Below, piece after piece: positions 1 to 64,000 of a stretch of 64,000 bases of DNA. Source of the DNA: Thiotrichaceae bacterium (GTDB lineage: Bacteria > Pseudomonadota > Gammaproteobacteria > Beggiatoales > Beggiatoaceae). Made by a program: the position numbers and the translations under genes. How positions within the stretch are numbered: the stretch's first letter is position 1; each line of letters opens with the position of its first letter. The stretch is taken from the NCBI GenBank assembly GCA_028688145.1, contig JAQTYU010000001.1:266284-330283 (forward strand). The letters are read 5' to 3'. The notes beneath the pieces are model-generated. The model saw only the letters and a program-made list of their open reading frames with translations. It was not told where the DNA came from and searched no databases.

Positions 1-144
1 GTTCTGAAAGTATTCAGGACAGTCGTCGTGCTCCACCACCCCCATCACAAGCCGTGATAGTTGCCATTTTAATAACCCTACTCCCATTTCTTGTGTGGCT
101 CATCATACTTTTCATGAATCAAGTTAGAGACTGGTGGTAATTAT

Positions 145-951
145 ATGCTTAAGCATGAAGCAGCACAGAATGCGGGTAATTACACCTTACACGAGCAGGG
201 AGTGAACGTTGAAATTATTCAAATTTTGAGACGCGCAGCAGATGGCATAACTAAACCCTTTATTTGTAAAGGAGAAAATAGTCTTATTTATGTGGTAAAA
301 GGCATTGGCGCAGGAAAACGTAGCCTAATTTGCGAGTGGATTGCAGGGTGTTTAGCACAACAGTTACAGTTGCCGATTGCACCATTCTGTATTGTGGATG
401 TTCCCGAAGAATTATTAGCAAATAATGTTTATGAAGACTCCAAATATTTAGGCATCGGTTTGGCATTTGGATCATTAGAACAAGACCGTGTATCCAAAGT
501 TAAACCAGAAGATATTCAAACAATACCTGAAACATTACAACAAAAAATCTTTGCGTTTGATTGGTGGATTCAGAACATGGATCGTACTTTAACAGAGCAA
601 GGGGGAAATCCTAATCTATTATGGAAGCTTAACATAAACAGTGAATTTGAAAGCAGATTAGTCATGATTGATCACAATTTAGCATTTGATAAACAATTTC
701 ATAAGCAGGACTTTATTAAATCACATATCTTTAAAGCACAAGGGCTTGCGTTACTCTCAGATAAAGCCCTACAAAATGATTACACTCAGCTTTTTTTAAA
801 CGCATTACAATATTGGAATGAGATTTGTACTGGTATTCCCCCCGAATGGTGGTTTAGTGACGCTGAACAAACTGTTTCCGTGGATTTTGACTTAAAAGTC
901 ACCTATGATAAGCTCATGACTTGCCAAGAAAAAATATTTTGGAGTAAATAA
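145..951 (+). CDS. HipA-family (short HipA_2-like) putative Ser/Thr protein kinase
   Basis: 268 aa. C-terminal motifs IQNMDRTLTEQGGNPNLLW and MIDHNLAFD resemble the HipA catalytic-loop (NxDxHxxN) and DxG regions. AT-rich. Stop overlaps the next start as ATGA. Confidence 0.5.
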   Translation: MLKHEAAQNAGNYTLHEQGVNVEIIQILRRAADGITKPFICKGENSLIYVVKGIGAGKRSLICEWIAGCLAQQLQLPIAPFCIVDVPEELLANNVYEDSKYLGIGLAFGSLEQDRVSKVKPEDIQTIPETLQQKIFAFDWWIQNMDRTLTEQGGNPNLLWKLNINSEFESRLVMIDHNLAFDKQFHKQDFIKSHIFKAQGLALLSDKALQNDYTQLFLNALQYWNEICTGIPPEWWFSDAEQTVSVDFDLKVTYDKLMTCQEKIFWSK

Positions 952-1655
952 TGAAAAGAGTTTTGTGTCAGTATGCTGTGGTGCGCTTCATACCTATCAT
1001 GGAGACAGAGGAGTTTATTAATATTGGCATCGTATTATTAGCCCCACAAAAGCATTTTTTTGGTTTTAAGTTGACAGCAAAGATAGCCCCTTTTATCCAC
1101 AAAGAAGCTCGTGATGCCTATCTGTTTGCGAAAGATGAGGTTTTGAAAAAAGAATTTATCAGGGTTAGGCAATTACTGGAAAAATATCATTTAGAAAATC
1201 ATTCTGAAAAAGAATATATAGATTTTTCAAAAATTATCTTTGGTGAGCTTATTCGTCCACAAGAAACAGCCATTCGTTTTAGTGAACAAAAGGTATTACT
1301 GAGCGATAACGTAGAAAATGCTTTAGAACAGCTATTTACTTCTTATGTCGATCGCAATTTTGTAGAAAACGCTGTCGTTTCACGTCGAGTTGGGTATGAC
1401 ATTCGGCATCAGATAGCACAGTGGTATGATGTTGTCTCTTCATATGATCAAGAAGTGGTTCGTATGAAACTCAACATCGCACAGTGGTATGATGTTGCCC
1501 CGTCATGTAATTTTGATAATGGGAAAATAGTTATTGACACTCAGCATCAGACAACACAGGGGTGTAGCGAACACCACACCCCCAACCATTGCAGCCTGAT
1601 TAATGACCCGGAATCATCCAGCTCAAGTAGTATGCTTGAACATAAGCAAGCGTAG
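951..1655 (+). CDS. DUF3037 domain protein with an unusual C-terminal extension
   Basis: N-terminus YAVVRFIPIMETEEFINIGIVLL matches the DUF3037 signature (Y..R..P....E..NIGV.L). Translationally coupled (ATGA) to the upstream HipA-like gene. The C-terminal ~70 aa contain a tandem IAQWYDV repeat and a Ser-run and run into a REP element. Confidence 0.55.
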   Translation: MKRVLCQYAVVRFIPIMETEEFINIGIVLLAPQKHFFGFKLTAKIAPFIHKEARDAYLFAKDEVLKKEFIRVRQLLEKYHLENHSEKEYIDFSKIIFGELIRPQETAIRFSEQKVLLSDNVENALEQLFTSYVDRNFVENAVVSRRVGYDIRHQIAQWYDVVSSYDQEVVRMKLNIAQWYDVAPSCNFDNGKIVIDTQHQTTQGCSEHHTPNHCSLINDPESSSSSSMLEHKQA

Positions 1656-1745
1656 GGTGTATAAGCATCGCGCCATACACCTTACGATTTGAAAAGTTAT
1701 GCAGCATCACAAAGGTGTATGGCGGCTGCGCCTTATACACCCTAC
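1652..1745. repeat. composite palindromic repeat (TAGGGTGTATNAGC...GCGNCATACACCTTA, two inverted units), family F4
   Basis: 1652-1685 and 1712-1745 are hairpin units and inverted copies of each other. A near-identical composite lies at 41994-42070, just after the mutL stop. Confidence 0.7.
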
Positions 1746-1782
1746 ATTTGTTAGCTTACTAAGGGGCGCAGCAAATCAACTT

Positions 1783-2796
1783 CTAAGGCGTGGGCTGTTG
1801 TTGAGTAATGCAGTGAATACAACCGCCGCCATAAATAATATCCATCCCATTCACGCCAACCACTTCATAACTTGGGAAGGCTTTGCGCAAAGTTTCCAGC
1901 GCGACTTCATCCATCGGATCATCGAACACAGGCACGACAATACCGCCGTTCGCAATGTAGAAATTAATATAAGACATCGCCAAACGTTCGCCAAACGCAT
2001 CACGCCGCGCAGGCTGTTCAATTTCAATGATTTCAAACTTGCGCCCTTGGGCATCAATTTCCGCACGCAAACGGCTTAAATTATCCTGCAACGCTTTGTA
2101 ATTACTGTCTTCAGGGTCATTGGTAGTAATCGCGAGCACGGTGCCGGGTTTTGAAAAACAGGCGATATTATCCACATGCCCATCGGTTTCATCATCTTGC
2201 AAACCATTACCCAGCCACACGATTTTTTGCACGCCCAAATAATCGCGTAAATTCGCTTCGATTTGTTCGCGGCTTAAATGCGGATTACGGTTGGGATTTA
2301 ATAAACATTCTTCAGACGTTAATAACGTGCCTTCGCCATCGGTATGAATCGAACCGCCTTCTAAAATGAAAGGCGCGGCAAAACGGCGAATTTGCGTGGC
2401 AGTTAAAATGCCTTCGGCAAGTTTGGCATCGGCGTGATAATCCGCATAATTGCCGCCCCATGCGTTAAATTGCCAATCCACCCCCGCAATATTGCCCTTG
2501 CCGTCAATCACGAAAGTCGGCGCAGTGTCGCGTGTCCAAGAATCGCTCAAAGGCAGGGCTAATAATTCAATTTTGTCCCCAAATAATTCACGTGCATGTG
2601 GCATTTCTTCAGGCGGCACAACCACGGTGACTGGCTCAAAACGCGCAATCGCATGAGCCACGCGCACAAAAGCCGCACGGGCGACTTCTAAACCAAATTT
2701 CCAACTGTCGGGGTGGCAAGGATACGCCATCCAGCAACGGGTGTGAGGATGCCATTCTGGGGGCATGTAATAATTTTCGCTTGCAGGCGTACTCAT
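1783..2796 (-). CDS. aguA: agmatine deiminase
   Basis: N-terminal MPPEWHPH motif, GGNYADY motif, C-terminal GGGCIHCITQQ with catalytic Cys. Start chosen at the ATG preceded by AAAGGA (MSTPAS...). The track ORF extends to 2820. Confidence 0.85.
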   Translation of the reverse strand: MSTPASENYYMPPEWHPHTRCWMAYPCHPDSWKFGLEVARAAFVRVAHAIARFEPVTVVVPPEEMPHARELFGDKIELLALPLSDSWTRDTAPTFVIDGKGNIAGVDWQFNAWGGNYADYHADAKLAEGILTATQIRRFAAPFILEGGSIHTDGEGTLLTSEECLLNPNRNPHLSREQIEANLRDYLGVQKIVWLGNGLQDDETDGHVDNIACFSKPGTVLAITTNDPEDSNYKALQDNLSRLRAEIDAQGRKFEIIEIEQPARRDAFGERLAMSYINFYIANGGIVVPVFDDPMDEVALETLRKAFPSYEVVGVNGMDIIYGGGCIHCITQQQPTP

Positions 2797-2890
2797 AAAA
2801 AATCCTTTATGCGTCGGCAATAATTTAAGTGTGAAATGATAGTGCTGTAGTTTAACAAGTAAATGGGTAAGTTTTGTGACGGATTGTTTA

Positions 2891-2931
2891 CTGCGCCCCC
2901 AACCCCCTAAAGGGGGAGGGCTGCGTCAAAG
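2891..2931. repeat. GC-rich palindromic REP-like element (CTGCGCCCC...CCCCCTAAAGGGGG...), family F1
   Basis: Hairpin-forming. Its last 16 nt (2916-2931 GAGGGCTGCGTCAAAG) are the exact reverse complement of 3820-3835, so the two bracket the ISAs1 remnant. Confidence 0.7.
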
Positions 2932-2986
2932 ATTTAAATCACGTTTTTAAATAAGCAGTTAAAGTAGATATTATTGTAACTCCCTC

Positions 2987-3660
2987 TTATACAAACACTT
3001 TGCTTAAGAGGGAGGACTGGCTAATCAGACCCATCAGGGTTTCAACCCCTGCACACATTTTCATGATTCCCTCAGTCACAGAACTTACCCCTGCAAACCT
3101 CAATAAGTTTAACCCAATACTCCGTAAAATACCCATCACCAAGGCTGAATTCGGTTTAGAGATTGCGCAGCTATCTTCTTTCAAAACAATATCCTTTACC
3201 CAGTGTAAGTTGTTCTCTATCCGCCTTGTATCCACTTTCCAAACATATAAGCACTCGCCTTCTCACTACTGAACTATCACTCTTGACCTGCTTTTTCCCA
3301 TGTGAACCTTCGCGATGGACTAAAACCAAACTACGTAAACCTGCTTATTTTTTACTATCAACTCTAGTGTTTTTGTGGAGTGCGTCTAAAGTAAATATAG
3401 CTTTCTCTACTTCAAACAAACTTAGTAAGGCTTGAACTTGATGAATCTCGCTCTGTTTGTTGTTTTCCAAAGTCCCAACCCGTAACATCAGATGAGTTTG
3501 ATGCCCAAAGAAACTCACTAAACTTGCAAAGTTCTGTTGCGAATCATGACAATGACTGACGGTGCTATTAATGCTTTTTCCATCAATGGCGATAAGCTCT
3601 GGCTTATAATGATTCAACATCCATTGATTAAATGCCTCACATAACTCTTGAACATCAAGA
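2987..3660 (-). mobile_element. degenerate ISAs1-family IS copy (transposase pseudogene, frameshifted)
   Basis: ORF fragments 3345-3620 (LIAIDGKSINSTVSHCHD...) and 2987-3235 (ENNLHWVKDIVLKEDSCAISK...) match the ISAs1/H-repeat transposase middle and C-terminus. Split over several frames. About 80% identical to a second copy at 49890-50760. Confidence 0.7.
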
Positions 3661-3819
3661 CGATTACTGAGCCTTAGGAAGGTTGACGAATACCTTTGGC
3701 TTTACGAGAGTCGCTCAGTGTATTTAGATATGGGATTAAACTATTCATCTCTTATCAGGATAATCAATTAGTTAAAGATTATCTCTGTTTAACTGCATAT
3801 TATACCTAATCTTTAGCTT

Positions 3820-3855
3820 CTTTGACGCAGCCCTCCCCTGAAGGGGGCTAAACAC
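3820..3855. repeat. GC-rich palindromic REP-like element, family F1
   Basis: CTTTGACGCAGCCCTCCCCTGAAGGGGGCTAAAC. Inverted partner of 2891-2931. Confidence 0.7.
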
Positions 3856-4057
3856 AAAAATTAAACATGCTGCCAATTTTTGGTGGGCAATGTCCACCCT
3901 ACCGATTTTAAATTCCTAGAACCTAATCAAAATCACTAAGGTATTAGCGATAATCTGAAAATAGTTTAAACTATTCCCTCACGCTAGCAGTAACCAACAA
4001 TTCGTATTGTTCTAAACAACGCTTATCCCCTCTCGTTTTATTCGCAATGGTCTTATC

Positions 4058-5023
4058 ATGGCACGACAAACAGTCACCTTATCGCTTATTGAAGATTCTC
4101 CTGTTGAACTTCCTGAAGAAGTGCAACGCACTGGCTTAGAAACCAGCAAAATTTTATGGCAATCGGCAAAGGCGGTTGCACAACAAGAAGTGGATAAAAT
4201 TAAACAACGTTATCAACAGCAAGAAGCTGACATTTTAAAACAACAGCAAATTGCGGTGGATCAATTGGCACAAGCCAAAGCGGAAATCCTTACGCTGCGG
4301 GCAACGGTGGATAATCTGACACGCGAAAATAAATCCTTGCATGTGGATAATGACCGTCAAACCGCAGAACTGCGCAGTGCACACGATCACGTTGCCCGTT
4401 TGGAAGAAAAACAATTACAACACGAACATGAGATTAAAAATCTCAGTGAAGAACTGGGACGCTCTCGTGAAAGCAATGAACAAGTCAGCAAAAAAGTTTT
4501 TGAAATCAATCGTCAAGCAGAGCAAGATCAAAATAGTTTGCGCGAATTACAAGCGGAAGCCAGCTTAAACCACAGTACCCGTGAGCGTCTGGAAAAGAGC
4601 TTGAAACTTGCCTTGGATGAATCTGAACAAGCCTCTAAACAACTGCGTGTCGAACAAAGTAAAGTGGCAGTTGCAGAAGCGATTACCCTAGAATTGCGTG
4701 AACTTAGTAAGCGTTTAGATGTTGAAATCAAAACTTTGCGCGAAGAAAAACATGAAGTGAAAGCTTCATTAGAAGCTGAAATTAAACTGCGTGCCGAGCT
4801 TGAAAAGAAACTCGCGATTCAAAACACCCGCAGTGATGGACAAGAAGCCGCGCATCGCGAGATGTTGAACAAATTGGAGCAAGATTTAAATGCCACCAAG
4901 GCAGAAACCACGATGTTGCGCACGCGCTTAATTAAATCCGAAGGCGCGTTGGAGCGCGAAAAGAAAGCGATTGAACGGCTTGAAACCAAGCTGGTGGCAT
5001 CTGGCAGCGGTGCGAAGTTTTAA
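4058..5023 (+). CDS. coiled-coil protein (KfrA-like / hypothetical)
   Basis: 321 aa. Highly charged heptad-rich sequence (E/K/Q/L rich) throughout, no catalytic motifs. Stop abuts the rsmI GTG start. Confidence 0.45.
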   Translation: MARQTVTLSLIEDSPVELPEEVQRTGLETSKILWQSAKAVAQQEVDKIKQRYQQQEADILKQQQIAVDQLAQAKAEILTLRATVDNLTRENKSLHVDNDRQTAELRSAHDHVARLEEKQLQHEHEIKNLSEELGRSRESNEQVSKKVFEINRQAEQDQNSLRELQAEASLNHSTRERLEKSLKLALDESEQASKQLRVEQSKVAVAEAITLELRELSKRLDVEIKTLREEKHEVKASLEAEIKLRAELEKKLAIQNTRSDGQEAAHREMLNKLEQDLNATKAETTMLRTRLIKSEGALEREKKAIERLETKLVASGSGAKF

Positions 5024-5869
5024 GTGGCACTCGGAACGCTTTATGTTGTCGCAACCCCGATTGGGAATTTGCAGGATTTCAGCCCGCGCGCCCAACAAAC
5101 TTTAGCCAAAGTGAATTGGATTGCCGCTGAAGACACTCGTCACAGCCGCACTTTACTGCAACATTTCGGGCTGAACACGCCTTTAATCGCACTGCATGAA
5201 CACAATGAGCAAGCCGCCAGCGCGAGTTTATTAACCCGATTGTTGGCGGGCGAGTCGGGCGCATTGATCAGTGATGCGGGTACGCCGCTGATCAGTGACC
5301 CCGGTTTTTTATTTATCCAAACCGTGCACGCGCATCAAATTCCCGTCGTGCCCATTCCCGGCGCGAGTGCGGTGATTAGCGCGTTATCGGTTGCAGGTTT
5401 TCCTGCGGATAAGTTTAATTTTGAAGGTTTTTTACCCGCAAAATCTCATGCGCGCCGCGAATGTTTGCAAAATCTCGCCACCGTTACCCGCACGCTGGTG
5501 TTTTATGAAGCCCCGCATCGAATTGTGGAAACTTTGGAAGACATGGCGGAAATTTTCGGGGAAACTCGTCAAGCAACTTTGGTGAAAGAATTGACCAAGG
5601 TTTATGAAACCGTGTTGCACGCGTCTTTGCCCGAAATCATTAGCTGGCTCACCGCAAAAACCGAACGCCAAAAGGGTGAATTTGTGATTGTGGTTGCCGC
5701 CGCACCGCCACCTGATATTCAAGAAATTTCGCCCGAAGCTCAGCGCATTTTAAAATTGTTGCGTGAAGCCATGCCTTTGAAACAAGCCGCAAAATTGACC
5801 AGCGAAATTACAGGACTGAGTAAAAATAGTTTGTATAGTTTGGCGTTGGCGCAGGAAAAGGATGTTTAG
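5024..5869 (+). CDS. rsmI: 16S rRNA (cytidine1402-2'-O)-methyltransferase
   Basis: N-terminus LYVVATPIGNLQDFSPRA and the tetrapyrrole-methylase-like fold motifs typical of RsmI. GTG start directly after the upstream stop. Confidence 0.88.
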   Translation: MALGTLYVVATPIGNLQDFSPRAQQTLAKVNWIAAEDTRHSRTLLQHFGLNTPLIALHEHNEQAASASLLTRLLAGESGALISDAGTPLISDPGFLFIQTVHAHQIPVVPIPGASAVISALSVAGFPADKFNFEGFLPAKSHARRECLQNLATVTRTLVFYEAPHRIVETLEDMAEIFGETRQATLVKELTKVYETVLHASLPEIISWLTAKTERQKGEFVIVVAAAPPPDIQEISPEAQRILKLLREAMPLKQAAKLTSEITGLSKNSLYSLALAQEKDV

Positions 5870-5880
5870 ATTAAAACAAG

Positions 5881-5958
5881 CCCCTAAATCCCCTAAAGGG
5901 GACTTCAAACATTAAAAATTGGTTTATGTTTAGCCCCCTTCAGGGGGTTGGGGCACAG
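5881..5958. repeat. two F1-family palindromic elements (CCCCTAAATCCCCTAAAGGGGAC; GTTTAGCCCCCTTCAGGGGGTTGGGGCACAG)
   Basis: Same motif family as 2891-2931 and 3820-3855. Sits downstream of the rsmI stop and may act as a terminator hairpin. Confidence 0.65.
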
Positions 5959-5994
5959 TAAGGAGAGTTAGATTATTATGGAGATAATACACAG

Positions 5995-6642
5995 ATGAAT
6001 ATTAATAAACGTTTACGCATTGCCGAAGAAAAATTTCAAATCGGTTTAGACGCGCTGGAAGCGGGTAATTGTCAGTTGGCGGTGAATGAATTATTAGAAG
6101 CGGCTGAATTATTTCGGGTGATTAAAGAAAGAGAACAAGCTTATGCAGGCTGCCTGATTAATGCGGCAAATGGCTTGCAAGAATTAGGTGACGATGCTAA
6201 GGCAATTGTGTTACTTGAAAAATCAATCACGATTTTAAAGAAAGCTTTTGGTCATGATTATGTAGATATTGCGATCAGTCTCAATAATCTTGCTAATATT
6301 TATGATGAAAAAGGCGATTATGCGAAGTCTTGGCAATTGAACGAAAGAGCGTTGGCAATTCAAGAAAAGCATTTAGGCGTAGATCATCCCGAAGTGGCTT
6401 ATAGTTTAAGCGCGTTGGCAGACACCGCCAAAGTACAGGCAAAGCATGAAGTTGCGATTCCTTTGTATGAACGTGCTTTAGTGATTTGGGAAAGCACCTT
6501 AGGCAGTGAACATCCTGATTTAGCAGAGCTTTTGGAAATGCTGGCCGATTGTTACGAAGCCCAGAATTTTGCGGAAAAAGTGATTCCCTTGCGTAAGCGT
6601 GTGGCTGTGCTGCGAGCAAGTGAAAATAGCGAAGCCGAATAG
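5995..6642 (+). CDS. tetratricopeptide (TPR_10/12-type) repeat protein
   Basis: Repeating A..LNNLA.IY...G.Y..A..L.ERAL.I units, kinesin-light-chain-like TPR. Confidence 0.7.
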   Translation: MNINKRLRIAEEKFQIGLDALEAGNCQLAVNELLEAAELFRVIKEREQAYAGCLINAANGLQELGDDAKAIVLLEKSITILKKAFGHDYVDIAISLNNLANIYDEKGDYAKSWQLNERALAIQEKHLGVDHPEVAYSLSALADTAKVQAKHEVAIPLYERALVIWESTLGSEHPDLAELLEMLADCYEAQNFAEKVIPLRKRVAVLRASENSEAE

Positions 6643-6656
6643 CTTGTGTCATATTG

Positions 6657-6684
6657 CTGCGCCCCAATTTCTTAAGGGGCGCAG
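6657..6684. repeat. F1-family palindrome CTGCGCCCCAATTTCTTAAGGGGCGCAG
   Basis: Perfect 9-bp inverted arms. After the TPR gene stop. Confidence 0.65.
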
Positions 6685-6855
6685 TAAATCTGAATAGGTT
6701 TTAATGTCCTCATGCAAGAAAATTGCATGTTTTTTATTGCCAAAATAACCATGATAATGACATTGTTAATATGGGCGATATTGTATAGAATCTATCTAAT
6801 CCCGAATTATCATAATTCCAATAGTTTACAAAAAAATAATAAGAGGGGGCCTCAC

Positions 6856-7455
6856 ATGAAAGCGACAGATTTTAACCTTTCCAAAGAACTCAATTTCAAT
6901 TTTGAGGGCGGTATCACCAGCTTTCGCGACACCCGACTGTTGCTATTAGACAGCAATGCCTTTGGTTTATTACGCCAAGAGATGATTAATATCTTAGGGA
7001 TTGAAAGAACCCGCAATTTATTTATCCGTTTTGGTTATCAGCAGGGTTATGCCGATTTCATGCAGCTCAAATTAGGCTATGAATTCGATAACGAATTAGA
7101 GTTGTTGAGCGTGGGACCTTTAGTGCATACCTGGGAAGGCATTGTGAAAGCTGTGCCCGATGAAATATATTATGACCGCAATGCAGGGAGCTTTTTTCTG
7201 TCTGCCGCCTGTTTCAATTGTTATGAAGCGGAACAACATTTGAGTTTTAATGAATGCGCCCATGACCCCGTGTGCTGGTCGATGGTGGGTTATGCTTCGG
7301 GTTGGTGTAGCGGATTTTTTGGTTCAAAAGTGATTGCTATTGAACAAAGCTGTGTGGGTAAGGGAGATGAATGTTGCTATGTTCATGTGAAACCTGCGGC
7401 AACTTGGGAAAGGGAAATCGTGAAGCCGTATTTAAACGCCTTGGCTGATCTTTGA
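6856..7455 (+). CDS. stand-alone XylR_N/V4R (4-vinyl reductase-type) sensor-domain protein
   Basis: LRQEMINILGIERTRNLFIRFGYQQGYADF resembles the XylR/DmpR N-terminal activator domain, followed by a Cys-rich V4R-like region. Start chosen at the ATG with the AGAGGGGG RBS. The track ORF starts at 6712. Confidence 0.55.
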   Translation: MKATDFNLSKELNFNFEGGITSFRDTRLLLLDSNAFGLLRQEMINILGIERTRNLFIRFGYQQGYADFMQLKLGYEFDNELELLSVGPLVHTWEGIVKAVPDEIYYDRNAGSFFLSAACFNCYEAEQHLSFNECAHDPVCWSMVGYASGWCSGFFGSKVIAIEQSCVGKGDECCYVHVKPAATWEREIVKPYLNALADL

Positions 7456-7551
7456 AAATAGCGGGGGAAGCAGTTTAAACAGGAAGCGTTTGATGCAGCG
7501 TCTGAACCAGCATCATTTCTGATTCAGACTGTGGATTTGCAGGAGAATTAA

Positions 7552-9057
7552 CTAATTGGAAAAGTGGCTTGCAAGCTTAAGCGGCGTTTTAGCAGTTTCG
7601 TTGCTGGCAGCTGTAACTTTACTAGGCACTTGTAACACTTCGCCGATTTTCAGACCGCGCGTATTCAAAGCCTGATTCAGGGAACGTAAATATTCCACCG
7701 TGGTTCCATGACGTTGTGCAATGCTCGCCAAAGTATCACCGCGTGATACACGATATTGACGCAGCACCTTGGCAGTGTTGACTTTCAATAAGTTCTTAGC
7801 ATCAGCATTGCTTGCGACAGTATTGTTATCTTCAGGCAAGGCTTTAATATCCTCATCTTTATCCGCTGCCACTTCCGCCACAACTTGCGCTTTCACGGAA
7901 CTGGAAACCAATTGCTCTGCGGATAAATCTGCTAAACGACGTTTAAAATCATCTGCTTTATCAATCGGTAAGGCAATTCCAAACGGACCTTCAGGCGCGG
8001 TAATCGAACGGCGATAACCGGGATTTAAACGTTTCAAATCCAGTGGCGACAAACCCGCCAAACGTGCGGCAACGGTCAAATCAATTTGTGAACCAATTTC
8101 AATATGTTCAATTTGGGGCGAGTCTGCAATCGAACGCAAGCTAATCCCGTATTGATGCGGTTTAGCAATAATCGTAGAAATTGCCAATAAGCTTGGGATG
8201 TAATTGCGGGTTTCTGCGGGCAAATCCAAGGACCAGAAATCAGTCGGTCTACCTGCGCTACGATTACGCTCAATCGCTTTCCGAATATTGCCTTCCCCGA
8301 AATTGTACGCCGCCAACGCGGTGAACCAATCGCCATTAAATTCTTGATGCAGTTTTTGCAAATAATCCAAAGCTGCTGAAGTGGAAGCCACCACATCACG
8401 CCGTCCGTCATACCAAGAATCGAGTTGTAAACCGAAGTTACGCGCAGTCCCTGGGGTAAATTGCCAAATGCCTGCGGCACGTTTTGGGGACAAGGCACCG
8501 GGTTCAAACGCACTTTCAATCGCGGGTAACAGCGCGATTTCTAAAGGCATTCCCCGTTGTTCGATTTCTTCAACGATATGATATAAGAAAGGGCTGGCAC
8601 GGTTGGAAATATCACGGAAATAGCTGGGGGCGCGCACAAAGCGTTCAATAGCACGGCGAATTTGCCCATTGTCTTCAGTCGGGGCTTTTAAAGCATAACC
8701 TTCCCGAATCCGTGTCCATAAATCCTGTTTGTCATCATTGGTATCTAAACTGGCAGCAAACTTTTCCACAGAAAGTTGTTTTCTAACGACTGTTTGCACG
8801 CGGGATTTTTTAGCTTTCGCTTGTTTGGTGGTCGCTTTTTTAGCGGCACTTCTACGGGCTTTTCTCGAAGACTTTTTCTTCGTAGCGGGTGCGAGTTGTG
8901 CAGTTTTTGCAAGTGGTGGTGCAACAACCGCAACAGGCGGTGTGGCACTGACTGCCATTGGGGCAGTGTTTTCAGTTTCTGCATCGGGCAGACTGGCACA
9001 GGCAGTCAAACTGAGTAGTGCACAAGAGATAAGAGTCTGTTTACTGATTATGTTCAT
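7552..9057 (-). CDS. mltD: membrane-bound lytic murein transglycosylase D (SLT domain + C-terminal LysM)
   Basis: Lipoprotein signal LISCALLSLTACAS. SLT catalytic region ES..FEPGALSP.RAAGIWQF. C-terminal LysM (VSRGDTLASIAQRHGTTV...). Start at the ATG with the AAGGA RBS. Confidence 0.85.
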   Translation of the reverse strand: MNIISKQTLISCALLSLTACASLPDAETENTAPMAVSATPPVAVVAPPLAKTAQLAPATKKKSSRKARRSAAKKATTKQAKAKKSRVQTVVRKQLSVEKFAASLDTNDDKQDLWTRIREGYALKAPTEDNGQIRRAIERFVRAPSYFRDISNRASPFLYHIVEEIEQRGMPLEIALLPAIESAFEPGALSPKRAAGIWQFTPGTARNFGLQLDSWYDGRRDVVASTSAALDYLQKLHQEFNGDWFTALAAYNFGEGNIRKAIERNRSAGRPTDFWSLDLPAETRNYIPSLLAISTIIAKPHQYGISLRSIADSPQIEHIEIGSQIDLTVAARLAGLSPLDLKRLNPGYRRSITAPEGPFGIALPIDKADDFKRRLADLSAEQLVSSSVKAQVVAEVAADKDEDIKALPEDNNTVASNADAKNLLKVNTAKVLRQYRVSRGDTLASIAQRHGTTVEYLRSLNQALNTRGLKIGEVLQVPSKVTAASNETAKTPLKLASHFSN

Positions 9058-9186
9058 GGGTTCAATCCTTAGCAATTTTACTATTTAAATCAACCGTTAA
9101 GCGGCTGGTATTCAAGTGAAATCTGCTAATGTAAATTAGCAAGCGGACTGAACATAAAAATTAAATTATTCATAATAGTACGACAC

Positions 9187-10047
9187 CTATTGAGCGAGGG
9201 CTTGCCCCATATTGACTGAGGTTTGCGCGGTTAAGTGAGGCATCCATGCGAGTTTTTGCCCCTCAAGAAGGATTATCACCGTAGAACCCATATTAAAACG
9301 TCCGAGTTCTTGTCCCTGCTGTAAAGTGGGGGCAGTTGCAGCAGGGTATTGCCAATCTTTAATGTCGGTGGTGTAAGGCGGGGTAATTTGACCTGCCCAT
9401 ACTGTTTCCATACTGCCGACAAACACTGCGCCGACCAAAATCACTGCCATTTTTCCAAACGCGGTCTCAAAAATGCAGACGACGCGCTCATTGCGGGCAA
9501 AAACTTTGGGAACAGTACGCACGGTGCGTTGATTGACACTGAATAAATTCCCCGGAATATAACGCATCTGGATGAGACGCGCCTCACAAGGGCTGTGAAT
9601 GCGGTGATAATCTTTGGGAGATAAATAAATAGTACAAAATGAACCATCCGCAAATGCGGCGGCTAATGCGGGATCGCCACCTAACAAACTGGTGACGCTG
9701 TATTCATGTCCCTTGGCTTGCAAAATATTGTGCTGTTGAATTTGTCCCAATTGGCTAATTGCGCCATCGACGGGAGAAATCAAAGCGGTATTAGCCAGTG
9801 GGCGCGCGTCAGCACGCAGGGCGCGGGTAAAAAATTGATTGAAACTGCGGTAGTGTGACAATTCAGGATGTTGCGCTAAACTCATGTCGACCGCATAGCT
9901 TCGGACAAATTGCCGAATCATAAATTGCGTTGCGCCGCCCAGCTCGAGGCGGGTTAAGCGAAACATTAAGCGGGACAGCAAGTGTTGAGGAATTAAATAC
10001 TGCGGGACAGTTTTTAACCAGTCTTGCCAATCGGGTGAATTAGTCAT
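9187..10047 (-). CDS. psd: phosphatidylserine decarboxylase proenzyme
   Basis: C-terminal LGRFNMGSTVI (the GST self-cleavage motif) and overall Psd-like sequence. Confidence 0.85.
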   Translation of the reverse strand: MTNSPDWQDWLKTVPQYLIPQHLLSRLMFRLTRLELGGATQFMIRQFVRSYAVDMSLAQHPELSHYRSFNQFFTRALRADARPLANTALISPVDGAISQLGQIQQHNILQAKGHEYSVTSLLGGDPALAAAFADGSFCTIYLSPKDYHRIHSPCEARLIQMRYIPGNLFSVNQRTVRTVPKVFARNERVVCIFETAFGKMAVILVGAVFVGSMETVWAGQITPPYTTDIKDWQYPAATAPTLQQGQELGRFNMGSTVIILLEGQKLAWMPHLTAQTSVNMGQALAQ

Positions 10048-10410
10048 GTTAAGTTAGGCACTACAGCGTTATTAATCATGGGCGACTTCCTACCTGTCTT
10101 AAATATAAAACACGCTATCCTCAGCGCGTTAAGTGTCTCAATTTTGCCACAAATGTTGAAACATTGCCACTATTGATTAGCTGTGACCCAGGATATTTTT
10201 TCAAATAATCTCTTGAAAACAGCGGACTAGCCCCCAATCCTTATGAACAAGTCAGGCATTACTCAGCGTGAGTTCTACCCTCTCGCAGTGTTGTGCCTGA
10301 CCCACACTGCGCCCTAAATGCTTTGGTTTCATGGCTTACAAACAAGCCAGGCTGGACATTTTTGGGCGCGGTGTTCCACCCGAATTTAGATAAAAATTTT
10401 TGAGTGCCCC

Positions 10411-10464
10411 TTGACTTCATTTTTTTAGTCACTATTATTAGCACTCAATGGCTGCAAGTGCTAA
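10411..10464 (+). promoter_or_regulatory. σ70-type promoter (TTGACT-16-TATTAT) overlapping a CIRCE operator (TTAGCACTC-N9-AAGTGCTAA) upstream of groES
   Basis: -35 at 10411-10416, -10 at 10433-10438, CIRCE inverted repeat at 10438-10464 with one mismatch to the consensus. Confidence 0.6.
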
Positions 10465-10537
10465 CAATAGCAGAGTGTAATAAGTGGCTATCACTGAACA
10501 TAAGCATTATCTTATCTAATAACTAAGGAGTTGAAGT

Positions 10538-10828
10538 ATGTCAATTCGTCCATTACATGACCGCGTTATCGTCAAACGTGTTGAAGAAGAACGTAAAACG
10601 GCTAGCGGGATTGTGATTCCTGATTCTGCCACTGAAAAGCCCGTGCGTGGAAAGATCATTGCAGTTGGCAAAGGCAAGATTTTAGAAAATGGCGAAGTGC
10701 GTCCTTTAGATGTCAAAGTAGGCGACATCGTGCTGTTTGGTAAATATTCAGGCAGTGAAATCAAGTTCGACGGCGAAGAGCTGTTAGTGATGCGTGAAGA
10801 AGACCTGGTAGCAATTCTCGAAGACTAA
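10538..10828 (+). CDS. groES: co-chaperonin GroES
   Basis: [18 protein letters not shown]...GKY, canonical. Confidence 0.97.
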
Positions 10829-10843
10829 GCATTTAGTCTGTAA

Positions 10844-12535
<1,692 letters not shown>

Positions 12536-12594
12536 CAATCAGGCGCGGTATAAACTGGCTTTGCTGGTTTGAACTGCGCATTGATTTAAAAATG

Positions 12595-12650
12595 AACCCC
12601 GTCAGGTATCCAGTGAAAACTGGGGGCTTGGCGGGGTTTCTTTTATTATT
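12595..12650 (+). terminator. probable rho-independent terminator after groEL
   Basis: AACCCCG...CGGGGTT stem with an internal CCAGTG-AAAA-CTGG hairpin, followed by TCTTTTATT. Confidence 0.4.
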
Positions 12651-12752
12651 GAAATTTTATTTAGAAAATAACCTTAATTTTCACTTTTACAGCTTTGTAG
12701 ATTAAGGTATTATTTCCCAATCGTTTTTAATGTCTTTCAAGGATAACTAATT

Positions 12753-14972
12753 ATGATTGAATCTATTAAGCTCTCAAATATTGCCACATATAAAGCTTCA
12801 CAACATCTCAACGGCTTATCTCAATTTAATTTTATCTTTGGTGGTAATGGTTCAGGTAAAACAACTATTACAAAAGTTATTGCGGATGAGAATGCATTTC
12901 CAACCTGTTCAATTAGATGGAAAGACAATACTCCTCTACGAGCACTGGTTTACAATGAGGATTTTATCGCAAATCACTTTCATCAATCCGCAGAAATTAA
13001 AGGTATATTCACCCTTGGAAGCGAGAATCTGTCTATAGAAGAACAAATTAGAGGTAACAAAACAAAACTTGAAAAATTTCAAGAGAAAATCCTGAAAGCT
13101 GAAAATAATAAAAGTGCCAAACAAAGTGAACTATCAAGTTTAGAAGAAGAATTTAAGAATTTTTGTTGGAGCATTTATAGCAAACATAAAGACTCGCCCA
13201 TAGTTAGTGTTTTTGAGGGTCTTAGGAGTAAAAAAGAACTCTTCAAAAATGAAGTTCTTCAACAATCAGAAAATAATACTGACACATCGGAGTCCCTTGA
13301 ATTAGCGATTCTTGAGGAGAAGGCGAGGGTTATTTTTGGAAAAGATTTGGCTTTCGTAGGACTGATGTCAACTATTGACTCAGAAATAACAGATATTGTT
13401 AAGCATGAATCCAATTCTATCCTGAAAAAGTGCATATTAGGAAAGAATAATATTGATATCGCAAAAATTATTCAACAATTAGGTAATAGTGATTGGGTTA
13501 AAGCAGGTCGTGGTTTTTATGAAAAAATTGATCAGAAAATCTGTCCCTTTTGTCAACAAGAAACACAAAAACACTTCACCCAAAATTTAAGTGATTATTT
13601 TGATGAGACCTATCAGCTTGAAATGCAAGAGGTTGATAATCTCATTTCTGATTATGAGAGAGCTACAACTAAGTTGCAACAAAAGCTCAACATCATTCCA
13701 ACGTCTCCCACTGAATTTCTTGACATCTCCATTCTGGAAGATAAGAAGCGATTATTAGATTCTCGTTTGAGTATCAATAGTCAAAAACTATCTTTGAAGA
13801 AGAAAGAGCCTAGTCAAAGCGTTGCACTAGACTCTGTAAGCATAGTTTTATCTGAGATTAAAAATCTTATCGATTCTGCAAATGAACAGATTGAAAAACA
13901 TAATGCGCTTATTAGAAATCGAGTGGAAGAGAAAAACATTCTAAAATCTCAGGTATGGAAATATCTAGTTGGCATAGAGTTAAAGGATCGTCTCACACGT
14001 TACAATAAAGATAAAGATTCCTTATTAAAGGCAATTAAAGGGTTAGGGAAGAACATCGATAATTGGCGGAATGAAAAAAGTAACATAGACTCTGAAATCG
14101 CAAGGCTTCAAGAGCAAATCACCAGTATTCAGCCTACAATGGTTGGCATGAATAATATTTTAGCCTCTTTTGGTTTTCAGGGGTTTTCTTTTGTACAAGC
14201 AGACGGTGAGATAGCTGCTTATAAGTTAGTGCGTTCAGATGGAACGGATGCTAAAAGAACATTGAGCGAGGGCGAGAAGAGCTTCATTACTTTTTTGTAT
14301 TTTTATCATCTGATTAAGGGAAGTAATGCTGAAACAGGAGCAGCAGAAAATCGGGTTGTGGTGTTTGATGATCCCGTTTCTAGTTTAGACAGTGATATTT
14401 TATTTATTGTGTCGAGTCTAATAAAAGGTATTTTCAATGAAGTACGTAATCAGACAGGCTATATAAAACAAGTATTTATTTTTACGCATAACATTTATTT
14501 TCACAACGAAGTTACATTTAATGCCAAGCGCGCTCCTAATAGCATACTGAAAGAGGAAACTTTTTGGATTGTACGCAAGTTAGATTTAGTCACGAAACTA
14601 GAAAAACAAACATCTAACCCGATTAAAAACTCATATAATTTACTGTGGTCGGAAATTCGCAACAAAACATATTCAAATTTGAACATCCAAAATATATTAC
14701 GCAGAATACTTGAATATTATTTCAAATTATTAGGTGAGCTTGATTTCACACAATTCTGTGAATTGTTTGATGGGCGTGAAAAGATTATTTGTAATACATT
14801 AACTTCTCAGTTTCATGAAGGTTCACAACCTGCATATGATGATGCTTATGTCTCTAGCCAATATAATTCCACACCCGACACCTATTTACATGTATTCAAA
14901 GCGATTTTTGAAAAATCAGGGCATATCAAGCATTATGAAATGATGATGCGTACCTCCAATCAAGAAGCATAA
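12753..14972 (+). CDS. RloC-like anticodon nuclease: AAA_13-type ATPase with a coiled-coil zinc-hook insertion
   Basis: 739 aa. Walker A FGGNGSGKTT at the N-terminus. Long coiled-coil insert containing CPFC (a Rad50-like CxxC hook). ABC-like D-loop VVFDDPVSSLD. C-terminal RRILE...(34 aa)...H, the R-X3-E...H spacing of PrrC/RloC anticodon-nuclease domains. The gene is clearly more AT-rich than its neighbours. Confidence 0.65.
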   Translation: MIESIKLSNIATYKASQHLNGLSQFNFIFGGNGSGKTTITKVIADENAFPTCSIRWKDNTPLRALVYNEDFIANHFHQSAEIKGIFTLGSENLSIEEQIRGNKTKLEKFQEKILKAENNKSAKQSELSSLEEEFKNFCWSIYSKHKDSPIVSVFEGLRSKKELFKNEVLQQSENNTDTSESLELAILEEKARVIFGKDLAFVGLMSTIDSEITDIVKHESNSILKKCILGKNNIDIAKIIQQLGNSDWVKAGRGFYEKIDQKICPFCQQETQKHFTQNLSDYFDETYQLEMQEVDNLISDYERATTKLQQKLNIIPTSPTEFLDISILEDKKRLLDSRLSINSQKLSLKKKEPSQSVALDSVSIVLSEIKNLIDSANEQIEKHNALIRNRVEEKNILKSQVWKYLVGIELKDRLTRYNKDKDSLLKAIKGLGKNIDNWRNEKSNIDSEIARLQEQITSIQPTMVGMNNILASFGFQGFSFVQADGEIAAYKLVRSDGTDAKRTLSEGEKSFITFLYFYHLIKGSNAETGAAENRVVVFDDPVSSLDSDILFIVSSLIKGIFNEVRNQTGYIKQVFIFTHNIYFHNEVTFNAKRAPNSILKEETFWIVRKLDLVTKLEKQTSNPIKNSYNLLWSEIRNKTYSNLNIQNILRRILEYYFKLLGELDFTQFCELFDGREKIICNTLTSQFHEGSQPAYDDAYVSSQYNSTPDTYLHVFKAIFEKSGHIKHYEMMMRTSNQEA

Positions 14973-14987
14973 AAAAACCTCAATAAA

Positions 14988-15030
14988 ACAAAACCCATCA
15001 AGCACATTGTCCACTTGATGGGTTTTATTA
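14988..15030. terminator. bidirectional rho-independent terminator between convergent rloC-like and methyltransferase genes
   Basis: 11-bp perfect stem AACCCATCAAG/CTTGATGGGTT flanked by an A-run and a T-run. Confidence 0.6.
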
Positions 15031-15076
15031 TAAAAATAAGCAGGTTCTAAGCTGCTCAGTACAAGATTAGCGCAAA

Positions 15077-15910
15077 TTAAGGCTTACGGAATTGCATAAT
15101 GCCCCAAGATAAATAGCCATTGTTGCCACCATCTACCCAATGTTGCAGACCAACACGCATTTTATCAATGTAATCTTGATCGCAGATTTCCAACATTTCA
15201 CCATAATTGGCTTCAATTTCTTCCAGCACACGCCGATAATGTTCCACCAAATTGGACGTTAAATCCAGCACTTGCACGGTTTGAAAACCCACTTTTTCCG
15301 CTGTGGCTTGGTAATATTCCATCGAAGCCATCGAATCTAACATAATGCGGTCTAAAATCGGTTGCAATGCACCTTCGGGACAGTTTTCAGTTTGCATCAA
15401 ATCCACAAAAATAAACTCGCCGCCCGATTTAAGCACACGAAACGCTTCTTTTAACACACTTTCCTTATCGCCACTGTGTAACAAAGCATCTTGTGAAGAC
15501 ACAATGTCATACTGTGCATCAGCAAACGGCATTTCTTCAAAATTGCCATCGATAACTTTCACTTTGTGCTCAAGCGATTGTTCGCGATTGAAAGCACGAT
15601 TACGCTCGTTATGCACTTCACTCAGGTTCAAACAATCCACCATGCAACCAAACGTCCGCGCCAAATACCGCGCACTACCGCCATAACCCGAACCAATTTC
15701 CAACACCTTAGTGTCAGCATTCAGTTTCAAACAACTGGCAATTTTTTCAATGGTGCGTTGGCTTGCAACAGCGATAGACTCACCGGGTTTTTCATAAATA
15801 CCAACATGAATAAACTCGCCGCCCCACACTTTGAAATAGAAATTATCGGCATTCTTGCTGTTGTAATAACTACGGGCAGTTTGTACCGTAGAGGAATATA
15901 CGCTCATCAT
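15077..15910 (-). CDS. SAM-dependent methyltransferase, sarcosine/dimethylglycine N-methyltransferase-like
   Basis: N-terminal YYNSKNADNFYFKVWGGEFIHVGIY and the SAM motif LEIGSGYGG resemble glycine-betaine-pathway N-methyltransferases. Assignment is by recollection of family motifs. Confidence 0.6.
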   Translation of the reverse strand: MMSVYSSTVQTARSYYNSKNADNFYFKVWGGEFIHVGIYEKPGESIAVASQRTIEKIASCLKLNADTKVLEIGSGYGGSARYLARTFGCMVDCLNLSEVHNERNRAFNREQSLEHKVKVIDGNFEEMPFADAQYDIVSSQDALLHSGDKESVLKEAFRVLKSGGEFIFVDLMQTENCPEGALQPILDRIMLDSMASMEYYQATAEKVGFQTVQVLDLTSNLVEHYRRVLEEIEANYGEMLEICDQDYIDKMRVGLQHWVDGGNNGYLSWGIMQFRKP

Positions 15911-16039
15911 GCTTCAGTCCTTAAATTAAACGCTTAGATGAAAAATGAACTTTCTAAATCAGAAATTTTTTTATCATCAATCGATTGTATCACTATAAAA
16001 TAATAATACAGCTTGCCAGACTATTTTGTCCAGAACTCG

Positions 16040-19000
16040 TTATTTTTTCAAACCAAAGAAGTGTTGAATTTGATTGCGAATCCGTTCTCGCAAGGTATCT
16101 TCTTCCTCTTTGCGCTGTGCCGCATCTTTCAATTGTTGCACCAGACTTAGCTTGGAACTGGTTCTTAAGCGGCGTTGCGTCAGAACTTTACTAAATAATT
16201 CAGAAATGGCAGGTTGTTTCGCCATCACGGGCGCAATATCCGCTTTGGTAATTTCAAACAACACAGTTTCCGTCATTGAAACCACGGTCGCCGTGCGATC
16301 CGCCCCCGTCAGCAATGCCATTTCCCCAAAGAAATTCCCTGAACCCAAACGCGCCACTTCCGTGGTTTCGCTAACCGCCGCACTGTCTTTCACATTAACC
16401 CGCACACTCACCACGCCTTCGACCACGATGAACAAAGAATTTCCCTCGTCGCCTTGGTGTACGATAGTATCGCCTGCGGCATAGGTTTTACGGCGCATCC
16501 GTTGGCTGAGATAGAGTTTTGCTACTTCCGACAGCGGTCTGAAAATTTCAACTTCATGCAATAAAGTCAATGGCTTCGCCGCGTCATCACCGCGCTCTCT
16601 CACGCCACGAAACAGGTGTACTTCTTGGCGTTGAATCGCAGGTTTAATCCCTGCACGGTTAAGATGCAGCCAAATGCGTGTCCACACGTCTTCTAAAATA
16701 TAAAATTTGTTGTCATAGTCATCGGTGCAAAACGCTACCCAATAACTCGCACCACGTTCTTCAATACCTGTGAAAATCGCTTGTGGCGCAGGATCACGCC
16801 GAATTTTGTCCGCTGAGAGCACCGCATCCAGCAATAATTTTTTCACCCGTTCAGGCGAATGAGATTCATCAACATGCACGGTAGGCCACAACCAATACAC
16901 ATCATCGGGATAGCAATAATTCAGAATTTTCGACTCGGATGCCGCGCTATTCGGAATGCTCAAAATACATTCATTGCGCAACTTGATCCGCGTGGTGCGC
17001 CAAGTAATATCAACCACTTTACCTTCTTCATTCTCGCCAATTTTGACCCAGTCACCAACACGGAACGGACGTTCAATATTAATCGCAATCCCTGAGAAAA
17101 TATTAGAAATATTAATCTGAATTGCTAAACCGATAATCATCGCCAGCACCCCAGAAGTCGCTAGAATACTGGTGAGTTGCTGGTCAAATACGAAGGCAAC
17201 GACCCCGACTGAACCCAAGAAATACAGCATAAATGCCAAGAACATGCGGATAATATTTGGAATGGTGCGCTTGGTTTTTTCTTCCAAAGGAATCCACAAG
17301 AACCGTTCGGCGGCAATGCGCAGCAGCCACGCAGGAATCATCCACCATAGAATTTGGAAGGTGGTCAACACCACTTCTAAATTGTGGGTGCTGACTTGCT
17401 CTTCGAGCAGCTTATCCACCACCACAATTTGCGTAGACAGTAGCAGCATAAACGTGGTCAACACTTGGAAAAACCAAATTAATTTACTATAGCCTTTGCA
17501 GCGCGGATGCTTGCTCGCAATGACTAACATTAAACTAACAATGGCACTCAACACCAATGCCAAACTCATGAATTTATGAGGGACGAGTTTACTGAGGGCA
17601 AATTCAGATTCTTTGATCAATACGCCTGTATTGAAACGAGAATATTCAATTGCGCCGTCCAGTTTTTGAGCATAGCGCGGATCCCCAAAGGAGTCTTTTT
17701 TGGAAATATCTTGGAAAAACCATGCTTGATCAATATTCCAATCAAAGGACGGGCTGAATACTTGCGGACTTTGCAATTTTTGCAACACATAATCGCCATT
17801 ATTCAAACCCATACCGAGCACGTCAGTCACATAAACCAAGTTGCTGCGGGTCAATTCGCGGTGGCGGAACATCATCCCCAGCACATGTTGTTTAAACGAA
17901 TGATGCGAAGGCAAGAAGTCCATTTTGAACTTGCCCTTAATCCGATATTGACGATAAGTAATATTATTAATTACTTGATCAATCACGGGGGCTTCGATTT
18001 TTATAGGTTCAGCGGCATTGGTGAATTCTATATCTTGCGGTTTAATCGCGCCTTGATAGCGAAACCACAGGGTAAAATCGAGGGTGGAAATATACTTTTT
18101 AAAATCTAATTCACTGATTTCATTGATTTCAACCCCAGTATAAACAATGTTGGTTTTATACATGTGTTTGTCATCAATAATCACCACGCTGCCATCTTTT
18201 ACCGCTGCGTCCAAATTATAGATTTCTTTCAAGTTACGAATCACTTGCAACTGAGTCAAGGCAGAAATAATATTGCGGTTTTTATAAACCCCTAATGCCA
18301 CAGGTTTTTGTGCATCACGCCCTTCGTCGAAATAGTTAAATCCCGTCACCCCCAGCACTGCATCGCGGGCATTATCAATTTTTGCCAAATAATCCCGTAA
18401 TTTTTGACGATCTTCTTTTAAAGTTTCAGGCTTACCTTGAATCGTGCCATTTTTCAAGGCTTCGACAATTAAATGAATACTGTCATAGGCGTATGCGGCT
18501 GACCAGTCAGGTTCTTCGTGGTAACGAGCCTTATAGGCTTCACGGAATTGTTGCGCTTGCTCATTCGCTGTGTCGAATAATAAAGGCGTGGCAACATAAA
18601 TATCGTTGGTGTAATAACCGGGGCTGGCTTTTTCACGGGGAAATTCATCAAAGCCATGTAAAAAAGTCTGCTCTGAAAATGAAGATTCGCCCATTAACAC
18701 ATTGGACAAACCTGCATCTTTAATCAGTTTGACCAGCTTCACCCCTTCCACTGCTTGCACTGCCAGCAAAACGACCCCTGCATCTTCTTTCGCTTCTTGC
18801 TTGGCTTTTAATTCATTCACAATCTTTTCAAGACTGCGGTCGATATTTTTATCGTCTGTTTTAAACATCCATTTGTTTTTGACTTCTAACCCCAATTTTC
18901 TGGAGGTTTCTTCAAACACGTTGGCAAGATAGGACCCGTAAGAGGCATCTTCATGAATAATAGTGACGACTTTTTGCTGAAAAATTTGTTTGACGTAATT

Positions 19001-19594
19001 GGCGAGGAATTGCCCAGATGCGCCCGCATTGTAAATATTGCGGAAATACCACGGGTTATTTTGGGTGACTTGGATATTGACGGAACCTGGGGTAATCGCA
19101 GGAATTTGATAGTTTTTATAAACTTCGCCGCCGCTGATGGAACAAGAACTATACCAGTGTCCAATCACTGCAAGGGCTTGGTTTTTTTGGGCAATATTGA
19201 CGGCTTGATCATGGGCTTGGGTGGGATCGTTTTTGTCGTCAAATAGGTCGAGCACTATTTTACGTTCTTTAACTCCGCCCCGCTTATTCAATTGTTCCAA
19301 ATAAAGATCAATGGCGCGGGTCATTTGTTTGCCCGCTGCATCACCCTCGCCCGAAAGCGGACCGATAAAAGCAAGATGATAAGGTCGATTTTCGGTTTTG
19401 AAAAAATCTTTATAAATCAGGAAAAACAGCATCCCAAGCATGGCAACCATGCCCAGAAAAATTAAGGCAGAACGCAGCGATTTGAAAACATGCTTGAGCA
19501 TTGCAAGAAGAGATTGTATAGGAGCAAGCAGAAAAGCCAGCGGTTGAAAGAGTCTGCAAATCAATTCAAAAAAATTTGCTATTAAAGCGGTCAT
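16040..19594 (-). CDS. three-module channel protein: periplasmic solute-binding (LivK/PBP1-like) domain, MscS-family channel core, C-terminal cyclic-nucleotide-binding domain (bCNG-type)
   Basis: 1184 aa. The N-terminal ~450 aa are PBP type I-like. Multiple TM helices follow, then the MscS signature AIQINISNIFSGIAINIERPFRVGDWVKIG. C-terminal CAP_ED motifs GDTIVHQGDEGNSLFIVVEG...FFGEMALLTGADRTATVV. Confidence 0.8.
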   Translation of the reverse strand: MTALIANFFELICRLFQPLAFLLAPIQSLLAMLKHVFKSLRSALIFLGMVAMLGMLFFLIYKDFFKTENRPYHLAFIGPLSGEGDAAGKQMTRAIDLYLEQLNKRGGVKERKIVLDLFDDKNDPTQAHDQAVNIAQKNQALAVIGHWYSSCSISGGEVYKNYQIPAITPGSVNIQVTQNNPWYFRNIYNAGASGQFLANYVKQIFQQKVVTIIHEDASYGSYLANVFEETSRKLGLEVKNKWMFKTDDKNIDRSLEKIVNELKAKQEAKEDAGVVLLAVQAVEGVKLVKLIKDAGLSNVLMGESSFSEQTFLHGFDEFPREKASPGYYTNDIYVATPLLFDTANEQAQQFREAYKARYHEEPDWSAAYAYDSIHLIVEALKNGTIQGKPETLKEDRQKLRDYLAKIDNARDAVLGVTGFNYFDEGRDAQKPVALGVYKNRNIISALTQLQVIRNLKEIYNLDAAVKDGSVVIIDDKHMYKTNIVYTGVEINEISELDFKKYISTLDFTLWFRYQGAIKPQDIEFTNAAEPIKIEAPVIDQVINNITYRQYRIKGKFKMDFLPSHHSFKQHVLGMMFRHRELTRSNLVYVTDVLGMGLNNGDYVLQKLQSPQVFSPSFDWNIDQAWFFQDISKKDSFGDPRYAQKLDGAIEYSRFNTGVLIKESEFALSKLVPHKFMSLALVLSAIVSLMLVIASKHPRCKGYSKLIWFFQVLTTFMLLLSTQIVVVDKLLEEQVSTHNLEVVLTTFQILWWMIPAWLLRIAAERFLWIPLEEKTKRTIPNIIRMFLAFMLYFLGSVGVVAFVFDQQLTSILATSGVLAMIIGLAIQINISNIFSGIAINIERPFRVGDWVKIGENEEGKVVDITWRTTRIKLRNECILSIPNSAASESKILNYCYPDDVYWLWPTVHVDESHSPERVKKLLLDAVLSADKIRRDPAPQAIFTGIEERGASYWVAFCTDDYDNKFYILEDVWTRIWLHLNRAGIKPAIQRQEVHLFRGVRERGDDAAKPLTLLHEVEIFRPLSEVAKLYLSQRMRRKTYAAGDTIVHQGDEGNSLFIVVEGVVSVRVNVKDSAAVSETTEVARLGSGNFFGEMALLTGADRTATVVSMTETVLFEITKADIAPVMAKQPAISELFSKVLTQRRLRTSSKLSLVQQLKDAAQRKEEEDTLRERIRNQIQHFFGLKK

Positions 19595-19824
19595 GTTCGT
19601 GTATTACCATCTAAGGCTTAGCGGCGATAATAATGGGTTGATGATTTATGATGCGGTAGAGGGACATATCAACACACGTTGAGATAGAAAAGAGGGGTGC
19701 GCCGCGTATAATTTAGAGCGTGAATGATAACATCAAAACCTTGGAGAGAGAAAACCCTTTTAGAATGTTCACAAAGCGTTTTAGGGCGATTCTCGGAAAA
19801 TTAACAGGGCTTCGCGCCGAGGTT

Positions 19825-20325
19825 TTATTTTTTGCGCGGTAATATTCGAGCAGGAACGCCCACTGCGATTGAATTCGCAGGGACATCACAAATCACCACC
19901 GCATTTGCCCCAATTGCCACATCGTCACCGATAGTAATTGGACCTAAAATTTTTGCCCCCGCGCCAATATCGACACGATTTCCAATCACAGGCGCGCCGC
20001 GCACCCCACGATGTCGTAAACCAATCGTGACTCCATTACGAATCACCACATCATCGCCAAACACGGTGTCACCGCTGATAATAATTCCACCAAAATGTTC
20101 AATGACAAAACCACGCCCAAGCACCACTTCACAGGGTAAATCGATGCCTGTCAAAATTTGGATTGTGACGTGTAAAATTTTATACAACACAGAAAATGGC
20201 AGACGTAACCAGCGTGACTCAATACAATAACGCCAGCGTCCCAAACGATATACCAGCATCACCCAAAAACCTTGACGACTGAAACTTTGATAGTGTTGCC
20301 AGTCGGCTCGAATATTTTCAAACAT
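19825..20325 (-). CDS. WcaB/CysE-like hexapeptide-repeat serine O-acetyltransferase family protein
   Basis: MFENIRADW... N-terminus and left-handed β-helix repeats (IG..V.IG) resembling colanic-acid WcaB. Confidence 0.7.
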   Translation of the reverse strand: MFENIRADWQHYQSFSRQGFWVMLVYRLGRWRYCIESRWLRLPFSVLYKILHVTIQILTGIDLPCEVVLGRGFVIEHFGGIIISGDTVFGDDVVIRNGVTIGLRHRGVRGAPVIGNRVDIGAGAKILGPITIGDDVAIGANAVVICDVPANSIAVGVPARILPRKK

Positions 20326-20448
20326 TTAATTACTCTGGAAATAGCTTGTGTTATGTGTTGGGGGCTAAATATATAGAACTCATTTGAAGTCTTAATCTTA
20401 AGTTTGCTAGACTGAGCCCATATCAACTATTCAGTCTGAAGCTTAATT

Positions 20449-21198
20449 TTAGGATAGGAGTGATTTCAAATGGGTTCTATAAAGTTCACCCTCTGAAGCA
20501 GTTTGCTGATAAGTAAAACGATAAACTTTACTCTGGATACGTACCAATTTACGCAATCCCAAGCGATTAATATCCACATCCAATTGTTTTCTAAGGTGAG
20601 ACTCCAACCCTTTATTTTTATGAAATAAATATTTGCCCTGCTCAACATCTTTGAGCTGTTGTCCGATATTGCATTTCAATTCCTCACTTTTTTCTTCAAT
20701 TTCTGCCCATGGGCTGCAAATTGCCTGACGTGTTACTCGAACCCGCCAATCATGCTTGTCATCAGGTTTAATCAGCTGATAATTGAAATGCTTTTCGTCG
20801 AAAAAAATAGCCTCTGACTCAACGCTAAGACGTACATAATTCTGCGTAATATTATGATTATGAATGCTTTCTATTTCTACTAATGGAAAATTGGCTTGCT
20901 GTAAGAGTTGTGCAAGTTCTTTGATTTTTTCCAATAAGTCCGCATTAAGCACTTTTACCCATTGATGATAGGCTAAGTTTTCCAATTCTGTCTTATCCAG
21001 TTTATTGAATTTAAATCCTTTTGCATAAGCCCCTAATAGGCATAAAAGTTGGCACTGTTCATCTGTTAAATTAACTTTAAGTTTCTCTTCATAGCGCAAT
21101 TTACCATAGCGTAGAGCATATTGTGAATCATAAGGCAGCGTGACTGCTGTTATCTCCGAAATGTAACTATTTTCAAAAGCATTGGGGATTTGCTGCAA
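20449..21198 (-). CDS. hypothetical protein (AT-rich; TTG start or 5' end lost next to the IS1 remnant)
   Basis: 249-aa ORF with no motif I recognise. The first in-frame start is TTG. An in-frame stop lies just upstream, followed by IS1-derived sequence. Confidence 0.35.
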   Translation of the reverse strand: MQQIPNAFENSYISEITAVTLPYDSQYALRYGKLRYEEKLKVNLTDEQCQLLCLLGAYAKGFKFNKLDKTELENLAYHQWVKVLNADLLEKIKELAQLLQQANFPLVEIESIHNHNITQNYVRLSVESEAIFFDEKHFNYQLIKPDDKHDWRVRVTRQAICSPWAEIEEKSEELKCNIGQQLKDVEQGKYLFHKNKGLESHLRKQLDVDINRLGLRKLVRIQSKVYRFTYQQTASEGELYRTHLKSLLS

Positions 21199-21239
21199 AG
21201 CTGCCTCAAATTCTGGGTAGTATTAAAGAAGCAGTGATT

Positions 21240-21720
21240 TGTTGTAATGGTTAATGAAATAAATGATAGCTCCGATATGATTTTATAACTTCTTGGAGAA
21301 AGATAAAGTTTTTCTCACTAACCGACTCACTCGCTGTCTTAACGTATTGTTAAATCGCTCAATATGATTGGTGAGTCCTGTCTCTTTCCCAGCAGCTTTA
21401 TGGCGTTTACACTAGGAAAGACTTTCTTATACGCCTCCCAGAAATCGGTGTAACACACGGCACATTGCGGGGAGCGAGTCCCATCGTGAGTCTTTATCCA
21501 AGGCCAACCATATCCACACTTTCTCTTGAGACTTTCCAACAAATGACCACATCTCATCGCATTCTAAACACAACTTCTTTGATAGGCTGCGGCTCTAGGC
21601 GTTGTTTCTCGTACAATCGATTTACATACAAGCCTGTAAAATCCTCGCCGCTGGAGCGACGAGGTAGGCATTCCCACGCAGGAGCGAGGGAACGAGAAAC
21701 AAGATTTTTTCTTTAAAGTC
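21240..21720 (-). mobile_element. truncated IS1-family element (InsB-like transposase pseudogene)
   Basis: Frameshifted fragments CDEMWSFVGKSQEKVWIW..., CAVCYTDFWEAYKKV and [19 protein letters not shown] parallel IS1 InsB (CAEMDEQWGYVGAKSRQRW / MTDGWPLYE / LRQHLARLGRKSLSFSKSV). Only about 480 bp remain. Confidence 0.6.
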
Positions 21721-21881
21721 CCCTTTAGGGGCTTGTTTTAATCTTTAAGTCTTTAGCCGTTTTTAGGGGGCTAGGGGTGCTGTGATAATATTAAAAGGTT
21801 TGCTTTATGGAAAAAAGCTTTTATGATGTACAATTTTCTAAACAGCTATGTACCATAATTATTAACCCCTAGGCAATTATA

Positions 21882-22409
21882 ATGGCGCGTTATTTACTTC
21901 CCTTAGGGATTTTTGCAATTTTAGCCGCTTTTCTTTACGTGGGTTTAAGCTTAGACCCGCGTGATATTGGTTCGACCCGTTTAGATAAAGTCGCGCCTGC
22001 GTTCACTTTGCCCTTGTTAGAGGATTCGAGTAAAACCCTCACTCAACAAACATTTCAGGGCAAAGTTTCGTTATTTAACGCATGGGCTTCGTGGTGTGCA
22101 CCTTGCTTGCAAGAACATCCTGTATTAATGCAATTGGCACAATACACGCAAATTCCGATTTATGGCTTAAATTATAAAGACAATGCTAATGATGCTCGTG
22201 AATTATTAGCAAAACACGGCAATCCTTATCTTGCCAGCGGTTTCGATGAAAAAGGGCGTGTCGGTATGGACTGGGGCGTTATCGGAACACCCGAAACCTT
22301 TGTAGTCGATAAGCACGGGGTGGTACGTTACAAACACGTTGGACCTTTAAACCCTGACATTTTAAAACAAAAAATTTTACCGTTGATTAAACAATTAGAA
22401 AGCAACTAA
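21882..22409 (+). CDS. dsbE: DsbE/CcmG-family periplasmic thiol:disulfide oxidoreductase
   Basis: N-terminal TM anchor, then WASWCAPC (CxxC) and a GVIGTPETFV motif. No other ccm genes adjacent. Confidence 0.8.
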   Translation: MARYLLPLGIFAILAAFLYVGLSLDPRDIGSTRLDKVAPAFTLPLLEDSSKTLTQQTFQGKVSLFNAWASWCAPCLQEHPVLMQLAQYTQIPIYGLNYKDNANDARELLAKHGNPYLASGFDEKGRVGMDWGVIGTPETFVVDKHGVVRYKHVGPLNPDILKQKILPLIKQLESN

Positions 22410-22511
22410 TTCAAATAATTTAAAACGGTAATCTGGGATTAAAGCCTACGGTGACTATCTGCTATCACAGCCGCATAGATTCACCTAGAATGCAGACTAG
22501 CATCAAGGAAT

Positions 22512-23969
22512 ATGATGTCTCCTTACAGACGTTTGATTAATGGAATTAAAAACATTCTCCGTCCACAAAAAACTTCAAAAGAAGCTGTTGTGGACGCAGT
22601 GTTACAACCTCAAACCAGCGTACAAGTAAAACCTCGCGTCAATCATGTACCATTACACATTCCCCGCGCCGAGCACAGCTTATCACGCAGCATGATCAGT
22701 AAATCCGCAGTGAGCGTATTATACAAATTGCACAATGCGGGCTATCAAGCTTTTTTAGTCGGCGGGGGCGTGCGCGATGTTTTAGTTGGGCGCAGACCCA
22801 AAGATTTTGACGTGGTCACCAACGCGCTGCCCGAACAAGTACGCTCCTTATTTCGGCATTGCCGCTTAATTGGGCGACGCTTCGTTTTAGCACATGTTTA
22901 CTTTGGCGATGAAATCGTTGAAGTTGCCACTTTTCGCGCCCAACACGACAAGGGCGGCGATGGGGTAATTCAAGACGGGCGCATTATTCGTGATAACGTG
23001 TACGGCACAATTGACGAAGACGCATGGCGGCGCGATTTTACAATTAACGCGCTGTATTATGATATTAGTGACTTCGCGCTCTTGGATTACACGGGCGGCA
23101 TGAAGGACTTAGATGAAGGCGTGATTCGCTTAATTGGCGACCCGATTCAACGTTATCAAGAAGACCCTGTGCGCATGTTACGGGCGATTCGCTTTGCAGC
23201 AAAACTTAAGTTTACCATCGATGCCAGCACCAGCGCGCCGATTTTCCAACTGCCGCATTTACTGAAAGATGTGAATACTTCACGCTTATATGAAGAAATC
23301 TTAAAGTTATTCTTTAGCGGGCATTCTTTGCAATCTTTCAATTTGTTGCGGGATTATAAATTATTTGACCATTTATTTCCCCAAACTGCGGCGTGTTTAA
23401 ACAATCCCGAAGCGGTCACTTTGCTTAATCATGTGTTCAAAAATACCGATGAACGCCTGATGTTACAAAAGCCTGTCAGCCCCGCGTTCTTATTTGCCGC
23501 GTTGTTGTGGCAGCCTTTGCAACAACAAATTGCCAAATATTTAGCCGAGGGCAAAACCGAGCAAGACAGCTTATTTGCTGCCAGCCGCGACATATTAACC
23601 CGCCAAGTGCAACGGGTCGGGATTCCGAAACGGGTTTCACTGGTGATTCATGAAATTTGGTTGATGCAGCCGCGTTTGACCCGTCGTAAGAGCAAGCGTA
23701 ATTTTGCTTTATTGGAACACGGCAGTTTTAAAGCAGGCTATGATTTCTTACTGTTGCGTGCCAGTGCGGGCGATAGCAGCGTGGGCGAATATGCGACGTG
23801 GTGGACGCAGTTTTTCCACGGCGACGATGCCGCACGCAATAACTTATTGTTTGCAGAAGAACCGCGTCAAGCCACGGCAACGGCGAAACGGATTCGTCGG
23901 CGGCGCAAGCCCAGTAAACGCCCTTTGCAAAAAGACGCGCCGCCTAACATCAATGGTTCTGATGAATAA
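22512..23969 (+). CDS. pcnB: poly(A) polymerase I
   Basis: Nucleotidyltransferase head GGGVRD...DFD, RRDFTINALY, and an Arg/Lys-rich C-tail. pcnB-folK adjacency as in E. coli. Confidence 0.9.
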   Translation: MMSPYRRLINGIKNILRPQKTSKEAVVDAVLQPQTSVQVKPRVNHVPLHIPRAEHSLSRSMISKSAVSVLYKLHNAGYQAFLVGGGVRDVLVGRRPKDFDVVTNALPEQVRSLFRHCRLIGRRFVLAHVYFGDEIVEVATFRAQHDKGGDGVIQDGRIIRDNVYGTIDEDAWRRDFTINALYYDISDFALLDYTGGMKDLDEGVIRLIGDPIQRYQEDPVRMLRAIRFAAKLKFTIDASTSAPIFQLPHLLKDVNTSRLYEEILKLFFSGHSLQSFNLLRDYKLFDHLFPQTAACLNNPEAVTLLNHVFKNTDERLMLQKPVSPAFLFAALLWQPLQQQIAKYLAEGKTEQDSLFAASRDILTRQVQRVGIPKRVSLVIHEIWLMQPRLTRRKSKRNFALLEHGSFKAGYDFLLLRASAGDSSVGEYATWWTQFFHGDDAARNNLLFAEEPRQATATAKRIRRRRKPSKRPLQKDAPPNINGSDE

Positions 23970-24453
23970 ACAGCTTGCCTATATTGGGCTGGGCAGTAAT
24001 TTGCAACAGCCCCGAATCCAAGTACAACGCGCCTTACAAGCTTTGCAAACTGTGCCCGAGAGTGAATTAATTAAATACTCTCATTTATATCGCAGCGCGC
24101 CACTCTCGGGAAACGACCAACCCGATTATATTAATGCAGTGGCGATGCTGCGCACTGGCTTAACGCCTTTGGCATTATTAGACGCATTGCAAGCGATTGA
24201 ACAACAACAAGGTCGAATTCGTACCGCAGAACGTTGGGCATCGCGCAGTTTAGATTTAGATATGTTACTTTATGCCGATTATCGCAGCGACGATCCGCAC
24301 TTAACTTTACCCCATCCAGAATTGTATAATCGCGCTTTTGTGCTTTACCCTCTTTACGACTGCACCCCTGATTTAACCTTGCCCAACGGACAAGCCCTTG
24401 CACAATTGCTGCAAACTTGCTCTGCTGCTGGGCTTTCGAGGATTTCCCCATAA
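23962..24453 (+). CDS. folK: 2-amino-4-hydroxy-6-hydroxymethyldihydropteridine diphosphokinase
   Basis: AYIGLGSNL...RWASRSLDLDML signature. Overlaps the pcnB stop by 8 nt. Confidence 0.9.
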   Translation: MNKQLAYIGLGSNLQQPRIQVQRALQALQTVPESELIKYSHLYRSAPLSGNDQPDYINAVAMLRTGLTPLALLDALQAIEQQQGRIRTAERWASRSLDLDMLLYADYRSDDPHLTLPHPELYNRAFVLYPLYDCTPDLTLPNGQALAQLLQTCSAAGLSRISP

Positions 24454-25250
24454 TGAGCCGACTCAGTTTAACTTACCTTCGCAAATTAAAAGCCAATGGC
24501 GAAAAAATGAGCTGCTTAACCGCCTATGATGCGAGTTTTGCGTATTTAATCGATGCCGCTGGGGTTGAAATTATACTGGTGGGCGACTCACTGGGCATGG
24601 TGATTCAAGGGCATGACAGCACCTTGCCTGTGACCATGGAACATATTATTTATCATAGCCAATTAGTGCACCGTAGCACGCATAAATCCGTGTTAATGGT
24701 GGACATGCCTTTTATGAGTTATGCCACGCCTGAACAGGCTTTGCACAATGCGGCGCGTTTGATGCAAGAAGGACACGCGCAAATTGTGAAATTAGAAGGC
24801 GGCGCGTGGCTTGCGGAAACCGTGCAATTGCTGACGGAACGCGGTATTCCTGTGTGTGCGCATCTGGGTTTAACTCCGCAATCCGTGCATCAATTGGGTG
24901 GTTATCGGGTGCAAGGGCGCAGTGAAGCCAGTGCGGAACGTTTGCGCCAAGATGCTTTAACTTTGCAAGCGGCGGGCGCGTCTGCTTTGTTATTTGAATG
25001 TGTGCCCAGTGTATTGGCAGCAGAAATTACCCGTGCGGTGGAAGTGCCTGTGATTGGGATTGGGGCGGGCGTAGATTGTGACGGACAAGTTTTAGTTTTA
25101 TACGACATGCTAGGGATTAGTCACGGAAAGCGTCCTTCCTTTTCTAAAGATTTCTTAGCAGAATCAGGTTCTGTGCCTGCGGCAATTACCGCATTTCATG
25201 AAGCGGTGAAACAAAGTCGTTTTCCTGCGGCGGAACATTCGTTTAGTTAA
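24453..25250 (+). CDS. panB: 3-methyl-2-oxobutanoate hydroxymethyltransferase
   Basis: LTAYDASFA...VGDSLGMV...KLEGG motifs. The start overlaps the folK stop. Confidence 0.92.
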   Translation: MSRLSLTYLRKLKANGEKMSCLTAYDASFAYLIDAAGVEIILVGDSLGMVIQGHDSTLPVTMEHIIYHSQLVHRSTHKSVLMVDMPFMSYATPEQALHNAARLMQEGHAQIVKLEGGAWLAETVQLLTERGIPVCAHLGLTPQSVHQLGGYRVQGRSEASAERLRQDALTLQAAGASALLFECVPSVLAAEITRAVEVPVIGIGAGVDCDGQVLVLYDMLGISHGKRPSFSKDFLAESGSVPAAITAFHEAVKQSRFPAAEHSFS

Positions 25251-25476
25251 AGTAACTCCCCTTTAGAAAAGGTGGCTGGGAATTTCAAAATCTCAACTGA
25301 AGTCCCCAACCCTCTAAAGGGAGTTAAACACACAGATTAAATCTTAAATTCCTCACTCTCCCGCAAATTGTTTAACAAGCCCGTCATGCTTGTGTAAAAT
25401 ACATCTTAATTCTTGATTAATTCATCCGTGAGCCATGCTCATCCTTCCTATTTTCTAAAATACAGCAGGTTTAACT

Positions 25477-26913
25477 ATGTCGTCATGGGAAGTTGTTATT
25501 GGGTTGGAAATTCATGCCCAACTCGCTTGTAAAAGCAAAATTTTTTCGGGTGCTGCAACTGCCTACGGTGCGCCCCCCAATACTCAAGCCTGTGCCGTTG
25601 ATCTCGGAATGCCCGGCGTGTTGCCTGTGCTGAATGAAGAAGCGGTACGTATGGCCGCAAAATTCGGGCTGGCAATTGGTGCAAAGGTTTCTGAACGTTC
25701 CGTATTTGCGCGTAAAAATTATTTTTACCCCGACCTGCCTAAAGGCTATCAAATCAGTCAATTTGAATTGCCCGTGGTGCAAAAAGGCGCAATTACCATT
25801 GAAGTTGATGGACAAGAAAAAGTCGTCGGCATCACCCGCGCCCATTTGGAAGAAGACGCAGGCAAATCCTTGCACGAAGATTTCCAAGGCTTAAGCGGCA
25901 TCGATTTAAATCGCGCAGGCACGCCCTTGTTAGAAATCGTGTCCGAGCCTGATATGCGTTCCGCTAAAGAAGCGATTGCGTACATGAAGAAAATCCACTC
26001 TTTAGTGCGTTATCTCGAAATCTGTGATGGCAACATGCAAGAAGGTTCATTCCGCTGCGACGCTAACGTTTCCGTGCGTCCCAAAGGACAAGAAGCTTTT
26101 GGCACACGCGCCGAATTGAAAAACTTGAACTCATTCCGTTTCGTAGAACGCGCAATTAATTTAGAAGTTGAACGCCAAATTGATTTAATTGAAGCGGGCG
26201 GCAAAGTGGTTCAAGAAACCCGTTTGTACGATTCTGAAAAGAATGAAACCCGTTCCATGCGTTCTAAAGAAGAAGCGAATGATTACCGCTACTTCCCTGA
26301 CCCCGACTTATTGCCTTTGGTGATTGAAGAAGCATTTCTTGCCCAAGTGAAGCTATCTTTACCCGAATTGCCCGACGAAAAGGCGCAACGTTTCACCGCA
26401 CAATATGGCTTGTCGCCTTATGATGCAGGTGTATTAACTGCGATTCGTGAATTGGCGCATTATTACGAAGACACCGTGAAACTTTCGGGCAGCGATGCCA
26501 AATTGTGTGCTAACTGGGTGATGGGCGATTTAGCCGCCGCGCTGAATAAGCATAATTTAGAAATCACCGAATCGCCTGTGAATGCCACGCAATTGGCAGG
26601 CATGTTAAAACGCATCACCGATAACACCATTTCTGGCAAAATTGCCAAGCAAGTGTTTGAAGCGATGTGGAATGGTGAAGGCGATGCGGACAGCGTGATT
26701 GAAAAACAAGGCTTGAAACAAGTCACCGACACGGGCGCAATTGAGAAAGTCATCGATGAAGTGATGGCGAAAAATCCCAAACAGCTCGAAGAATATCGCA
26801 GCGGCAAAGATAAGTTATTTGGCTTCTTTGTGGGGCAAGTGATGAAGGTTTCACAAGGCAAGGCAAACCCTGATCAAGTGAATGAATTGTTGAAACGGAA
26901 GCTTGCGCCCTAG
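25477..26913 (+). CDS. gatB: Asp-tRNA(Asn)/Glu-tRNA(Gln) amidotransferase subunit B
   Basis: [13 protein letters not shown]..., GatB/YqeY C-terminal domain. gatC and gatA are not adjacent. Confidence 0.95.
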
Positions 26914-27191
26914 GAATTCATGCGTTCTTCAATGTCCTGAAGGGGAATATTTTTATCTTTAAAAAAGTCCCCTTCAGGGAAGAGTGCTAAAGCCAGATAA
27001 TCGGGGGTTAATAATTTAACCCTCTGATTATATTTATAATATATGAGTAGCTTAATCTCATACCTACGTCATTAACAAATAACTAGCCTCATTCTTATGT
27101 GGCTATATAAGCTTTAAAGTGTTTGTATGAGAAAGTTTTACAGCAATAATACATGCGTTAACTAATTATTGAGTCCTTTGACGCGAGGCTG

Positions 27192-29000
27192 ATGGTTAAA
27201 AATATCAACAGTTGCCACGATCTTGAATCTCCCTCATTCCCCCGTTGTCAGAGCGGGCGGCTAAAATGGAATTTTACCAAACCCAGCATCATGAATTTAC
27301 CCGCAAATAACACCCCGAAACGCCTAGGCGATGTGCTCACCGAACAGCGCATTATCACGCCTGACCAGTTAAAAATCGCGCTGACTGAACAGAAAAAAAC
27401 CCAAGAACAATTGGGCAAGGTTTTAGTGCACTTAGGTTTTATTTCTGAGGCGGTGCTGCGCGATTTTCTCGGGGAAACGCTGGGGCATAACAGCGTCGAT
27501 TTGTCGAAATTGGTGGTTGATCACGAGGCAATTCGCCTCGTTCCGAAAAGCTTGGCACGGCGTTACACCTTGTTGCCCATCAGTTATGAGCGTGCTAGCA
27601 AAACACTACTGATTGCCATGGCAGATGTGTTTAACATTCTAGCCATCGACCAAGTCACCGCGACGCTGGACGGCATTACTGTCGAAACCGTGCTCGCCAG
27701 CGAAACCGAAATTATCAATGCGATTGATAACTTATACGGTTATGACCTGTCGCTAGACGGCATTTTGCACGAAATTGAAACCGGTGAAATTGATTTCCAA
27801 AGTATCGCGCTGACCCGAAATAATGAATACAGTCAGCCTTTTGTGCGTTTGGTCGATGCCTTGCTTTCAGACGCGGTGAAACGCAATGCCTCCGACGTGC
27901 ACTTTGAGCCTGAAAATGGCTTTTTAAGAATTCGTTATCGTATTGACGGGGTTTTGCAGCAAATCCGCAGTTTGCATAAAAATTATTGGTCGGCGATTGC
28001 GGTGCGTTTAAAAGTGATGGCAGGAATGAATATTGCTGAAACCCGCATTGCGCAAGATGGGCGAATTTCCTTGACCTTGGCGGGGCGGTTAATTGATTTT
28101 CGGGTGTCGGTGCAGCCTACGGTGTACGGTGAAAATATCGTGCTGCGGATTTTGGACCGTCAACGCGGCATTGTGCCTGTGGATAATTTGGGTTTGTCAG
28201 ATGCCAATTTGATGGCGTTAAAATTGATGATTGCGCGTCCTGAAGGGATTATTTTGCTCACAGGCCCAACAGGCAGCGGTAAAACCACCACGCTGTATTC
28301 CATTCTGAATTATTTGAATACCGAAGCCGTGAATATCATGACTTTGGAAGACCCTGTGGAATATGTGCTTGGACAAGTGCGACAAACGGCGGTGAATGAG
28401 GCGGTGAAATTGGATTTTGCCAATGGGATTCGCTCGATGATGCGCCAAGACCCCGATATTATTCTGGTGGGGGAAATTCGTGATGAAGATACCGCAGATA
28501 TGGCATTTCGGGCGGCAATGACAGGGCATCAAGTCTATTCAACTTTGCATACTAATTCCGCAATTGGAGCAGTGCCGCGCTTGCTGGATATTGGGGTGCT
28601 GCCTGATATTATTGCAGAAAATACTATTGGAATTATTGGACAACGCCTGATTCGGCAATTGTGCTCTGCCTGCAAAGAGCCGTATCTCCCAACAGCGATG
28701 CATTGGCAATTATTGGGAATCCCGCAACAGCATTTAACTTTATATCGTCCCGTGGGTTGCGAAGCCTGTGAGCATCGCGGTTATAAAGGGCGCGTGGCAT
28801 TGATGGAAGTGTTGCGGATTGATGAATCTTTGCAGGATAAAATTGCACACCGTTGCACCACGTATGATATTCGGCAACACGCGAAACAATTGGGTTTTGC
28901 GACCTTGGCACACGATGGAGTGCGTCGCATTGTTGAAGGCATTACCAGTTTAGAAGAAGTTTCGCGGGTGGTGGATTTGACCAGTCGTTTGAATGTGTAG
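27192..29000 (+). CDS. GspE/PilB-family secretion ATPase with an MshEN-like c-di-GMP-binding N-terminal domain (MshE-like)
   Basis: Two consecutive half-motifs match the MshEN pattern RLGxxL...I...QL..AL..Q: RLGDVLTEQRIITPDQLKIALTEQ and QLGKVLVHLGFISEAVLRDFLGE. T2SSE N-domain, Walker A GPTGSGKTTT, Asp and His boxes, tetracysteine CSAC...CEAC. No other pilus or T2SS genes are nearby. Confidence 0.85.
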   Translation: MVKNINSCHDLESPSFPRCQSGRLKWNFTKPSIMNLPANNTPKRLGDVLTEQRIITPDQLKIALTEQKKTQEQLGKVLVHLGFISEAVLRDFLGETLGHNSVDLSKLVVDHEAIRLVPKSLARRYTLLPISYERASKTLLIAMADVFNILAIDQVTATLDGITVETVLASETEIINAIDNLYGYDLSLDGILHEIETGEIDFQSIALTRNNEYSQPFVRLVDALLSDAVKRNASDVHFEPENGFLRIRYRIDGVLQQIRSLHKNYWSAIAVRLKVMAGMNIAETRIAQDGRISLTLAGRLIDFRVSVQPTVYGENIVLRILDRQRGIVPVDNLGLSDANLMALKLMIARPEGIILLTGPTGSGKTTTLYSILNYLNTEAVNIMTLEDPVEYVLGQVRQTAVNEAVKLDFANGIRSMMRQDPDIILVGEIRDEDTADMAFRAAMTGHQVYSTLHTNSAIGAVPRLLDIGVLPDIIAENTIGIIGQRLIRQLCSACKEPYLPTAMHWQLLGIPQQHLTLYRPVGCEACEHRGYKGRVALMEVLRIDESLQDKIAHRCTTYDIRQHAKQLGFATLAHDGVRRIVEGITSLEEVSRVVDLTSRLNV

Positions 29001-29040
29001 TGCGGGTTAATCTTTACGCTATTTTAAATAGGCTTATTAA

Positions 29041-30189
29041 ATGTGTTATGTCTTGAAACATTTTGATACCCCCTTGCTTAAATTTACGCTGTCGCTTGAC
29101 CCCATAGACGGATGGTCTGTGAGTTTGCTTGAACTGAATGAAGCCCAAAGAAATTTATTACCGCTTGATTTAGAAGTCAGTTCTCAAGGAGTTTTAAAAT
29201 GGTTGCAACGTCGATTCATTCCCAAAAACAGGGCATTTGTGCACAGTTTTTTAGCAAAACTGGGCTTGAATCATAATGATATAAAAGGAATATTAGAAAT
29301 CTGTAAAGGACTTTCATTAACCGATTGTTATTGGGTGGTGGATGAAAGCTTTACGGGGAGTTTTAGCCAATATAATTTATATACGAATCGTTTTAATCAA
29401 ACCTTGGGATTAATTGCTTATACGGGCTATGGGGAGAGTGTACGCAGCGGTTTTACCTCTTCTCCAGAACTGACGACAGATGGGATGCTGGCGAAATGTT
29501 GGCGCAAAATAGATGAGAAAATTATTCTTTATAAGGCGGGTAGTACAGGGGCTGCAAATACAGGTAATGAACCTTATTCTGAATTTTACGCCGCTCAAAT
29601 CGCTAAGCAAATGGGCTTAAATGCCGTTGGTTATGAACTGCACCGATGGAAAAAACAGCTTTGTTCTACCTGTAAATTATTTACCAGCCAGCAATTTTCT
29701 TATATCCCCATAGGACGCTTGGTGAGGCAGGGCGGCTGGACAAATATCATTCATTATTATAAAAATTTAGGTGAAAATTATTATAATAATTTGATTGATA
29801 TGCTAATTTTTGATGCGGTGATTTGTAATGAAGACAGACATTTTGGTAATTTTGGACTCTTAATCGAAAATCAAACTAACCAGATTGTTGCAACTGCGCC
29901 CATTTTTGATAATGGTTTATCTTTGTTTAATTATGCAATGGCTGATGATTTAAAGAATATTAATATTTATGCAAAAACGCGTCTCATGCGAGATGGTCAA
30001 GATTTTATAGCGTTTGCGCGTGCTGTCATCACAAAAAGACAAAAGACACAATTACGCGCCTTAATTAATTTTCAATTTACGAGACACGCGCGTTATAACT
30101 TGCCCGATAAATGTTTAAAACTGATTGAGCAGTTTATTCAAAGCAGAGTCCAAGAACTTTTAGAGATTCCGTTACAGGGTGGTGAGTAG
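29041..30189 (+). CDS. HipA-family Ser/Thr protein kinase (HipA_C-type)
   Basis: 382 aa. Catalytic region LIFDAVICNEDRHFGNFGLL (NxDxHxxNF) and activation motif PIFDNGLSL. 40 nt downstream of the ATPase gene on the same strand. Confidence 0.65.
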   Translation: MCYVLKHFDTPLLKFTLSLDPIDGWSVSLLELNEAQRNLLPLDLEVSSQGVLKWLQRRFIPKNRAFVHSFLAKLGLNHNDIKGILEICKGLSLTDCYWVVDESFTGSFSQYNLYTNRFNQTLGLIAYTGYGESVRSGFTSSPELTTDGMLAKCWRKIDEKIILYKAGSTGAANTGNEPYSEFYAAQIAKQMGLNAVGYELHRWKKQLCSTCKLFTSQQFSYIPIGRLVRQGGWTNIIHYYKNLGENYYNNLIDMLIFDAVICNEDRHFGNFGLLIENQTNQIVATAPIFDNGLSLFNYAMADDLKNINIYAKTRLMRDGQDFIAFARAVITKRQKTQLRALINFQFTRHARYNLPDKCLKLIEQFIQSRVQELLEIPLQGGE

Positions 30190-30194
30190 TTTTA

Positions 30195-30225
30195 TAGCCC
30201 GTATGCAGCGTAGCGGAATGCGGGG
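30195..30225. repeat. family F3 repeat TAGCCCGTATGCAGCGTAGCGGAATGCGGGG
   Basis: Further copies at 32585-32610, 39996-40026 and 62701-62732 (inverted). Always sits just 3' of a gene. Confidence 0.7.
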
Positions 30226-30268
30226 AATTAAGCGGGAAAGTTCTTATCTCACCCGCTACTTTTCACTA

Positions 30269-30790
30269 TCAATCACTTGCTGTGACATGCAGGGTGTAAA
30301 GTTTCTTTTCCTCGAATGATTGTTGCTTGGGTATGTATGCACTCGACAACTTATCATCTCCACGATACCTTTTTTCCCGATTTGTCCGCCAGTGCTGTTT
30401 TACAATCGTTAATTGATTCAATTGTTCAAGACGTACATCAAACGAGCTATTGTCTATATGACGGCTCCACTCTTGCTTAGACTGCGTTGTAGATTTATCA
30501 AGTGTCGCAAACTCTTGGAGTGTCGCTTTCACAATTAACCGAGCGCGGCTTGAAGAAAAAGTTTTTGGGAAAGAATACAGGTATAAAGCATCCCGAGGAT
30601 ACAAACTTGCGATAGGCATTTGATCGATACGACAACTTGTTAGATTAAAAAACAAAATATCAATACGTTTCCGATAAGTGGGATGCTGAAAATTATATTC
30701 ACGTACCATTCCCAATATTTCGGGGAAAGAAAACGCAAAAAATCGTCCCCTTGTTGGGGTAGCTATCTGATCTTCATTGGGTAAACTCAT
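30269..30790 (-). CDS. hypothetical protein
   Basis: 173-aa ORF with a good RBS (AAGGAGAG). Convergent with the hipA-like gene. No motif recognised. Confidence 0.4.
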   Translation of the reverse strand: MSLPNEDQIATPTRGRFFAFSFPEILGMVREYNFQHPTYRKRIDILFFNLTSCRIDQMPIASLYPRDALYLYSFPKTFSSSRARLIVKATLQEFATLDKSTTQSKQEWSRHIDNSSFDVRLEQLNQLTIVKQHWRTNREKRYRGDDKLSSAYIPKQQSFEEKKLYTLHVTASD

Positions 30791-31063
30791 TCCTGCTCTC
30801 CTTATTGGGTAAAATAATGTGTAATCACCATTATGAATAATAGAAGTAGTCCGTATAAAACACCATGTAATACGGGAAATTAAATGAAAGTGTTGCTACT
30901 TTTCCCACATCAAATAATCCCAATTGAGTTACGCCCCTATTTTCTGCATACTAGCTACGGGTATTAATAGCTTTTCTCAGCGGTCGGGGTTCTGTATACC
31001 CCACTGGCGCACTGCTCCTGAAAATTGGGGCGGCGTGTACCGAGAAATAGCTTATATCCTCCG

Positions 31064-31135
31064 TCCAATAAGCTCTATTGGTGAGCGGATTACAAAATAA
31101 TCAGGTGCAGGTTCGATTCCCGCATTGGACTCCAA
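31064..31135 (+). tRNA. tRNA-like sequence (probable tRNA pseudogene; anticodon arm about 2 nt short)
   Basis: Perfect 7-bp acceptor stem GTCCAAT/ATTGGAC, D-arm GCTC-TATTGGT-GAGC, T-arm GCAGG-TTCGATT-CCCGC, discriminator plus encoded CCA. Only 19 nt are available for the anticodon arm plus variable loop, where at least 21 are needed. Confidence 0.45.
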
Positions 31136-31136
31136 G

Positions 31137-31208
31137 CTAAGGTAGCTCATTTGGTAGAGCAGTTGACTTTAATCAACCTGTAGTAGGTTCGATTCCTACC
31201 CTAAATCC
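31137..31208 (+). tRNA. tRNA-Lys(UUU)-like sequence (probable pseudogene; 6-nt anticodon loop CTTTAA, acceptor stem mismatched)
   Basis: TAGCTCATTTGGTAGAGCAGTTGACTTTAATCAAC matches E. coli tRNA-Lys through the anticodon stem but lacks one T of the CTTTTAA loop. T-arm GTAGG-TTCGATT-CCTAC is intact. The 3' acceptor strand pairs poorly. Confidence 0.4.
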
Positions 31209-31429
31209 AGCAGTGCCCGTGACTGTTCCCGTCTTGCGCAGGACAACCCAGACAAGTTTTGCGTGTTGGGAAAGATGGAAGATACCGTGTTATTTCCTCA
31301 AACTCATCAAAAGCTGTGGCGGTGTGACACCTTAGCAGACTGGCAGTGAGCTTGTCGTGACAGCATCGCATCTCCGCGCCAACATCCACTGTGTCGGGTG
31401 GAACAGTCACATTCAACCGAGGACAAATC

Positions 31430-32572
31430 ATGTTATGGCGTAAATTTGTAGTTCGTAAAAATGAACGCGGTTTGTTGTTCAAAGAAGGCGATTTCCAGAA
31501 TTTCTTAGAGGCGGGCACTTATCAATTTTTCGACCCCTTCAGAAAAATCACCGTCGAAATTTTTAATTTGGCCAAGCCCGAATTTGAACATCCCCTGCTC
31601 GACTTTTTGCTCAGCCGCTATGCCGAAGCGATGCAGCAATATTGCACCCGCGTCGAATTAAATAATCACCAAGTGGCGTTAATTCGGAAAAATGGGGTCG
31701 TCACCGACATTTTATTTCCCACCACCCGCCAAATTTATTGGAAAGGTTTTATTCAAATTGAAGCTGAAATTATCGACCTCAGCGAGCAATACGAAATTCC
31801 GCGAGAATTGGCATCCACTTTAGTTTTTGCCAAAAATGTCCCGCTGGCTTCACGTTTAGGCACTGCGATTTATCAACACATTATTCCTGAATATCACATC
31901 GGCGTGCTCATGGTTGATGGCAAACGGGTGCAACAGCTCAGTGCGGGACTTTATGCGTATTGGACGTTTAACCGCCGTATTGCAATCGATGTGGTGGACA
32001 CGCGTTTGCAAGAAACTGAAATCAGCGGGCAAGAAATTCTCACCAAGGATAAAGTCACGCTGCGGGTCAATTTGTCTGCCACGTATCAAATCACCGATTA
32101 TTTGCAATTAAGTTTGACCGTCGCAAAACCCTTGGATTTTATTTACAAAGAATTGCAATTTGGACTGCGGGCGGCGGTGGGCACGCGCACGCTGGATGAA
32201 TTGCTCGAAAATAAAACCCTGATTGATGAACAAGTGTTCGCACATATTCAAGCCAAAACGGCGAATTTAGGAATTGCGGTGCACAGCGTGGGCGTGAAAG
32301 ATATTATTCTGCCAGGTGAGATGAAAGTTATTCTCAGCAAAGTGGTCGAAGCTGAAAAAATCGCCCAAGCCAATCTGATTCGTCGCCGTGAAGAAACTGC
32401 GGCAACTCGTTCCTTATTGAACACTGCCAAAGTTATGGAAGATAATCCCACCGCATTGCGCTTGAAAGAATTGGAAACTTTGGAAAAAGTCACCGAAAAA
32501 GTGGGCAGTATTTCCATTTATGGAGGTTTGGAAGGCTTGTTAAAAGAACTGGTGAAAATTCGGGGCAGTTGA
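31430..32572 (+). CDS. SPFH/band-7 domain protein with a long N-terminal extension and no obvious TM anchor
   Basis: Canonical SPFH core VDTRLQETEISGQEILTKDKVTLRVN...GVKDIILPGE...KVVEAEKIAQANLIRRREE. Start set at the ATG with the GAGGA RBS. Confidence 0.75.
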   Translation: MLWRKFVVRKNERGLLFKEGDFQNFLEAGTYQFFDPFRKITVEIFNLAKPEFEHPLLDFLLSRYAEAMQQYCTRVELNNHQVALIRKNGVVTDILFPTTRQIYWKGFIQIEAEIIDLSEQYEIPRELASTLVFAKNVPLASRLGTAIYQHIIPEYHIGVLMVDGKRVQQLSAGLYAYWTFNRRIAIDVVDTRLQETEISGQEILTKDKVTLRVNLSATYQITDYLQLSLTVAKPLDFIYKELQFGLRAAVGTRTLDELLENKTLIDEQVFAHIQAKTANLGIAVHSVGVKDIILPGEMKVILSKVVEAEKIAQANLIRRREETAATRSLLNTAKVMEDNPTALRLKELETLEKVTEKVGSISIYGGLEGLLKELVKIRGS

Positions 32573-32933
32573 ATGTATTTTAGGCGTTCGTATGCAGCGG
32601 AATGCGGGTGAGGCAAGTTAATTTCCCATGCAATTCCACGCGCTTCATACAAGCTACTTGCTTTGCTAAAAAACTAAGAATATTGTTTGCTTGAATCAGG
32701 ATTCAGACAATAAAGTGACTAAAATTCTTATTGCTCACGACTAATATAATTTATCAATCCTGTAAATTATGTTAATCGAGAACTCTCGAAAAATACGCTG
32801 ACAGATGCTGGGTGTTTAATTCAGACTGTTCCCACAATCCCGCGCCAATAATCAAACCCTATAATCCACTTGCAGCATTGCGTGCGCTATTCATAATCTG
32901 ATATAAGTATCAGGCGATTTTACTCTGGAGCAG

Positions 32934-33260
32934 ATGATGGCTATTGATGATTTGAAAAAGAAATTGGCAGAAATTGAAATGGAACAAGTTCGCCAACAAA
33001 AAGAAGTGCAGAACTTAACAGTGGAAGTCATCCCCAATCTCGTAGAAAAAGCTACCCCAAAAGTGGCTAAAGTGGTTTCGGGAATTTATATTTGTTTGGA
33101 ATTTGGTGCAGGCGCACCCGTGAGTGAATGGTCAGATGAAACACACGGCTGGAGGACTCAGGGTTTAGGTTCGCGCTATTCCTCAAAAGAAGAAGCTTTA
33201 CAACGTTTAGTCGAACTGAAACAACGTTGGCCTGATTATCCTTTAAAACTTAAAAACTAA
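32934..33260 (+). CDS. hypothetical small protein
   Basis: 108-aa ORF with a GGAG RBS. No motif recognised. Confidence 0.35.
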   Translation: MMAIDDLKKKLAEIEMEQVRQQKEVQNLTVEVIPNLVEKATPKVAKVVSGIYICLEFGAGAPVSEWSDETHGWRTQGLGSRYSSKEEALQRLVELKQRWPDYPLKLKN

Positions 33261-33327
33261 GCGTTACCACAAATTTATCAAAATGGCGTAAACGGTAGGA
33301 GTGCGCCAAAAGATAGTTTACAAAAAA

Positions 33328-34443
33328 TCACCTCAAGACACGTACATAAAATACGACCCCCGCCAATTCTAATTTATCACCATGTTGCAATGAGTGTGGC
33401 TTGCCGACATTGAGAGCATTTCCATTCAGGGTGGTGGGATTGGTAAAATCGCGCCCTAGGCTATGTTGGTCAATCGGAATGATATACCACTGTTGATTGC
33501 TATATTCAAAGCGGCAATGTTGACGGTGAATATATTGACACCCCTCTAAATCACTAATTTGTACATCAGCCCCGCCCTCAGGATGCGCCTGCCCCATCAC
33601 CGAACCCTTTAACACAGGGTAAATTTGTGAACCGCAAGCGGCTTCTAAATACACCATCGGTATAGGACTGGCATTGTTATGAACAACGCCCGTATTCGGC
33701 GCGTATGGTGTTGCTGTGGGTTTAGGACGTGTGATTTGCTGCGCTAAAAGCTTGGTGGTCAAAAACTCATAGGCTTCATGCTCACGCTCATGTTTATCCA
33801 CATGAATGCCTTGATATTTAAATAACACTTTACGGCTTTGATTCAGCGACACCACCAATTCATAAAACGAGCGCGATACCAATAATTGATTGGGTTTTGC
33901 AAAACTGACAATGCGTTGCGCGACATTAATTCCATCCCCCAGCACATTGCGCTGTGCATTAACATCTTGCATGATTTTAATCGGTCCTAAATTAACGCCT
34001 AAATATAATTGATAATACGGGGCTTGGGTCTTTTTCAGCGCGAGAATGACCCGCAATAGCCGCACTGCCACATTCAAGGCTTCTTCAGGATTTTCTAAAA
34101 AGCACAACGCAGCCCCATCGCCCGTGTCTAATAACACCCGATCTGGCTCTGCAATATTAGTCATTGCCTTGCTAATCAGCATATTAAAATGTCTTTTACA
34201 ATTTAATTGATCATCAACACTGCGCTTTGAATAGCCCACGATGTCTAAAAATAAAGTGCTGGCAATAAACGTGCGTTTACTGTCGGTGGCAGGCATCACT
34301 TGGGGTAAAGCAGGCATGGGGCTAATTAAACTGTCCATCGTGGGGGAAACCGAGCCAATAAAATAGGTACACACCGCACAAGCGGTTTCTTGTGCGGCAT
34401 TGTGGTTACCACATTGGGGACATATTTTGATAAGTGGTGCCAT
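33328..34443 (-). CDS. zinc-ribbon / class III adenylate-guanylate cyclase / FHA domain protein
   Basis: N-terminal CPQCG...CAVC ribbon. Cyclase homology-domain motifs FLDIVGYS, DTGDGAALCF, NVAQRIV. C-terminal FHA-like region (GR....LN.....SLQHGDKLELAGVVFYV). Confidence 0.75.
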   Translation of the reverse strand: MAPLIKICPQCGNHNAAQETACAVCTYFIGSVSPTMDSLISPMPALPQVMPATDSKRTFIASTLFLDIVGYSKRSVDDQLNCKRHFNMLISKAMTNIAEPDRVLLDTGDGAALCFLENPEEALNVAVRLLRVILALKKTQAPYYQLYLGVNLGPIKIMQDVNAQRNVLGDGINVAQRIVSFAKPNQLLVSRSFYELVVSLNQSRKVLFKYQGIHVDKHEREHEAYEFLTTKLLAQQITRPKPTATPYAPNTGVVHNNASPIPMVYLEAACGSQIYPVLKGSVMGQAHPEGGADVQISDLEGCQYIHRQHCRFEYSNQQWYIIPIDQHSLGRDFTNPTTLNGNALNVGKPHSLQHGDKLELAGVVFYVRVLR

Positions 34444-34644
34444 AATTTGAATTCAGACAGATTCGGAAAAGATAACAAGAAGGCTAACATCATAGCGTGA
34501 CAGGGGGTTGATCGCAAAACTTTACCCTGATTTTTAATGTTGTTAGCAGTTGCGGGATTTTTCAGCCCATATCCAACAGCCTCGCCGACGGAGAATTATT
34601 TTAATTTCCCGCCCGATGTCGCACTGGATATAAGCTGTTTAAAA

Positions 34645-35919
34645 TTAGCTCGGCAAGTTTTCTCGATCCGTGTGAATACGCACTGTTTTAATCGTGTTAT
34701 TTGCCACTTGCACGATTTCAATCGGATAGCCTTCGAGCCGCAGACTGGTACCCGTTTCAGGAATTGCTTCTAAATAATCCAAAATCAGACCATTCAGCGT
34801 TTTCGGGCCTTCGGTGGGTAAATGCCAGCTCATAATCCGATTAAGTTCACGAATGCTAATGCTGCCTTCCACTAAAATCGTGTTCTCATCAAGGGTGTGA
34901 ATTGAAGGGCTGAGGGTGTCAGGATTGGTGGTAAATTCGCCAACGATTTCTTCCAAAATATCTTCTAAAGTCACCAAACCTAAAATATCACCATATTCAT
35001 TGACCACCAAACCGATACGGCGTTTTTGTTGTTGAAAGTTTAACAACTGGGTATTTAATGGCGTACCTTCGGGCACGAAATACACTTCTTTCGCGGTTTG
35101 CTCTAAAGTTTCTTTGGTGAACTCACCTTGGTTGAATAGGCGTAACAATTTGCGCAAGTGCACGATTCCAACCACATGATCAATACTCTCGCGGTACACA
35201 GGCAGGCGAGTGTGTTGGCAATTCACCAATTGTTCCGCAATGGTGTCTAGCGAGTCGTTTAAATCCACACCAATGATTTCATTGCGCGGAATCATGATGT
35301 CTTCCACCGTCGCTTTATCGAGGTCTAAAATCCCTAACAGCATTTGTTGGTGACGTTGCGGAATTAAACCTTCGGCTTCATGCACCACGGTGCGTAATTC
35401 CTCGGGGCTAAGACGATGGTGTTCAGTTTTTTCCGAGGAAATATTCAGCATTTTTAGCAGGATTTGGCTGATGCTGTTTAAAAACCACACCAAGGGATAC
35501 AACACCGTGAGCAAAGGTTTGACGATCAGGGAGCTAGGAAATGCCACTTGCTCGGGATGCAAGGCTGCGATAGTTTTTGGGGTCACTTCCCCAAAGATTA
35601 AAATAAAAACCGTCAATAAGGCGGCTGAAAGCGGAATGCCCCATTCCTCACCCATTAAATGGATAGCGATTGCAGTCGCAATCGAGGAGGCTAGAATATT
35701 AACGAAGTTATTCCCGAGTAAAATCACGCCAATCAGGCGATCAGGACGCTCTAACAATTGGCTGACGCGAGTAGCACCTACGTGTTTTTTCGTGACTAAA
35801 TGGCGTAATCGATAACGGTTGATTGCCATCATGCTGGTTTCTGCGGCAGAAAAGAAGGCAGAACAAAGCACCAAAATAACTAAGAAGCCTAATAATAGAC
35901 CAAGCGTAACACTACTCAA
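34645..35919 (-). CDS. HlyC/CorC (CNNM)-family divalent-cation transporter (DUF21 + CBS pair + CorC_HlyC)
   Basis: N-terminus LLLGFLVILVLCSAFFSAAETSMM, CBS pair, transporter-associated C-terminal domain. Apparent TTG start with an AGAGGA RBS. Confidence 0.85.
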   Translation of the reverse strand: MSSVTLGLLLGFLVILVLCSAFFSAAETSMMAINRYRLRHLVTKKHVGATRVSQLLERPDRLIGVILLGNNFVNILASSIATAIAIHLMGEEWGIPLSAALLTVFILIFGEVTPKTIAALHPEQVAFPSSLIVKPLLTVLYPLVWFLNSISQILLKMLNISSEKTEHHRLSPEELRTVVHEAEGLIPQRHQQMLLGILDLDKATVEDIMIPRNEIIGVDLNDSLDTIAEQLVNCQHTRLPVYRESIDHVVGIVHLRKLLRLFNQGEFTKETLEQTAKEVYFVPEGTPLNTQLLNFQQQKRRIGLVVNEYGDILGLVTLEDILEEIVGEFTTNPDTLSPSIHTLDENTILVEGSISIRELNRIMSWHLPTEGPKTLNGLILDYLEAIPETGTSLRLEGYPIEIVQVANNTIKTVRIHTDRENLPS

Positions 35920-36167
35920 AGCACGTTTTTCCTCTGGATTATGAATTTAGAACATTGTTTAGGGTAAGGGGGTACAGATGTCAAGCCTTTTTCATTTGGC
36001 AACAGTGAACTCAACCCCCTCCAAGTGGTAATTATGACAGCATAAAGTGACAGTTTCCCATTTTTTCTGGGGATTGCGAAATTATACTGCTGAATTTCAG
36101 AAACATTGCTTTCTCTCAAGCAGTCGCTAATATAGCGAAGCTTAAACCACAGCACGGAATAAAATCG

Positions 36168-37457
36168 ATGAAAGTTTTAATTATTGGGAATGGGGGGCGT
36201 GAACACGCGCTGGCGTGGAAAGCGGCACAATCTGCAAAAGTCAGTCAAGTTTTCGTCGCCGCAGGCAATGCAGGCACAGCGCACGAAGCTAAAGTCAGCA
36301 ATGTCGCAATTCAGCCTGAAGATATTGAAGGCTTACTCGCCTTTGCCCAAAGTGAACAAATTGGCTTGACCATTGTAGGCCCTGAAGCTCCATTAGTCTT
36401 GGGCGTAGTAGATCGTTTTCAAGCCGCAGGTTTACGTTGTTTTGGGGCAAGCAAAAACGCCGCGCAATTAGAAGGTTCAAAAGCATTTACCAAAGACTTT
36501 TTACAACGCCACCAAATTCCTACCGCCTTTTATGGCAACTTCACCGAAATTGAACCCGCACTTGCTTACATTCAACAACATGGCGCGCCGATTGTGATTA
36601 AAGCCGACGGCTTAGCCGCAGGCAAGGGCGTGATTTTGGCGCAATCCGTGGCAGAAGCAGAACAAGCAGTGCGTTCGATGTTGGCGGGCAATGCTTTTGG
36701 CAGCGCGGGACATCGGGTAGTCATTGAAGAATTTTTATATGGTGAAGAAGCCAGCTTTATTTGTATGGTGGACGGCGAACATATTTTACCGCTAGCCACC
36801 TCACAAGATCACAAAGCCGTGCACGAAGGCGACAAGGGCGTAAACACGGGCGGCATGGGCGCATATTCCCCCGCGCCTGTGGTCACGCCTGAAATTCACA
36901 ACCGCATTATGCGTGAAGTGATTGAACCGACAGTGCGCGGCATGGCGGCGGAAGGCAATCCTTACACCGGCTTTTTATATGCAGGGGTGATGGTTGAAAA
37001 AGACGGCACACCTAAAGTTTTAGAATATAACTGCCGTTTTGGCGACCCTGAAACCCAGCCGATTATGATGCGTTTGCGCTCGGATTTGGTGGAATTGTGT
37101 GAGGCGGCTTTAGACAAGCGTTTGCATTTAGTGAACGCAGAATGGGACAGTCGCGCCGCTTTGGGCGTGGTGTTGGCGGCGGGCGGTTATCCCGATAGTT
37201 ATGCCAAAGGTTCACCGATTTCAGGTTTAGCCGACGCGGCTTTATTAGAAGGCAAGGTGTTTCACGCAGGCACGCAAGAAGTGAATGGTGAAGTGGTCAC
37301 GTCTGGCGGGCGGGTATTATGTGCTTGTGCTTTGGGCGACACGGTTCAAGCGGCGCAAACGCAGGCGTATGAATTGGTGAATAAAATCCACTGGGAAAAA
37401 ATGCAATATCGCAAAGATATTGGTTATCGAGCGGTGGCGCGGGAATTGGCGAAGTAA
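36168..37457 (+). CDS. purD: phosphoribosylamine--glycine ligase
   Basis: MKVLIIGNGGREHALAWK..., ATP-grasp. Confidence 0.95.
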   Translation: MKVLIIGNGGREHALAWKAAQSAKVSQVFVAAGNAGTAHEAKVSNVAIQPEDIEGLLAFAQSEQIGLTIVGPEAPLVLGVVDRFQAAGLRCFGASKNAAQLEGSKAFTKDFLQRHQIPTAFYGNFTEIEPALAYIQQHGAPIVIKADGLAAGKGVILAQSVAEAEQAVRSMLAGNAFGSAGHRVVIEEFLYGEEASFICMVDGEHILPLATSQDHKAVHEGDKGVNTGGMGAYSPAPVVTPEIHNRIMREVIEPTVRGMAAEGNPYTGFLYAGVMVEKDGTPKVLEYNCRFGDPETQPIMMRLRSDLVELCEAALDKRLHLVNAEWDSRAALGVVLAAGGYPDSYAKGSPISGLADAALLEGKVFHAGTQEVNGEVVTSGGRVLCACALGDTVQAAQTQAYELVNKIHWEKMQYRKDIGYRAVARELAK

Positions 37458-37621
37458 TTATTTTTGATTTTCTTTAGGACTGGCAGTGAGCTTCCCCCTT
37501 TGAAAAATGGGGATTGAGGGGAATTTAAGATCGTTGCAACTGTTGAGATTTTTAAATTCCCCCTGCCCCCTTTGTCAAAGAGGGGGAAGGCTAAGAGGAA
37601 AGTAAGCTCCATATTTCCAAA

Positions 37622-38296
37622 CTAAACCGCATGTTGCCACCGCAAACCATAAGCAGGTTCACGCGGGGCAAATAAAAAATGCAACACCCGCCGCAAACCT
37701 TGCCCTGAGGATTTGGAAGAAGCATGTAATAACAAGGGACGCATCACTAACGCGCCGCCTTGTTCCACAGCACATAAGATTTCCTGTGAATTTTTCCGCA
37801 TTGCAATGGCTTCATCCGCACTTAAACGCCCCAATAAATGTGATTTTGGAATCACTCGCAACGCGCCATCTTGTGCTAAACATGGGTCAAGATGCACCCG
37901 AATTGCCAGCATTTTTTCTAACAAGGCGCGAGGAGCTTGTACAAAAAGCTGTCCTTCTTTTTCAGACCAACCTTGTAGTTCGGGATGTTCCACAAAATTC
38001 GCCACGGGAATACTCAAATCTTGGTGCACAGACACCAGCCAGTTGCGTGTTTGAGATTTTTCAAAATACGTGCATTGCACTGCAACAAAATCCGCTGGTA
38101 AGATGTCAGACAAGGCAGCGTGTTCTCGAAGGCATTGCACCAGCGCACCACACCAATTCAAAGTTAATAATGCGCGTGTGCCCGCAGCATCTTGCAACAA
38201 AGGCGAAATTTGTGCGGCAAGCTGTTCACATTGTTGCGATGAAAATAATTTTGGGATAATTTCAAAACCATTAGATAGAAAATCATTGCTTGGCAT
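37622..38296 (-). CDS. phytanoyl-CoA dioxygenase (PhyH) family protein
   Basis: PhyH-like 2OG-Fe(II) oxygenase motifs (H.D...LRVIPKSH). Confidence 0.65.
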   Translation of the reverse strand: MPSNDFLSNGFEIIPKLFSSQQCEQLAAQISPLLQDAAGTRALLTLNWCGALVQCLREHAALSDILPADFVAVQCTYFEKSQTRNWLVSVHQDLSIPVANFVEHPELQGWSEKEGQLFVQAPRALLEKMLAIRVHLDPCLAQDGALRVIPKSHLLGRLSADEAIAMRKNSQEILCAVEQGGALVMRPLLLHASSKSSGQGLRRVLHFLFAPREPAYGLRWQHAV

Positions 38297-38554
38297 GATG
38301 CTGTTTCATTCGTTTTATTAGAAATTATGTTTGTCTGAATTATCATTCGTACAAGTATAAAGATAACTTTTGGACTTGACTTGACGTTAAGTCAATTGTG
38401 TAAATTAGGTGAGGTAGGGTTTAGAGATTTTAAATTCCCCACTTAGAAAAAATGGAGGCAGGAGGGGAAAATATTGTTCAAATTAGAAAGGTGTAAGCAT
38501 CCAAGTTAAATTTGAGCAGGCTTGTCCCCATTCAAAAGTTATAAGGAAATTGTT

Positions 38555-39139
38555 ATGCCCTTGTCACCTGCGGCTGCGCGTCAGCCGATTCATCACCGCA
38601 GTATTAATTGTAAAGGCTATCAACGTGAAGATGGTCTGTGGGATATTGAAGCCCATTTGCGCGACAATAAATTTGTCCCGTTTCACACCCAAACTCGGGG
38701 CGACTTGTCCCCCGAAGATGCAGTTCATGACATGTGGATACGCATCACCGTCGATGATGATTATTTAATTCACGATTTGGAGGCAGTGATTGATGCCTCG
38801 CCTTTCGTGGTTTGCCCTGAAATTACCGCGCGTTTCCAATTGCTGAAAGGTTTACGCATTGGCGCAGGCTGGAACAAAATGTTGAAAGAATTGTTGGGTG
38901 ATGTGAAAGGCTGCACCCATTTGGTGGAGCTGTTTGGGCCTTTGGCAACGACTGCATTTCAAACCATTTACCCACAAACCCGCGCCAAACATCAGCAAGA
39001 GTTAGAAGCACACCCCCATAAAAAGCCTGTGCTTATCGACAGTTGCCATGCTTTTGATAGTAAAGGCGTAGTGGTTAAACAATACTTCCCAAAATTCTAC
39101 ACGGGAAAGCAACTTGAAGAAGAACTCTCATCCCAATGA
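38555..39139 (+). CDS. hypothetical protein (DUF2889-like)
   Basis: About 195 aa, start at the ATG with the AAGGA RBS. Family assignment is tentative. Confidence 0.4.
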   Translation: MPLSPAAARQPIHHRSINCKGYQREDGLWDIEAHLRDNKFVPFHTQTRGDLSPEDAVHDMWIRITVDDDYLIHDLEAVIDASPFVVCPEITARFQLLKGLRIGAGWNKMLKELLGDVKGCTHLVELFGPLATTAFQTIYPQTRAKHQQELEAHPHKKPVLIDSCHAFDSKGVVVKQYFPKFYTGKQLEEELSSQ

Positions 39140-39944
39140 GTTAATTGATGCACAAGGCACGGTGCACTTGCCCGCCACGGGTGAGTTGCGCATCGTGTCC
39201 TTAGTGCCGAGTATTACTGAATTATTATTCGCTTTGGGGCTGGGTGAACACATTGTTGGGCGCACTGCCTACTGTATTCACCCTGCGGAAAAAGTTGCCG
39301 CGATTCGTCCAATTGGCGGTACAAAAGTGGTGAATATGCCCCGCATCAGCGCGTTGCATGCCACACATCTGATAGTCAATATTGATGAAAATCCCAAAGA
39401 AATTGTTGAAGAACTTGCCGCACTGATTCCCAATATTATTGTCACCCATCCGTTGACAGTGCGTGATAATTTGGCGTTATATCAGCTGTTGGGCGGCATT
39501 TTTGGCAAACAGCAACAAGCTGAAAATTTATGTCTTAGTTTTGGACAGGCATACCACGCGCTACAACAGGCGGCGCAGGCTTTGCCCAAAAAACAGGTGT
39601 TATATTTTATTTGGAAAGCGCCGTGGATGGGAATTTCCCACGAAACTTATATTGCAGACATGTTGCACTTGGTGAATTGGGAGTTGGCATTTTCATCGGA
39701 AAATATGCGTTATCCCGTGCTTAATTTAGACTCTGAACTTTTGGAAAAAACCGATTTATTTTTATTCAGCAGCGAGCCTTATCATTTCAAAGACAGCGAT
39801 TTAGTTGAATTTGAAAGCGATTTCAGTATTACTCCGAGTTCGCGCTTACAATTAATTGATGGTGAAATGTTGTCGTGGTATGGGAGTCGTGCGATTCAGG
39901 GAATGCGGTATTTGCAGGAAATTGCGCGTAAATTGCATTCGTAA
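39114..39944 (+). CDS. BtuF/TroA-like (PBP type III) cobalamin/metal-binding protein; start uncertain, no signal peptide seen
   Basis: RIVSLVPSITELLFALG...GGTKVVNMPRISAL...LIVNIDENP typical of BtuF-like binding proteins. No in-frame ATG near the 5' end (TTG 39114 or GTG 39159). Overlaps the upstream gene. Confidence 0.6.
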   Translation: MKKNSHPNELIDAQGTVHLPATGELRIVSLVPSITELLFALGLGEHIVGRTAYCIHPAEKVAAIRPIGGTKVVNMPRISALHATHLIVNIDENPKEIVEELAALIPNIIVTHPLTVRDNLALYQLLGGIFGKQQQAENLCLSFGQAYHALQQAAQALPKKQVLYFIWKAPWMGISHETYIADMLHLVNWELAFSSENMRYPVLNLDSELLEKTDLFLFSSEPYHFKDSDLVEFESDFSITPSSRLQLIDGEMLSWYGSRAIQGMRYLQEIARKLHS

Positions 39945-39995
39945 AAATTAACTGCGCCCCTAAATCTCCTGAAGGGGACTTAAAATAGTTAGTTG

Positions 39996-40026
39996 TAGCC
40001 CGTATGGAGCATAGCGGAATGCGGGG
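39996..40026. repeat. family F3 repeat TAGCCCGTATGGAGCATAGCGGAATGCGGGG
   Basis: See 30195-30225. Confidence 0.7.
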
Positions 40027-40139
40027 ATTTAAATTCTTAGCTGTGAAATGTACTTACCCCAAATTTTTCATTCTTCTCGCAAACCCGCGTTATAATCCAA
40101 CTCAATGCCCCTTCAGTGAAATCAATCTCATGAATAAAT

Positions 40140-41983
40140 CGATGCCGCCCTCTATCCATTTACTTTCGCCACACATCGCCAACCAAATCGCGGCGGGCGA
40201 AGTGATTGAGCGCCCTGCTTCGGTGGTGAAAGAGTTGTTGGAAAACAGTTTGGACGCAGGCGCAGACCAGATTGAAATCGAGCTGGAACAAGGCGGAGTG
40301 GGCTTGTGTCGGATTCGGGATAATGGTTGTGGCATTCGTGGTGAAGAATTGGGGCTGGCACTCAGTCGCCATGCCACCAGTAAGATTCAAAGTTTAGACG
40401 ATTTAGAACATATCAACAGTTTAGGTTTTCGCGGCGAAGCTTTGGCAAGTATTGCCTCGGTGTCGCGCTTAACCTTGAGTTCACGTTTTTACGCCGCCGC
40501 GCACGGCTATTGCTTACGCGCGGAAGCTTCAAATTTACCCGCCGCCCCCGACCCGATTGCTCACCCCATCGGCACCACGATTGAAATTCGAGATTTATTT
40601 TACAACACCCCCGCCCGCCGCAAATTCTTACGCACGGAAAAAACGGAACTCGCGCAAATTCAAGAAGTGGTGAAACGTTTGGCACTGAGTCGTTTTAATG
40701 TGGCGTTTAAACTCAGTCACAACCGCAAAGTGCTGTGGCAATTACGCGCCGCGACTAAAGAACATGAGCAATTGCAGCGGGTTGGGCAATTATGTCATCC
40801 TGAATTTGTGCAAAATTTGCTCAGCGTGCAGCAAACCAGCAGCGCATTGCAATTGAGTGGTTGGATTAGTCAGCCGACGTTTTCCCGCGCCCAAGCCGAT
40901 TTACAATATTTCTTTCTCAATGGGCGGGTGATTCGCGACAAACTCATCAGCCATGCCTTGAAACAAGCCTATCATGATGTGCTGTATGGCGAGCGACAAC
41001 CCTGTTATGTGCTTTATTTGAGCCTCGACCCCAGCGAAGTCGATGTGAACGTGCATCCGAATAAAAGCGAAGTGCGTTTTGCGCAAAGCGGTTGGATTCA
41101 TGATTTTCTGGTGCACAGCGTGCAACAAGCGTTAAATCGCACTTCGCCGCAGACTATTCAACCGATTCCCCAGCCCAAAATTGCCACTAGCGACGCGCCG
41201 ACACAATACGCTTTTTCAAACACCACGCGCAATCCTACCCAAAGTGCGGTACGGGAATCTTTGGCAAGCTATCAACATTTACAGGCAAGTTTGCCGCCGC
41301 GTTTACAAACGTCAATTTCGCCGCGTGAGTTTTCAGAATCTTTAAACATTCCTGAAGAAGAGGATAAAACTTCCAATGACGCGCCCGCGCTGCAAGCCAC
41401 ACCTGTTTTAGGTTATGCTTTGGCACAATTACAAGGGGTGTATTTGTTGGCGGAAAATACGCAAGGTTTGGTCTTGGTCGATATTCATGCGGCGCACGAA
41501 CGGATTATGTACCAACGTTTAAAAACCGCATGGCAGCAACAAGCGTGGCATGGTCAAGCTTTACTCGTGCCAGTGCAAGTGGAGGTTTCCGAGATCGAAG
41601 CTGAATTAGCTGAGCAGGAACAAGCGTGGTTTAAACAATTTGGCTTTGAAATTACCCGCACCGCGCCCCACATTTTAAGCGTGCGCCAAGTGCCGAATTT
41701 ATTGCAACAAGCAGATATTGCCGTCTTGTTAAAAGCGATTTTGGTAGACCTTGCCCATTTTGAACGCAGTGAACGTTTAATCACCCTGAGTGAAGAATTA
41801 TTATCGACGTTCGCTTGCCACAGTTCGGTGCGGGCAAATCGGCAATTAAGCCTGACGGAAATGAATGCCTTGTTACGTGAAATGGAACAAACCGAGCGCA
41901 GTAATCAATGTAATCATGGTCGCCCGACGTGGGTGCAAGTGGATATGGCGGGCTTGGATGCGCTGTTTTTGCGGGGGCGATGA
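40140..41983 (+). CDS. mutL: DNA mismatch repair protein MutL
   Basis: IAAGEVIERPASVVKELLENSLDAG GHKL ATPase N-terminus and MutL C-terminal dimerisation domain. Start at MPPSIHLL. Confidence 0.9.
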
Positions 41984-41993
41984 AAGGCAGAAC

Positions 41994-42070
41994 CTAGGGT
42001 GTATGAGCGTAGCGTCATACACCTTAAAATAGCCATTCTGGTGCACGGCGGCTACGCCTTATGCTTAGGG
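41994..42070. repeat. family F4 composite palindromic repeat (second copy)
   Basis: CCTAGGGTGTATGAGCGTAGCGTCATACACCTTA...GGCGGCTACGCCTTATGCTTAGGG parallels 1652-1745. Confidence 0.7.
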
Positions 42071-42169
42071 GGTTGAGGGCTTCTTTAAAACTTTAAATTC
42101 CCTCATTTCCCTTTTTCAAAGAGGGAAGATAAAATCCAATTGTTTTTTAAACATTTTTAGATTTTGAGC

Positions 42170-43015
42170 TTACGCTTTCACATAAACTGTTTGCTGCAAC
42201 AAATGAAAACGCTCAGTTAATTGAAATAAATTTTCAGAATGCCCAATGAATAAATAGCCTTCGGGTTCAAGAATATCGGCAAAGCGTTCAAATAAAATTG
42301 ATTGGGTATTTTTATCAAAATAAATTACGACGTTGCGACAAAAAATAAGATCGAATGTGCCGCGCATCGGCCATGCGTGGATTAAATTTAACTGTCGAAA
42401 ACTGATAATTTCTTGTAATTCTTTAGAAATATGTGCCTTGCCCGCTTGTCCACCAATGCCGCGCTTGACCCAACGGTGTAAACGCTCTGGGGAAATGCCT
42501 TCTAATCTATCACCCTCATAAATTCCCAAGCGTGCTTTTTCCAATACCGCTGAGTCTAAGTCGCTGGCCAAAATTTTTACATCCCAATAAGACGGCACGA
42601 CCTCTTTCACCACCATAGCAATCGAATAGGCTTCCTCACCACTGGCGCAGCCCGCAGACCAAATGCGCAAACGTTGCTGTTCTTGCTTACGTTCTAGCAA
42701 CTCAGGCAGGATGATTTTACCCAAGACTTCAAAATGATGGGCTTCACGGAAAAATGCGGTCAGATTGGTGGTGACTGCATTGATAAAGTTCACCAATTCT
42801 TCGCCATCATTTTCAAGTAACACTTGGTAATAACTGGAAAAACTATTTAAATTGAGGGCGCGTAAGCGTCTAGCAAGACGGCTATACAACATTTCTTGTT
42901 TATGCTCGGACAGGTGAATGCCCGTGTGGTGATTTACCAGCTCACGTAGCAAATTAAAATCATGCTGGGTAAAGGTAAACTCGCGATTTAACAGCACTTT
43001 CTCATGATGAATCAT
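42170..43015 (-). CDS. cheR: chemotaxis protein methyltransferase CheR
   Basis: CheR N-domain plus SAM-MTase (IWSAGCASGEEAYS...). Confidence 0.9.
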   Translation of the reverse strand: MIHHEKVLLNREFTFTQHDFNLLRELVNHHTGIHLSEHKQEMLYSRLARRLRALNLNSFSSYYQVLLENDGEELVNFINAVTTNLTAFFREAHHFEVLGKIILPELLERKQEQQRLRIWSAGCASGEEAYSIAMVVKEVVPSYWDVKILASDLDSAVLEKARLGIYEGDRLEGISPERLHRWVKRGIGGQAGKAHISKELQEIISFRQLNLIHAWPMRGTFDLIFCRNVVIYFDKNTQSILFERFADILEPEGYLFIGHSENLFQLTERFHLLQQTVYVKA

Positions 43016-43284
43016 ACGTTAATCGGTGGCAGTTTTAGTAGTTGGGTGAGTCCTAGGGTTTGAGCCGCAGCACAAAGTACCAATGAAGGATTTTCCCATT
43101 CAATGTGGATGACTTGGCTAACAGCCAGCAATAATTGTAAAGCAGCCGTGTCTACATGTTCAACTGCCTCAGCATCAATCTGCAAAGTTTCGCTGGGGTG
43201 TTGTTGACATTCAATTTGTAAGGCGTGCAATTGAGTCAGGGTTAAAGTTGTGGGCAATTTTAGACAATAAACAGATTGCGTCAT
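43012..43284 (-). CDS. STAS-domain (anti-sigma-antagonist-like) protein
   Basis: 90 aa, small α/β STAS-like. Overlaps the cheR start by 4 nt. Confidence 0.45.
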   Translation of the reverse strand: MTQSVYCLKLPTTLTLTQLHALQIECQQHPSETLQIDAEAVEHVDTAALQLLLAVSQVIHIEWENPSLVLCAAAQTLGLTQLLKLPPINV

Positions 43285-43400
43285 GTGCTTAGCCTTTCTG
43301 GTGAAAAGTAACTCTCAGCCTTCCCACTGATAAAATAATGGGGAGATTCAAACACGCGGTTTAAATCTCTTCATTTTTCAAAGCAGTGAGCCAGTTAAAT

Positions 43401-45800
43401 CTAAAAATCTTTCCATTCATCATCGTGTGCCACAACTGTGGTCGGGACTCGTCGCGCCAGATGTAAATGCTGAAGCGGGGTTTCCACAGCTTTACGCAAT
43501 CCGGGGTGCGCCGCCGTGACGGACGGGATATGCGTATTGTGAGGGGCGAAAGTTTTTACAGGACTGGCGGTGCTGGAATCCACTTGAAAACCCTGTGATT
43601 CCGCTAATTTAAAGAAACTAATTTGTTGTTTCAAATTTTGCGCCTGATTGCGCATCGAATCGCTGGCAGAGGTTGATTCTTCCACTAAAGCTGCATTTTG
43701 CTGCGTCACTTCATCCAGTTGCGCAACCACTTTATTGACTTGCTTAATCCCTGAAGACTGTTCTTGACTGGCTGCGGCAATTTCAGCAACGATGTCACTG
43801 ACTTTTTTCACCGCCATCATGATTTCATCCAAAGTTTCGCCCGACTGATTGGTCAAGCGTGCGCCTTCAGAAACTTTTTCGCTACTGTCTTTGATAAGTT
43901 CTTTAATTTCTTTCGCCGCTGCCGCGCTGCGTTGCGCCAAATTGCGCACTTCTGAGGCAACCACTGCAAAACCACGTCCTTGCTCACCTGCGCGCGCCGC
44001 TTCCACCGCCGCATTTAAAGCCAATAAATTGGTTTGGAAAGCAATTTCATCAATCACACTGATAATGTCTGCTATTTTACTGCTGCTGCTGTTGATTTCA
44101 TTCATCGCTAAAATTGCACTACCGACGACTTGGCTACCTTGTTCGGCGCGTTGTTTAGCTGTGGTGGCGAGTTGGGCGGCTTGCCGTGAATTATCCGCAT
44201 TTTGTTGCACAGTTGCGGTCATTTCTTCCATGCTGGCGGCGGTTTCTTCCAAAGAAGCGGCTTGTTCTTCCGTGCGCTGACTCAGGTAAACATTGCCTTG
44301 AGAAATTTCATCTGCGCCTTGGCTCACCAATTGTGCAGTTTTTTGAATGCTTTGCATGACTTCGGTTAGTTTTCTAACGGTGGCATTCACATCTTGCTTG
44401 AGCCGATCCAATGAACCCGCATACTCTCTATCAACGGTTTGAGTTAAATCACCCATCGCCATGGCAGCCACCACGCGCATAATTTCTTCAATCATGCGTT
44501 GATTGAAATCCAAAGTTAAATTAATACTTTCGCTGACGGTGCGGAAAAATCCTGCTTTATTATCAATCTCAATCCGCTGATTGAAAATGCCTTGGGCGGC
44601 GGCAACGGTCACGGTGTTAATTTCTTGTTCGGTGGCAATTTCTTGGGTGCGGTTATTAAACTCAACCGCCGTGCCCACCCGATCCCCTTGCGTGTTAATC
44701 ACGGGGGTGAAAATCGGGTCAATGGTCAACGAGCCAATTTTCAGTGTGGTGCGTAGACTTTGAGTGAGCTGGTCGAGTAATTGCCGTTGTTGGGCGGGAT
44801 TGTGATAAAACACATCAATCGGTGCGCCAACTAAATTACTCGCATCGAACTTGGGTAATTCTTGGCAAATAGTGCGTTCATCGGATTTGAATAAGCGTTG
44901 TGCGACTTCATTGATATAAATCACTTGATGTTGTGCATCTAAAATAATCACGCCTGTGGTGACGCAATCTAAAGCACGGTTAATGCGCAGCGCATCTTCT
45001 GTAATCGCTTTTTCACGGGCAATGCGTTCACGGAGCTGAATTTGCATACTGTCAAAGGCAATCAATAATTGTCCTGTTTCGTCTTGACGATCATGGGTAA
45101 TGGTGTTGTGTAAATTGCCTGCAGCAATCGCATTGGCGACATTGACAGCTTGAGTTAAGGGGCGATTAATCGCGCGGGCGAACAGATAGATAATTCCTAA
45201 ACTACACAAGACAGAGACTGCTAATACGAGATAAACCCAGAAAACCGCATCTTCACGTTCTTTACCTGCTTGTTCCATAAAGCTGATGGCTTTATTCTGG
45301 GCATACTCACTAATGTTATTAACTAGTTCAGCAGCCTGTTTAAATTTTTCGGCGTTGGTACCTGTAATAACTTGTTGACGTACTTCATCATTTTTACCTT
45401 GGCGTTTCAAATTGAAAACATCGTCACGGACATGTCGCCACTCTACCAAGGCAGTGCGTAACGCAACCACATTGCTAGGGTCTCCAAGAAAGCGTTCTGC
45501 GACTAAGCTCAAAGCATCGACAGATTCTTCATCTAATTTATTAACTTTGGCAATAATACTTTCTATGTTTTGATTATCTGCAACGGGGAGATCACGCATA
45601 TGCAGACGAATTTCGAGCAGCAGAACATGTATATCCCGAATAGTTTTCGTCACTGTGAACGGGTGCTGATGCAGACTTGTGGTTAAAGTTGCTAATTTAT
45701 TCATCTGATAAATCGCAAATCCCCCGATAATGATACTGAACAGGGTCATCGCCATAAAGCCTAGAAATAAGCGCGTGCGAATTTTCATTGTTTTAAACAT
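43401..45800 (-). CDS. methyl-accepting chemotaxis protein (4HB sensor, HAMP, PAS, MA domain) ending in an xWxxF pentapeptide
   Basis: N-terminal TM plus 4HB_MCP, HAMP, PAS, a highly conserved MA segment ([29 protein letters not shown]), and a C-terminal ...DDEWKDF. Confidence 0.9.
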
Positions 45801-46097
45801 TATTGTTTCATTCCATGCAAGTGTTTTCGATACTTATGCAGTCTTAATGCCATAAGCGCATTCAAATGCTTATCACTTTTTCCATTTTATATGAATGTGG
45901 ACTTGATTACCTAAACTTATAAACTTAGGTATAATTTTTAGTAATACTGAAATAGCAGAGATTTTAGAATATTTCTTAGATTGGATTAGCGATAAACCAA
46001 CCCAACAAAGAGCGAAAATGCAGAGTTAGTCGAATTGTTGGATTGGCGATGAGCTAACGGCAAGACTGATTCGGGCAATGTGATTTCAGAATGAATT

Positions 46098-46862
46098 TTA
46101 AGAAGCGGTGGGTAATTGCGTATCTTGGGCATTCAAACTTTGCCCATGAATACTGCGCCCGTCTGCACCCATTAGATACAAGTATAGGGGAATAATTTGT
46201 TCTGGCGTGGGCAAGGTGGCAGGGTCTTCACCGGGAAAGGCAGAACTTCTCATACCCGTGCGCGTGCCGCCGGGATTGATCGTGTTGACGCGAATATTGG
46301 TATTAGTTTCCAATTCGTCTGCCAGCACTTGCGCCATACCTTCGATCCCAAATTTAGAAACTGCATACGCGCCCCAATACGCCCGACCTTTGCGCCCCAC
46401 ACTGGAAGAGGTATAAATCACCGAAGCATCAGCGGCTTTGCGCAACAAAGGTAAGCAGGCTTTGGTCAACAAAAATGGGGCATTTAAATTGACCTGCATC
46501 ACCTGAAACCACATGGTGGTGTCGTAATAATCCAAGGGGGTCAATGCGCCTAACATTGCGGCATTGTGCAGTAAGCCGTCTAAGTGTCCAAATTCGTCGC
46601 ATAAGGTACGGGCTAAATCTTCATAATCTTTGGCAGTTGCGCCTTCCAAATTCATCGGATAAATTGCGGCTTGCGGATGTCCTGCGGCTTCGATTTCGTC
46701 ATACACTATTTCAAGTTTACGAATCGTGCGCCCTAATAAAATCACGGTAGCTCCGTGGGCAGCATAGGTTTTTGCAGCAGCGCGTCCGATGCCATCACCA
46801 GCCCCGGTTACTAGAATAATACGTTCTGCCAAAAGGTTAGGAGCGGGATGATAGTCAAACAT
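46098..46862 (-). CDS. YciK-family SDR oxidoreductase
   Basis: TGAGDGIGR Rossmann motif, YxxxK catalytic pair. YciK-like over its whole length. Confidence 0.8.
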   Translation of the reverse strand: MFDYHPAPNLLAERIILVTGAGDGIGRAAAKTYAAHGATVILLGRTIRKLEIVYDEIEAAGHPQAAIYPMNLEGATAKDYEDLARTLCDEFGHLDGLLHNAAMLGALTPLDYYDTTMWFQVMQVNLNAPFLLTKACLPLLRKAADASVIYTSSSVGRKGRAYWGAYAVSKFGIEGMAQVLADELETNTNIRVNTINPGGTRTGMRSSAFPGEDPATLPTPEQIIPLYLYLMGADGRSIHGQSLNAQDTQLPTAS

Positions 46863-46979
46863 AAAAATTTCCTTGAATTTTATCTTTTATAATCGGGAGC
46901 GCGAGGAAGCAGTCCATTAAGAGAATATTATAAATCAGATATTCCCAAGACACATTATAAAAAATTCATACATTGCATT

Positions 46980-47435
46980 TTAAGTCAGCAAATAAGCAAC
47001 CGCTTCATTTCTATCTGCCGTATTTTTGAAAAATGCGACGACTGTTTCAAACAGTTCCAGAAACTCTTCTTGTTCCTCACTCCAATGTTCACCGTGATAA
47101 ATTTCTTCATAATCTAAGCTTTCTAAAGTCGTGCTTAATTCGGTGCGTGAGTACGCAGCCAATTGTTTTGCTAAATTCACAACGCGCTCGGCAGGAACAT
47201 AAAATGCCATTTCGGCACAGGGCAAGCCTTCCAGTTGTTCCAACTCCACTGAAAACGCTACGCCGAGTTTGTCCAAAGTTTGCGCCAAAATGTCCCATGC
47301 ATCATCAATGCACAAGCTTTCACTGGGTTGTTCATCCAATTCTTTGCGTAAAAAATCACAAAGCTCTCTGGGCGTATCCTGTAATTCAGATAATTTTTGT
47401 TCAGAAATCGCAATAAAGTCAGCACCAAAACTCAT
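46980..47435 (-). CDS. YfbM-like (DUF1877) hypothetical protein
   Basis: 151 aa, acidic. N-terminus resembles E. coli YfbM. Confidence 0.4.
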   Translation of the reverse strand: MSFGADFIAISEQKLSELQDTPRELCDFLRKELDEQPSESLCIDDAWDILAQTLDKLGVAFSVELEQLEGLPCAEMAFYVPAERVVNLAKQLAAYSRTELSTTLESLDYEEIYHGEHWSEEQEEFLELFETVVAFFKNTADRNEAVAYLLT

Positions 47436-47674
47436 GGATAAACTCCTTTATGTTAAAACTGGATATGCTCTCCCTTTCCTGTTGAAAAGGGCAGAGGTAC
47501 CTGCACAATTTTATAATTATTTGATTCTAAGATTAAACTATCTCGTTCCCACGATCCAGTATCACTGCCATTAAGTTAACCTAACCTGCGTTCGGGATAA
47601 GAAAACTTAAGTCTTTTAAATAACAATAAGTTTAGGAGTTACGCAGTTGGCGCAAAAGTAGCATCGAAAAGGGA

Positions 47675-48518
47675 ATGAATCCAAAACGATGTGACGAATA
47701 CGATTATATAAACTTTCTGGTTGCAGCTCAGAAAAGCTATAGCTGCCTTGAGGCAAGTCGAGTGCAACCCATACATGCTCATACACCTGCACATGATGCG
47801 ATAACACGATGTTTACACTCTATGAACCCTGATAATGACGCACTCTGGCAAGAAGCCGAACCGATGCTAGAGAAGGATAAGGGTTTGCTTGTGTTGGATG
47901 ATTCAACCCTAGATAAGCCCTATGCCCAGAAAATCCCCTTAGTCTATCGACATTGGTCTGGAAAACACCACGACATTGTTAAAGGCATTAATCTGCTGAC
48001 ACTGTTATGGACTGATGGAGATAAACATGTTCCTTGCGACCATCGTATCTACGATAAGGCTCATGATAATTTAAACAAGTCTGGTCAATCCAGATAATAC
48101 GGGGAATGTACCGATAGCACGGTTAGCTATCCGTGATACGGGTTGTGTTGTTCATCTCATGGGCTATGGATTTGTTAAAGTGTTCAGAACAATCGCTACA
48201 AACGGCGATGCTGAACATTGGACAAGCAGTAATCTCAACATGACGGAACTTGAACGTGTGGCAACCGCTGAAAAGACATGGGCGATTGAGAATTATCATC
48301 GGGGTCTTAAACAGTTTTGTGGTGTAGAGAAATGTCAGGCTCGTTCTGCAACCGCCCAGCGCAATCATATTGCGATGGCTCTGCGTGCTTTCCTACGTTT
48401 AGAAACCTATAGTTACACCACAGGTTACAGTTGGTTTGAAGCTAAAATGCAGATTATACGTGATGCCATTAGACACTATCTTCTTTCTCCAAGGTATAAC
48501 CTAGTTTCAACTGCGTAA
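47675..48518 (+). mobile_element. IS701/IS4-superfamily DDE transposase pseudogene (split into at least two frames)
   Basis: Fragments ...LVLDDSTLDKPYAQKIPLVYRHWSGKHHDIVKGINLLTLLWTDG... and ...IENYHRGLKQFCGVEKCQARSATAQRNHI... separated by frameshifts. Confidence 0.55.
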
Positions 48519-48527
48519 CTACTAATT

Positions 48528-49556
48528 TTAAAACAATATTTTCACCGTGAATAATCCCGAAACCGTCAGCCAGACAAATAACAAACTCGCAAGTGCAAAG
48601 GCTTTCGCGCCAGAAACCCGAATTTTCTGCCAAGTGGATTCTATGCCGAGAGCTGCCATTGCGGAGACCAATAAAAATTGGTCAATTTGGTTGATCATAT
48701 TTACAATCGCGCTCGGAATTAATTGCGCACTGTTCAGCGCGACCACGCCGACAAAATACAAAATAAACCACGGCACGGGCGGCTTGCTTAATTTTTGATT
48801 GCTGTCACTACTGGCGGTGAAATATTGCAATAACCAGCCAAGCAACAGCAACACGGGAGCCATTAATAACACGCGCCCCATTTTCACCAAAACCGCATTT
48901 GCGCCCGAAACCCCACCGACCATTGTCCCCGTTGCGACCACTTGTGCGACTTCGTGAATGGTTGCGCCTGACCAAATTCCAAATTGTTTGTCACTTAATG
49001 TTAAGCCGCTGTGCGCGTAAATGAAGGGATAGAGCAGCATTGCCAATGTGCCAAAAATCACCACGGTTGCGACGGCGGCGGCGGATTTATGCGGCTCGCT
49101 TTGCAATGTGCCTTCGGCTGCCATGACGGCGGCTGCGCCACAAATGCCTGAACCTGCGCCGACTAATAAGCAAGTGTCTCTGTCCATTTTTAAAAATTTA
49201 GTGCCGACAAACCACGCAATGCCTAAAGTCGAGATAATCACGATAAAGTCTAATGCGAGCACTTGCCAGCCTAAGCCGATAATTTCGTGATAAGTCAGTC
49301 TGAATCCATAGAAGACAATCGCAAGGCGTAAGATATTTTTTGCGCTGAATTGGATGCCGGGCAGCCATGTTTTGGGGAGGGTGTGGCGCAAGCTATTGGC
49401 GTAAATCATGCCCATGAAAATGGCGATAATCAGGGGCGAGATGCCTGTCGATTGCAAGTAAGGCAGTGTTCCCAACATCATGGCGAAGAGTGCAAATAAC
49501 ATGGTTAGCAAGATGCCGCGCAGGGTGTTGGCATTCTGTGAGTTTGAAAAAGGCAT
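48528..49556 (-). CDS. yeiH: YeiH/UPF0324-family putative sulfate exporter membrane protein
   Basis: 10-TM protein, similar to YeiH over its whole length. Confidence 0.8.
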   Translation of the reverse strand: MPFSNSQNANTLRGILLTMLFALFAMMLGTLPYLQSTGISPLIIAIFMGMIYANSLRHTLPKTWLPGIQFSAKNILRLAIVFYGFRLTYHEIIGLGWQVLALDFIVIISTLGIAWFVGTKFLKMDRDTCLLVGAGSGICGAAAVMAAEGTLQSEPHKSAAAVATVVIFGTLAMLLYPFIYAHSGLTLSDKQFGIWSGATIHEVAQVVATGTMVGGVSGANAVLVKMGRVLLMAPVLLLLGWLLQYFTASSDSNQKLSKPPVPWFILYFVGVVALNSAQLIPSAIVNMINQIDQFLLVSAMAALGIESTWQKIRVSGAKAFALASLLFVWLTVSGLFTVKILF

Positions 49557-49889
49557 AATGAAGCTTCTCTTATATCAAAATATTATTATATTATATTTTT
49601 TTGATATATATGAGTTGGGCAGTTCAGAATAGACTTCTAATTATTTCTCGTTCCTATAGCAGGGGTATTAGAATGAGAAAAAATTGGCAACTCCATAACG
49701 CCACGATTTCAAAAGAGAGACTGATTATGAGTAGTTTATTCGAGCAAGCTTATCAGGCATGGGATGACGGGAAACTGGAAATCGCGTTTAAATTATTTCG
49801 TGAAGCCGCTGCTCAGGGAGGGCTTCATCAAAGAGTAAAATCACTGTGCTAAATAATTAGTTAAAGTACACTTTAACGCCAACCCATTC

Positions 49890-50760
49890 TCATGCAAACA
49901 CTTTGCTTGAGGGACTAGACCGACTCATTAACCCCAGAAAACCCTCAAGGTTTGCACCCATTTTCATGATTCCCTCCGTCACTGAACTTACCTCTGCAAA
50001 CCTCAGTAAGTTTAACCCGATACTCCGTAAAACCCCCATCACTAACGCAGTATGCTTCTTAGAGATTTGGCAGCTATCCTCTTTTAAAATCACATCTTTT
50101 ACCCAGTGTAAGTTGTTCTCTATGCGCCTTGTATCCATTTACCAAAGCGATAAGCACTGACTTCCTCACTACTGATGTAATAGCTCTCACTCCCCACCTG
50201 TTTCTTACCGCGATTGCCACGACGATGTACTGAGACCACACTACGCAAACCTGCCACATAAGCATGATTATTCTTGATAATCAGCTCTACTGTTTTTTTT
50301 GGGGATGAATCTCGCTCTGCTTGCTGTTTTCTAAAGTTCCAAGCTGCAAGACTAAATGACTTTGATGCCCGAAAAAGCTTACTAAACTTACAAAGTTCTG
50401 CTCCGCATCATGGCAATGAGTGACGGTGCTATTAATGCTTTTTCCATCAATGGCTATCAGCTCTGATTTATAATGACTCAACATCCATTGATTAAATGCC
50501 TGACATAACTCTTGAATATCAAGACGATTGCCTAGTCTTTGGAACGTTGATGCACTGGGGGACTTTGCCATGTGGCAAGGGTATTTGGGTTACCAATAAT
50601 GTCCTGTGATTCTTTGCAAAATGAGCCATTGCATTAAAGCTCGTATAACCACACATCATGCTCATTATCATGAGGGTGGGTGTCTGTTGGTGACGAATGC
50701 CTTTGTTCTGACGGGAATCGCTGAGTGTGGTTAAGTAGGGGCTTAAACTATTCATGGCTT
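49890..50760 (-). mobile_element. degenerate ISAs1-family IS copy (transposase pseudogene), second copy
   Basis: Fragments 50519-50755 (N-terminus), 50287-50571 (LIAIDGKSINSTVTHCHD) and 49890-50138 (ENNLHWVKDVILKEDSCQISK). Paralogous to 2987-3660. Confidence 0.7.
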
Positions 50761-50946
50761 ATCAGATGAATCAATTGGTTAAAAGATATTCCTATTTAAC
50801 TGCTTATTATATCTCAGTTTTGTATTCTTTGATGATGCCCTCCTCGGGCAGGGAGGATTTAAAAATCTCGATTATTGCCACGATGTTAAATCCCCCTCCG
50901 CCCCCTCGCGTTGCTCTCCCCCTTTTTCAAAGAGGGAAGTTAATGA

Positions 50947-51834
50947 TTAAGCCTCTGGAAATAATCCCATCGACAAATAACGATCCCCGCGATCACAAAT
51001 AATTGCCACAATCAGCGCATTTTTCACTTCCTGCGCCAATTGCAAAGCGGCGGCAACTGCACCGCCTGAAGAAATCCCGCCTAAAATTCCCTCAACTGCA
51101 GCCAAATCACGCATAGTTTGCTCTGCGGTGGCTTGATCAATATCAATAATTCTATCCACGCGACGTTCATCATAAATCTTAGGCAAATAAGCTTTAGGCC
51201 AGCGACGAATCCCAGGAATACTTGAACCCTCTGTCGGTTGCACCCCAACAATTTGAATCGCTGCATTTTGTTCTTTCAAAAAGCGCGACGTGCCCATAAT
51301 CGTGCCTGTCGTCCCCATTGCGCTGACAAAATGGGTGATTTTTCCCTCAGTGTCGCGCCAAATTTCAGGCCCTGTGCTTTCATAATGTGCTTGGGGATTA
51401 TCTTGATTATCAAATTGATTCAGAATTCGACCCTTGCCTGCTTGCTCTAATTCAATTGCTAAATCCCGTGCGCCTTCCATACCACTGGCTTTAGGAGTCA
51501 GAATTAATTCAGCCCCATAAGCCCGCATCAACATGCGACGTTCCACGCTCATATTGTCAGGCATGATTAATTTGAGCTGATAACCTTTCATCGCCGCCAC
51601 CATGGCTAAAGCAATCCCCGTGTTGCCGCTGGTGGCTTCAATTAAAATATCGCCTGGCTTAATCTCGCCGCGTGCTTCTGCTTTACTAATCATGCTCAAT
51701 GCAGGACGATCTTTCACCGAACCAGCGGGATTATTGCCTTCTAATTTCACTAAAATCTGATTATTGTTGCCTGCATGTAAGCGTTGCAGCGCGACTAAAG
51801 GCGTATTGCCTACAAAATATTCTAAGGATTTCAT
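50947..51834 (-). CDS. cysM: cysteine synthase (CysM/CysK family, PLP-dependent)
   Basis: GNTPLV...SVKDRPA...TSGNTGIALA motifs. Start at MKSLEYF with the AAAGGA RBS. The track ORF extends to 51951. Confidence 0.88.
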   Translation of the reverse strand: MKSLEYFVGNTPLVALQRLHAGNNNQILVKLEGNNPAGSVKDRPALSMISKAEARGEIKPGDILIEATSGNTGIALAMVAAMKGYQLKLIMPDNMSVERRMLMRAYGAELILTPKASGMEGARDLAIELEQAGKGRILNQFDNQDNPQAHYESTGPEIWRDTEGKITHFVSAMGTTGTIMGTSRFLKEQNAAIQIVGVQPTEGSSIPGIRRWPKAYLPKIYDERRVDRIIDIDQATAEQTMRDLAAVEGILGGISSGGAVAAALQLAQEVKNALIVAIICDRGDRYLSMGLFPEA

Positions 51835-51945
51835 CCAATATCCTTTACGGTGTGAAAGCTCTCTCTGTGAGGAAGATGGCTCAATTGTTCCCACATGCGT
51901 TAGCATGTTATTATTTTTGGTTAGCTCTTTGTTTATGGAGAGACA

Positions 51946-52012
51946 AGCCATCGACCTCTATCTGTCGATGGCTTTCTCACTCGACAAATAAGGTCGAGTA
52001 TGGATTGAAACA
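51946..52012. repeat. family F5 structured repeat (variant copy)
   Basis: AGCCATCGACCTCTATCTGTCGATGGCT...GGTCGAGTATGGATTGAAACA. Related copies at 52163-52223 and 55532-55596. Confidence 0.65.
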
Positions 52013-52162
52013 TTTGCTGTAACCTTGATTATTTTCAATAAGTATTGGCATCATAGCGCAAAATTTGCGGGCTTGGGGATAGCGGCTTAGAAGATTTGAC
52101 GCTATTACCAACAAATAGCGTGATAAGATGACGCGTTGCTGATAAATTGTTTTGCCCGTTTT

Positions 52163-52223
52163 ATCGACCTCTATCCGTCGGCGGGTTTCACCTGACGGAT
52201 GAGGTCGGGTGTGGATCGAAACA
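52163..52223. repeat. family F5 structured repeat
   Basis: ATCGACCTCTATCCGTCGGCGGGTTTCACCTGACGGATGAGGTCGGGTGTGGATCGAAACA with nested inverted repeats (CGACCTC/GAGGTCG; CCGTC/GACGG). Confidence 0.7.
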
Positions 52224-52316
52224 AACCAAGAAACACGTAGGGCTTAGCGCGTGATCATTAAACTGCGTTATGGGATAATTTCAATTTTTTGTTAAGTCAA
52301 TTAGGTCAACTGTACA

Positions 52317-53435
52317 ATGATTATTATACTTGAGCCACAAGTTACGAGTGGCAGTGAAGAATACAACAAGATTATGGCATTTTTGGAAAAATTACCAAAC
52401 GTGCAACACCGCATTCATGCTGAAGTTGGGGAACAACAAACCCTGACCGAAATTTATTTAATTGGCGATACCCACACCCTTGATAAAGAAGAGATTCAAG
52501 CTTTACCCGGTGTGGGTCGTGTGGTGCGAGTTTCGCGTGAATATCGGGTGTTAGGCAGACATGCCGACGACGATCAACGCACTTCCGCTTTTGAATACAA
52601 TGGCGTGACTTTCAGCCAAGATACTTTGAATGTGTTTGCAGGGCTGTGTGCAGTCGATACCCCTGAACACGTTGAAATCATGATGAAAGCTTTGCAAGCC
52701 GAAGGGCAAGTTTGCACTCGGATGGGCGCGTACAAACCCCGTACCAATCCTTATGCTTTCCAAGGACATGGCAAAGATTGCTTAAACTATGTGTTCGAGT
52801 TGGCTGGCAAATACGGCATTAAAGTGATTTCGATGGAAGTTACTCATGAATCACATATTGATGAAATTCATGCGGCTTTAGAAGCCACGGGCAAGCCCAC
52901 GGGCGTGATGTTGCAAATTGGCACGCGCAACACCCAAAACTTTGAATTATTAAAGTCTGTGGGTCGTCAAAATGAATACCCCGTGTTAATTAAGCGCGGT
53001 TTCGGGATTACGCTTGAAGAGTCTTTAAATGCGGCTGAATATCTCGCCAGCGAAGGCAATCGTAAAGTGGTGTTCGGTTTACGCGGCATGAAAACCAACA
53101 TGGGCGACCCACACCGCAATCTGGTGGACTTCTCGCATGTGCCCACGGTCAAGCGTTTGACCCGGATGCCTGTGTGTATCGATCCTTCACATTCTGTGGG
53201 CACACGCTCACGTTGCTGTGATGGGATTCTGGATGTGTTCCACGCCACCACGCAAGGTATTATTGCAGGCGCGAACATGGTATTGGTTGATTTCCACCCC
53301 AACCCCGCCAAAGCTTTGGTCGATGGACCTCAGGCTTTATTAATGAAAGAATTGCCCTACTTCTTAGAAGATATTCGTATCGCCCGTGAAGCGTATGAAA
53401 GACGGCGCGCATTGGCAGACAAACAACCTGCTTAA
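52317..53435 (+). CDS. 3-deoxy-7-phosphoheptulonate (DAHP) synthase, class Iβ-type with N-terminal regulatory domain
   Basis: KPRTNPYAFQG and TIM-barrel motifs like DAHPS Iβ / KDO8PS-type, plus an N-terminal ~80-aa extension. Confidence 0.8.
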   Translation: MIIILEPQVTSGSEEYNKIMAFLEKLPNVQHRIHAEVGEQQTLTEIYLIGDTHTLDKEEIQALPGVGRVVRVSREYRVLGRHADDDQRTSAFEYNGVTFSQDTLNVFAGLCAVDTPEHVEIMMKALQAEGQVCTRMGAYKPRTNPYAFQGHGKDCLNYVFELAGKYGIKVISMEVTHESHIDEIHAALEATGKPTGVMLQIGTRNTQNFELLKSVGRQNEYPVLIKRGFGITLEESLNAAEYLASEGNRKVVFGLRGMKTNMGDPHRNLVDFSHVPTVKRLTRMPVCIDPSHSVGTRSRCCDGILDVFHATTQGIIAGANMVLVDFHPNPAKALVDGPQALLMKELPYFLEDIRIAREAYERRRALADKQPA

Positions 53436-53516
53436 TTAGGCGGACTTGAAAGAAGGTGAAGTATTCACTTTCTTTCAAACAAAGGACTTAGGGATGAGAC
53501 GAGGAAATTCGCTGCC

Positions 53517-53912
53517 ATGATTATAGGCATAGGGATCGACATCAGCGAGCAAGAACGCATTCGTGCGAGTATTACCCAATTTGGACAACAGTTTGTTGAA
53601 AAGCTATTTACTGCACAAGAGATCACGTATTGCGAACGTTATCGTGATCCCACGGAACATTATGCGGGCAAGTTTGCGGTGAAAGAGGCGTTTATGAAGG
53701 CGATAGGTACCGGTCGCCGTCAACAAGTCACGTTTAAAGATATTGAAGTGCTTAATCAATCTTCGGGGGCACCCCGTATCACTTTACATGGCAATACGAA
53801 AACATTGACGGATGCCATTGGCATCATGCAGATTCACGTCAGTGTGTCGCATAGCGCGAATATTGCAGTTGCCGTGGTCATTTTGGAAAGTTCGCCTGAT
53901 CTGAAAGTTTAG
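53517..53912 (+). CDS. acpS: holo-[acyl-carrier-protein] synthase
   Basis: MIIGIGIDI...FAVKEAFMKA signature. Confidence 0.9.
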   Translation: MIIGIGIDISEQERIRASITQFGQQFVEKLFTAQEITYCERYRDPTEHYAGKFAVKEAFMKAIGTGRRQQVTFKDIEVLNQSSGAPRITLHGNTKTLTDAIGIMQIHVSVSHSANIAVAVVILESSPDLKV

Positions 53913-54191
53913 ACAGGTGATTCAGCTAATTTCATAAAAATTTAATTTTAATCACGAAACCTTGGCAGTGGTTAGTATTTTTTCGCTTGTAATTTCAGTA
54001 CTCGTTTCTGTACAGAAACGTGGAAAATAGAATGCTGGAAAACGTAATACTTTCACACACTGCAACCTTTGGAATAACATTATGAAACTTAAAAGTTTTA
54101 AGCATCAAATTGGGTATAATTTTATACTAACTTTTGAAAATGATGGCAGATAAACTGGAAATGTCCATTGCGGGTTATGATAGTGTAACTA

Positions 54192-54230
54192 GGATGTGTT
54201 GAGGAACGAAGCGCATCATTTGCGTGAAAA
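54192..54230 (+). repeat. family F6 hairpin repeat GGATGTGTTGAGGAACGAAGCGCATCATTTGCGTGA
   Basis: Second copy at 61814-61849. The stems differ by changes that keep G-U/G-C pairing in + strand RNA. Confidence 0.55.
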
Positions 54231-54388
54231 CACTCAATCTCGACTGATGCGCCTCCTGTCGTCGGCACATCCTATTATGCTAGGTTTTGTAATGGAGAGC
54301 AGTTTGGTCGCTCTAGAGTCCAAAACTGAGCGGTTTGAAATCCTAGAAGTTAAAAATTACCGCTATAAATGGGATTGTTTGAACAAGT

Positions 54389-54784
54389 TTAAATAATGTG
54401 GAGTTGCCTCATTAAACCTAAAAGAATAACAATAAAGATACCAAGCAACCATATTCTAAAAAGATATTTTGCAACAGTCATAGACATTGGCTTGATATAT
54501 AAGCGTTCCAACATTATTGTGATGATAAGGCTCGCTACTGAGATGAAACAGCCCACTAACAAATTAAGATTCCATACTGAAATCAAATTATTAGAAATCA
54601 CACGATAAAATATAGTCGCGAACGTACTGTAAAATAATGCACTAAAAAAATGAATTAAAAAAACGAGCGCAAATAACTCAACAGAGCTGCTACTTTTTTT
54701 ATTGTTGAGATCATTCATTAAGATAGCTGCATCGTTTCCATACGGAGCGCGTGGAAACGATGATAGATTATGAGATTCTGGCAA
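54389..54784 (-). CDS. hypothetical small membrane protein
   Basis: 131-aa ORF, very AT-rich, three predicted hydrophobic helices. No homology recognised. Confidence 0.25.
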   Translation of the reverse strand: MPESHNLSSFPRAPYGNDAAILMNDLNNKKSSSSVELFALVFLIHFFSALFYSTFATIFYRVISNNLISVWNLNLLVGCFISVASLIITIMLERLYIKPMSMTVAKYLFRIWLLGIFIVILLGLMRQLHII

Positions 54785-54834
54785 GGATTGCGGATTTATT
54801 TTTCGCCAGATTTAAGGGGTATTAAAATCTTTAG

Positions 54835-55416
54835 TTATTGCGCCGCCGTCAAAGTTTCACGCACCGTGAACGCGCCGCGCAAATCTCCCACATTAAAACC
54901 CACCGCCTTATCTTGTGGATACAAAGCCGTAATTTTTTCCATCAGATCAGGTTTGATCTTGCTGCCATGACAAGTTAAACAAACTTCTGCTGTCGGAATC
55001 GCTTTCATGTAACGCGCTTCACGCTTGCCTTCTGTTTCCACCACCGCATGAAATTCTAAAGTATTCACATCTTCACCCTTGGCTTTACGGGCTTCAAAGG
55101 TATTTAAAACTTCTTCTTCCCACGCATCAGGCGCACTGGCAGCATTGCGCGGTTTTAAACTGGTACGCGCCACGCTCACGCCCGCTTTTTCAGAAATTTG
55201 CTGTGCAATTTTAGGGGCTTTTAGATGACAAACTTCCAAAGCTGCAATCGCCCCACCGCTTTTAATCGCTGTGGTTAATTCTTGTTTTAACGCGCCGCCG
55301 TAAGCCTGAATGGATTGACGATAGCCTGCTAATTTATCGGCACTTAATTCAGTTTCGGCAGAAGCCACATTACACAATAAACCACCCAAAACAATGCTAT
55401 AAATTCCTATTTTCAT
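54835..55416 (-). CDS. DUF3365-like periplasmic c-type heme (CxxCH) protein
   Basis: Signal peptide plus a single CLTCH heme-c motif near the C-terminus. Resembles Tll0287/DUF3365-type proteins. Confidence 0.5.
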   Translation of the reverse strand: MKIGIYSIVLGGLLCNVASAETELSADKLAGYRQSIQAYGGALKQELTTAIKSGGAIAALEVCHLKAPKIAQQISEKAGVSVARTSLKPRNAASAPDAWEEEVLNTFEARKAKGEDVNTLEFHAVVETEGKREARYMKAIPTAEVCLTCHGSKIKPDLMEKITALYPQDKAVGFNVGDLRGAFTVRETLTAAQ

Positions 55417-55531
55417 CAGATTTCCTTGTTGGTTTGAAACCTTCCTCTTTAGGGGCGGTTTTTAAGTTTTGATAACGATACTCGAGTATCATTATCCTTT
55501 GCAGTAAGCTCCTCGTTCACGGGGAGGAACA

Positions 55532-55596
55532 ATCCATCGACCTCTATCCGTCGGCGGGTTTCACCTGACGGATGAGGTTGGGTGTGGATTGAAACA
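55532..55596. repeat. family F5 structured repeat (third copy)
   Basis: Differs from 52163-52223 by only two transitions. Confidence 0.7.
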
Positions 55597-55602
55597 TAAT
55601 AA

Positions 55603-55648
55603 TATCTCTGTGAAAAGCTGCATAAAAAAAGCCCGTGTCTCGCCAATA
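55603..55648 (-). terminator. rho-independent terminator of kup
   Basis: AGCCCGTGTG...CACACGGGCT stem followed, on the minus strand, by a T8 run. Confidence 0.6.
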
Positions 55649-55686
55649 AATTGCAGCGGCACACGGGCTAGTATATTAGCATACTC

Positions 55687-57618
55687 TTATAGATTGAGCT
55701 GTGTCCCGATTTCAATCACCCGATTGCTGGGAATGCGAAAAAAGTCGGTGGCACTGCGCGAATTACGCAACATACTGATAAACAATTTTTCCCGCCATGA
55801 AGCCATACTAAAGCGCTTCTTGGCTTTATCTTTCGAGGGAATGAGCGTTTCACGCCCTAAGAAAAATGTGGTTTCCATTTCGTTGAAATCCAAGCCATAA
55901 GGATGACAATGTTCCAAAATTTTAGGCACATTCGGGTCTTCTTTAAAACCATATTGCGCCACCACGCGGAAGAAGTTACTGCCCAAATCCTGAACCCGAA
56001 CCCGATCATGATCTCTAATATAGGGCACATCTTCCACAACCAAGGTCAATAGCACAATGCGTTCATGCACCACCTTATTGTGTTTTAAGTTGTGTAATAA
56101 AGCAGGGGGCACACCAATTTGATGACTGGTCATAAACACTGCCGTACCCGGTACACGGAATAGGCTATTGCTGGGGCTTGAGTTTTTAGGATCGATCATC
56201 ATGAGAAAATCATCGATTTCTAAAAGGTCAGGTTTCATGCGTTCTGCAATCAGTTCGCGACCCCGTTTCCATGTCGACATTAGAGTAAAAATGCTGAATC
56301 CCACCACGATGGGGAACCAACCACCTTGAGGAATTTTGATCGCGGTTGCACTGAAAAAGATAATATCAATACTTAAAAACCCAACGATTGACATCCACGT
56401 TCCCCACTTGCCCAATCTACCCCAATTCCACATGTGTTTCATGGCAACGAAGGCAAAAAAGGTGCTGATAATCATCATGCCTGTGGCGGCGACCCCATAG
56501 GCGGCGGCTAAATTGCTGGAGGATTGAAAGCCCAACACTAAGCCAATGATTGCAGTCAATAGTGTCCAATTGACCCAAGGCACGTAAATCTGTCCCACTT
56601 CTTCTTCTGAAGTATGGTCAATTTCCATGCGCGGGCAAAAACCCAATTGAATCGCTTGGCGGGTCAAAGAAAATGCGCCAGAAATAACTGCTTGTGAGGC
56701 AATAATGGCGGCGGCGGTGGCAAGCATCACCAGTGGCACTAAGGCCCACTCAGGGGCGAGTAAGTAGAAAGGATTGGCGACAGCTTCGGGGCGACTGATT
56801 AATAATGCGCCTTGTCCAAAGTAATTAATCACAATGGCAGGACCGACTAAATAAAACCAAGCGATCTGAATGGGGCGTTTTCCAAAATGTCCCATGTCCG
56901 TATATAAAGCTTCTGAACCCGTCATCACCAAAACGACTGAGCCAAGCACTAAGAACGCATGGAATTTATTGGTGATCAGAAATTCGATTGCGTAAAATGG
57001 AATAATGGCTTTTAAAACTGAAGGTTGTTGAATGATTTCGAGAAAGCCCAACACCGCCAAGGAGGAAAACCACAACAACATAATCGGGCCAAATAACGCG
57101 CCGACACTGGCTGTTCCTTTGCGTTGCATGGAAAACAGCGCGATTAAAATCACGATGGTGCTTGGGATAATGTAGGGTTTGAAAACATCACTGACAATTT
57201 CTAAACCTTCCACTGCACTGAGCACAGAAATTGCGGGGGTGATAATCCCATCGCCATAAAATAAAGCTGCGCCGAAAATTCCGAGCACGACTAGCCACCA
57301 AACTTTTCGAGCATCTCCCTTCCAATAGCGCAAGGTCAGCGCGGTCAGTGCGAGAATACCGCCTTCGCCATTGTTGTCAGCACGCATAATCAGAATGACA
57401 TATTTTAAAGAAACGACGAAAACCAATGTCCAAAACATTAACGACAAGACACCGAGAATATTATCAGGTGTTGGAGCAACCCCATGCGGGGCAGTAAAAC
57501 ATTCTCGCAAAGCATACAAGGGGCTGGTACCAATGTCGCCATAGACCACGCCTAAAGCCGCGAGGGTCAATTTGAGAGAAACGCTTTGTGAAGGAGTAGA
57601 GGCTGAAGAATGATTCAT
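55687..57618 (-). CDS. kup: KUP/HAK/KT potassium uptake transporter
   Basis: VYGDIGTSPLY signature, 12 TM, C-terminal cytoplasmic domain. Confidence 0.92.
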   Translation of the reverse strand: MNHSSASTPSQSVSLKLTLAALGVVYGDIGTSPLYALRECFTAPHGVAPTPDNILGVLSLMFWTLVFVVSLKYVILIMRADNNGEGGILALTALTLRYWKGDARKVWWLVVLGIFGAALFYGDGIITPAISVLSAVEGLEIVSDVFKPYIIPSTIVILIALFSMQRKGTASVGALFGPIMLLWFSSLAVLGFLEIIQQPSVLKAIIPFYAIEFLITNKFHAFLVLGSVVLVMTGSEALYTDMGHFGKRPIQIAWFYLVGPAIVINYFGQGALLISRPEAVANPFYLLAPEWALVPLVMLATAAAIIASQAVISGAFSLTRQAIQLGFCPRMEIDHTSEEEVGQIYVPWVNWTLLTAIIGLVLGFQSSSNLAAAYGVAATGMMIISTFFAFVAMKHMWNWGRLGKWGTWMSIVGFLSIDIIFFSATAIKIPQGGWFPIVVGFSIFTLMSTWKRGRELIAERMKPDLLEIDDFLMMIDPKNSSPSNSLFRVPGTAVFMTSHQIGVPPALLHNLKHNKVVHERIVLLTLVVEDVPYIRDHDRVRVQDLGSNFFRVVAQYGFKEDPNVPKILEHCHPYGLDFNEMETTFFLGRETLIPSKDKAKKRFSMASWREKLFISMLRNSRSATDFFRIPSNRVIEIGTQLNL

Positions 57619-57904
57619 TGTTGAGAGTAACTTATTGGATTACTGGAAGCTCAAATTATACACCCTGTGGCATGAAACACACAGTTCAAATATAATATAC
57701 TGTAATTTAAGAAATTATTTACGAATTTCCCAGCCATAAATGTGGCAAAAATGTGTATTTTAAAACCTTGGGGAAAGCTTGGGCTAAGGATATGAGAAAA
57801 ACATTTACATAGACCTAAGCAGCCAGTTATCATAATTAATTATTCGCGCAAGACAGGTTTGCGTGTGAGCGGTTTTACCCCCGACGTAAGGCTAACCCGA
57901 TTAT

Positions 57905-59317
57905 ATGAATCAATGGACTTCTTTCATTTCGCAAAAAACTTCTAATGTGGGAGAATTCGTGAATCGCAGTTTGGACCGTCAAGTGAAACTTGCGGTCACG
58001 GGTTTAAGCCGCAGTGGGAAAACCGTGTTTATTACTTCGCTGATTCACCAATTGATGCACGGCTTAGACAGCAGTCATCTGCCATTTTTTGAAATCGCGA
58101 GCAGTGGACGTTTGCGCGGCACGCGCTTGATGCCGCAGCCCAATATGCATATTCCTGCATTTCGCTATCTCGAAGGGATTGAACGTTTATGCAGCGATCC
58201 ACCCGAGTTCCCCGAAGCCACGCAAGGTATTAGTGAAATTCGCTTGGCAATTCGTTATGAATCTGCGCAACCTGTTTTGAAATATCTCGCGCCGATTAAA
58301 ACCTTATACATTGATATTGTGGATTATCCCGGTGAATGGCTGTTAGACCTACCTTTGCTAGAACTGACTTATGAACAATGGTCAGCCCAAATTGCAACGC
58401 TGTGTGAACGTGAACCGCGTTTCACTTTGTCGCAAGCATGGCGGGAATATTTAGACAGCATCGATTTTTCACAGCCCAGCCAAGATGCGGTATTGCGCCA
58501 AGCCAGTGAATTGTATACAGATTTTTTATACGCCTGCAAAAAGCCTGAATACGGTTTGAGTTTATTGCAACCGGGACATTTCACCATGCCGGGCGATAAG
58601 AAAGGCGCACCGATTTTACAATTTTGTCCCTTGTTAAAAATCCCGAGCAGCAAGCCTGAAGGCAGTTTATTTGCGGAAATGAAACGCCGCTACGAAGCTT
58701 ATAAAGAGCATGTGGTGCGGGTTTTTTATCGCGAACATTTCGCCAGTTTCGACCGTCAAATTGTGCTGGTCGACCCGTTGCGGGCGTTTAATGTGGGTTA
58801 TAACGCGTTTGCGGAAATGCAGAGCGCGTTAAATATGGTGTTGCAAAGTTTCCATTATGCGAAAACGGGGCTTATTAATAAGTTATTTGGTGGGCTGAAA
58901 ATTGATAAAGTGTTGTTTGCCGCGACCAAAGCCGACCATGTCACCCCGAATCAATTAAACAATTTAGAACAATTTTTGCGACAAATGCTGATTAAACCGC
59001 AAAAAAATCTGTATTTCGACAGCGTGCAAACCGACGCATTCGCGCTGGCTGCGATTAAATGTACCCAAGCGGCATATACGCAATTTGATGGGCAAAGGCT
59101 TTCTTGTATTAAGGGCGTGCCTAAAGACGGTGATAAGCCGATTGCATTATTTCCCGGAGAAATTCCTGTGGATATTCCTGTCCCCGAAGATTGGGTTGAG
59201 GGACGCTTCAATTTTGTAGAATTTAAACCGCCCCGCTTAAGCAATGCCCACAGCGGCGCATTACCCCATATTCGTTTAGACCGCGCCTTAGAATTTCTGT
59301 TGGGAGATAAATTTTAA
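57905..59317 (+). CDS. ycjX: YcjX-like P-loop NTPase (DUF463)
   Basis: Walker A GLSRSGKT near the N-terminus. About 470 aa, YcjX-like over its whole length. Confidence 0.8.
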   Translation: MNQWTSFISQKTSNVGEFVNRSLDRQVKLAVTGLSRSGKTVFITSLIHQLMHGLDSSHLPFFEIASSGRLRGTRLMPQPNMHIPAFRYLEGIERLCSDPPEFPEATQGISEIRLAIRYESAQPVLKYLAPIKTLYIDIVDYPGEWLLDLPLLELTYEQWSAQIATLCEREPRFTLSQAWREYLDSIDFSQPSQDAVLRQASELYTDFLYACKKPEYGLSLLQPGHFTMPGDKKGAPILQFCPLLKIPSSKPEGSLFAEMKRRYEAYKEHVVRVFYREHFASFDRQIVLVDPLRAFNVGYNAFAEMQSALNMVLQSFHYAKTGLINKLFGGLKIDKVLFAATKADHVTPNQLNNLEQFLRQMLIKPQKNLYFDSVQTDAFALAAIKCTQAAYTQFDGQRLSCIKGVPKDGDKPIALFPGEIPVDIPVPEDWVEGRFNFVEFKPPRLSNAHSGALPHIRLDRALEFLLGDKF

Positions 59318-59318
59318 A

Positions 59319-60455
59319 ATGAGTGCACAAACTTGGAAAGCCCCCCTGTTTTTCGATTTGTCAGAAGTTGAAAGCATTGCTGAAGAAGAAGCGGCGATTA
59401 CCTTAAATTACACGCCGCCTGTGGTGTTGCCTGAAGAAGCGCAATTTGAAACCACGCCGTCTTCTTTGGTGCACGAGCCTGAACCTGAGGTTTATGCAGA
59501 CTCCGCCGCGCCGCGTGATGCAAATTATCAATATTCTGAGCATTATGCCAGTGCCAGTGCGCAGCCTTTGAATGTGCCCAATAATTACGCCGTGCACCAA
59601 TCGCCTTGGATTTGGTTATTGGGCAGTTTAAGCGTGTTATTGCTTGCCTTGTCGGTGCTCGATACTTCCAATTTTATTGCGCGTCAATTTGAAGCCAGCT
59701 TTTTCATGGGTGGTTTTTTCCTGATTTTAATCAGCAGCTTATTGTGGGCGGTAACGATTTTAACCTGGCGCAGTTATCAAGGCGTGCTGGCAATTCGGAA
59801 TATTGCGCATTTGCAGCAACAAGGTGCGCAATTGATGGCGCAGGACAGTCACGGCGATGCGATGTATTACATTCGCAAAGTGGCAGTTTTATATCATCAA
59901 CGTCCTGATTTAAAAGCCCGTTTAGAACGTTTTTATGGCAGTGTGAATGATTGTCACAGTGACCGCGAAGTCTGCAATTTATTTTCACATTATGTTTTGA
60001 AAGATGTGGATCAACAGGCGTATCGCATTGTGGCGCAACGTTCTAAAGAAACCGCGTTTATGGTGATGTTAAGCCAAGTGGCTTTACTCGACACCGCGCT
60101 GACCTTGTGGCGCAATGTGAAAATGATTCGTGACATCGCCAGTTTATACGGCGCACGCCCCAGTTTCTTGGGTTCTACGAGTTTGATTATTGCGGTGGTG
60201 CAAAGTTTGTTATATGCCGATGTCAGTGAAATGTTGGCGGAATCAATGGCGGAAACTTTGGGGAATTCATTTTTATCGGTGATGTCGGCCCAAGCCGCGC
60301 AAGGTGTTGGCAGTGGGATTTTGACGGCGCGGGTGGGGATTAAAGCGATGCAAGTCTGTCGTCCTTTGCCTTTCACGGAAAGTGAAAAACCTCGGATTAA
60401 AGATATTCGTTGGGATATTTTAAGTTCTTTGAAGGGCTTGTTTGCGAATAAGTAA
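59319..60455 (+). CDS. ycjF: YcjF-like inner-membrane protein (DUF697/UPF0283)
   Basis: Directly follows ycjX with a 1-nt gap. Hydrophobic helices in the middle. The conserved ycjX-ycjF pairing is known from E. coli. Confidence 0.65.
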   Translation: MSAQTWKAPLFFDLSEVESIAEEEAAITLNYTPPVVLPEEAQFETTPSSLVHEPEPEVYADSAAPRDANYQYSEHYASASAQPLNVPNNYAVHQSPWIWLLGSLSVLLLALSVLDTSNFIARQFEASFFMGGFFLILISSLLWAVTILTWRSYQGVLAIRNIAHLQQQGAQLMAQDSHGDAMYYIRKVAVLYHQRPDLKARLERFYGSVNDCHSDREVCNLFSHYVLKDVDQQAYRIVAQRSKETAFMVMLSQVALLDTALTLWRNVKMIRDIASLYGARPSFLGSTSLIIAVVQSLLYADVSEMLAESMAETLGNSFLSVMSAQAAQGVGSGILTARVGIKAMQVCRPLPFTESEKPRIKDIRWDILSSLKGLFANK

Positions 60456-60626
60456 TTTTCTGAACCGCAATTCACATAATTTTCACAATGACCACAATTA
60501 AATATGAAATAATTATCTTTTAATTGTGTGAATTATGAGAATTGCGTAAATTGTGGTTCAGACAAAAGCCGAGTTTTAAAGCTCGGCTTTTTTATTTTGG
60601 GGCTACTTTTCTACAAGGATTATTTT

Positions 60627-61796
60627 ATGAATGTGCCGAAATTGCGTTTTAAAGATGATAACGGGCTGGATTTTCCTGAGTGGGAAGAGAAAAAAATAGG
60701 GCAGTTACTACAAGTCACCACAGGAGCTAGAGATACTCAAAACAAGGTTGATAACGGCGTATATCCGTTTTTTGTGCGTTCTCAAACAGTGGAAAGAATT
60801 AATTCTTTTTCTTATGACGGTGAGGCAATTTTAACATCAGGTGATGGTGTTGGGGTTGGTAAAAACTTTCACTACATCAATGGTAAATTTGATTATCATC
60901 AACGTGTTTATTGCTTGTCAAAATTCAATAGTAATGCGTTAGGGAAATACGTATATTTCTACTTTTCCACATTTTTTAATAAAAGAGTTATGCGATTAAG
61001 TGCAAAAAATTCTGTCGATTCTGTTCGTATGGATATGATTGTAGATATGCCCATTTATATTCCAACAGTTGAAGAACAAACCAAAATCGCCAATTTCCTC
61101 ACAGCAGTTGACGACAAAATTGCAGAACTCACGAAAAAAGTAGCCTTATTACAGCGTTATAAAAAAGGCGTAATGCAGCAGATTTTCAGCCAGCAACTGC
61201 GTTTTAAAGATGACAATGGGCAGGATTTTCCTGAGTGGGAAGAGAAAACACTGGGAGAAATATCTAATATATATGACGGTACACACATGACTCCCGACTA
61301 TCAAAAATCAGGGATTCCTTTCTACAGTGTTGAACATATCACAAGTAATAATTTTGCGAACACCAAATTTATCGCTCAGGAAGTTTTTGAACGGGAAAAT
61401 AAAAGAGTAAAGCTTGAAAAAGGTGATCTACTAATGACTAAAATTGGAGATATTGGCACAGTCAAATACATTGATTGGGATGTTGAAGCCTCTTTCTATG
61501 TTAGTTTGGCGTTAATAAAACAATCTGAAAAAGCTAATTTTTTATATGTATCTCATTACATTAGAACTGGCGCATTTCAAAGAGAATTGCATAACAGAAC
61601 TATTCATGTTGCTTTCCCTAAAAAAATTAACTTGGGTGAAATTGGCAACTGCATAGTAAAATTACCTTGTGAAAAAGAACAAACCAAAATCGCCAATTTC
61701 CTCAGCGCACTCGACGAACAAATAAACACCAGCCAGCAGCAACTCAATTTAAGCAAGCAATACAAACAAAGCTTGTTACAACAAATGTTTATTTAA
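60627..61796 (+). CDS. hsdS: type I restriction-modification specificity subunit HsdS (orphan)
   Basis: Two target-recognition domains. Each is preceded by the repeat LRFKDDNG(L/Q)DFPEWEEK and followed by EEQTKIANFL(T/S)A(V/L)D, the conserved HsdS repeat regions. AT-rich. No hsdM or hsdR in the window. Confidence 0.8.
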   Translation: MNVPKLRFKDDNGLDFPEWEEKKIGQLLQVTTGARDTQNKVDNGVYPFFVRSQTVERINSFSYDGEAILTSGDGVGVGKNFHYINGKFDYHQRVYCLSKFNSNALGKYVYFYFSTFFNKRVMRLSAKNSVDSVRMDMIVDMPIYIPTVEEQTKIANFLTAVDDKIAELTKKVALLQRYKKGVMQQIFSQQLRFKDDNGQDFPEWEEKTLGEISNIYDGTHMTPDYQKSGIPFYSVEHITSNNFANTKFIAQEVFERENKRVKLEKGDLLMTKIGDIGTVKYIDWDVEASFYVSLALIKQSEKANFLYVSHYIRTGAFQRELHNRTIHVAFPKKINLGEIGNCIVKLPCEKEQTKIANFLSALDEQINTSQQQLNLSKQYKQSLLQQMFI

Positions 61797-61813
61797 ACTT
61801 CCCAGTCCCGATA

Positions 61814-61849
61814 GGATGTGCTGAGAAACGAAGCACATCATTCGTGTGA
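61814..61849 (+). repeat. family F6 hairpin repeat GGATGTGCTGAGAAACGAAGCACATCATTCGTGTGA
   Basis: Perfect 8-bp stem GATGTGCT/AGCACATC, immediately 3' of hsdS. Confidence 0.55.
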
Positions 61850-61876
61850 TTAAGACTTTTCAGAACCAGACAATTT

Positions 61877-62304
61877 TTATTTCTTAGCGGGTTCATCTTC
61901 TAAAAACGCGGCAAGTTTTTTAAAGCCATTTAACCGAGTGGCTTTCTTATCAAATGTAAGCGTCACTGAACATCCACTGCTTTGATTATTAAGACCTATC
62001 AACGCATCCGAAAAATCGAAGCCTTTGCGATACTGTGCCACGGCTTGCCATGCATTTCCCGAGTTTTCAATTGCTAAACCTTGCGTTTCCATGAGTTGCT
62101 GCAAAACATCTGCAATTTCTACAGATGAATAACGATAAGCACTTTCCAACACCCAAACCAATTCACACAAAACAATATTACTGATATAACAAGGTTCATT
62201 CAGCGAGCAGTAATGCTGAAAAAATTGTTGTGCAAGTTACGACTGTTTCACATCATCATTAACCAAATAACGGACTAAAACATTCGTATCAACACCTATC
62301 ATTT
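61877..62304 (-). pseudogene. vapC: vapC (PIN-domain toxin) interrupted by an in-frame TAA
   Basis: MIGVDTNVLVRYLVNDDVKQS-TAA-LAQQFFQ...CELVWVLESAY... The reading frame is continuous across the stop at about 62243-62245. The start overlaps the vapB stop as ATGA. Confidence 0.55.
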
Positions 62305-62541
62305 GCGTTGATGTCTCGTTTTAATAGCTGCATCCATTTCTTCCAAAGTCACAGCCTTGCTGGGGGCGGGTAAAATGCCATGTAGCATTTTTATATCTCG
62401 ACATACATCAGGCCTATCTACAGGCATATCAGGTAATAGCACAACGATTTTAGTTTTTTTCCCATAGTATTGCTGATAGGCAATAGGAATTTGTAATTTC
62501 CCATCGTTGCTAATACTCGTTTCCAGTTCAATGGCTTGCAT
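62299..62541 (-). CDS. vapB: AbrB/SpoVT-type antitoxin (VapB-like)
   Basis: 80 aa, N-terminus MQAIELETSISNDGKLQIP resembles swapped-hairpin antitoxins. Translationally coupled to vapC. Confidence 0.5.
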   Translation of the reverse strand: MQAIELETSISNDGKLQIPIAYQQYYGKKTKIVVLLPDMPVDRPDVCRDIKMLHGILPAPSKAVTLEEMDAAIKTRHQRK

Positions 62542-62700
62542 GGGTCATATCCTAAATTTAGATTAAACAGTTAGTGTAAAAGTATAGCGTAATCCGCTAA
62601 ATTTAAACTCAATACTTTGTCTCATTCCCAAACTCAGTTTGGGAACGAGAAAACATCGTGTTATCGCATCATGTGCAGGATTTTTAAATCATCGCCTGAC

Positions 62701-62732
62701 TACCCGCATTCCGCTGCGCTCCATACGGGCTA
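62701..62732. repeat. family F3 repeat (inverted orientation)
   Basis: TACCCGCATTCCGCTGCGCTCCATACGGGCTA. Confidence 0.65.
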
Positions 62733-62909
62733 CATTTATTCTTAACAAACCATCAATGCCCTCCCCCTCAAAAACATACTTCTAAAGTTAAGATTTCTTT
62801 AAGGCTAGTATCGCAAGCTATACTCAATCCAAACGCACATAGCCTTTTATTTTTAATGGAAATAATCGAGATGTGACTCAAACTCTTTTTAACTTTCTAA
62901 GAGACACTC

Positions 62910-63404
62910 ATGAAAAAATTATCCTCACTCCTGCTTGTTGGAATGCTCAGCAGCTTTACAGCCAATGCTTCAAATGTCGGTGAAGCCGTCCCCGAATTTA
63001 CGCTACCTTCGTTGACAAAAAACCAAACCACCAGCTTTAAACAATTTAAAGGCAAAGTGGTTTATCTGGATTTTTGGGCTTCATGGTGTGCGCCATGCCG
63101 TACTTCTTTCCCCTTGCTCAATAAACTGCATCACAAGCTGAAAGCGCAAGGTTTTGAAGTGGTTGCCATCAATCTTGATGAAGAGCCCAGCAACGCCGCC
63201 CAATTTGTCAAAGAATTTGCGGTGGATTTCACCGTGTTGCGCGATGCCAAGGGCGAATGGGCGGATAAGTTTGTGGTCGAATCCATGCCAACCTCATTTA
63301 TCATTGATAAACAAGGGATTATTAAGCACATTCACCACGGTTTTGCCAGCGACGACCTCGCCGAATTAGAACAAAAAATCACCAGCTTGCTCGCACGCAA
63401 ATAG
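62910..63404 (+). CDS. TlpA/ResA-family periplasmic thiol-disulfide oxidoreductase
   Basis: Signal peptide, then WASWCAPC and a thioredoxin fold. Confidence 0.8.
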   Translation: MKKLSSLLLVGMLSSFTANASNVGEAVPEFTLPSLTKNQTTSFKQFKGKVVYLDFWASWCAPCRTSFPLLNKLHHKLKAQGFEVVAINLDEEPSNAAQFVKEFAVDFTVLRDAKGEWADKFVVESMPTSFIIDKQGIIKHIHHGFASDDLAELEQKITSLLARK

Positions 63405-63413
63405 GAGTTTCCC

Positions 63414-63629
63414 ATGAAACTTTTACAAATGGGTTTGTTAATTCTTGCCGCAGTTTCGGTGAGCGCGTGCAGCGAAGTGCCTGCCCGTCAACGTGGCAAT
63501 TTAGCCTTGCCCCAAATGGCATTAACCCCCGATGTCTTGGAATTTGGATTGCGCCAACACACTTCTTTCAGTAAAGAAGCAGGGTCTGGCGGTTATGGCG
63601 GCACGGGCGGCGGTTGCGGTTGCAACTAA
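63414..63629 (+). CDS. small lipoprotein with a Gly/Cys-rich C-terminus (DUF4266-like)
   Basis: Lipobox LAAVSVSAC. C-terminal GSGGYGGTGGGCGCN. 9-nt gap to the tlpA-like gene. Confidence 0.5.
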   Translation: MKLLQMGLLILAAVSVSACSEVPARQRGNLALPQMALTPDVLEFGLRQHTSFSKEAGSGGYGGTGGGCGCN

Positions 63630-63657
63630 AACAATAGGTTAATTTAGGGGCAATCTG

Positions 63658-64000
63658 ATGAAGAAAAAACTAAATGCAGTGGCGCGTTTGAGCTGTGCCG
63701 CCTTGGCTTTACCAGGTTTGATGCAAACCGCACAGGCGGGGCGGGTTGATGAAACTTACGATGTGGATGCGCAATATGGGCATTATCAAGAAAGTGATAA
63801 CCGTATCGGGGTCAATATTTTTGAAAGCTCGTTAAGCATTCCCATCGGCAAAACCATGACGGGCACATTGAGCTTGGTGCGCGACACCATTTCAGGCGCG
63901 TCCCCGATTTACAATGAAAAAGACAGTAAAGGCAAAGTCACCCAAGTCCTCAGTGGCGCATCTCAAAAAGCCGCAACCAGCAGTTGTGGGAAATCGATTT
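63658..64000 (+). CDS. secreted protein, 5' part only (DUF3570-like); continues past the window end
   Basis: Signal peptide MKKKLNAVARLSCAALALPGLMQTAQA. Truncated by the window. Confidence 0.4.
   Translation, partial: MKKKLNAVARLSCAALALPGLMQTAQAGRVDETYDVDAQYGHYQESDNRIGVNIFESSLSIPIGKTMTGTLSLVRDTISGASPIYNEKDSKGKVTQVLSGASQKAATSSCGKSI

Follow-up and report, generated by a model that had tools for sequence, protein, structure and literature searches.

Two overlapping open reading frames on the plus strand of the 64,000-nt stretch analysed here (hereafter the window) encode a HipA_2-family kinase, the putative toxin, and a DUF3037 protein, the putative antitoxin, and the second frame ends in a REP-like palindrome (Table 1). 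The original prediction of two coupled ORFs, a kinase followed by a protein with a DUF3037 N-terminus, was borne out: the first ORF gives a full-length match to Pfam HipA_2 (PF20613, E=7e-85, aa 24-267) and the second matches Pfam DUF3037 (PF11236, E=5e-19, aa 8-133). In PHROGs the kinase and its partner correspond to the pair phrog_3162 and phrog_5137, while a meaningful NCBIfam match was found for neither protein.

Table 1. Features of the kinase-DUF3037 locus, in window coordinates
Feature	Coordinates	Strand	Length	Basis
HipA_2-family Ser/Thr kinase ORF, putative toxin ('HipA' of HipAD)	145..951	+	268 aa	
TAATG stop/start junction	949..953	+		sequence read directly
DUF3037 ORF, putative antitoxin	951..1655	+	234 aa	
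DUF3037 domain (aa 1-137), corresponding to the HipD N-terminal domain	951..1361	+		Pfam, PADLOC, AF2
Lineage-specific C-terminal tail of the DUF3037 ORF	1398..1652	+	85 codons	
Direct repeat copy 1, encodes IAQWYDV	1413..1448	+		repeat search
Direct repeat copy 2, offset 63 nt downstream from copy 1 (83% identity)	1476..1511	+		
Six-serine-codon run in the tail	1614..1631	+		sequence and translation
REP-like nested palindrome	1652..1745	.		inverted repeats, folding

The kinase also matches the PADLOC profile PDC-M66A (E=1.2e-18). In an alignment of 45 sequences residues K52, D146-R147, N155, N157 and D176-H177-N178 are invariant, and the ATP-binding Lys (K52), the catalytic Asp (D146), the Asn (N155/N157) and the metal-binding Asp (D176) are all kept, corresponding by motif to K181, D309, N314 and D332 of E. 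coli HipA. Neither the catalytic Asp nor the Asn is missing, in keeping with the original prediction. The AF2 model (pLDDT 90) has a predicted fold that in Foldseek resembles PI4KII-alpha, Fam20C, CtkA, HipT and HipA, with PI4KII-alpha as the closest structural match. From the invariant residues and the predicted fold we propose that the kinase is catalytically competent. The 683 homologues of the kinase have a typical length of 244 aa. The ATG at position 145 adds 19 N-terminal residues that are absent in homologues and modelled at pLDDT <60, whereas the alternative start GTG202 gives a protein of 249 aa, typical of the family; the start is uncertain between the two.

The likeness to canonical HipA lies at the level of fold only. 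The kinase belongs to the PI3/4-kinase-like / HipA / CtkA fold class, with Foldseek matches to HipT (8ezs, E=4e-3) and HipA (4pu5, E=4.5e-3), and the pair has in common with HipBA, as judged by motif, the catalytic Lys, Asp, Asn and Asp, as well as a two-gene toxin-antitoxin logic. Sequence-level kinship to E. coli HipA or to any solved kinase was rejected: the kinase has no Pfam match to HipA_C or HipA_N at E<=1, its profile aligns to E. coli HipA with an hhalign probability of 1%, and a phmmer search of PDB sequences matched no HipA or other solved kinase. At ~250 aa the kinase is without HipA's N-terminal subdomains, and its antitoxin gene lies downstream, whereas the HTH protein HipB is encoded upstream in HipBA. 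The DUF3037 protein has no HTH family match in Pfam and does not resemble HipB or HipS in structure; nor does it correspond to the HipS-like antitoxin of HipBST, which resembles the HipA N-terminal subdomain; the structure search found no solved relative of DUF3037. As profiles detect no relationship between the kinase and E. coli HipA, the analogy to HipA targets is weak.

At the junction the kinase stop codon (949-951) and the DUF3037 ATG (951-953) share 1 nt, an arrangement consistent with translational coupling of the two genes. The original prediction had correctly seen an overlap, though as ATGA rather than TAATG. ATGA (-4) is the commonest junction among homologues, and in nearly all of 73 related loci the kinase stop and the DUF3037 start overlap by either 4 nt or 1 nt. 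These 73 loci are the ones with a HipA_2 kinase directly upstream among 80 DUF3037 genes examined in other genomes, so that the expected enrichment of DUF3037 genes beside such kinases is found. DUF3037 genes unaccompanied by a kinase are present in some genomes, and thus the domain may also act independently. The upstream neighbour in the window, a DUF805 membrane-protein gene, stops 4 nt short of the kinase ATG. Its candidacy as a third component was rejected, since L002 (the nearest sister of the window locus) and two Beggiatoa genomes have other upstream genes. A search of positions 1-144, upstream of the kinase start, gave no sigma-70-like promoter on the plus strand; given this and the 4-nt spacing, read-through transcription may serve the pair in place of an autoregulated toxin-antitoxin promoter.

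The canonical C-terminal domain (~140 aa) is absent from the window antitoxin. The usual partner in this family has two domains and ~275-280 aa, whereas partners in the Beggiatoa/Thiotrichaceae clade consist of the DUF3037 domain alone (142-153 aa); the window protein falls short of the family norm but exceeds its closest relatives by ~85 aa. AF2 models aa 1-137 at pLDDT ~90, and the protein matches PDC-M66B (E=8.7e-14) only over profile positions 5-135 of 281, compared with positions 2-267 for the canonical relative P0006. A profile of 232 canonical partners aligns to only about aa 169, its match fading by about 168, and thus neither profile reaches the C-terminal domain. No fragment of the canonical C-domain was found in any frame within ~5-6 kb (the first 6 kb of the window), and a split C-domain encoded nearby was rejected after searches over ~5-6 kb in the window, L002, L084 and L085 gave no matches. 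A short form has arisen independently in Halochromatium, where the kinase alongside is intact. The description of the second ORF as running ~100 aa beyond its usual domain holds against the Pfam domain only, full-length partners being longer than the window protein. The loss of the canonical C-terminal domain is the larger structural fact and was missed in the original prediction.

HipAD-type systems are already known to protect E. coli from phages (2025-26), and what is unusual here is the antitoxin only, with its missing second domain and a young, seemingly unstructured tail. HipAD was described as a HipA toxin-HipD antitoxin pair of an E. coli prophage (Brenes and Laub, 2025, cited in PMC13092281). 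In DS-6/HipAD a catalytic mutant of the kinase loses phage defence, and binding between DS-6A and DS-6B is predicted by AF3, with a reported ipTM above 0.7 (PMC13092281). At Retron-Sda1, deletion of the kinase of a HipA-like/DUF3037 pair abolishes defence, deletion of the DUF3037 gene is toxic, and the kinase is needed against phage Bas51 (PMC12548924). The record of Escherichia phage PhiR5_1 (PV340545.1) labels the DS-6A/B genes 'HipA toxin' and 'HipD antitoxin'. Because deletion of the DUF3037 gene is toxic in a homologous pair, the earlier statement that no function is assigned to a DUF3037 partner is out of date, overtaken by the 2025-26 literature and by the 'HipD antitoxin' annotation. 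A literature search on HipAD/HipD found nothing further beyond these reports.

In HipAD/DS-6, as in the window pair, a HipA_2 kinase gene comes first and a DUF3037 gene overlaps it on the same strand, with no difference in Pfam families or their order. BLASTP aligns the kinase to DS-6A / PhiR5_1 HipA at 33% identity over 216 aa (E=1e-36), the kinase sharing with DS-6A the motifs N-x-D-R-T-L-T-x-x-G-G-N-x-N and I-D-H-N-L, and the DUF3037 domain is 29% identical to DS-6B/HipD (E=2e-16, aa 6-134). The two pairs differ as follows: HipD has 275 aa with a weakly DUF1829-like C-terminal domain, in place of which the window protein has an unrelated 85-aa tail; the junction is TAATG in the window pair and ATGA in HipAD; and the window pair is chromosomal among housekeeping genes, whereas DS-6 lies beside cI in a lambdoid prophage. 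All tested defensive homologues have a two-domain HipD. Both proteins match the A and B profiles of PDC-M66, likewise a two-gene stand-alone unit, although only the N-terminal half of the B profile is matched. Unlike the Retron-Sda1 pair, the window pair has no retron reverse transcriptase or ncRNA nearby, and its DUF3037 protein is without the C-terminal region that in the Sda1 protein resembles a retron DNA-binding protein.

The pair is thus probably a HipAD-type (DS-6 / PADLOC PDC-M66) kinase toxin-antitoxin module, and the toxin-antitoxin/phage-defence reading given originally is supported by the PDC-M66A/B matches, the catalytic residues, the kinase linkage and the tested homologues. We infer a toxic kinase, neutralization by binding and a defence role in the host: the upstream gene would encode the HipA_2-family protein kinase as toxin, and the downstream coupled gene a HipD-like DUF3037 antitoxin that would bind the kinase directly via its DUF3037 domain. 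Were neutralization lifted, as by phage infection in characterised relatives, the kinase would phosphorylate an essential host target, leading to growth arrest (abortive infection). The target might be a translation factor, for example an aminoacyl-tRNA synthetase, by analogy with HipA and HipT only.

Antitoxin truncation and tail aside, the uncultured sulfur bacterium carries here a toxin-antitoxin/defence module of an ordinary, solitary kind. The neighbours of the module are different in every genome compared, its GC content is 35-37% against 43-49% in the flanks (window, L002 and L084), and relatives are found on plasmids and phages, observations from which we infer that the module is mobile or horizontally acquired. 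Its surroundings in the window are housekeeping genes with no defence island, which counts against the HipAD-type defence reading. These surroundings also favour an ordinary addiction or stress-response toxin-antitoxin pair with no phage-defence role in its host, the short antitoxin being without the phage-sensing contribution of the C-domain; a selfish mobile module could also have such a low GC content, and the domain common to all tested defensive versions is missing here. Such a role is possible but on balance doubtful, as two independent studies found members of these protein families to be defensive, PADLOC includes the pair among its phage-defence candidates, and many defence systems are solitary.

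The tail of the window antitoxin is missing in P0003/L002, B. leptomitoformis and B. alba and is present in a shorter form in P0002/L003. It is predicted to be disordered (AF2 pLDDT <50) and has a GC content of 44%, compared with 36% for the rest of the module; no homologues of the tail were found. The position of the ancestral stop reads TAA in L002 and TAT in the window, where ~190-255 nt of extra sequence lie ahead of the REP-like element, and the absence of the ancestral stop together with this extra sequence is the main event in the formation of the tail. Two other origins were rejected. The tail is not a degraded canonical C-domain, as it scores -3 bits alone against the profile built from 232 canonical proteins (hmmsearch) and nothing was found in six frames of 1381-1760; BLASTP alignments to 276-278-aa homologues extended to ~aa 190. 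Nor is it a copy of a repeated element, since blastn-short against the 64-kb window gave nothing beyond 12-mers.

Within the tail the IAQWYDV sequence occurs twice (aa 155-161 and 176-182), and an exact 19-nt repeat (1416-1434 and 1479-1497) lies within a 36-nt repeat of 83% identity. The original prediction had recognised both copies and the exact 19-nt match, with coordinates one base off; its tandem duplication is not a clean one, as the similarity covers ~36 nt ungapped plus a gapped stretch leftward, while the two 63-nt units have nothing in common over their other 27 nt. Remodelling of the C-terminus by the repeat, which it had also put forward, finds partial agreement: the window has two copies and L003, 25 codons shorter, one hybrid copy, but no more than 25 of the ~85 extra residues are due to the repeat. 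An exact metagenome scan for GCACAGTGGTATGATGTTG returned two unrelated chance matches and no further repeat-number variants. The serine run was likewise foreseen, as was the REP hairpin at the end of the ORF, and the run is also present in P0002.

The tail might be a new regulatory appendage, for example a flexible sensor or a degron recognised by a protease; it would render the minimal antitoxin labile, and the length of the tail would be tuned by repeat number. Type II antitoxins generally have disordered, protease-sensitive regions, the window and L003 copies differ by a 75-nt indel that keeps the frame, with an open ORF in either sample, and the probability that the tail frame of 85 codons stayed open by chance is ~0.006, all of which favour such an action. 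We nonetheless regard it as unlikely: the tail occurs only in these two closely related samples and not in the nearest sister L002 or in Beggiatoa, it has neither homologues nor predicted structure, its dN/dS of ~0.43 comes from only 12 substitutions and is indistinguishable from weak or no constraint, and the metagenome scan gave only chance matches to the repeat.

Under the HipAD-type reading, the antitoxin would have been cut down to the DUF3037 domain in the Beggiatoa/Thiotrichaceae lineage. In the window copy the ancestral stop would then have been read through into sequence of host-like GC to give the 85-aa low-complexity tail, which imperfect internal duplication would have lengthened and for which the REP-like palindrome would have donated the stop. 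An extension of this scheme, which we put forward as speculation, is that Beggiatoaceae hold a natural 'minimal HipD' consisting of DUF3037 only, conserved together with its kinase and evolved separately in Halochromatium. DUF3037 would then be an autonomous neutralising module and the C-domain a dispensable regulatory or sensor add-on, with a replacement tail arising de novo from non-coding or host DNA plus a repeat-element stop and repeat copy number varying between populations. Both genes are under purifying selection in the window, L002 and two Beggiatoa species, four genomes diverged to dS >1 (dN/dS 0.19-0.29 for the kinase; 0.10-0.21 for the DUF3037 region of the short antitoxin, against L002 and the two Beggiatoa genes), and truncated antitoxins under such selection amount to a natural domain dissection of HipD. 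If the 142-153-aa HipD, or residues 1-137, neutralises the kinase, DUF3037 would be the inhibitory module and the C-domain would serve regulation or sensing, in a defence system (HipAD/DS-6) that has been validated only very recently.

It is improbable that C-domain loss and read-through are signs of a decaying toxin-antitoxin pair, on its way to inactivation and no longer functional: although the antitoxin is without its canonical C-domain, the tail is predicted to be disordered and is under looser constraint (dN/dS 0.43), the stop codon comes from a repeat element, and frameshifted or truncated relatives exist elsewhere (e.g., L034), both genes are intact with all catalytic residues present, dN/dS is 0.10-0.29 across the four genomes, an active toxin would kill the cell once its antitoxin had failed, and the independently derived Halochromatium short form is paired with an intact kinase.

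Finally, the REP-like palindrome folds at -51.7 kcal/mol (z = -6.0 vs shuffles) and is probably the hairpin at the 3' end of the transcript. The DUF3037 ORF takes its TAG stop (1653-1655) from the first bases of the palindrome, while in L002 the same palindrome lies 12 nt past the stop of the short gene. The tail is a small, datable case of coding extension by stop loss beside a REP-like element. A second, degenerate copy of the palindrome, the one such copy within the 64 kb, is located at ~41994-42065.

The kinase and the DUF3037 protein are encoded on the same strand, and by direct reading their junction is ...AGT AAA TAATG AAA..., in which the kinase stop (949-951) and the partner ATG (951-953) share one base, and not the ATGA overlap claimed in the original prediction. 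The upstream ORF is a full-length HipA_2 protein (PF20613, E=7e-85, aa 24-267), Pfam confines DUF3037 (PF11236, E=5e-19) to aa 8-133 of the second, and a search of NCBIfam with both proteins added nothing to these assignments. The DUF3037 protein is identical (100%) to a protein of a Thiotrichaceae MAG. All of the features predicted for the second half of its ORF are present (the IAQWYDV pair, the 19-nt repeats, the Ser-run and the REP-like hairpin). The original description of the locus was largely correct, with small errors.

Coordinates and sizes of the features (window, the DNA stretch under analysis; L-numbers, retrieved DNA loci; P0003, a homologue protein)
Feature	Locus	Position	Strand	Length	Remark
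DUF805 membrane-protein gene	window / L001	1-140 / 9301-9996			upstream of kinase
Kinase ORF	window	145..951	+	268 aa	
DUF3037 ORF	window	951..1655	+	234 aa	
Six Ser codons	window	1614-1631			in tail
Nested palindrome	window	1652-1745			outer arms GTAGGGTGTATAAG, inner arms CGCCATACACCTT; from inverted repeats and folding
Short antitoxin P0003	L002			148 aa	
Short antitoxin	Beggiatoa leptomitoformis			153 aa	
Short antitoxin	B. alba			142 aa	
Kinase-less DUF3037 gene	L009	3995-4846			
Kinase-less DUF3037 gene	L021	4001-4840			
Kinase-less DUF3037 genes	L008, L014, L026, L031				

The kinase matches the PADLOC phage-defence candidate profile PDC-M66A (E=1e-18) and the DUF3037 protein matches the partner profile PDC-M66B (E=9e-14), and two PHROGs families of unannotated function are also matched by the two proteins. 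A HipA-like/DUF3037 pair typed PDC-M66 neighbours Retron-Sda1; this pair alone protects against phage Bas51, deletion of its kinase abolishes defence and deletion of DUF3037 is toxic (PMC12548924). The pair DS-6, now called HipAD after Brenes & Laub 2025, was validated in the DefensePredictor study, where a catalytic mutant of the kinase lost defence and AF3 predicted binding between A and B (PMC13092281). In sequences taken from the DefensePredictor supplement, DS-6A (249 aa) is a HipA_2 protein to which the window kinase is 33% identical (E=1e-36), and DS-6B (275 aa), whose DUF3037 domain spans aa 7-125 and is followed by a weakly DUF1829-like region (aa 163-260), is 29% identical to the window DUF3037 domain (aa 6-134, E=2e-16). 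Escherichia phage PhiR5_1 (PV340545.1; L088 2462-4035) labels the same genes 'HipA toxin' and 'HipD antitoxin'. Because homologous pairs have been tested and the partner annotated in this way, the statement that no function has been assigned to a DUF3037 partner is out of date (PMC12548924; PMC13092281), and the interpretation as a coupled kinase/DUF3037 defence pair, although right in kind, has been superseded in the literature. The system itself is known, and what is new is the variant architecture. Relatives of the pair occur on 20 plasmid-collection records. The hipA-hipD genes of the lambdoid PhiR5_1 lie directly downstream of cI and before kil/gam. This is the position that lambda uses for rexAB, a typical slot for prophage-expressed defence.

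Linkage of the two genes is conserved. With one genome taken per species, 80 of 437 loci with a DUF3037 relative were examined, kinase and partner being scored with HMMs built in this analysis. DUF3037 genes are enriched next to HipA-like kinases as had been predicted, a HipA_2 kinase lying directly upstream on the same strand in 73 of the 80 loci, with an overlap of 4 nt or 1 nt in nearly all. Of the 7 loci lacking a kinase one is at a contig edge and six appear to be true orphans (two inspected, L009 and L021). Full-length kinase-less DUF3037 genes (about 280 aa) are found in Marinobacter and Candidatus Thiodiazotropha; such orphan 'antitoxins' might act as anti-toxin decoys or may be paired with another partner.

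The kinase has 683 homologues at E<=1e-3, and PF20613 is present in 120 of 120 among the matches listed, most of them 241-249 aa long. Since alignments with the homologues begin near residue 20 of the ORF and the first 19 residues are of low confidence in the AlphaFold2 model, the true start could be GTG 202 instead of ATG 145. The catalytic Asp and Asn residues are intact, in keeping with the original prediction: D146-R147, N155, N157 and D176-H177-N178, together with K52, are invariant in a 45-sequence alignment and S60 is nearly so. The model as a whole is confident (pLDDT 90, pTM 0.88) and places the kinase in the PI3/4-kinase-like/HipA/CtkA corner of the protein-kinase-like fold, its best structural match in the PDB being PI4KII-alpha (E=1e-5), with further matches to Golgi casein kinase Fam20C, H. 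pylori CtkA, Legionella HipT and Shewanella HipA (TM about 0.4-0.5). At the sequence level there is no relation to E. coli HipA (hhalign probability 1%), Pfam gave no HipA_C or HipA_N match and a sequence search of the PDB gave no hit. The motifs correspond, kinase YVVK52 to HipA HIIK181, WWIQNMD146R...N157 to WLIGATD309GHAKN314, and VMID176HN to PFYD332.

The locus is an architectural variant of the known system, combining a minimal HipD with a young tail. Partners are 260-299 aa long in 236 of 262 retrieved homologues (typically about 275-285 aa), and the canonical two-domain partner P0006 covers the 281-position PDC-M66B profile from position 2 to position 267. The window protein and its closest relatives match the N-terminal half of this profile and no more, having lost the C-domain; the relatives stop just past the DUF3037 domain, each with an intact kinase upstream, and a search of all frames over about 5 kb around the short-antitoxin loci detected no C-domain fragment. 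The short form is not decay: both genes are under purifying selection, the Nei-Gojobori dN/dS of the short antitoxin being 0.10-0.21 and that of the kinase 0.19-0.29, with dS reaching about 2. Clean short forms with a kinase are also found in Halochromatium (L010, L025), and one occurs as an orphan in a Marinobacter (L008); at L034 a canonical DUF3037 gene is frameshifted.

In the DNA alignment with locus L002 of a different sample, whose gene ends ...GTT GCG TAA and is followed 12 nt on by the palindrome GTAGGGTGTATAAGCATCGCGCCAT, the window has TAT at the position of the stop, and about 255 nt separate this codon from the same palindrome. IAQWYDV occurs at aa 155-161 and 176-182, and an exact 19-mer (1416-1434 and 1479-1497) sits in a 36-nt repeat of 83% identity and 63-nt spacing. 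In L003, from a different sample, the tail is present with a single hybrid repeat copy, is shorter by 25 codons with the frame kept, and ends two codons earlier at a TAA of its own. The repeat accounts for 25 of the approximately 85 extra residues, and the proposed repeat-mediated remodelling is an event secondary to stop loss or insertion. The tail does not resemble the canonical C-domain (profile score -3 bits) and has no second copy in the 64-kb window, and its GC content (44%) is like that of the host genome and unlike that of the module (36%). Predicted pLDDT is below 50 over most of aa 138-234 versus about 90 for aa 1-137. The probability of the 85-codon frame being open by chance is about 0.006, and the 12 substitutions that separate it from L003 give a dN/dS of about 0.43, an indication of some constraint that is by no means decisive. 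A 12-bp-stem hairpin (GGGGTGTAGCGAACACCACACCCC, 1557-1584) lies inside the coding tail and has the GGGTGTA core of the REP-like element, which hints at a possible origin of part of the tail in repeat-element DNA.

The palindrome itself folds at -51.7 kcal/mol (z = -6 versus shuffles), and its first arm includes the TAG stop of the DUF3037 ORF (1653-1655). The same element lies 3' of the short DUF3037 gene in L002 (4056-4089), and a degenerate second copy is found 40 kb away in the window (~41994-42065). L001, an independent Logan assembly, carries the same two genes and ends inside the palindrome, 23 nt past the DUF3037 stop, so that the element probably belongs to a genome-wide repeat family.

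The best-supported reading of the pair is a HipAD-type toxin-antitoxin/abortive-infection module. The active HipA_2 kinase would be the toxin, bound and neutralised by the translationally coupled antitoxin, presumably through the DUF3037 domain alone, and phage infection would release the kinase to phosphorylate an essential target. A defence role in this host is likewise putative, as is any role for the tail. Upstream of the kinase no sigma-70-like site was found on the + strand and the DUF805 gene directly adjoins the kinase, suggesting that autoregulation may have been lost along with the C-domain in the short-antitoxin version. The DUF805 gene ends 4 nt before ATG145 and the module may therefore be co-transcribed with it; this neighbour is not conserved beside the module in relatives.

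Finally, the surroundings of the module are no defence island. L001 adds 10 kb of DNA upstream of the kinase, with housekeeping-type genes beyond DUF805, and the window continues downstream with a convergent agmatine-deiminase-type gene (PAD_porph), followed by RsmI, Psd, GroEL and others. Neighbours differ in each genome compared and the GC content of the module (33-37.5% in the window, L002 and L084) is below that of its flanks (41-49%), a comparison of window 145-1397, L002 and L084 with the DNA around them giving 35-37% against 43-49%, consistent with a horizontally acquired, mobile two-gene unit. At 2987-3620 on the - strand are two short transposase-fragment-like ORFs (82 and 91 aa) with no Pfam match at E<=0.001; they resemble ISAs1-family C-termini and are possibly an IS remnant near the module. 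A 321-aa ORF directly upstream of rsmI (4058-5023), without a Pfam match, is rich in heptad-like Glu/Lys/Leu repeats and probably forms a coiled coil. In B. leptomitoformis (L084, 6516-7872) mfd precedes the module and two genes with HTH_Rpn_C domains, then a SNF2 helicase gene, follow it, which could represent a small mobile or defence neighbourhood.

What the first reader, a model, noticed from the sequence alone, without database searches (positions are those of the whole stretch)
12753..14972. RloC-like zinc-hook anticodon nuclease on an AT-rich islet between groESL and a methyltransferase gene
The 739-aa product has the RloC domain architecture. It has an N-terminal Walker A ATPase, a long coiled-coil insertion with a CPFC motif (a Rad50-style CxxC zinc hook), an ABC D-loop, and a C-terminal RRILE...H motif with PrrC/RloC-like R-X3-E...H spacing. 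PrrC is normally embedded in a type I R-M locus; this copy is solitary, and the only type I R-M remnant is an orphan hsdS 46 kb away. The gene is markedly more AT-rich than groEL and the downstream methyltransferase and is bracketed by strong terminators, which fits horizontal acquisition. It is a plausible abortive-infection or tRNA-cleaving defence gene in an unexpected housekeeping context.
Basis: partly seen in the sequence, partly recalled or inferred. Interest (0 to 1): 0.7.

Follow-up and report, generated by a model that had tools for sequence, protein, structure and literature searches.

The report
RloC-family gene lacking its catalytic histidine
This is a real member of the known RloC family of bacterial tRNA-cutting defence proteins on a small imported AT-rich islet, but this copy has glutamine where the family's catalytic histidine sits, so it is probably a disarmed or weakened version.

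Summary
ORF 12753..14972 (+, 739 aa) is real. By descent it is an RloC-family protein. It matches Pfam AAA_13 over its full length (545 bits) and PADLOC PDC-S06 (855 bits). It aligns end to end (E = 6e-138) with the Shewanella ANA-3 plasmid protein listed as an RloC orthologue in the founding 2008 paper. All ABC-ATPase motifs and the CPFCQ hook are conserved, and the predicted fold is closest to Rad50/SMC. The islet is the lowest-GC 2.2 kb in the window (GC 0.339, z = -3.6), lies between strong hairpin terminators, and is present or absent among close relatives.

The claimed intact R-X3-E...H triad does not hold. The family's triad His (X37 after Glu, preceded by Ser) is Gln692 here. That column is His in 118/120 close homologues, 142/146 diverse representatives and 80/80 metagenome loci. 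In this protein's small clade, 3 of 4 alleles carry a different triad disruption (H->Q, H->N, E->K), yet the ORFs are intact and dN/dS is 0.1-0.3.

A solitary location is normal for RloC, and the neighbouring methyltransferase is a small-molecule type. Verdict: an ordinary family, most likely with a weakened or dead nuclease. Interest is modest.

The parts
12594..12650 (+). groEL intrinsic terminator (hairpin 12594-12639, then a U-rich tail), forming the left edge of the AT-rich islet
   Evidence: RNA fold -33.2 kcal/mol, z = -6.5, followed by UUUCUUUUAUU
12686..12713 (+). Promoter-like site TTTACA-16-TATTAT upstream of the ORF. It is a consensus match only. AAGGA lies 8 nt before the ATG
   Evidence: (10/12 match; the number of such sites is not above shuffled expectation)
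12753..14972 (+). RloC-family ORF, 739 aa plus stop
   Evidence: Pfam AAA_13 545 bits full length; PADLOC PDC-S06 855 bits; 35% identity, E = 6e-138, end to end with Shewanella ANA-3 RloC orthologue no. 60
12840..12863 (+). Walker A / P-loop GGNGSGKT (aa 30-37)
   Evidence: G30, G35, K36, T37 in 120/120
13017..14129 (+). Alpha-helical (coiled-coil type) insert between the two ATPase lobes, aa 89-459. Highly divergent: 37-48% identical to every relative, including clade mates
   Evidence: AlphaFold secondary structure; segment identities
13542..13553 (+). CPFC zinc-hook motif (aa 264-267) in the central loop of the insert
   Evidence: C264, P265 and C267 invariant or nearly so in 146 representatives; in register with the hook of the ANA-3 orthologue and with the GkaRloC hook in the 2008 supplementary alignment
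14262..14279 (+). ABC signature LSEGEK (aa 504-509)
14355..14390 (+). Walker B and D-loop VVVFDDPVSSLD (aa 535-546)
14487..14489 (+). H-loop (linchpin) His579
   Evidence: 146/146 His
14553..14969 (+). C-terminal domain, aa 601-739: a beta-hairpin (602-619) followed by an all-helical nuclease-type region (helices from 627 on)
   Evidence: AlphaFold secondary structure; matches the AAA_13 C-terminal part, 83 bits on its own
14700..14714 (+). RRILE: triad Arg650 and Glu654, both conserved
   Evidence: R650 145/146; E654 143 E plus 3 D
14826..14828 (+). Codon CAA = Gln692 at the family's triad-His position (Ser691 precedes it)
14922..14933 (+). Conserved C-terminal GHxxHY (His724, invariant His727); role unknown
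   Evidence: H727 146/146
14984..15032 (.). Inverted repeat (folded stem 14990-15026) between the convergent RloC and methyltransferase genes, forming the right edge of the islet. A similar hairpin is visible by eye in relative L011, which lacks RloC
   Evidence: (I3)

Best explanation
The gene encodes a true homologue of RloC. RloC is a Rad50-like ABC ATPase whose two lobes are split by a long helical insert carrying a CxxC zinc hook, fused to a C-terminal PrrC/RloC-type anticodon-nuclease domain.

In characterised RloC (Geobacillus and Acinetobacter proteins, from the literature), the hook and the DNA-dependent ATPase form an internal switch. DNA ends plus ATP hydrolysis release the nuclease. 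The nuclease then excises the wobble nucleotide of tRNAs and stalls translation.

The gene sits on a roughly 2.4-kb horizontally acquired AT-rich islet that looks like its own transcription unit, dropped between the groEL terminator and a convergent small-molecule methyltransferase.

Shown here: every ATPase motif and the hook are intact, but the catalytic His of the Arg-Glu-His triad is replaced by Gln inside a patch of lineage-specific substitutions.

Inferred: the sensor and switch half is probably functional, while the nuclease is dead or strongly weakened. That would make it a 'detoxified' RloC allele that can no longer, or only feebly, cut tRNA.
For: - Family: AAA_13 full length; PDC-S06; relatives named 'wobble nucleotide-excising tRNase' by JGI.
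- End-to-end alignment with Shewanella ANA-3 WP_011711575.1. This protein is 746 aa and IS200-flanked, matching orthologue no. 60 in the 2008 Table S1. Its sequence matches the Q369M3_9GAMM row aligned with GkaRloC.
- Triad rule from the literature: R-X3-E-X36-52-His, with Ser often before His. R692A, E696A and H737A each abolish GkaRloC activity and toxicity.
- The ANA-3 orthologue has R651/E655/S-H694 (X38), and the window's Q692 aligns with that His.
- The column is His in 118/120, 142/146 and 80/80 relatives.
- The change is not a lone base error: 692-695 read QPAY against HFLH in the nearest alleles. With P0002 as outgroup, the C-domain has 22 window-specific against 5 L010-specific changes (chi-square 10.7, p = 0.001), while the ATPase lobe has 10 against 7.
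- The same protein sequence appears in an independent Logan assembly.
- Accessory islet: lowest GC in the window. L010 has RloC at this site and L011 does not.
Against: - No activity was measured.
- I could not retrieve the GkaRloC, AbaRloC or PrrC sequences. The equivalence of Q692 with GkaRloC H737 therefore rests on the published spacing rule, the preceding Ser, column conservation, and the ANA-3 orthologue as a bridge.
The 689-700 loop is also the least confident part of the model.
- Gln, the nearby His688, or the invariant His727 might sustain some catalysis.
- dN/dS of 0.1-0.3 shows the protein, including the C-domain, is still constrained. That fits a functional protein better than a decaying one.
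- The gene is a recombination mosaic. The 'window-specific' excess could therefore reflect an imported divergent segment rather than relaxed selection in place.
Confidence: 0.6

Rival explanations
1. Fully active RloC anticodon nuclease. On this view the protein senses DNA damage or phage attack and cleaves tRNA anticodon loops normally, with Gln692, His688 or His727 covering the catalytic role.
For: - All other family-defining residues are intact.
- The ORF is intact and dN/dS is low.
- His688 lies four residues upstream, and His724 and His727 are conserved.
Against: - H737A alone abolishes GkaRloC activity and toxicity.
- His688 co-occurs with His692 in 53 of 120 relatives, so it is not a compensating change.
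- No other sequence among more than 340 relatives uses Gln at this column.
Confidence: 0.2
2. Sequencing or assembly artefact, or a minority variant. On this view the real population allele has His at codon 692 (CAY read as CAA).
For: - The source is a metagenome-assembled genome.
- His to Gln needs a single third-position change.
- The exact protein is known from only one sample lineage.
Against: - The adjacent residues 693-695 and about ten others in 681-712 also differ from the nearest alleles.
- An identical protein appears in the NCBI MAG and in a Logan assembly.
- Two sister alleles carry their own, different triad disruptions.
Confidence: 0.08
3. Not RloC but another coiled-coil ABC ATPase of defence systems, such as Lamassu LmuB, PARIS AriA or Septu/retron PtuA, that needs a partner effector gene.
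For: - Weak PADLOC matches to LmuB, AriA and PtuA.
- Structural matches to LmuB, AriA and PtuA heads.
Against: - Those matches cover only the shared ATPase head and are tens of orders of magnitude weaker than the AAA_13, PDC-S06 and ANA-3 RloC matches.
- No partner gene is present: the ORF is bounded by terminators, groEL and a convergent metabolic methyltransferase.
- The C-terminal RRILE...GS[H] domain is part of the same polypeptide.
Confidence: 0.03

Closest known systems
RloC of Geobacillus kaustophilus (YP_146738, 804 aa) and Acinetobacter baylyi ADP1 (YP_044948, 826 aa), the characterised wobble-nucleotide-excising anticodon nucleases (PMC2610378, PMC3458546, PMC3874168)
   Same: - Same architecture: ABC-ATPase motifs, central CxxC in a helical insert, and a C-terminal domain with R-X3-E.
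- Usually solitary.
- Laterally mobile.
   Different: - The window protein is shorter (739 aa) and belongs to the roughly 740-aa subfamily.
- The triad His is Gln.
Shewanella sp. ANA-3 plasmid RloC orthologue (YP_863754 / WP_011711575.1, 746 aa)
   Same: - 35% identity over the full length, E = 6e-138.
- Hook CPFCQQ, RRI[IL]E and the GHxxHY tail are all in register.
   Different: - ANA-3 keeps the Ser-His of the triad.
- It sits next to a divergent type I R-M operon and an IS200/IS605 element on a conjugative plasmid.
PrrC anticodon nuclease of E. coli
   Same: - ABC-type NTPase followed by a nuclease domain with an Arg/Glu/His triad.
- The PADLOC PrrC model matches residues 498-688 (E = 3e-11).
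- Some 50%-identical relatives are embedded in type I R-M operons in the PrrC manner (P0080).
   Different: - PrrC is about 396 aa with no coiled-coil or hook insert, and is always linked to a type I R-M locus.
- The window gene has the insert and no R-M neighbours.
Rad50 / SbcC / SMC ATPases
   Same: - CxxC hook in a helical insert.
- Sub-threshold profile matches to Rad50 hook structures at the CPFC position (E about 0.3).
   Different: - No Mre11/SbcD partner gene.
- A much shorter insert.
- An extra C-terminal nuclease-type domain.
PADLOC candidate system PDC-S06
   Same: The window protein is a full-length, top-scoring match to model PDLC04890.
   Different: PDC-S06 is only an untested 'phage defence candidate' label. 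The papers that mention it use it only as an annotation. Judging by this protein, it overlaps the RloC/AAA_13 family.

Membership tests
RloC (Davidov & Kaufmann 2008 screening criteria) | [quoted passage not shown] | tested here: met
   All are present and sit in invariant family columns.
RloC (Davidov & Kaufmann 2008 screening criteria) | CxxC zinc-hook motif in a central loop of a largely alpha-helical insert within the ATPase domain | tested here: met
   C264PFC267 lies in loop 259-272 between long helices of the insert at aa 89-459. It is invariant and in register with the ANA-3 and GkaRloC hooks. Zinc binding itself was not tested.
RloC (Davidov & Kaufmann 2008 screening criteria) | Putative ACNase triad Arg-X3-Glu-X36-52-His (Ser often before His) | tested here: not met
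   R650 and E654 are present. The His column (X37, after Ser691) is Gln692. The 2008 table keeps a few such proteins, flagged 'poor ACNase triad'.
RloC (Davidov & Kaufmann 2008 screening criteria) | Full-length homology to a listed RloC orthologue | tested here: met
   E = 6e-138 and 99% coverage against Shewanella ANA-3 orthologue no. 60.
RloC (functional definition) | Excises the tRNA wobble nucleotide; the nuclease is governed by Zn2+, DNA ends and ATP hydrolysis | not testable with these tools
   This needs expression and tRNA cleavage assays.
PrrC | Roughly 400-aa NTPase plus nuclease without a coiled-coil insert | tested here: not met
   The protein is 739 aa with a 370-aa helical insert.
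PrrC | Gene embedded in a type I R-M (hsdMSR) locus | tested here: not met
   The neighbours are groESL and a CMAS/Methyltransf_11 methyltransferase. The only hsd gene in the window is an orphan hsdS 45.6 kb away.
HEPN superfamily (Anantharaman et al. 2013 place the PrrC/RloC nuclease domains here) | All-alpha domain with an Rx4-6H motif | tested here: inconclusive
   The region from residue 627 on is all helical. No Arg lies 4-6 residues before position 692 or before His727 in the family consensus. Fold searches were dominated by the ATPase head. No Pfam HEPN model matched the C-terminal 150 aa.
Rad50/SbcC | Works with an adjacent Mre11/SbcD nuclease gene | tested here: not met
   No such gene flanks the ORF.

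The most novel reading that the evidence does not exclude
The window protein may belong to a small RloC clade that has repeatedly given up nuclease catalysis. Three of its four known alleles carry independent triad disruptions: H692Q here, H692N in P0003 and E654K in P0002. None of the other 117 close homologues, and none of 80 metagenome loci, has one. All the ORFs remain intact and under purifying selection, and the coiled-coil/hook module is swapped or highly divergent.

That pattern would point to a nuclease-independent role for the Rad50-like sensor plus a tRNA-binding but non-cutting C-domain. Possible roles include a reversible translation brake, a DNA-end sensor, or a dominant-negative partner that tempers active RloC alleles.
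Probability: 0.15. Interest if true: 0.6.

Novelty: new member of a known kind. Interest (0 to 1): 0.33.

Why it matters
The assignment itself is routine. Automated pipelines already label the homologues as RloC-type tRNases, and a solitary location is typical for this family.

The useful outcome is a caution. Calling this gene an active tRNA-cleaving defence from its architecture alone would probably be wrong, because the one residue whose mutation is known to kill RloC is changed.

If the recurrent triad loss in this clade is real, it offers a natural set of sensor-intact, effector-dead alleles. These could help separate RloC's DNA-sensing switch from its nuclease. The highly divergent coiled-coil module between near-identical genomic backgrounds also marks that module as the likely target of diversifying exchange.

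Tried and rejected
1. I tried to recover full-length GkaRloC by searching with the OCR'd fragment from the 2008 supplementary figure.
2. PDB sequence searches with the single protein and with a 147-sequence profile found no solved RloC or PrrC. They returned only P-loop, coiled-coil and sub-threshold Rad50-hook matches.
4. The first AlphaFold run, with 21 close sequences, was poor (pLDDT 66). It was replaced by a 147-sequence run (pLDDT 90.5).
5. I looked for insertion signatures. There is no tRNA, integrase or convincing direct repeat at the islet edges. The only candidate is a 15-nt, 87% repeat in the two terminator tails, which I judged to be chance.
6. L011 is not a clean empty site. It has an unrelated SDR/epimerase gene in place of RloC, and the contig ends before any groEL.
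7. The metagenome scan with the conserved C-terminal half found no further members of the window's own clade (best 64% identity). The 3-of-4 triad-loss count therefore could not be enlarged, and the scan served only as a background sample.
8. I considered that the methyltransferase might be an R-M remnant, and rejected this on its Pfam matches.
9. I considered Lamassu, PARIS and Septu ATPases, and rejected them (see rival explanations).
Full report
**Observation.** The listed sequence motifs are all present:
- Walker A G30GNGSGKT37
- one CxxC, C264PFC267
- ABC signature L504SEGEK
- Walker B/D-loop V535VVFDDPVSSLD546
- H-loop His579
- R650RILE654

The gene is the most AT-rich 2.2-kb stretch of the whole 64-kb window. 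Its GC is 0.339 and GC3 0.289, against a window mean of 0.435 (z = -3.6). The only other comparably AT-rich patch is the hsdS gene at 60528..61796.

Two hairpins bracket the gene. The groEL terminator folds at -33.2 kcal/mol (z = -6.5) and is followed by a U-run. The 13-bp hairpin at 14990-15026 folds at -17 kcal/mol (z = -3.9), reads as a terminator on both strands, and is shared with the convergent downstream gene.

A promoter-like TTTACA-16-TATTAT (12686-12713) and an AAGGA Shine-Dalgarno sequence precede the ATG. Promoter-like sites are no more frequent here than in shuffled sequence, so this is weak evidence.

The hsdS claim holds. That ORF has two Methylase_S domains. YcjX and DUF697 genes lie upstream, and no hsdM or hsdR lies downstream.

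**What the protein is.**
- It matches Pfam AAA_13 over the whole model (545 bits, E = 3e-163).
- It matches PADLOC candidate family PDC-S06 over its full length (855 bits). It also gives a partial match to the PrrC model (E = 4e-10).
- An identical protein exists in a Thiotrichaceae MAG. Hundreds of homologues about 50% identical occur across many phyla, and JGI's pipeline names many of them 'wobble nucleotide-excising tRNase'.
- An exhaustive search finds 3,717 clusters at the 50% level with E <= 1e-3.
- A confident AlphaFold model (pLDDT 90.5, pTM 0.64) shows a split ABC head, a helical insert spanning about aa 89-459 with CPFC in a central loop/beta-hairpin, and a C-terminal region that is helical from residue 627 on.
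- No RloC or PrrC structure is in the PDB by sequence.

**Direct membership test.** The founding paper (PMC2610378) defined RloC orthologues by three features: ABC-ATPase motifs, a CxxC, and the putative nuclease triad Arg-X3-Glu-X36-52-His, 'where Ser often precedes His'. It showed that R692A, E696A and H737A each abolish GkaRloC activity and toxicity.

I could not retrieve GkaRloC itself. Orthologue no. 60 of that paper's table is a 746-aa protein on Shewanella sp. ANA-3 plasmid 1, flanked by IS200/IS605, and it is in the plasmid collection. Its sequence matches the Q369M3_9GAMM row that the authors aligned with the GkaRloC hook.

It aligns with the window protein end to end (35% identity, E = 6e-138). 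The hook CPFCQQ, RRI[IL]E and the C-terminal GHxxHY are all in register. So by descent the window protein belongs to the RloC family.

**The triad is not intact.** In the ANA-3 orthologue the triad is R651/E655/Ser-His694 (X38). The window protein aligns Gln692 with that His: 'HEGSQPAYDD' against 'NDGSHCLPDD'. The codon is CAA at 14826-14828. Frequencies of His at that column are:

| Sample | His at column 692 |
|---|---|
| Closest homologues | 118 of 120 |
| Diverse 50%-cluster representatives | 142 of 146 |
| Independent metagenome loci | 80 of 80 |

Ser691, Arg650 and Glu654 are essentially invariant. That column is variable (N in 65 and H in 53 of 120) and co-occurs with His692 in other members, so it is not a replacement.

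**Is it an error or a decaying gene?** A single-base error is unlikely. Residues 692-695 read QPAY where the nearest alleles read HFLH, and about a dozen other changes cluster in 681-712. The same protein is also found in an independent Logan assembly.

A very close relative, L010, has a methyltransferase 99% identical and flanks 86-96% identical at DNA level. It carries RloC at the same position with an intact Ser-His.

With P0002 as outgroup, lineage-specific changes are as follows:

| Region | Window-specific | L010-specific | Test |
|---|---|---|---|
| Nuclease domain (601-739) | 22 | 5 | chi-square 10.7, p = 0.001 |
| ATPase C-lobe (460-600) | 10 | 7 | not significant |

However, dN/dS stays at 0.1-0.3 in all segments, and the ORF and all ATPase and hook residues are intact. 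So the gene is not a freely decaying pseudogene.

The gene is also a mosaic. The helical insert is only 37-48% identical to every relative, while clade mates are 62-77% identical to each other there. Synonymous divergence in the insert is saturated. The two ATPase lobes are 75-86% identical. Recombination could therefore explain part of the asymmetry.

**A pattern in the clade.** The three closest full-length or partial relatives are P0002 (59%), P0003 (58%) and the L010 fragment (63%).
- P0003 has Asn at position 692.
- P0002 has Lys at the triad Glu ('RRILK').
- Only L010 is intact.

These are three different single-nucleotide events in 3 of 4 alleles. None of the other 117 close homologues has such a disruption. 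The metagenome scan found no further members of this clade, so the count stays small. The 2008 table already flags a few orthologues as having a 'poor ACNase triad', so the phenomenon is not unprecedented.

**Context.** For RloC, a solitary position is the norm: 8 of 72 genes were R-M-linked in 2008. The homologues I sampled lie in these contexts:

| Homologue | Context |
|---|---|
| P0080 | Type I operon hsdM-Fic-hsdS-RloC-hsdR |
| P0018 | Type III-like island with RhuM and an integrase |
| P0022 | Mu-like prophage |
| P0053 | Beside a TIR protein and toxin-antitoxin genes |
| P0002, P0051 | Alone among housekeeping genes |

The downstream 'methyltransferase' is a Methyltransf_11/CMAS-type enzyme on the opposite strand, not a DNA methylase.

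Horizontal acquisition is supported by composition and by presence/absence. L011 (methyltransferase 97% identical) has a similar hairpin after the methyltransferase gene, visible by eye, but an unrelated SDR-type gene instead of RloC. No integrase, tRNA or clear target duplication marks the islet.

**Mechanism.** For the family, the mechanism comes from the literature (PMC3458546, PMC3874168). Intramolecular zinc-hook joints keep the nuclease silent. Binding of DNA ends and ATP hydrolysis by the Rad50-like head release it. The nuclease then excises the wobble nucleotide of tRNAs such as tRNA-Glu and tRNA-Gln and halts translation.

For this allele, I infer that the sensor and switch half is intact, but the effector lacks its essential His and is dead or much weakened. 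What is shown is the motifs, the alignment and the conservation. What is inferred is the loss of activity.

**Verdict.** This is a correct family call on an ordinary, already-catalogued defence family, in a typical solitary, horizontally acquired setting. The one notable twist is a disrupted catalytic triad, which recurs in the immediate clade. I file it as a new member of a known kind. Interest is modest.

Noticed in passing
window 31063-31134 and 31136-31208 (+): Two tandem tRNA-like genes with odd anticodon loops. ARAGORN calls them 'tRNA-Phe(aaa)' and 'tRNA-???(tt)', and their Rfam tRNA scores are low (38 and 48 bits). The second has stem GTTGA/TCAAC around a 6-nt loop CTTTAA, which is a tRNA-Lys(UUU) loop (CTTTTAA) missing one T. 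tRNA-Lys(UUU) is the classical PrrC/RloC substrate. This could be a homopolymer assembly error, a pseudo-tRNA or a nuclease-evading variant. The neighbours are a HipA-like kinase and a Band-7 protein, with no integrase.
   Followed up: partly
window 13017-14129 compared with L010: The RloC helical/hook insert is a recombination mosaic. It is 52-69% identical at DNA level to the allele in a relative whose flanking genes are 86-96% identical. The identity jumps to about 88% at roughly codon 459, where the ATPase C-lobe begins.
   Followed up: partly
window 60528-61796 (+) and about 61880-62236 (-): The orphan hsdS (two Methylase_S domains) sits on its own AT-rich patch (GC 0.352), the only other low-GC spot in the window. 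Immediately downstream on the minus strand is a 119-aa open frame that looks PIN/VapC-like by eye; this was not tested.
   Followed up: partly
L011 about 3230-3470: In the relative that lacks RloC, the spacer between the methyltransferase terminator and the SDR-type gene holds a roughly 27-bp inverted repeat (GGGTGGAATAGCGTAGCGTATTCCACC ... GGTGGAATACGCTACGCTATTCCACCC) flanking about 200 bp. It looks like a miniature mobile element.
   Followed up: no
L004 3374-13684; L008 68-15978: Relatives about 50% identical to the window protein sit inside R-M operons. One order is hsdM-Fic-hsdS-RloC-hsdR, where the hsdR carries a GIY-YIG insert. The other is SNF2-SNF2-DUF2130-RloC-N6_N4 methylase-RhuM-ResIII-integrase. 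These match the Fic/Doc and RhuM associations described for RloC-like ABC-HEPN genes.
   Followed up: partly
window 29041-30189 (+): A HipA-like kinase ORF (HipA_C, E = 4e-7, just under Pfam's cut-off) lies upstream of the odd tRNA pair. It may be the toxin of a toxin-antitoxin pair.
   Followed up: no
window 14922-14933 (aa 724-727): A C-terminal GHxxHY motif with His727 invariant in 146/146 family representatives. It is not part of the published triad and its role is unknown.
   Followed up: no
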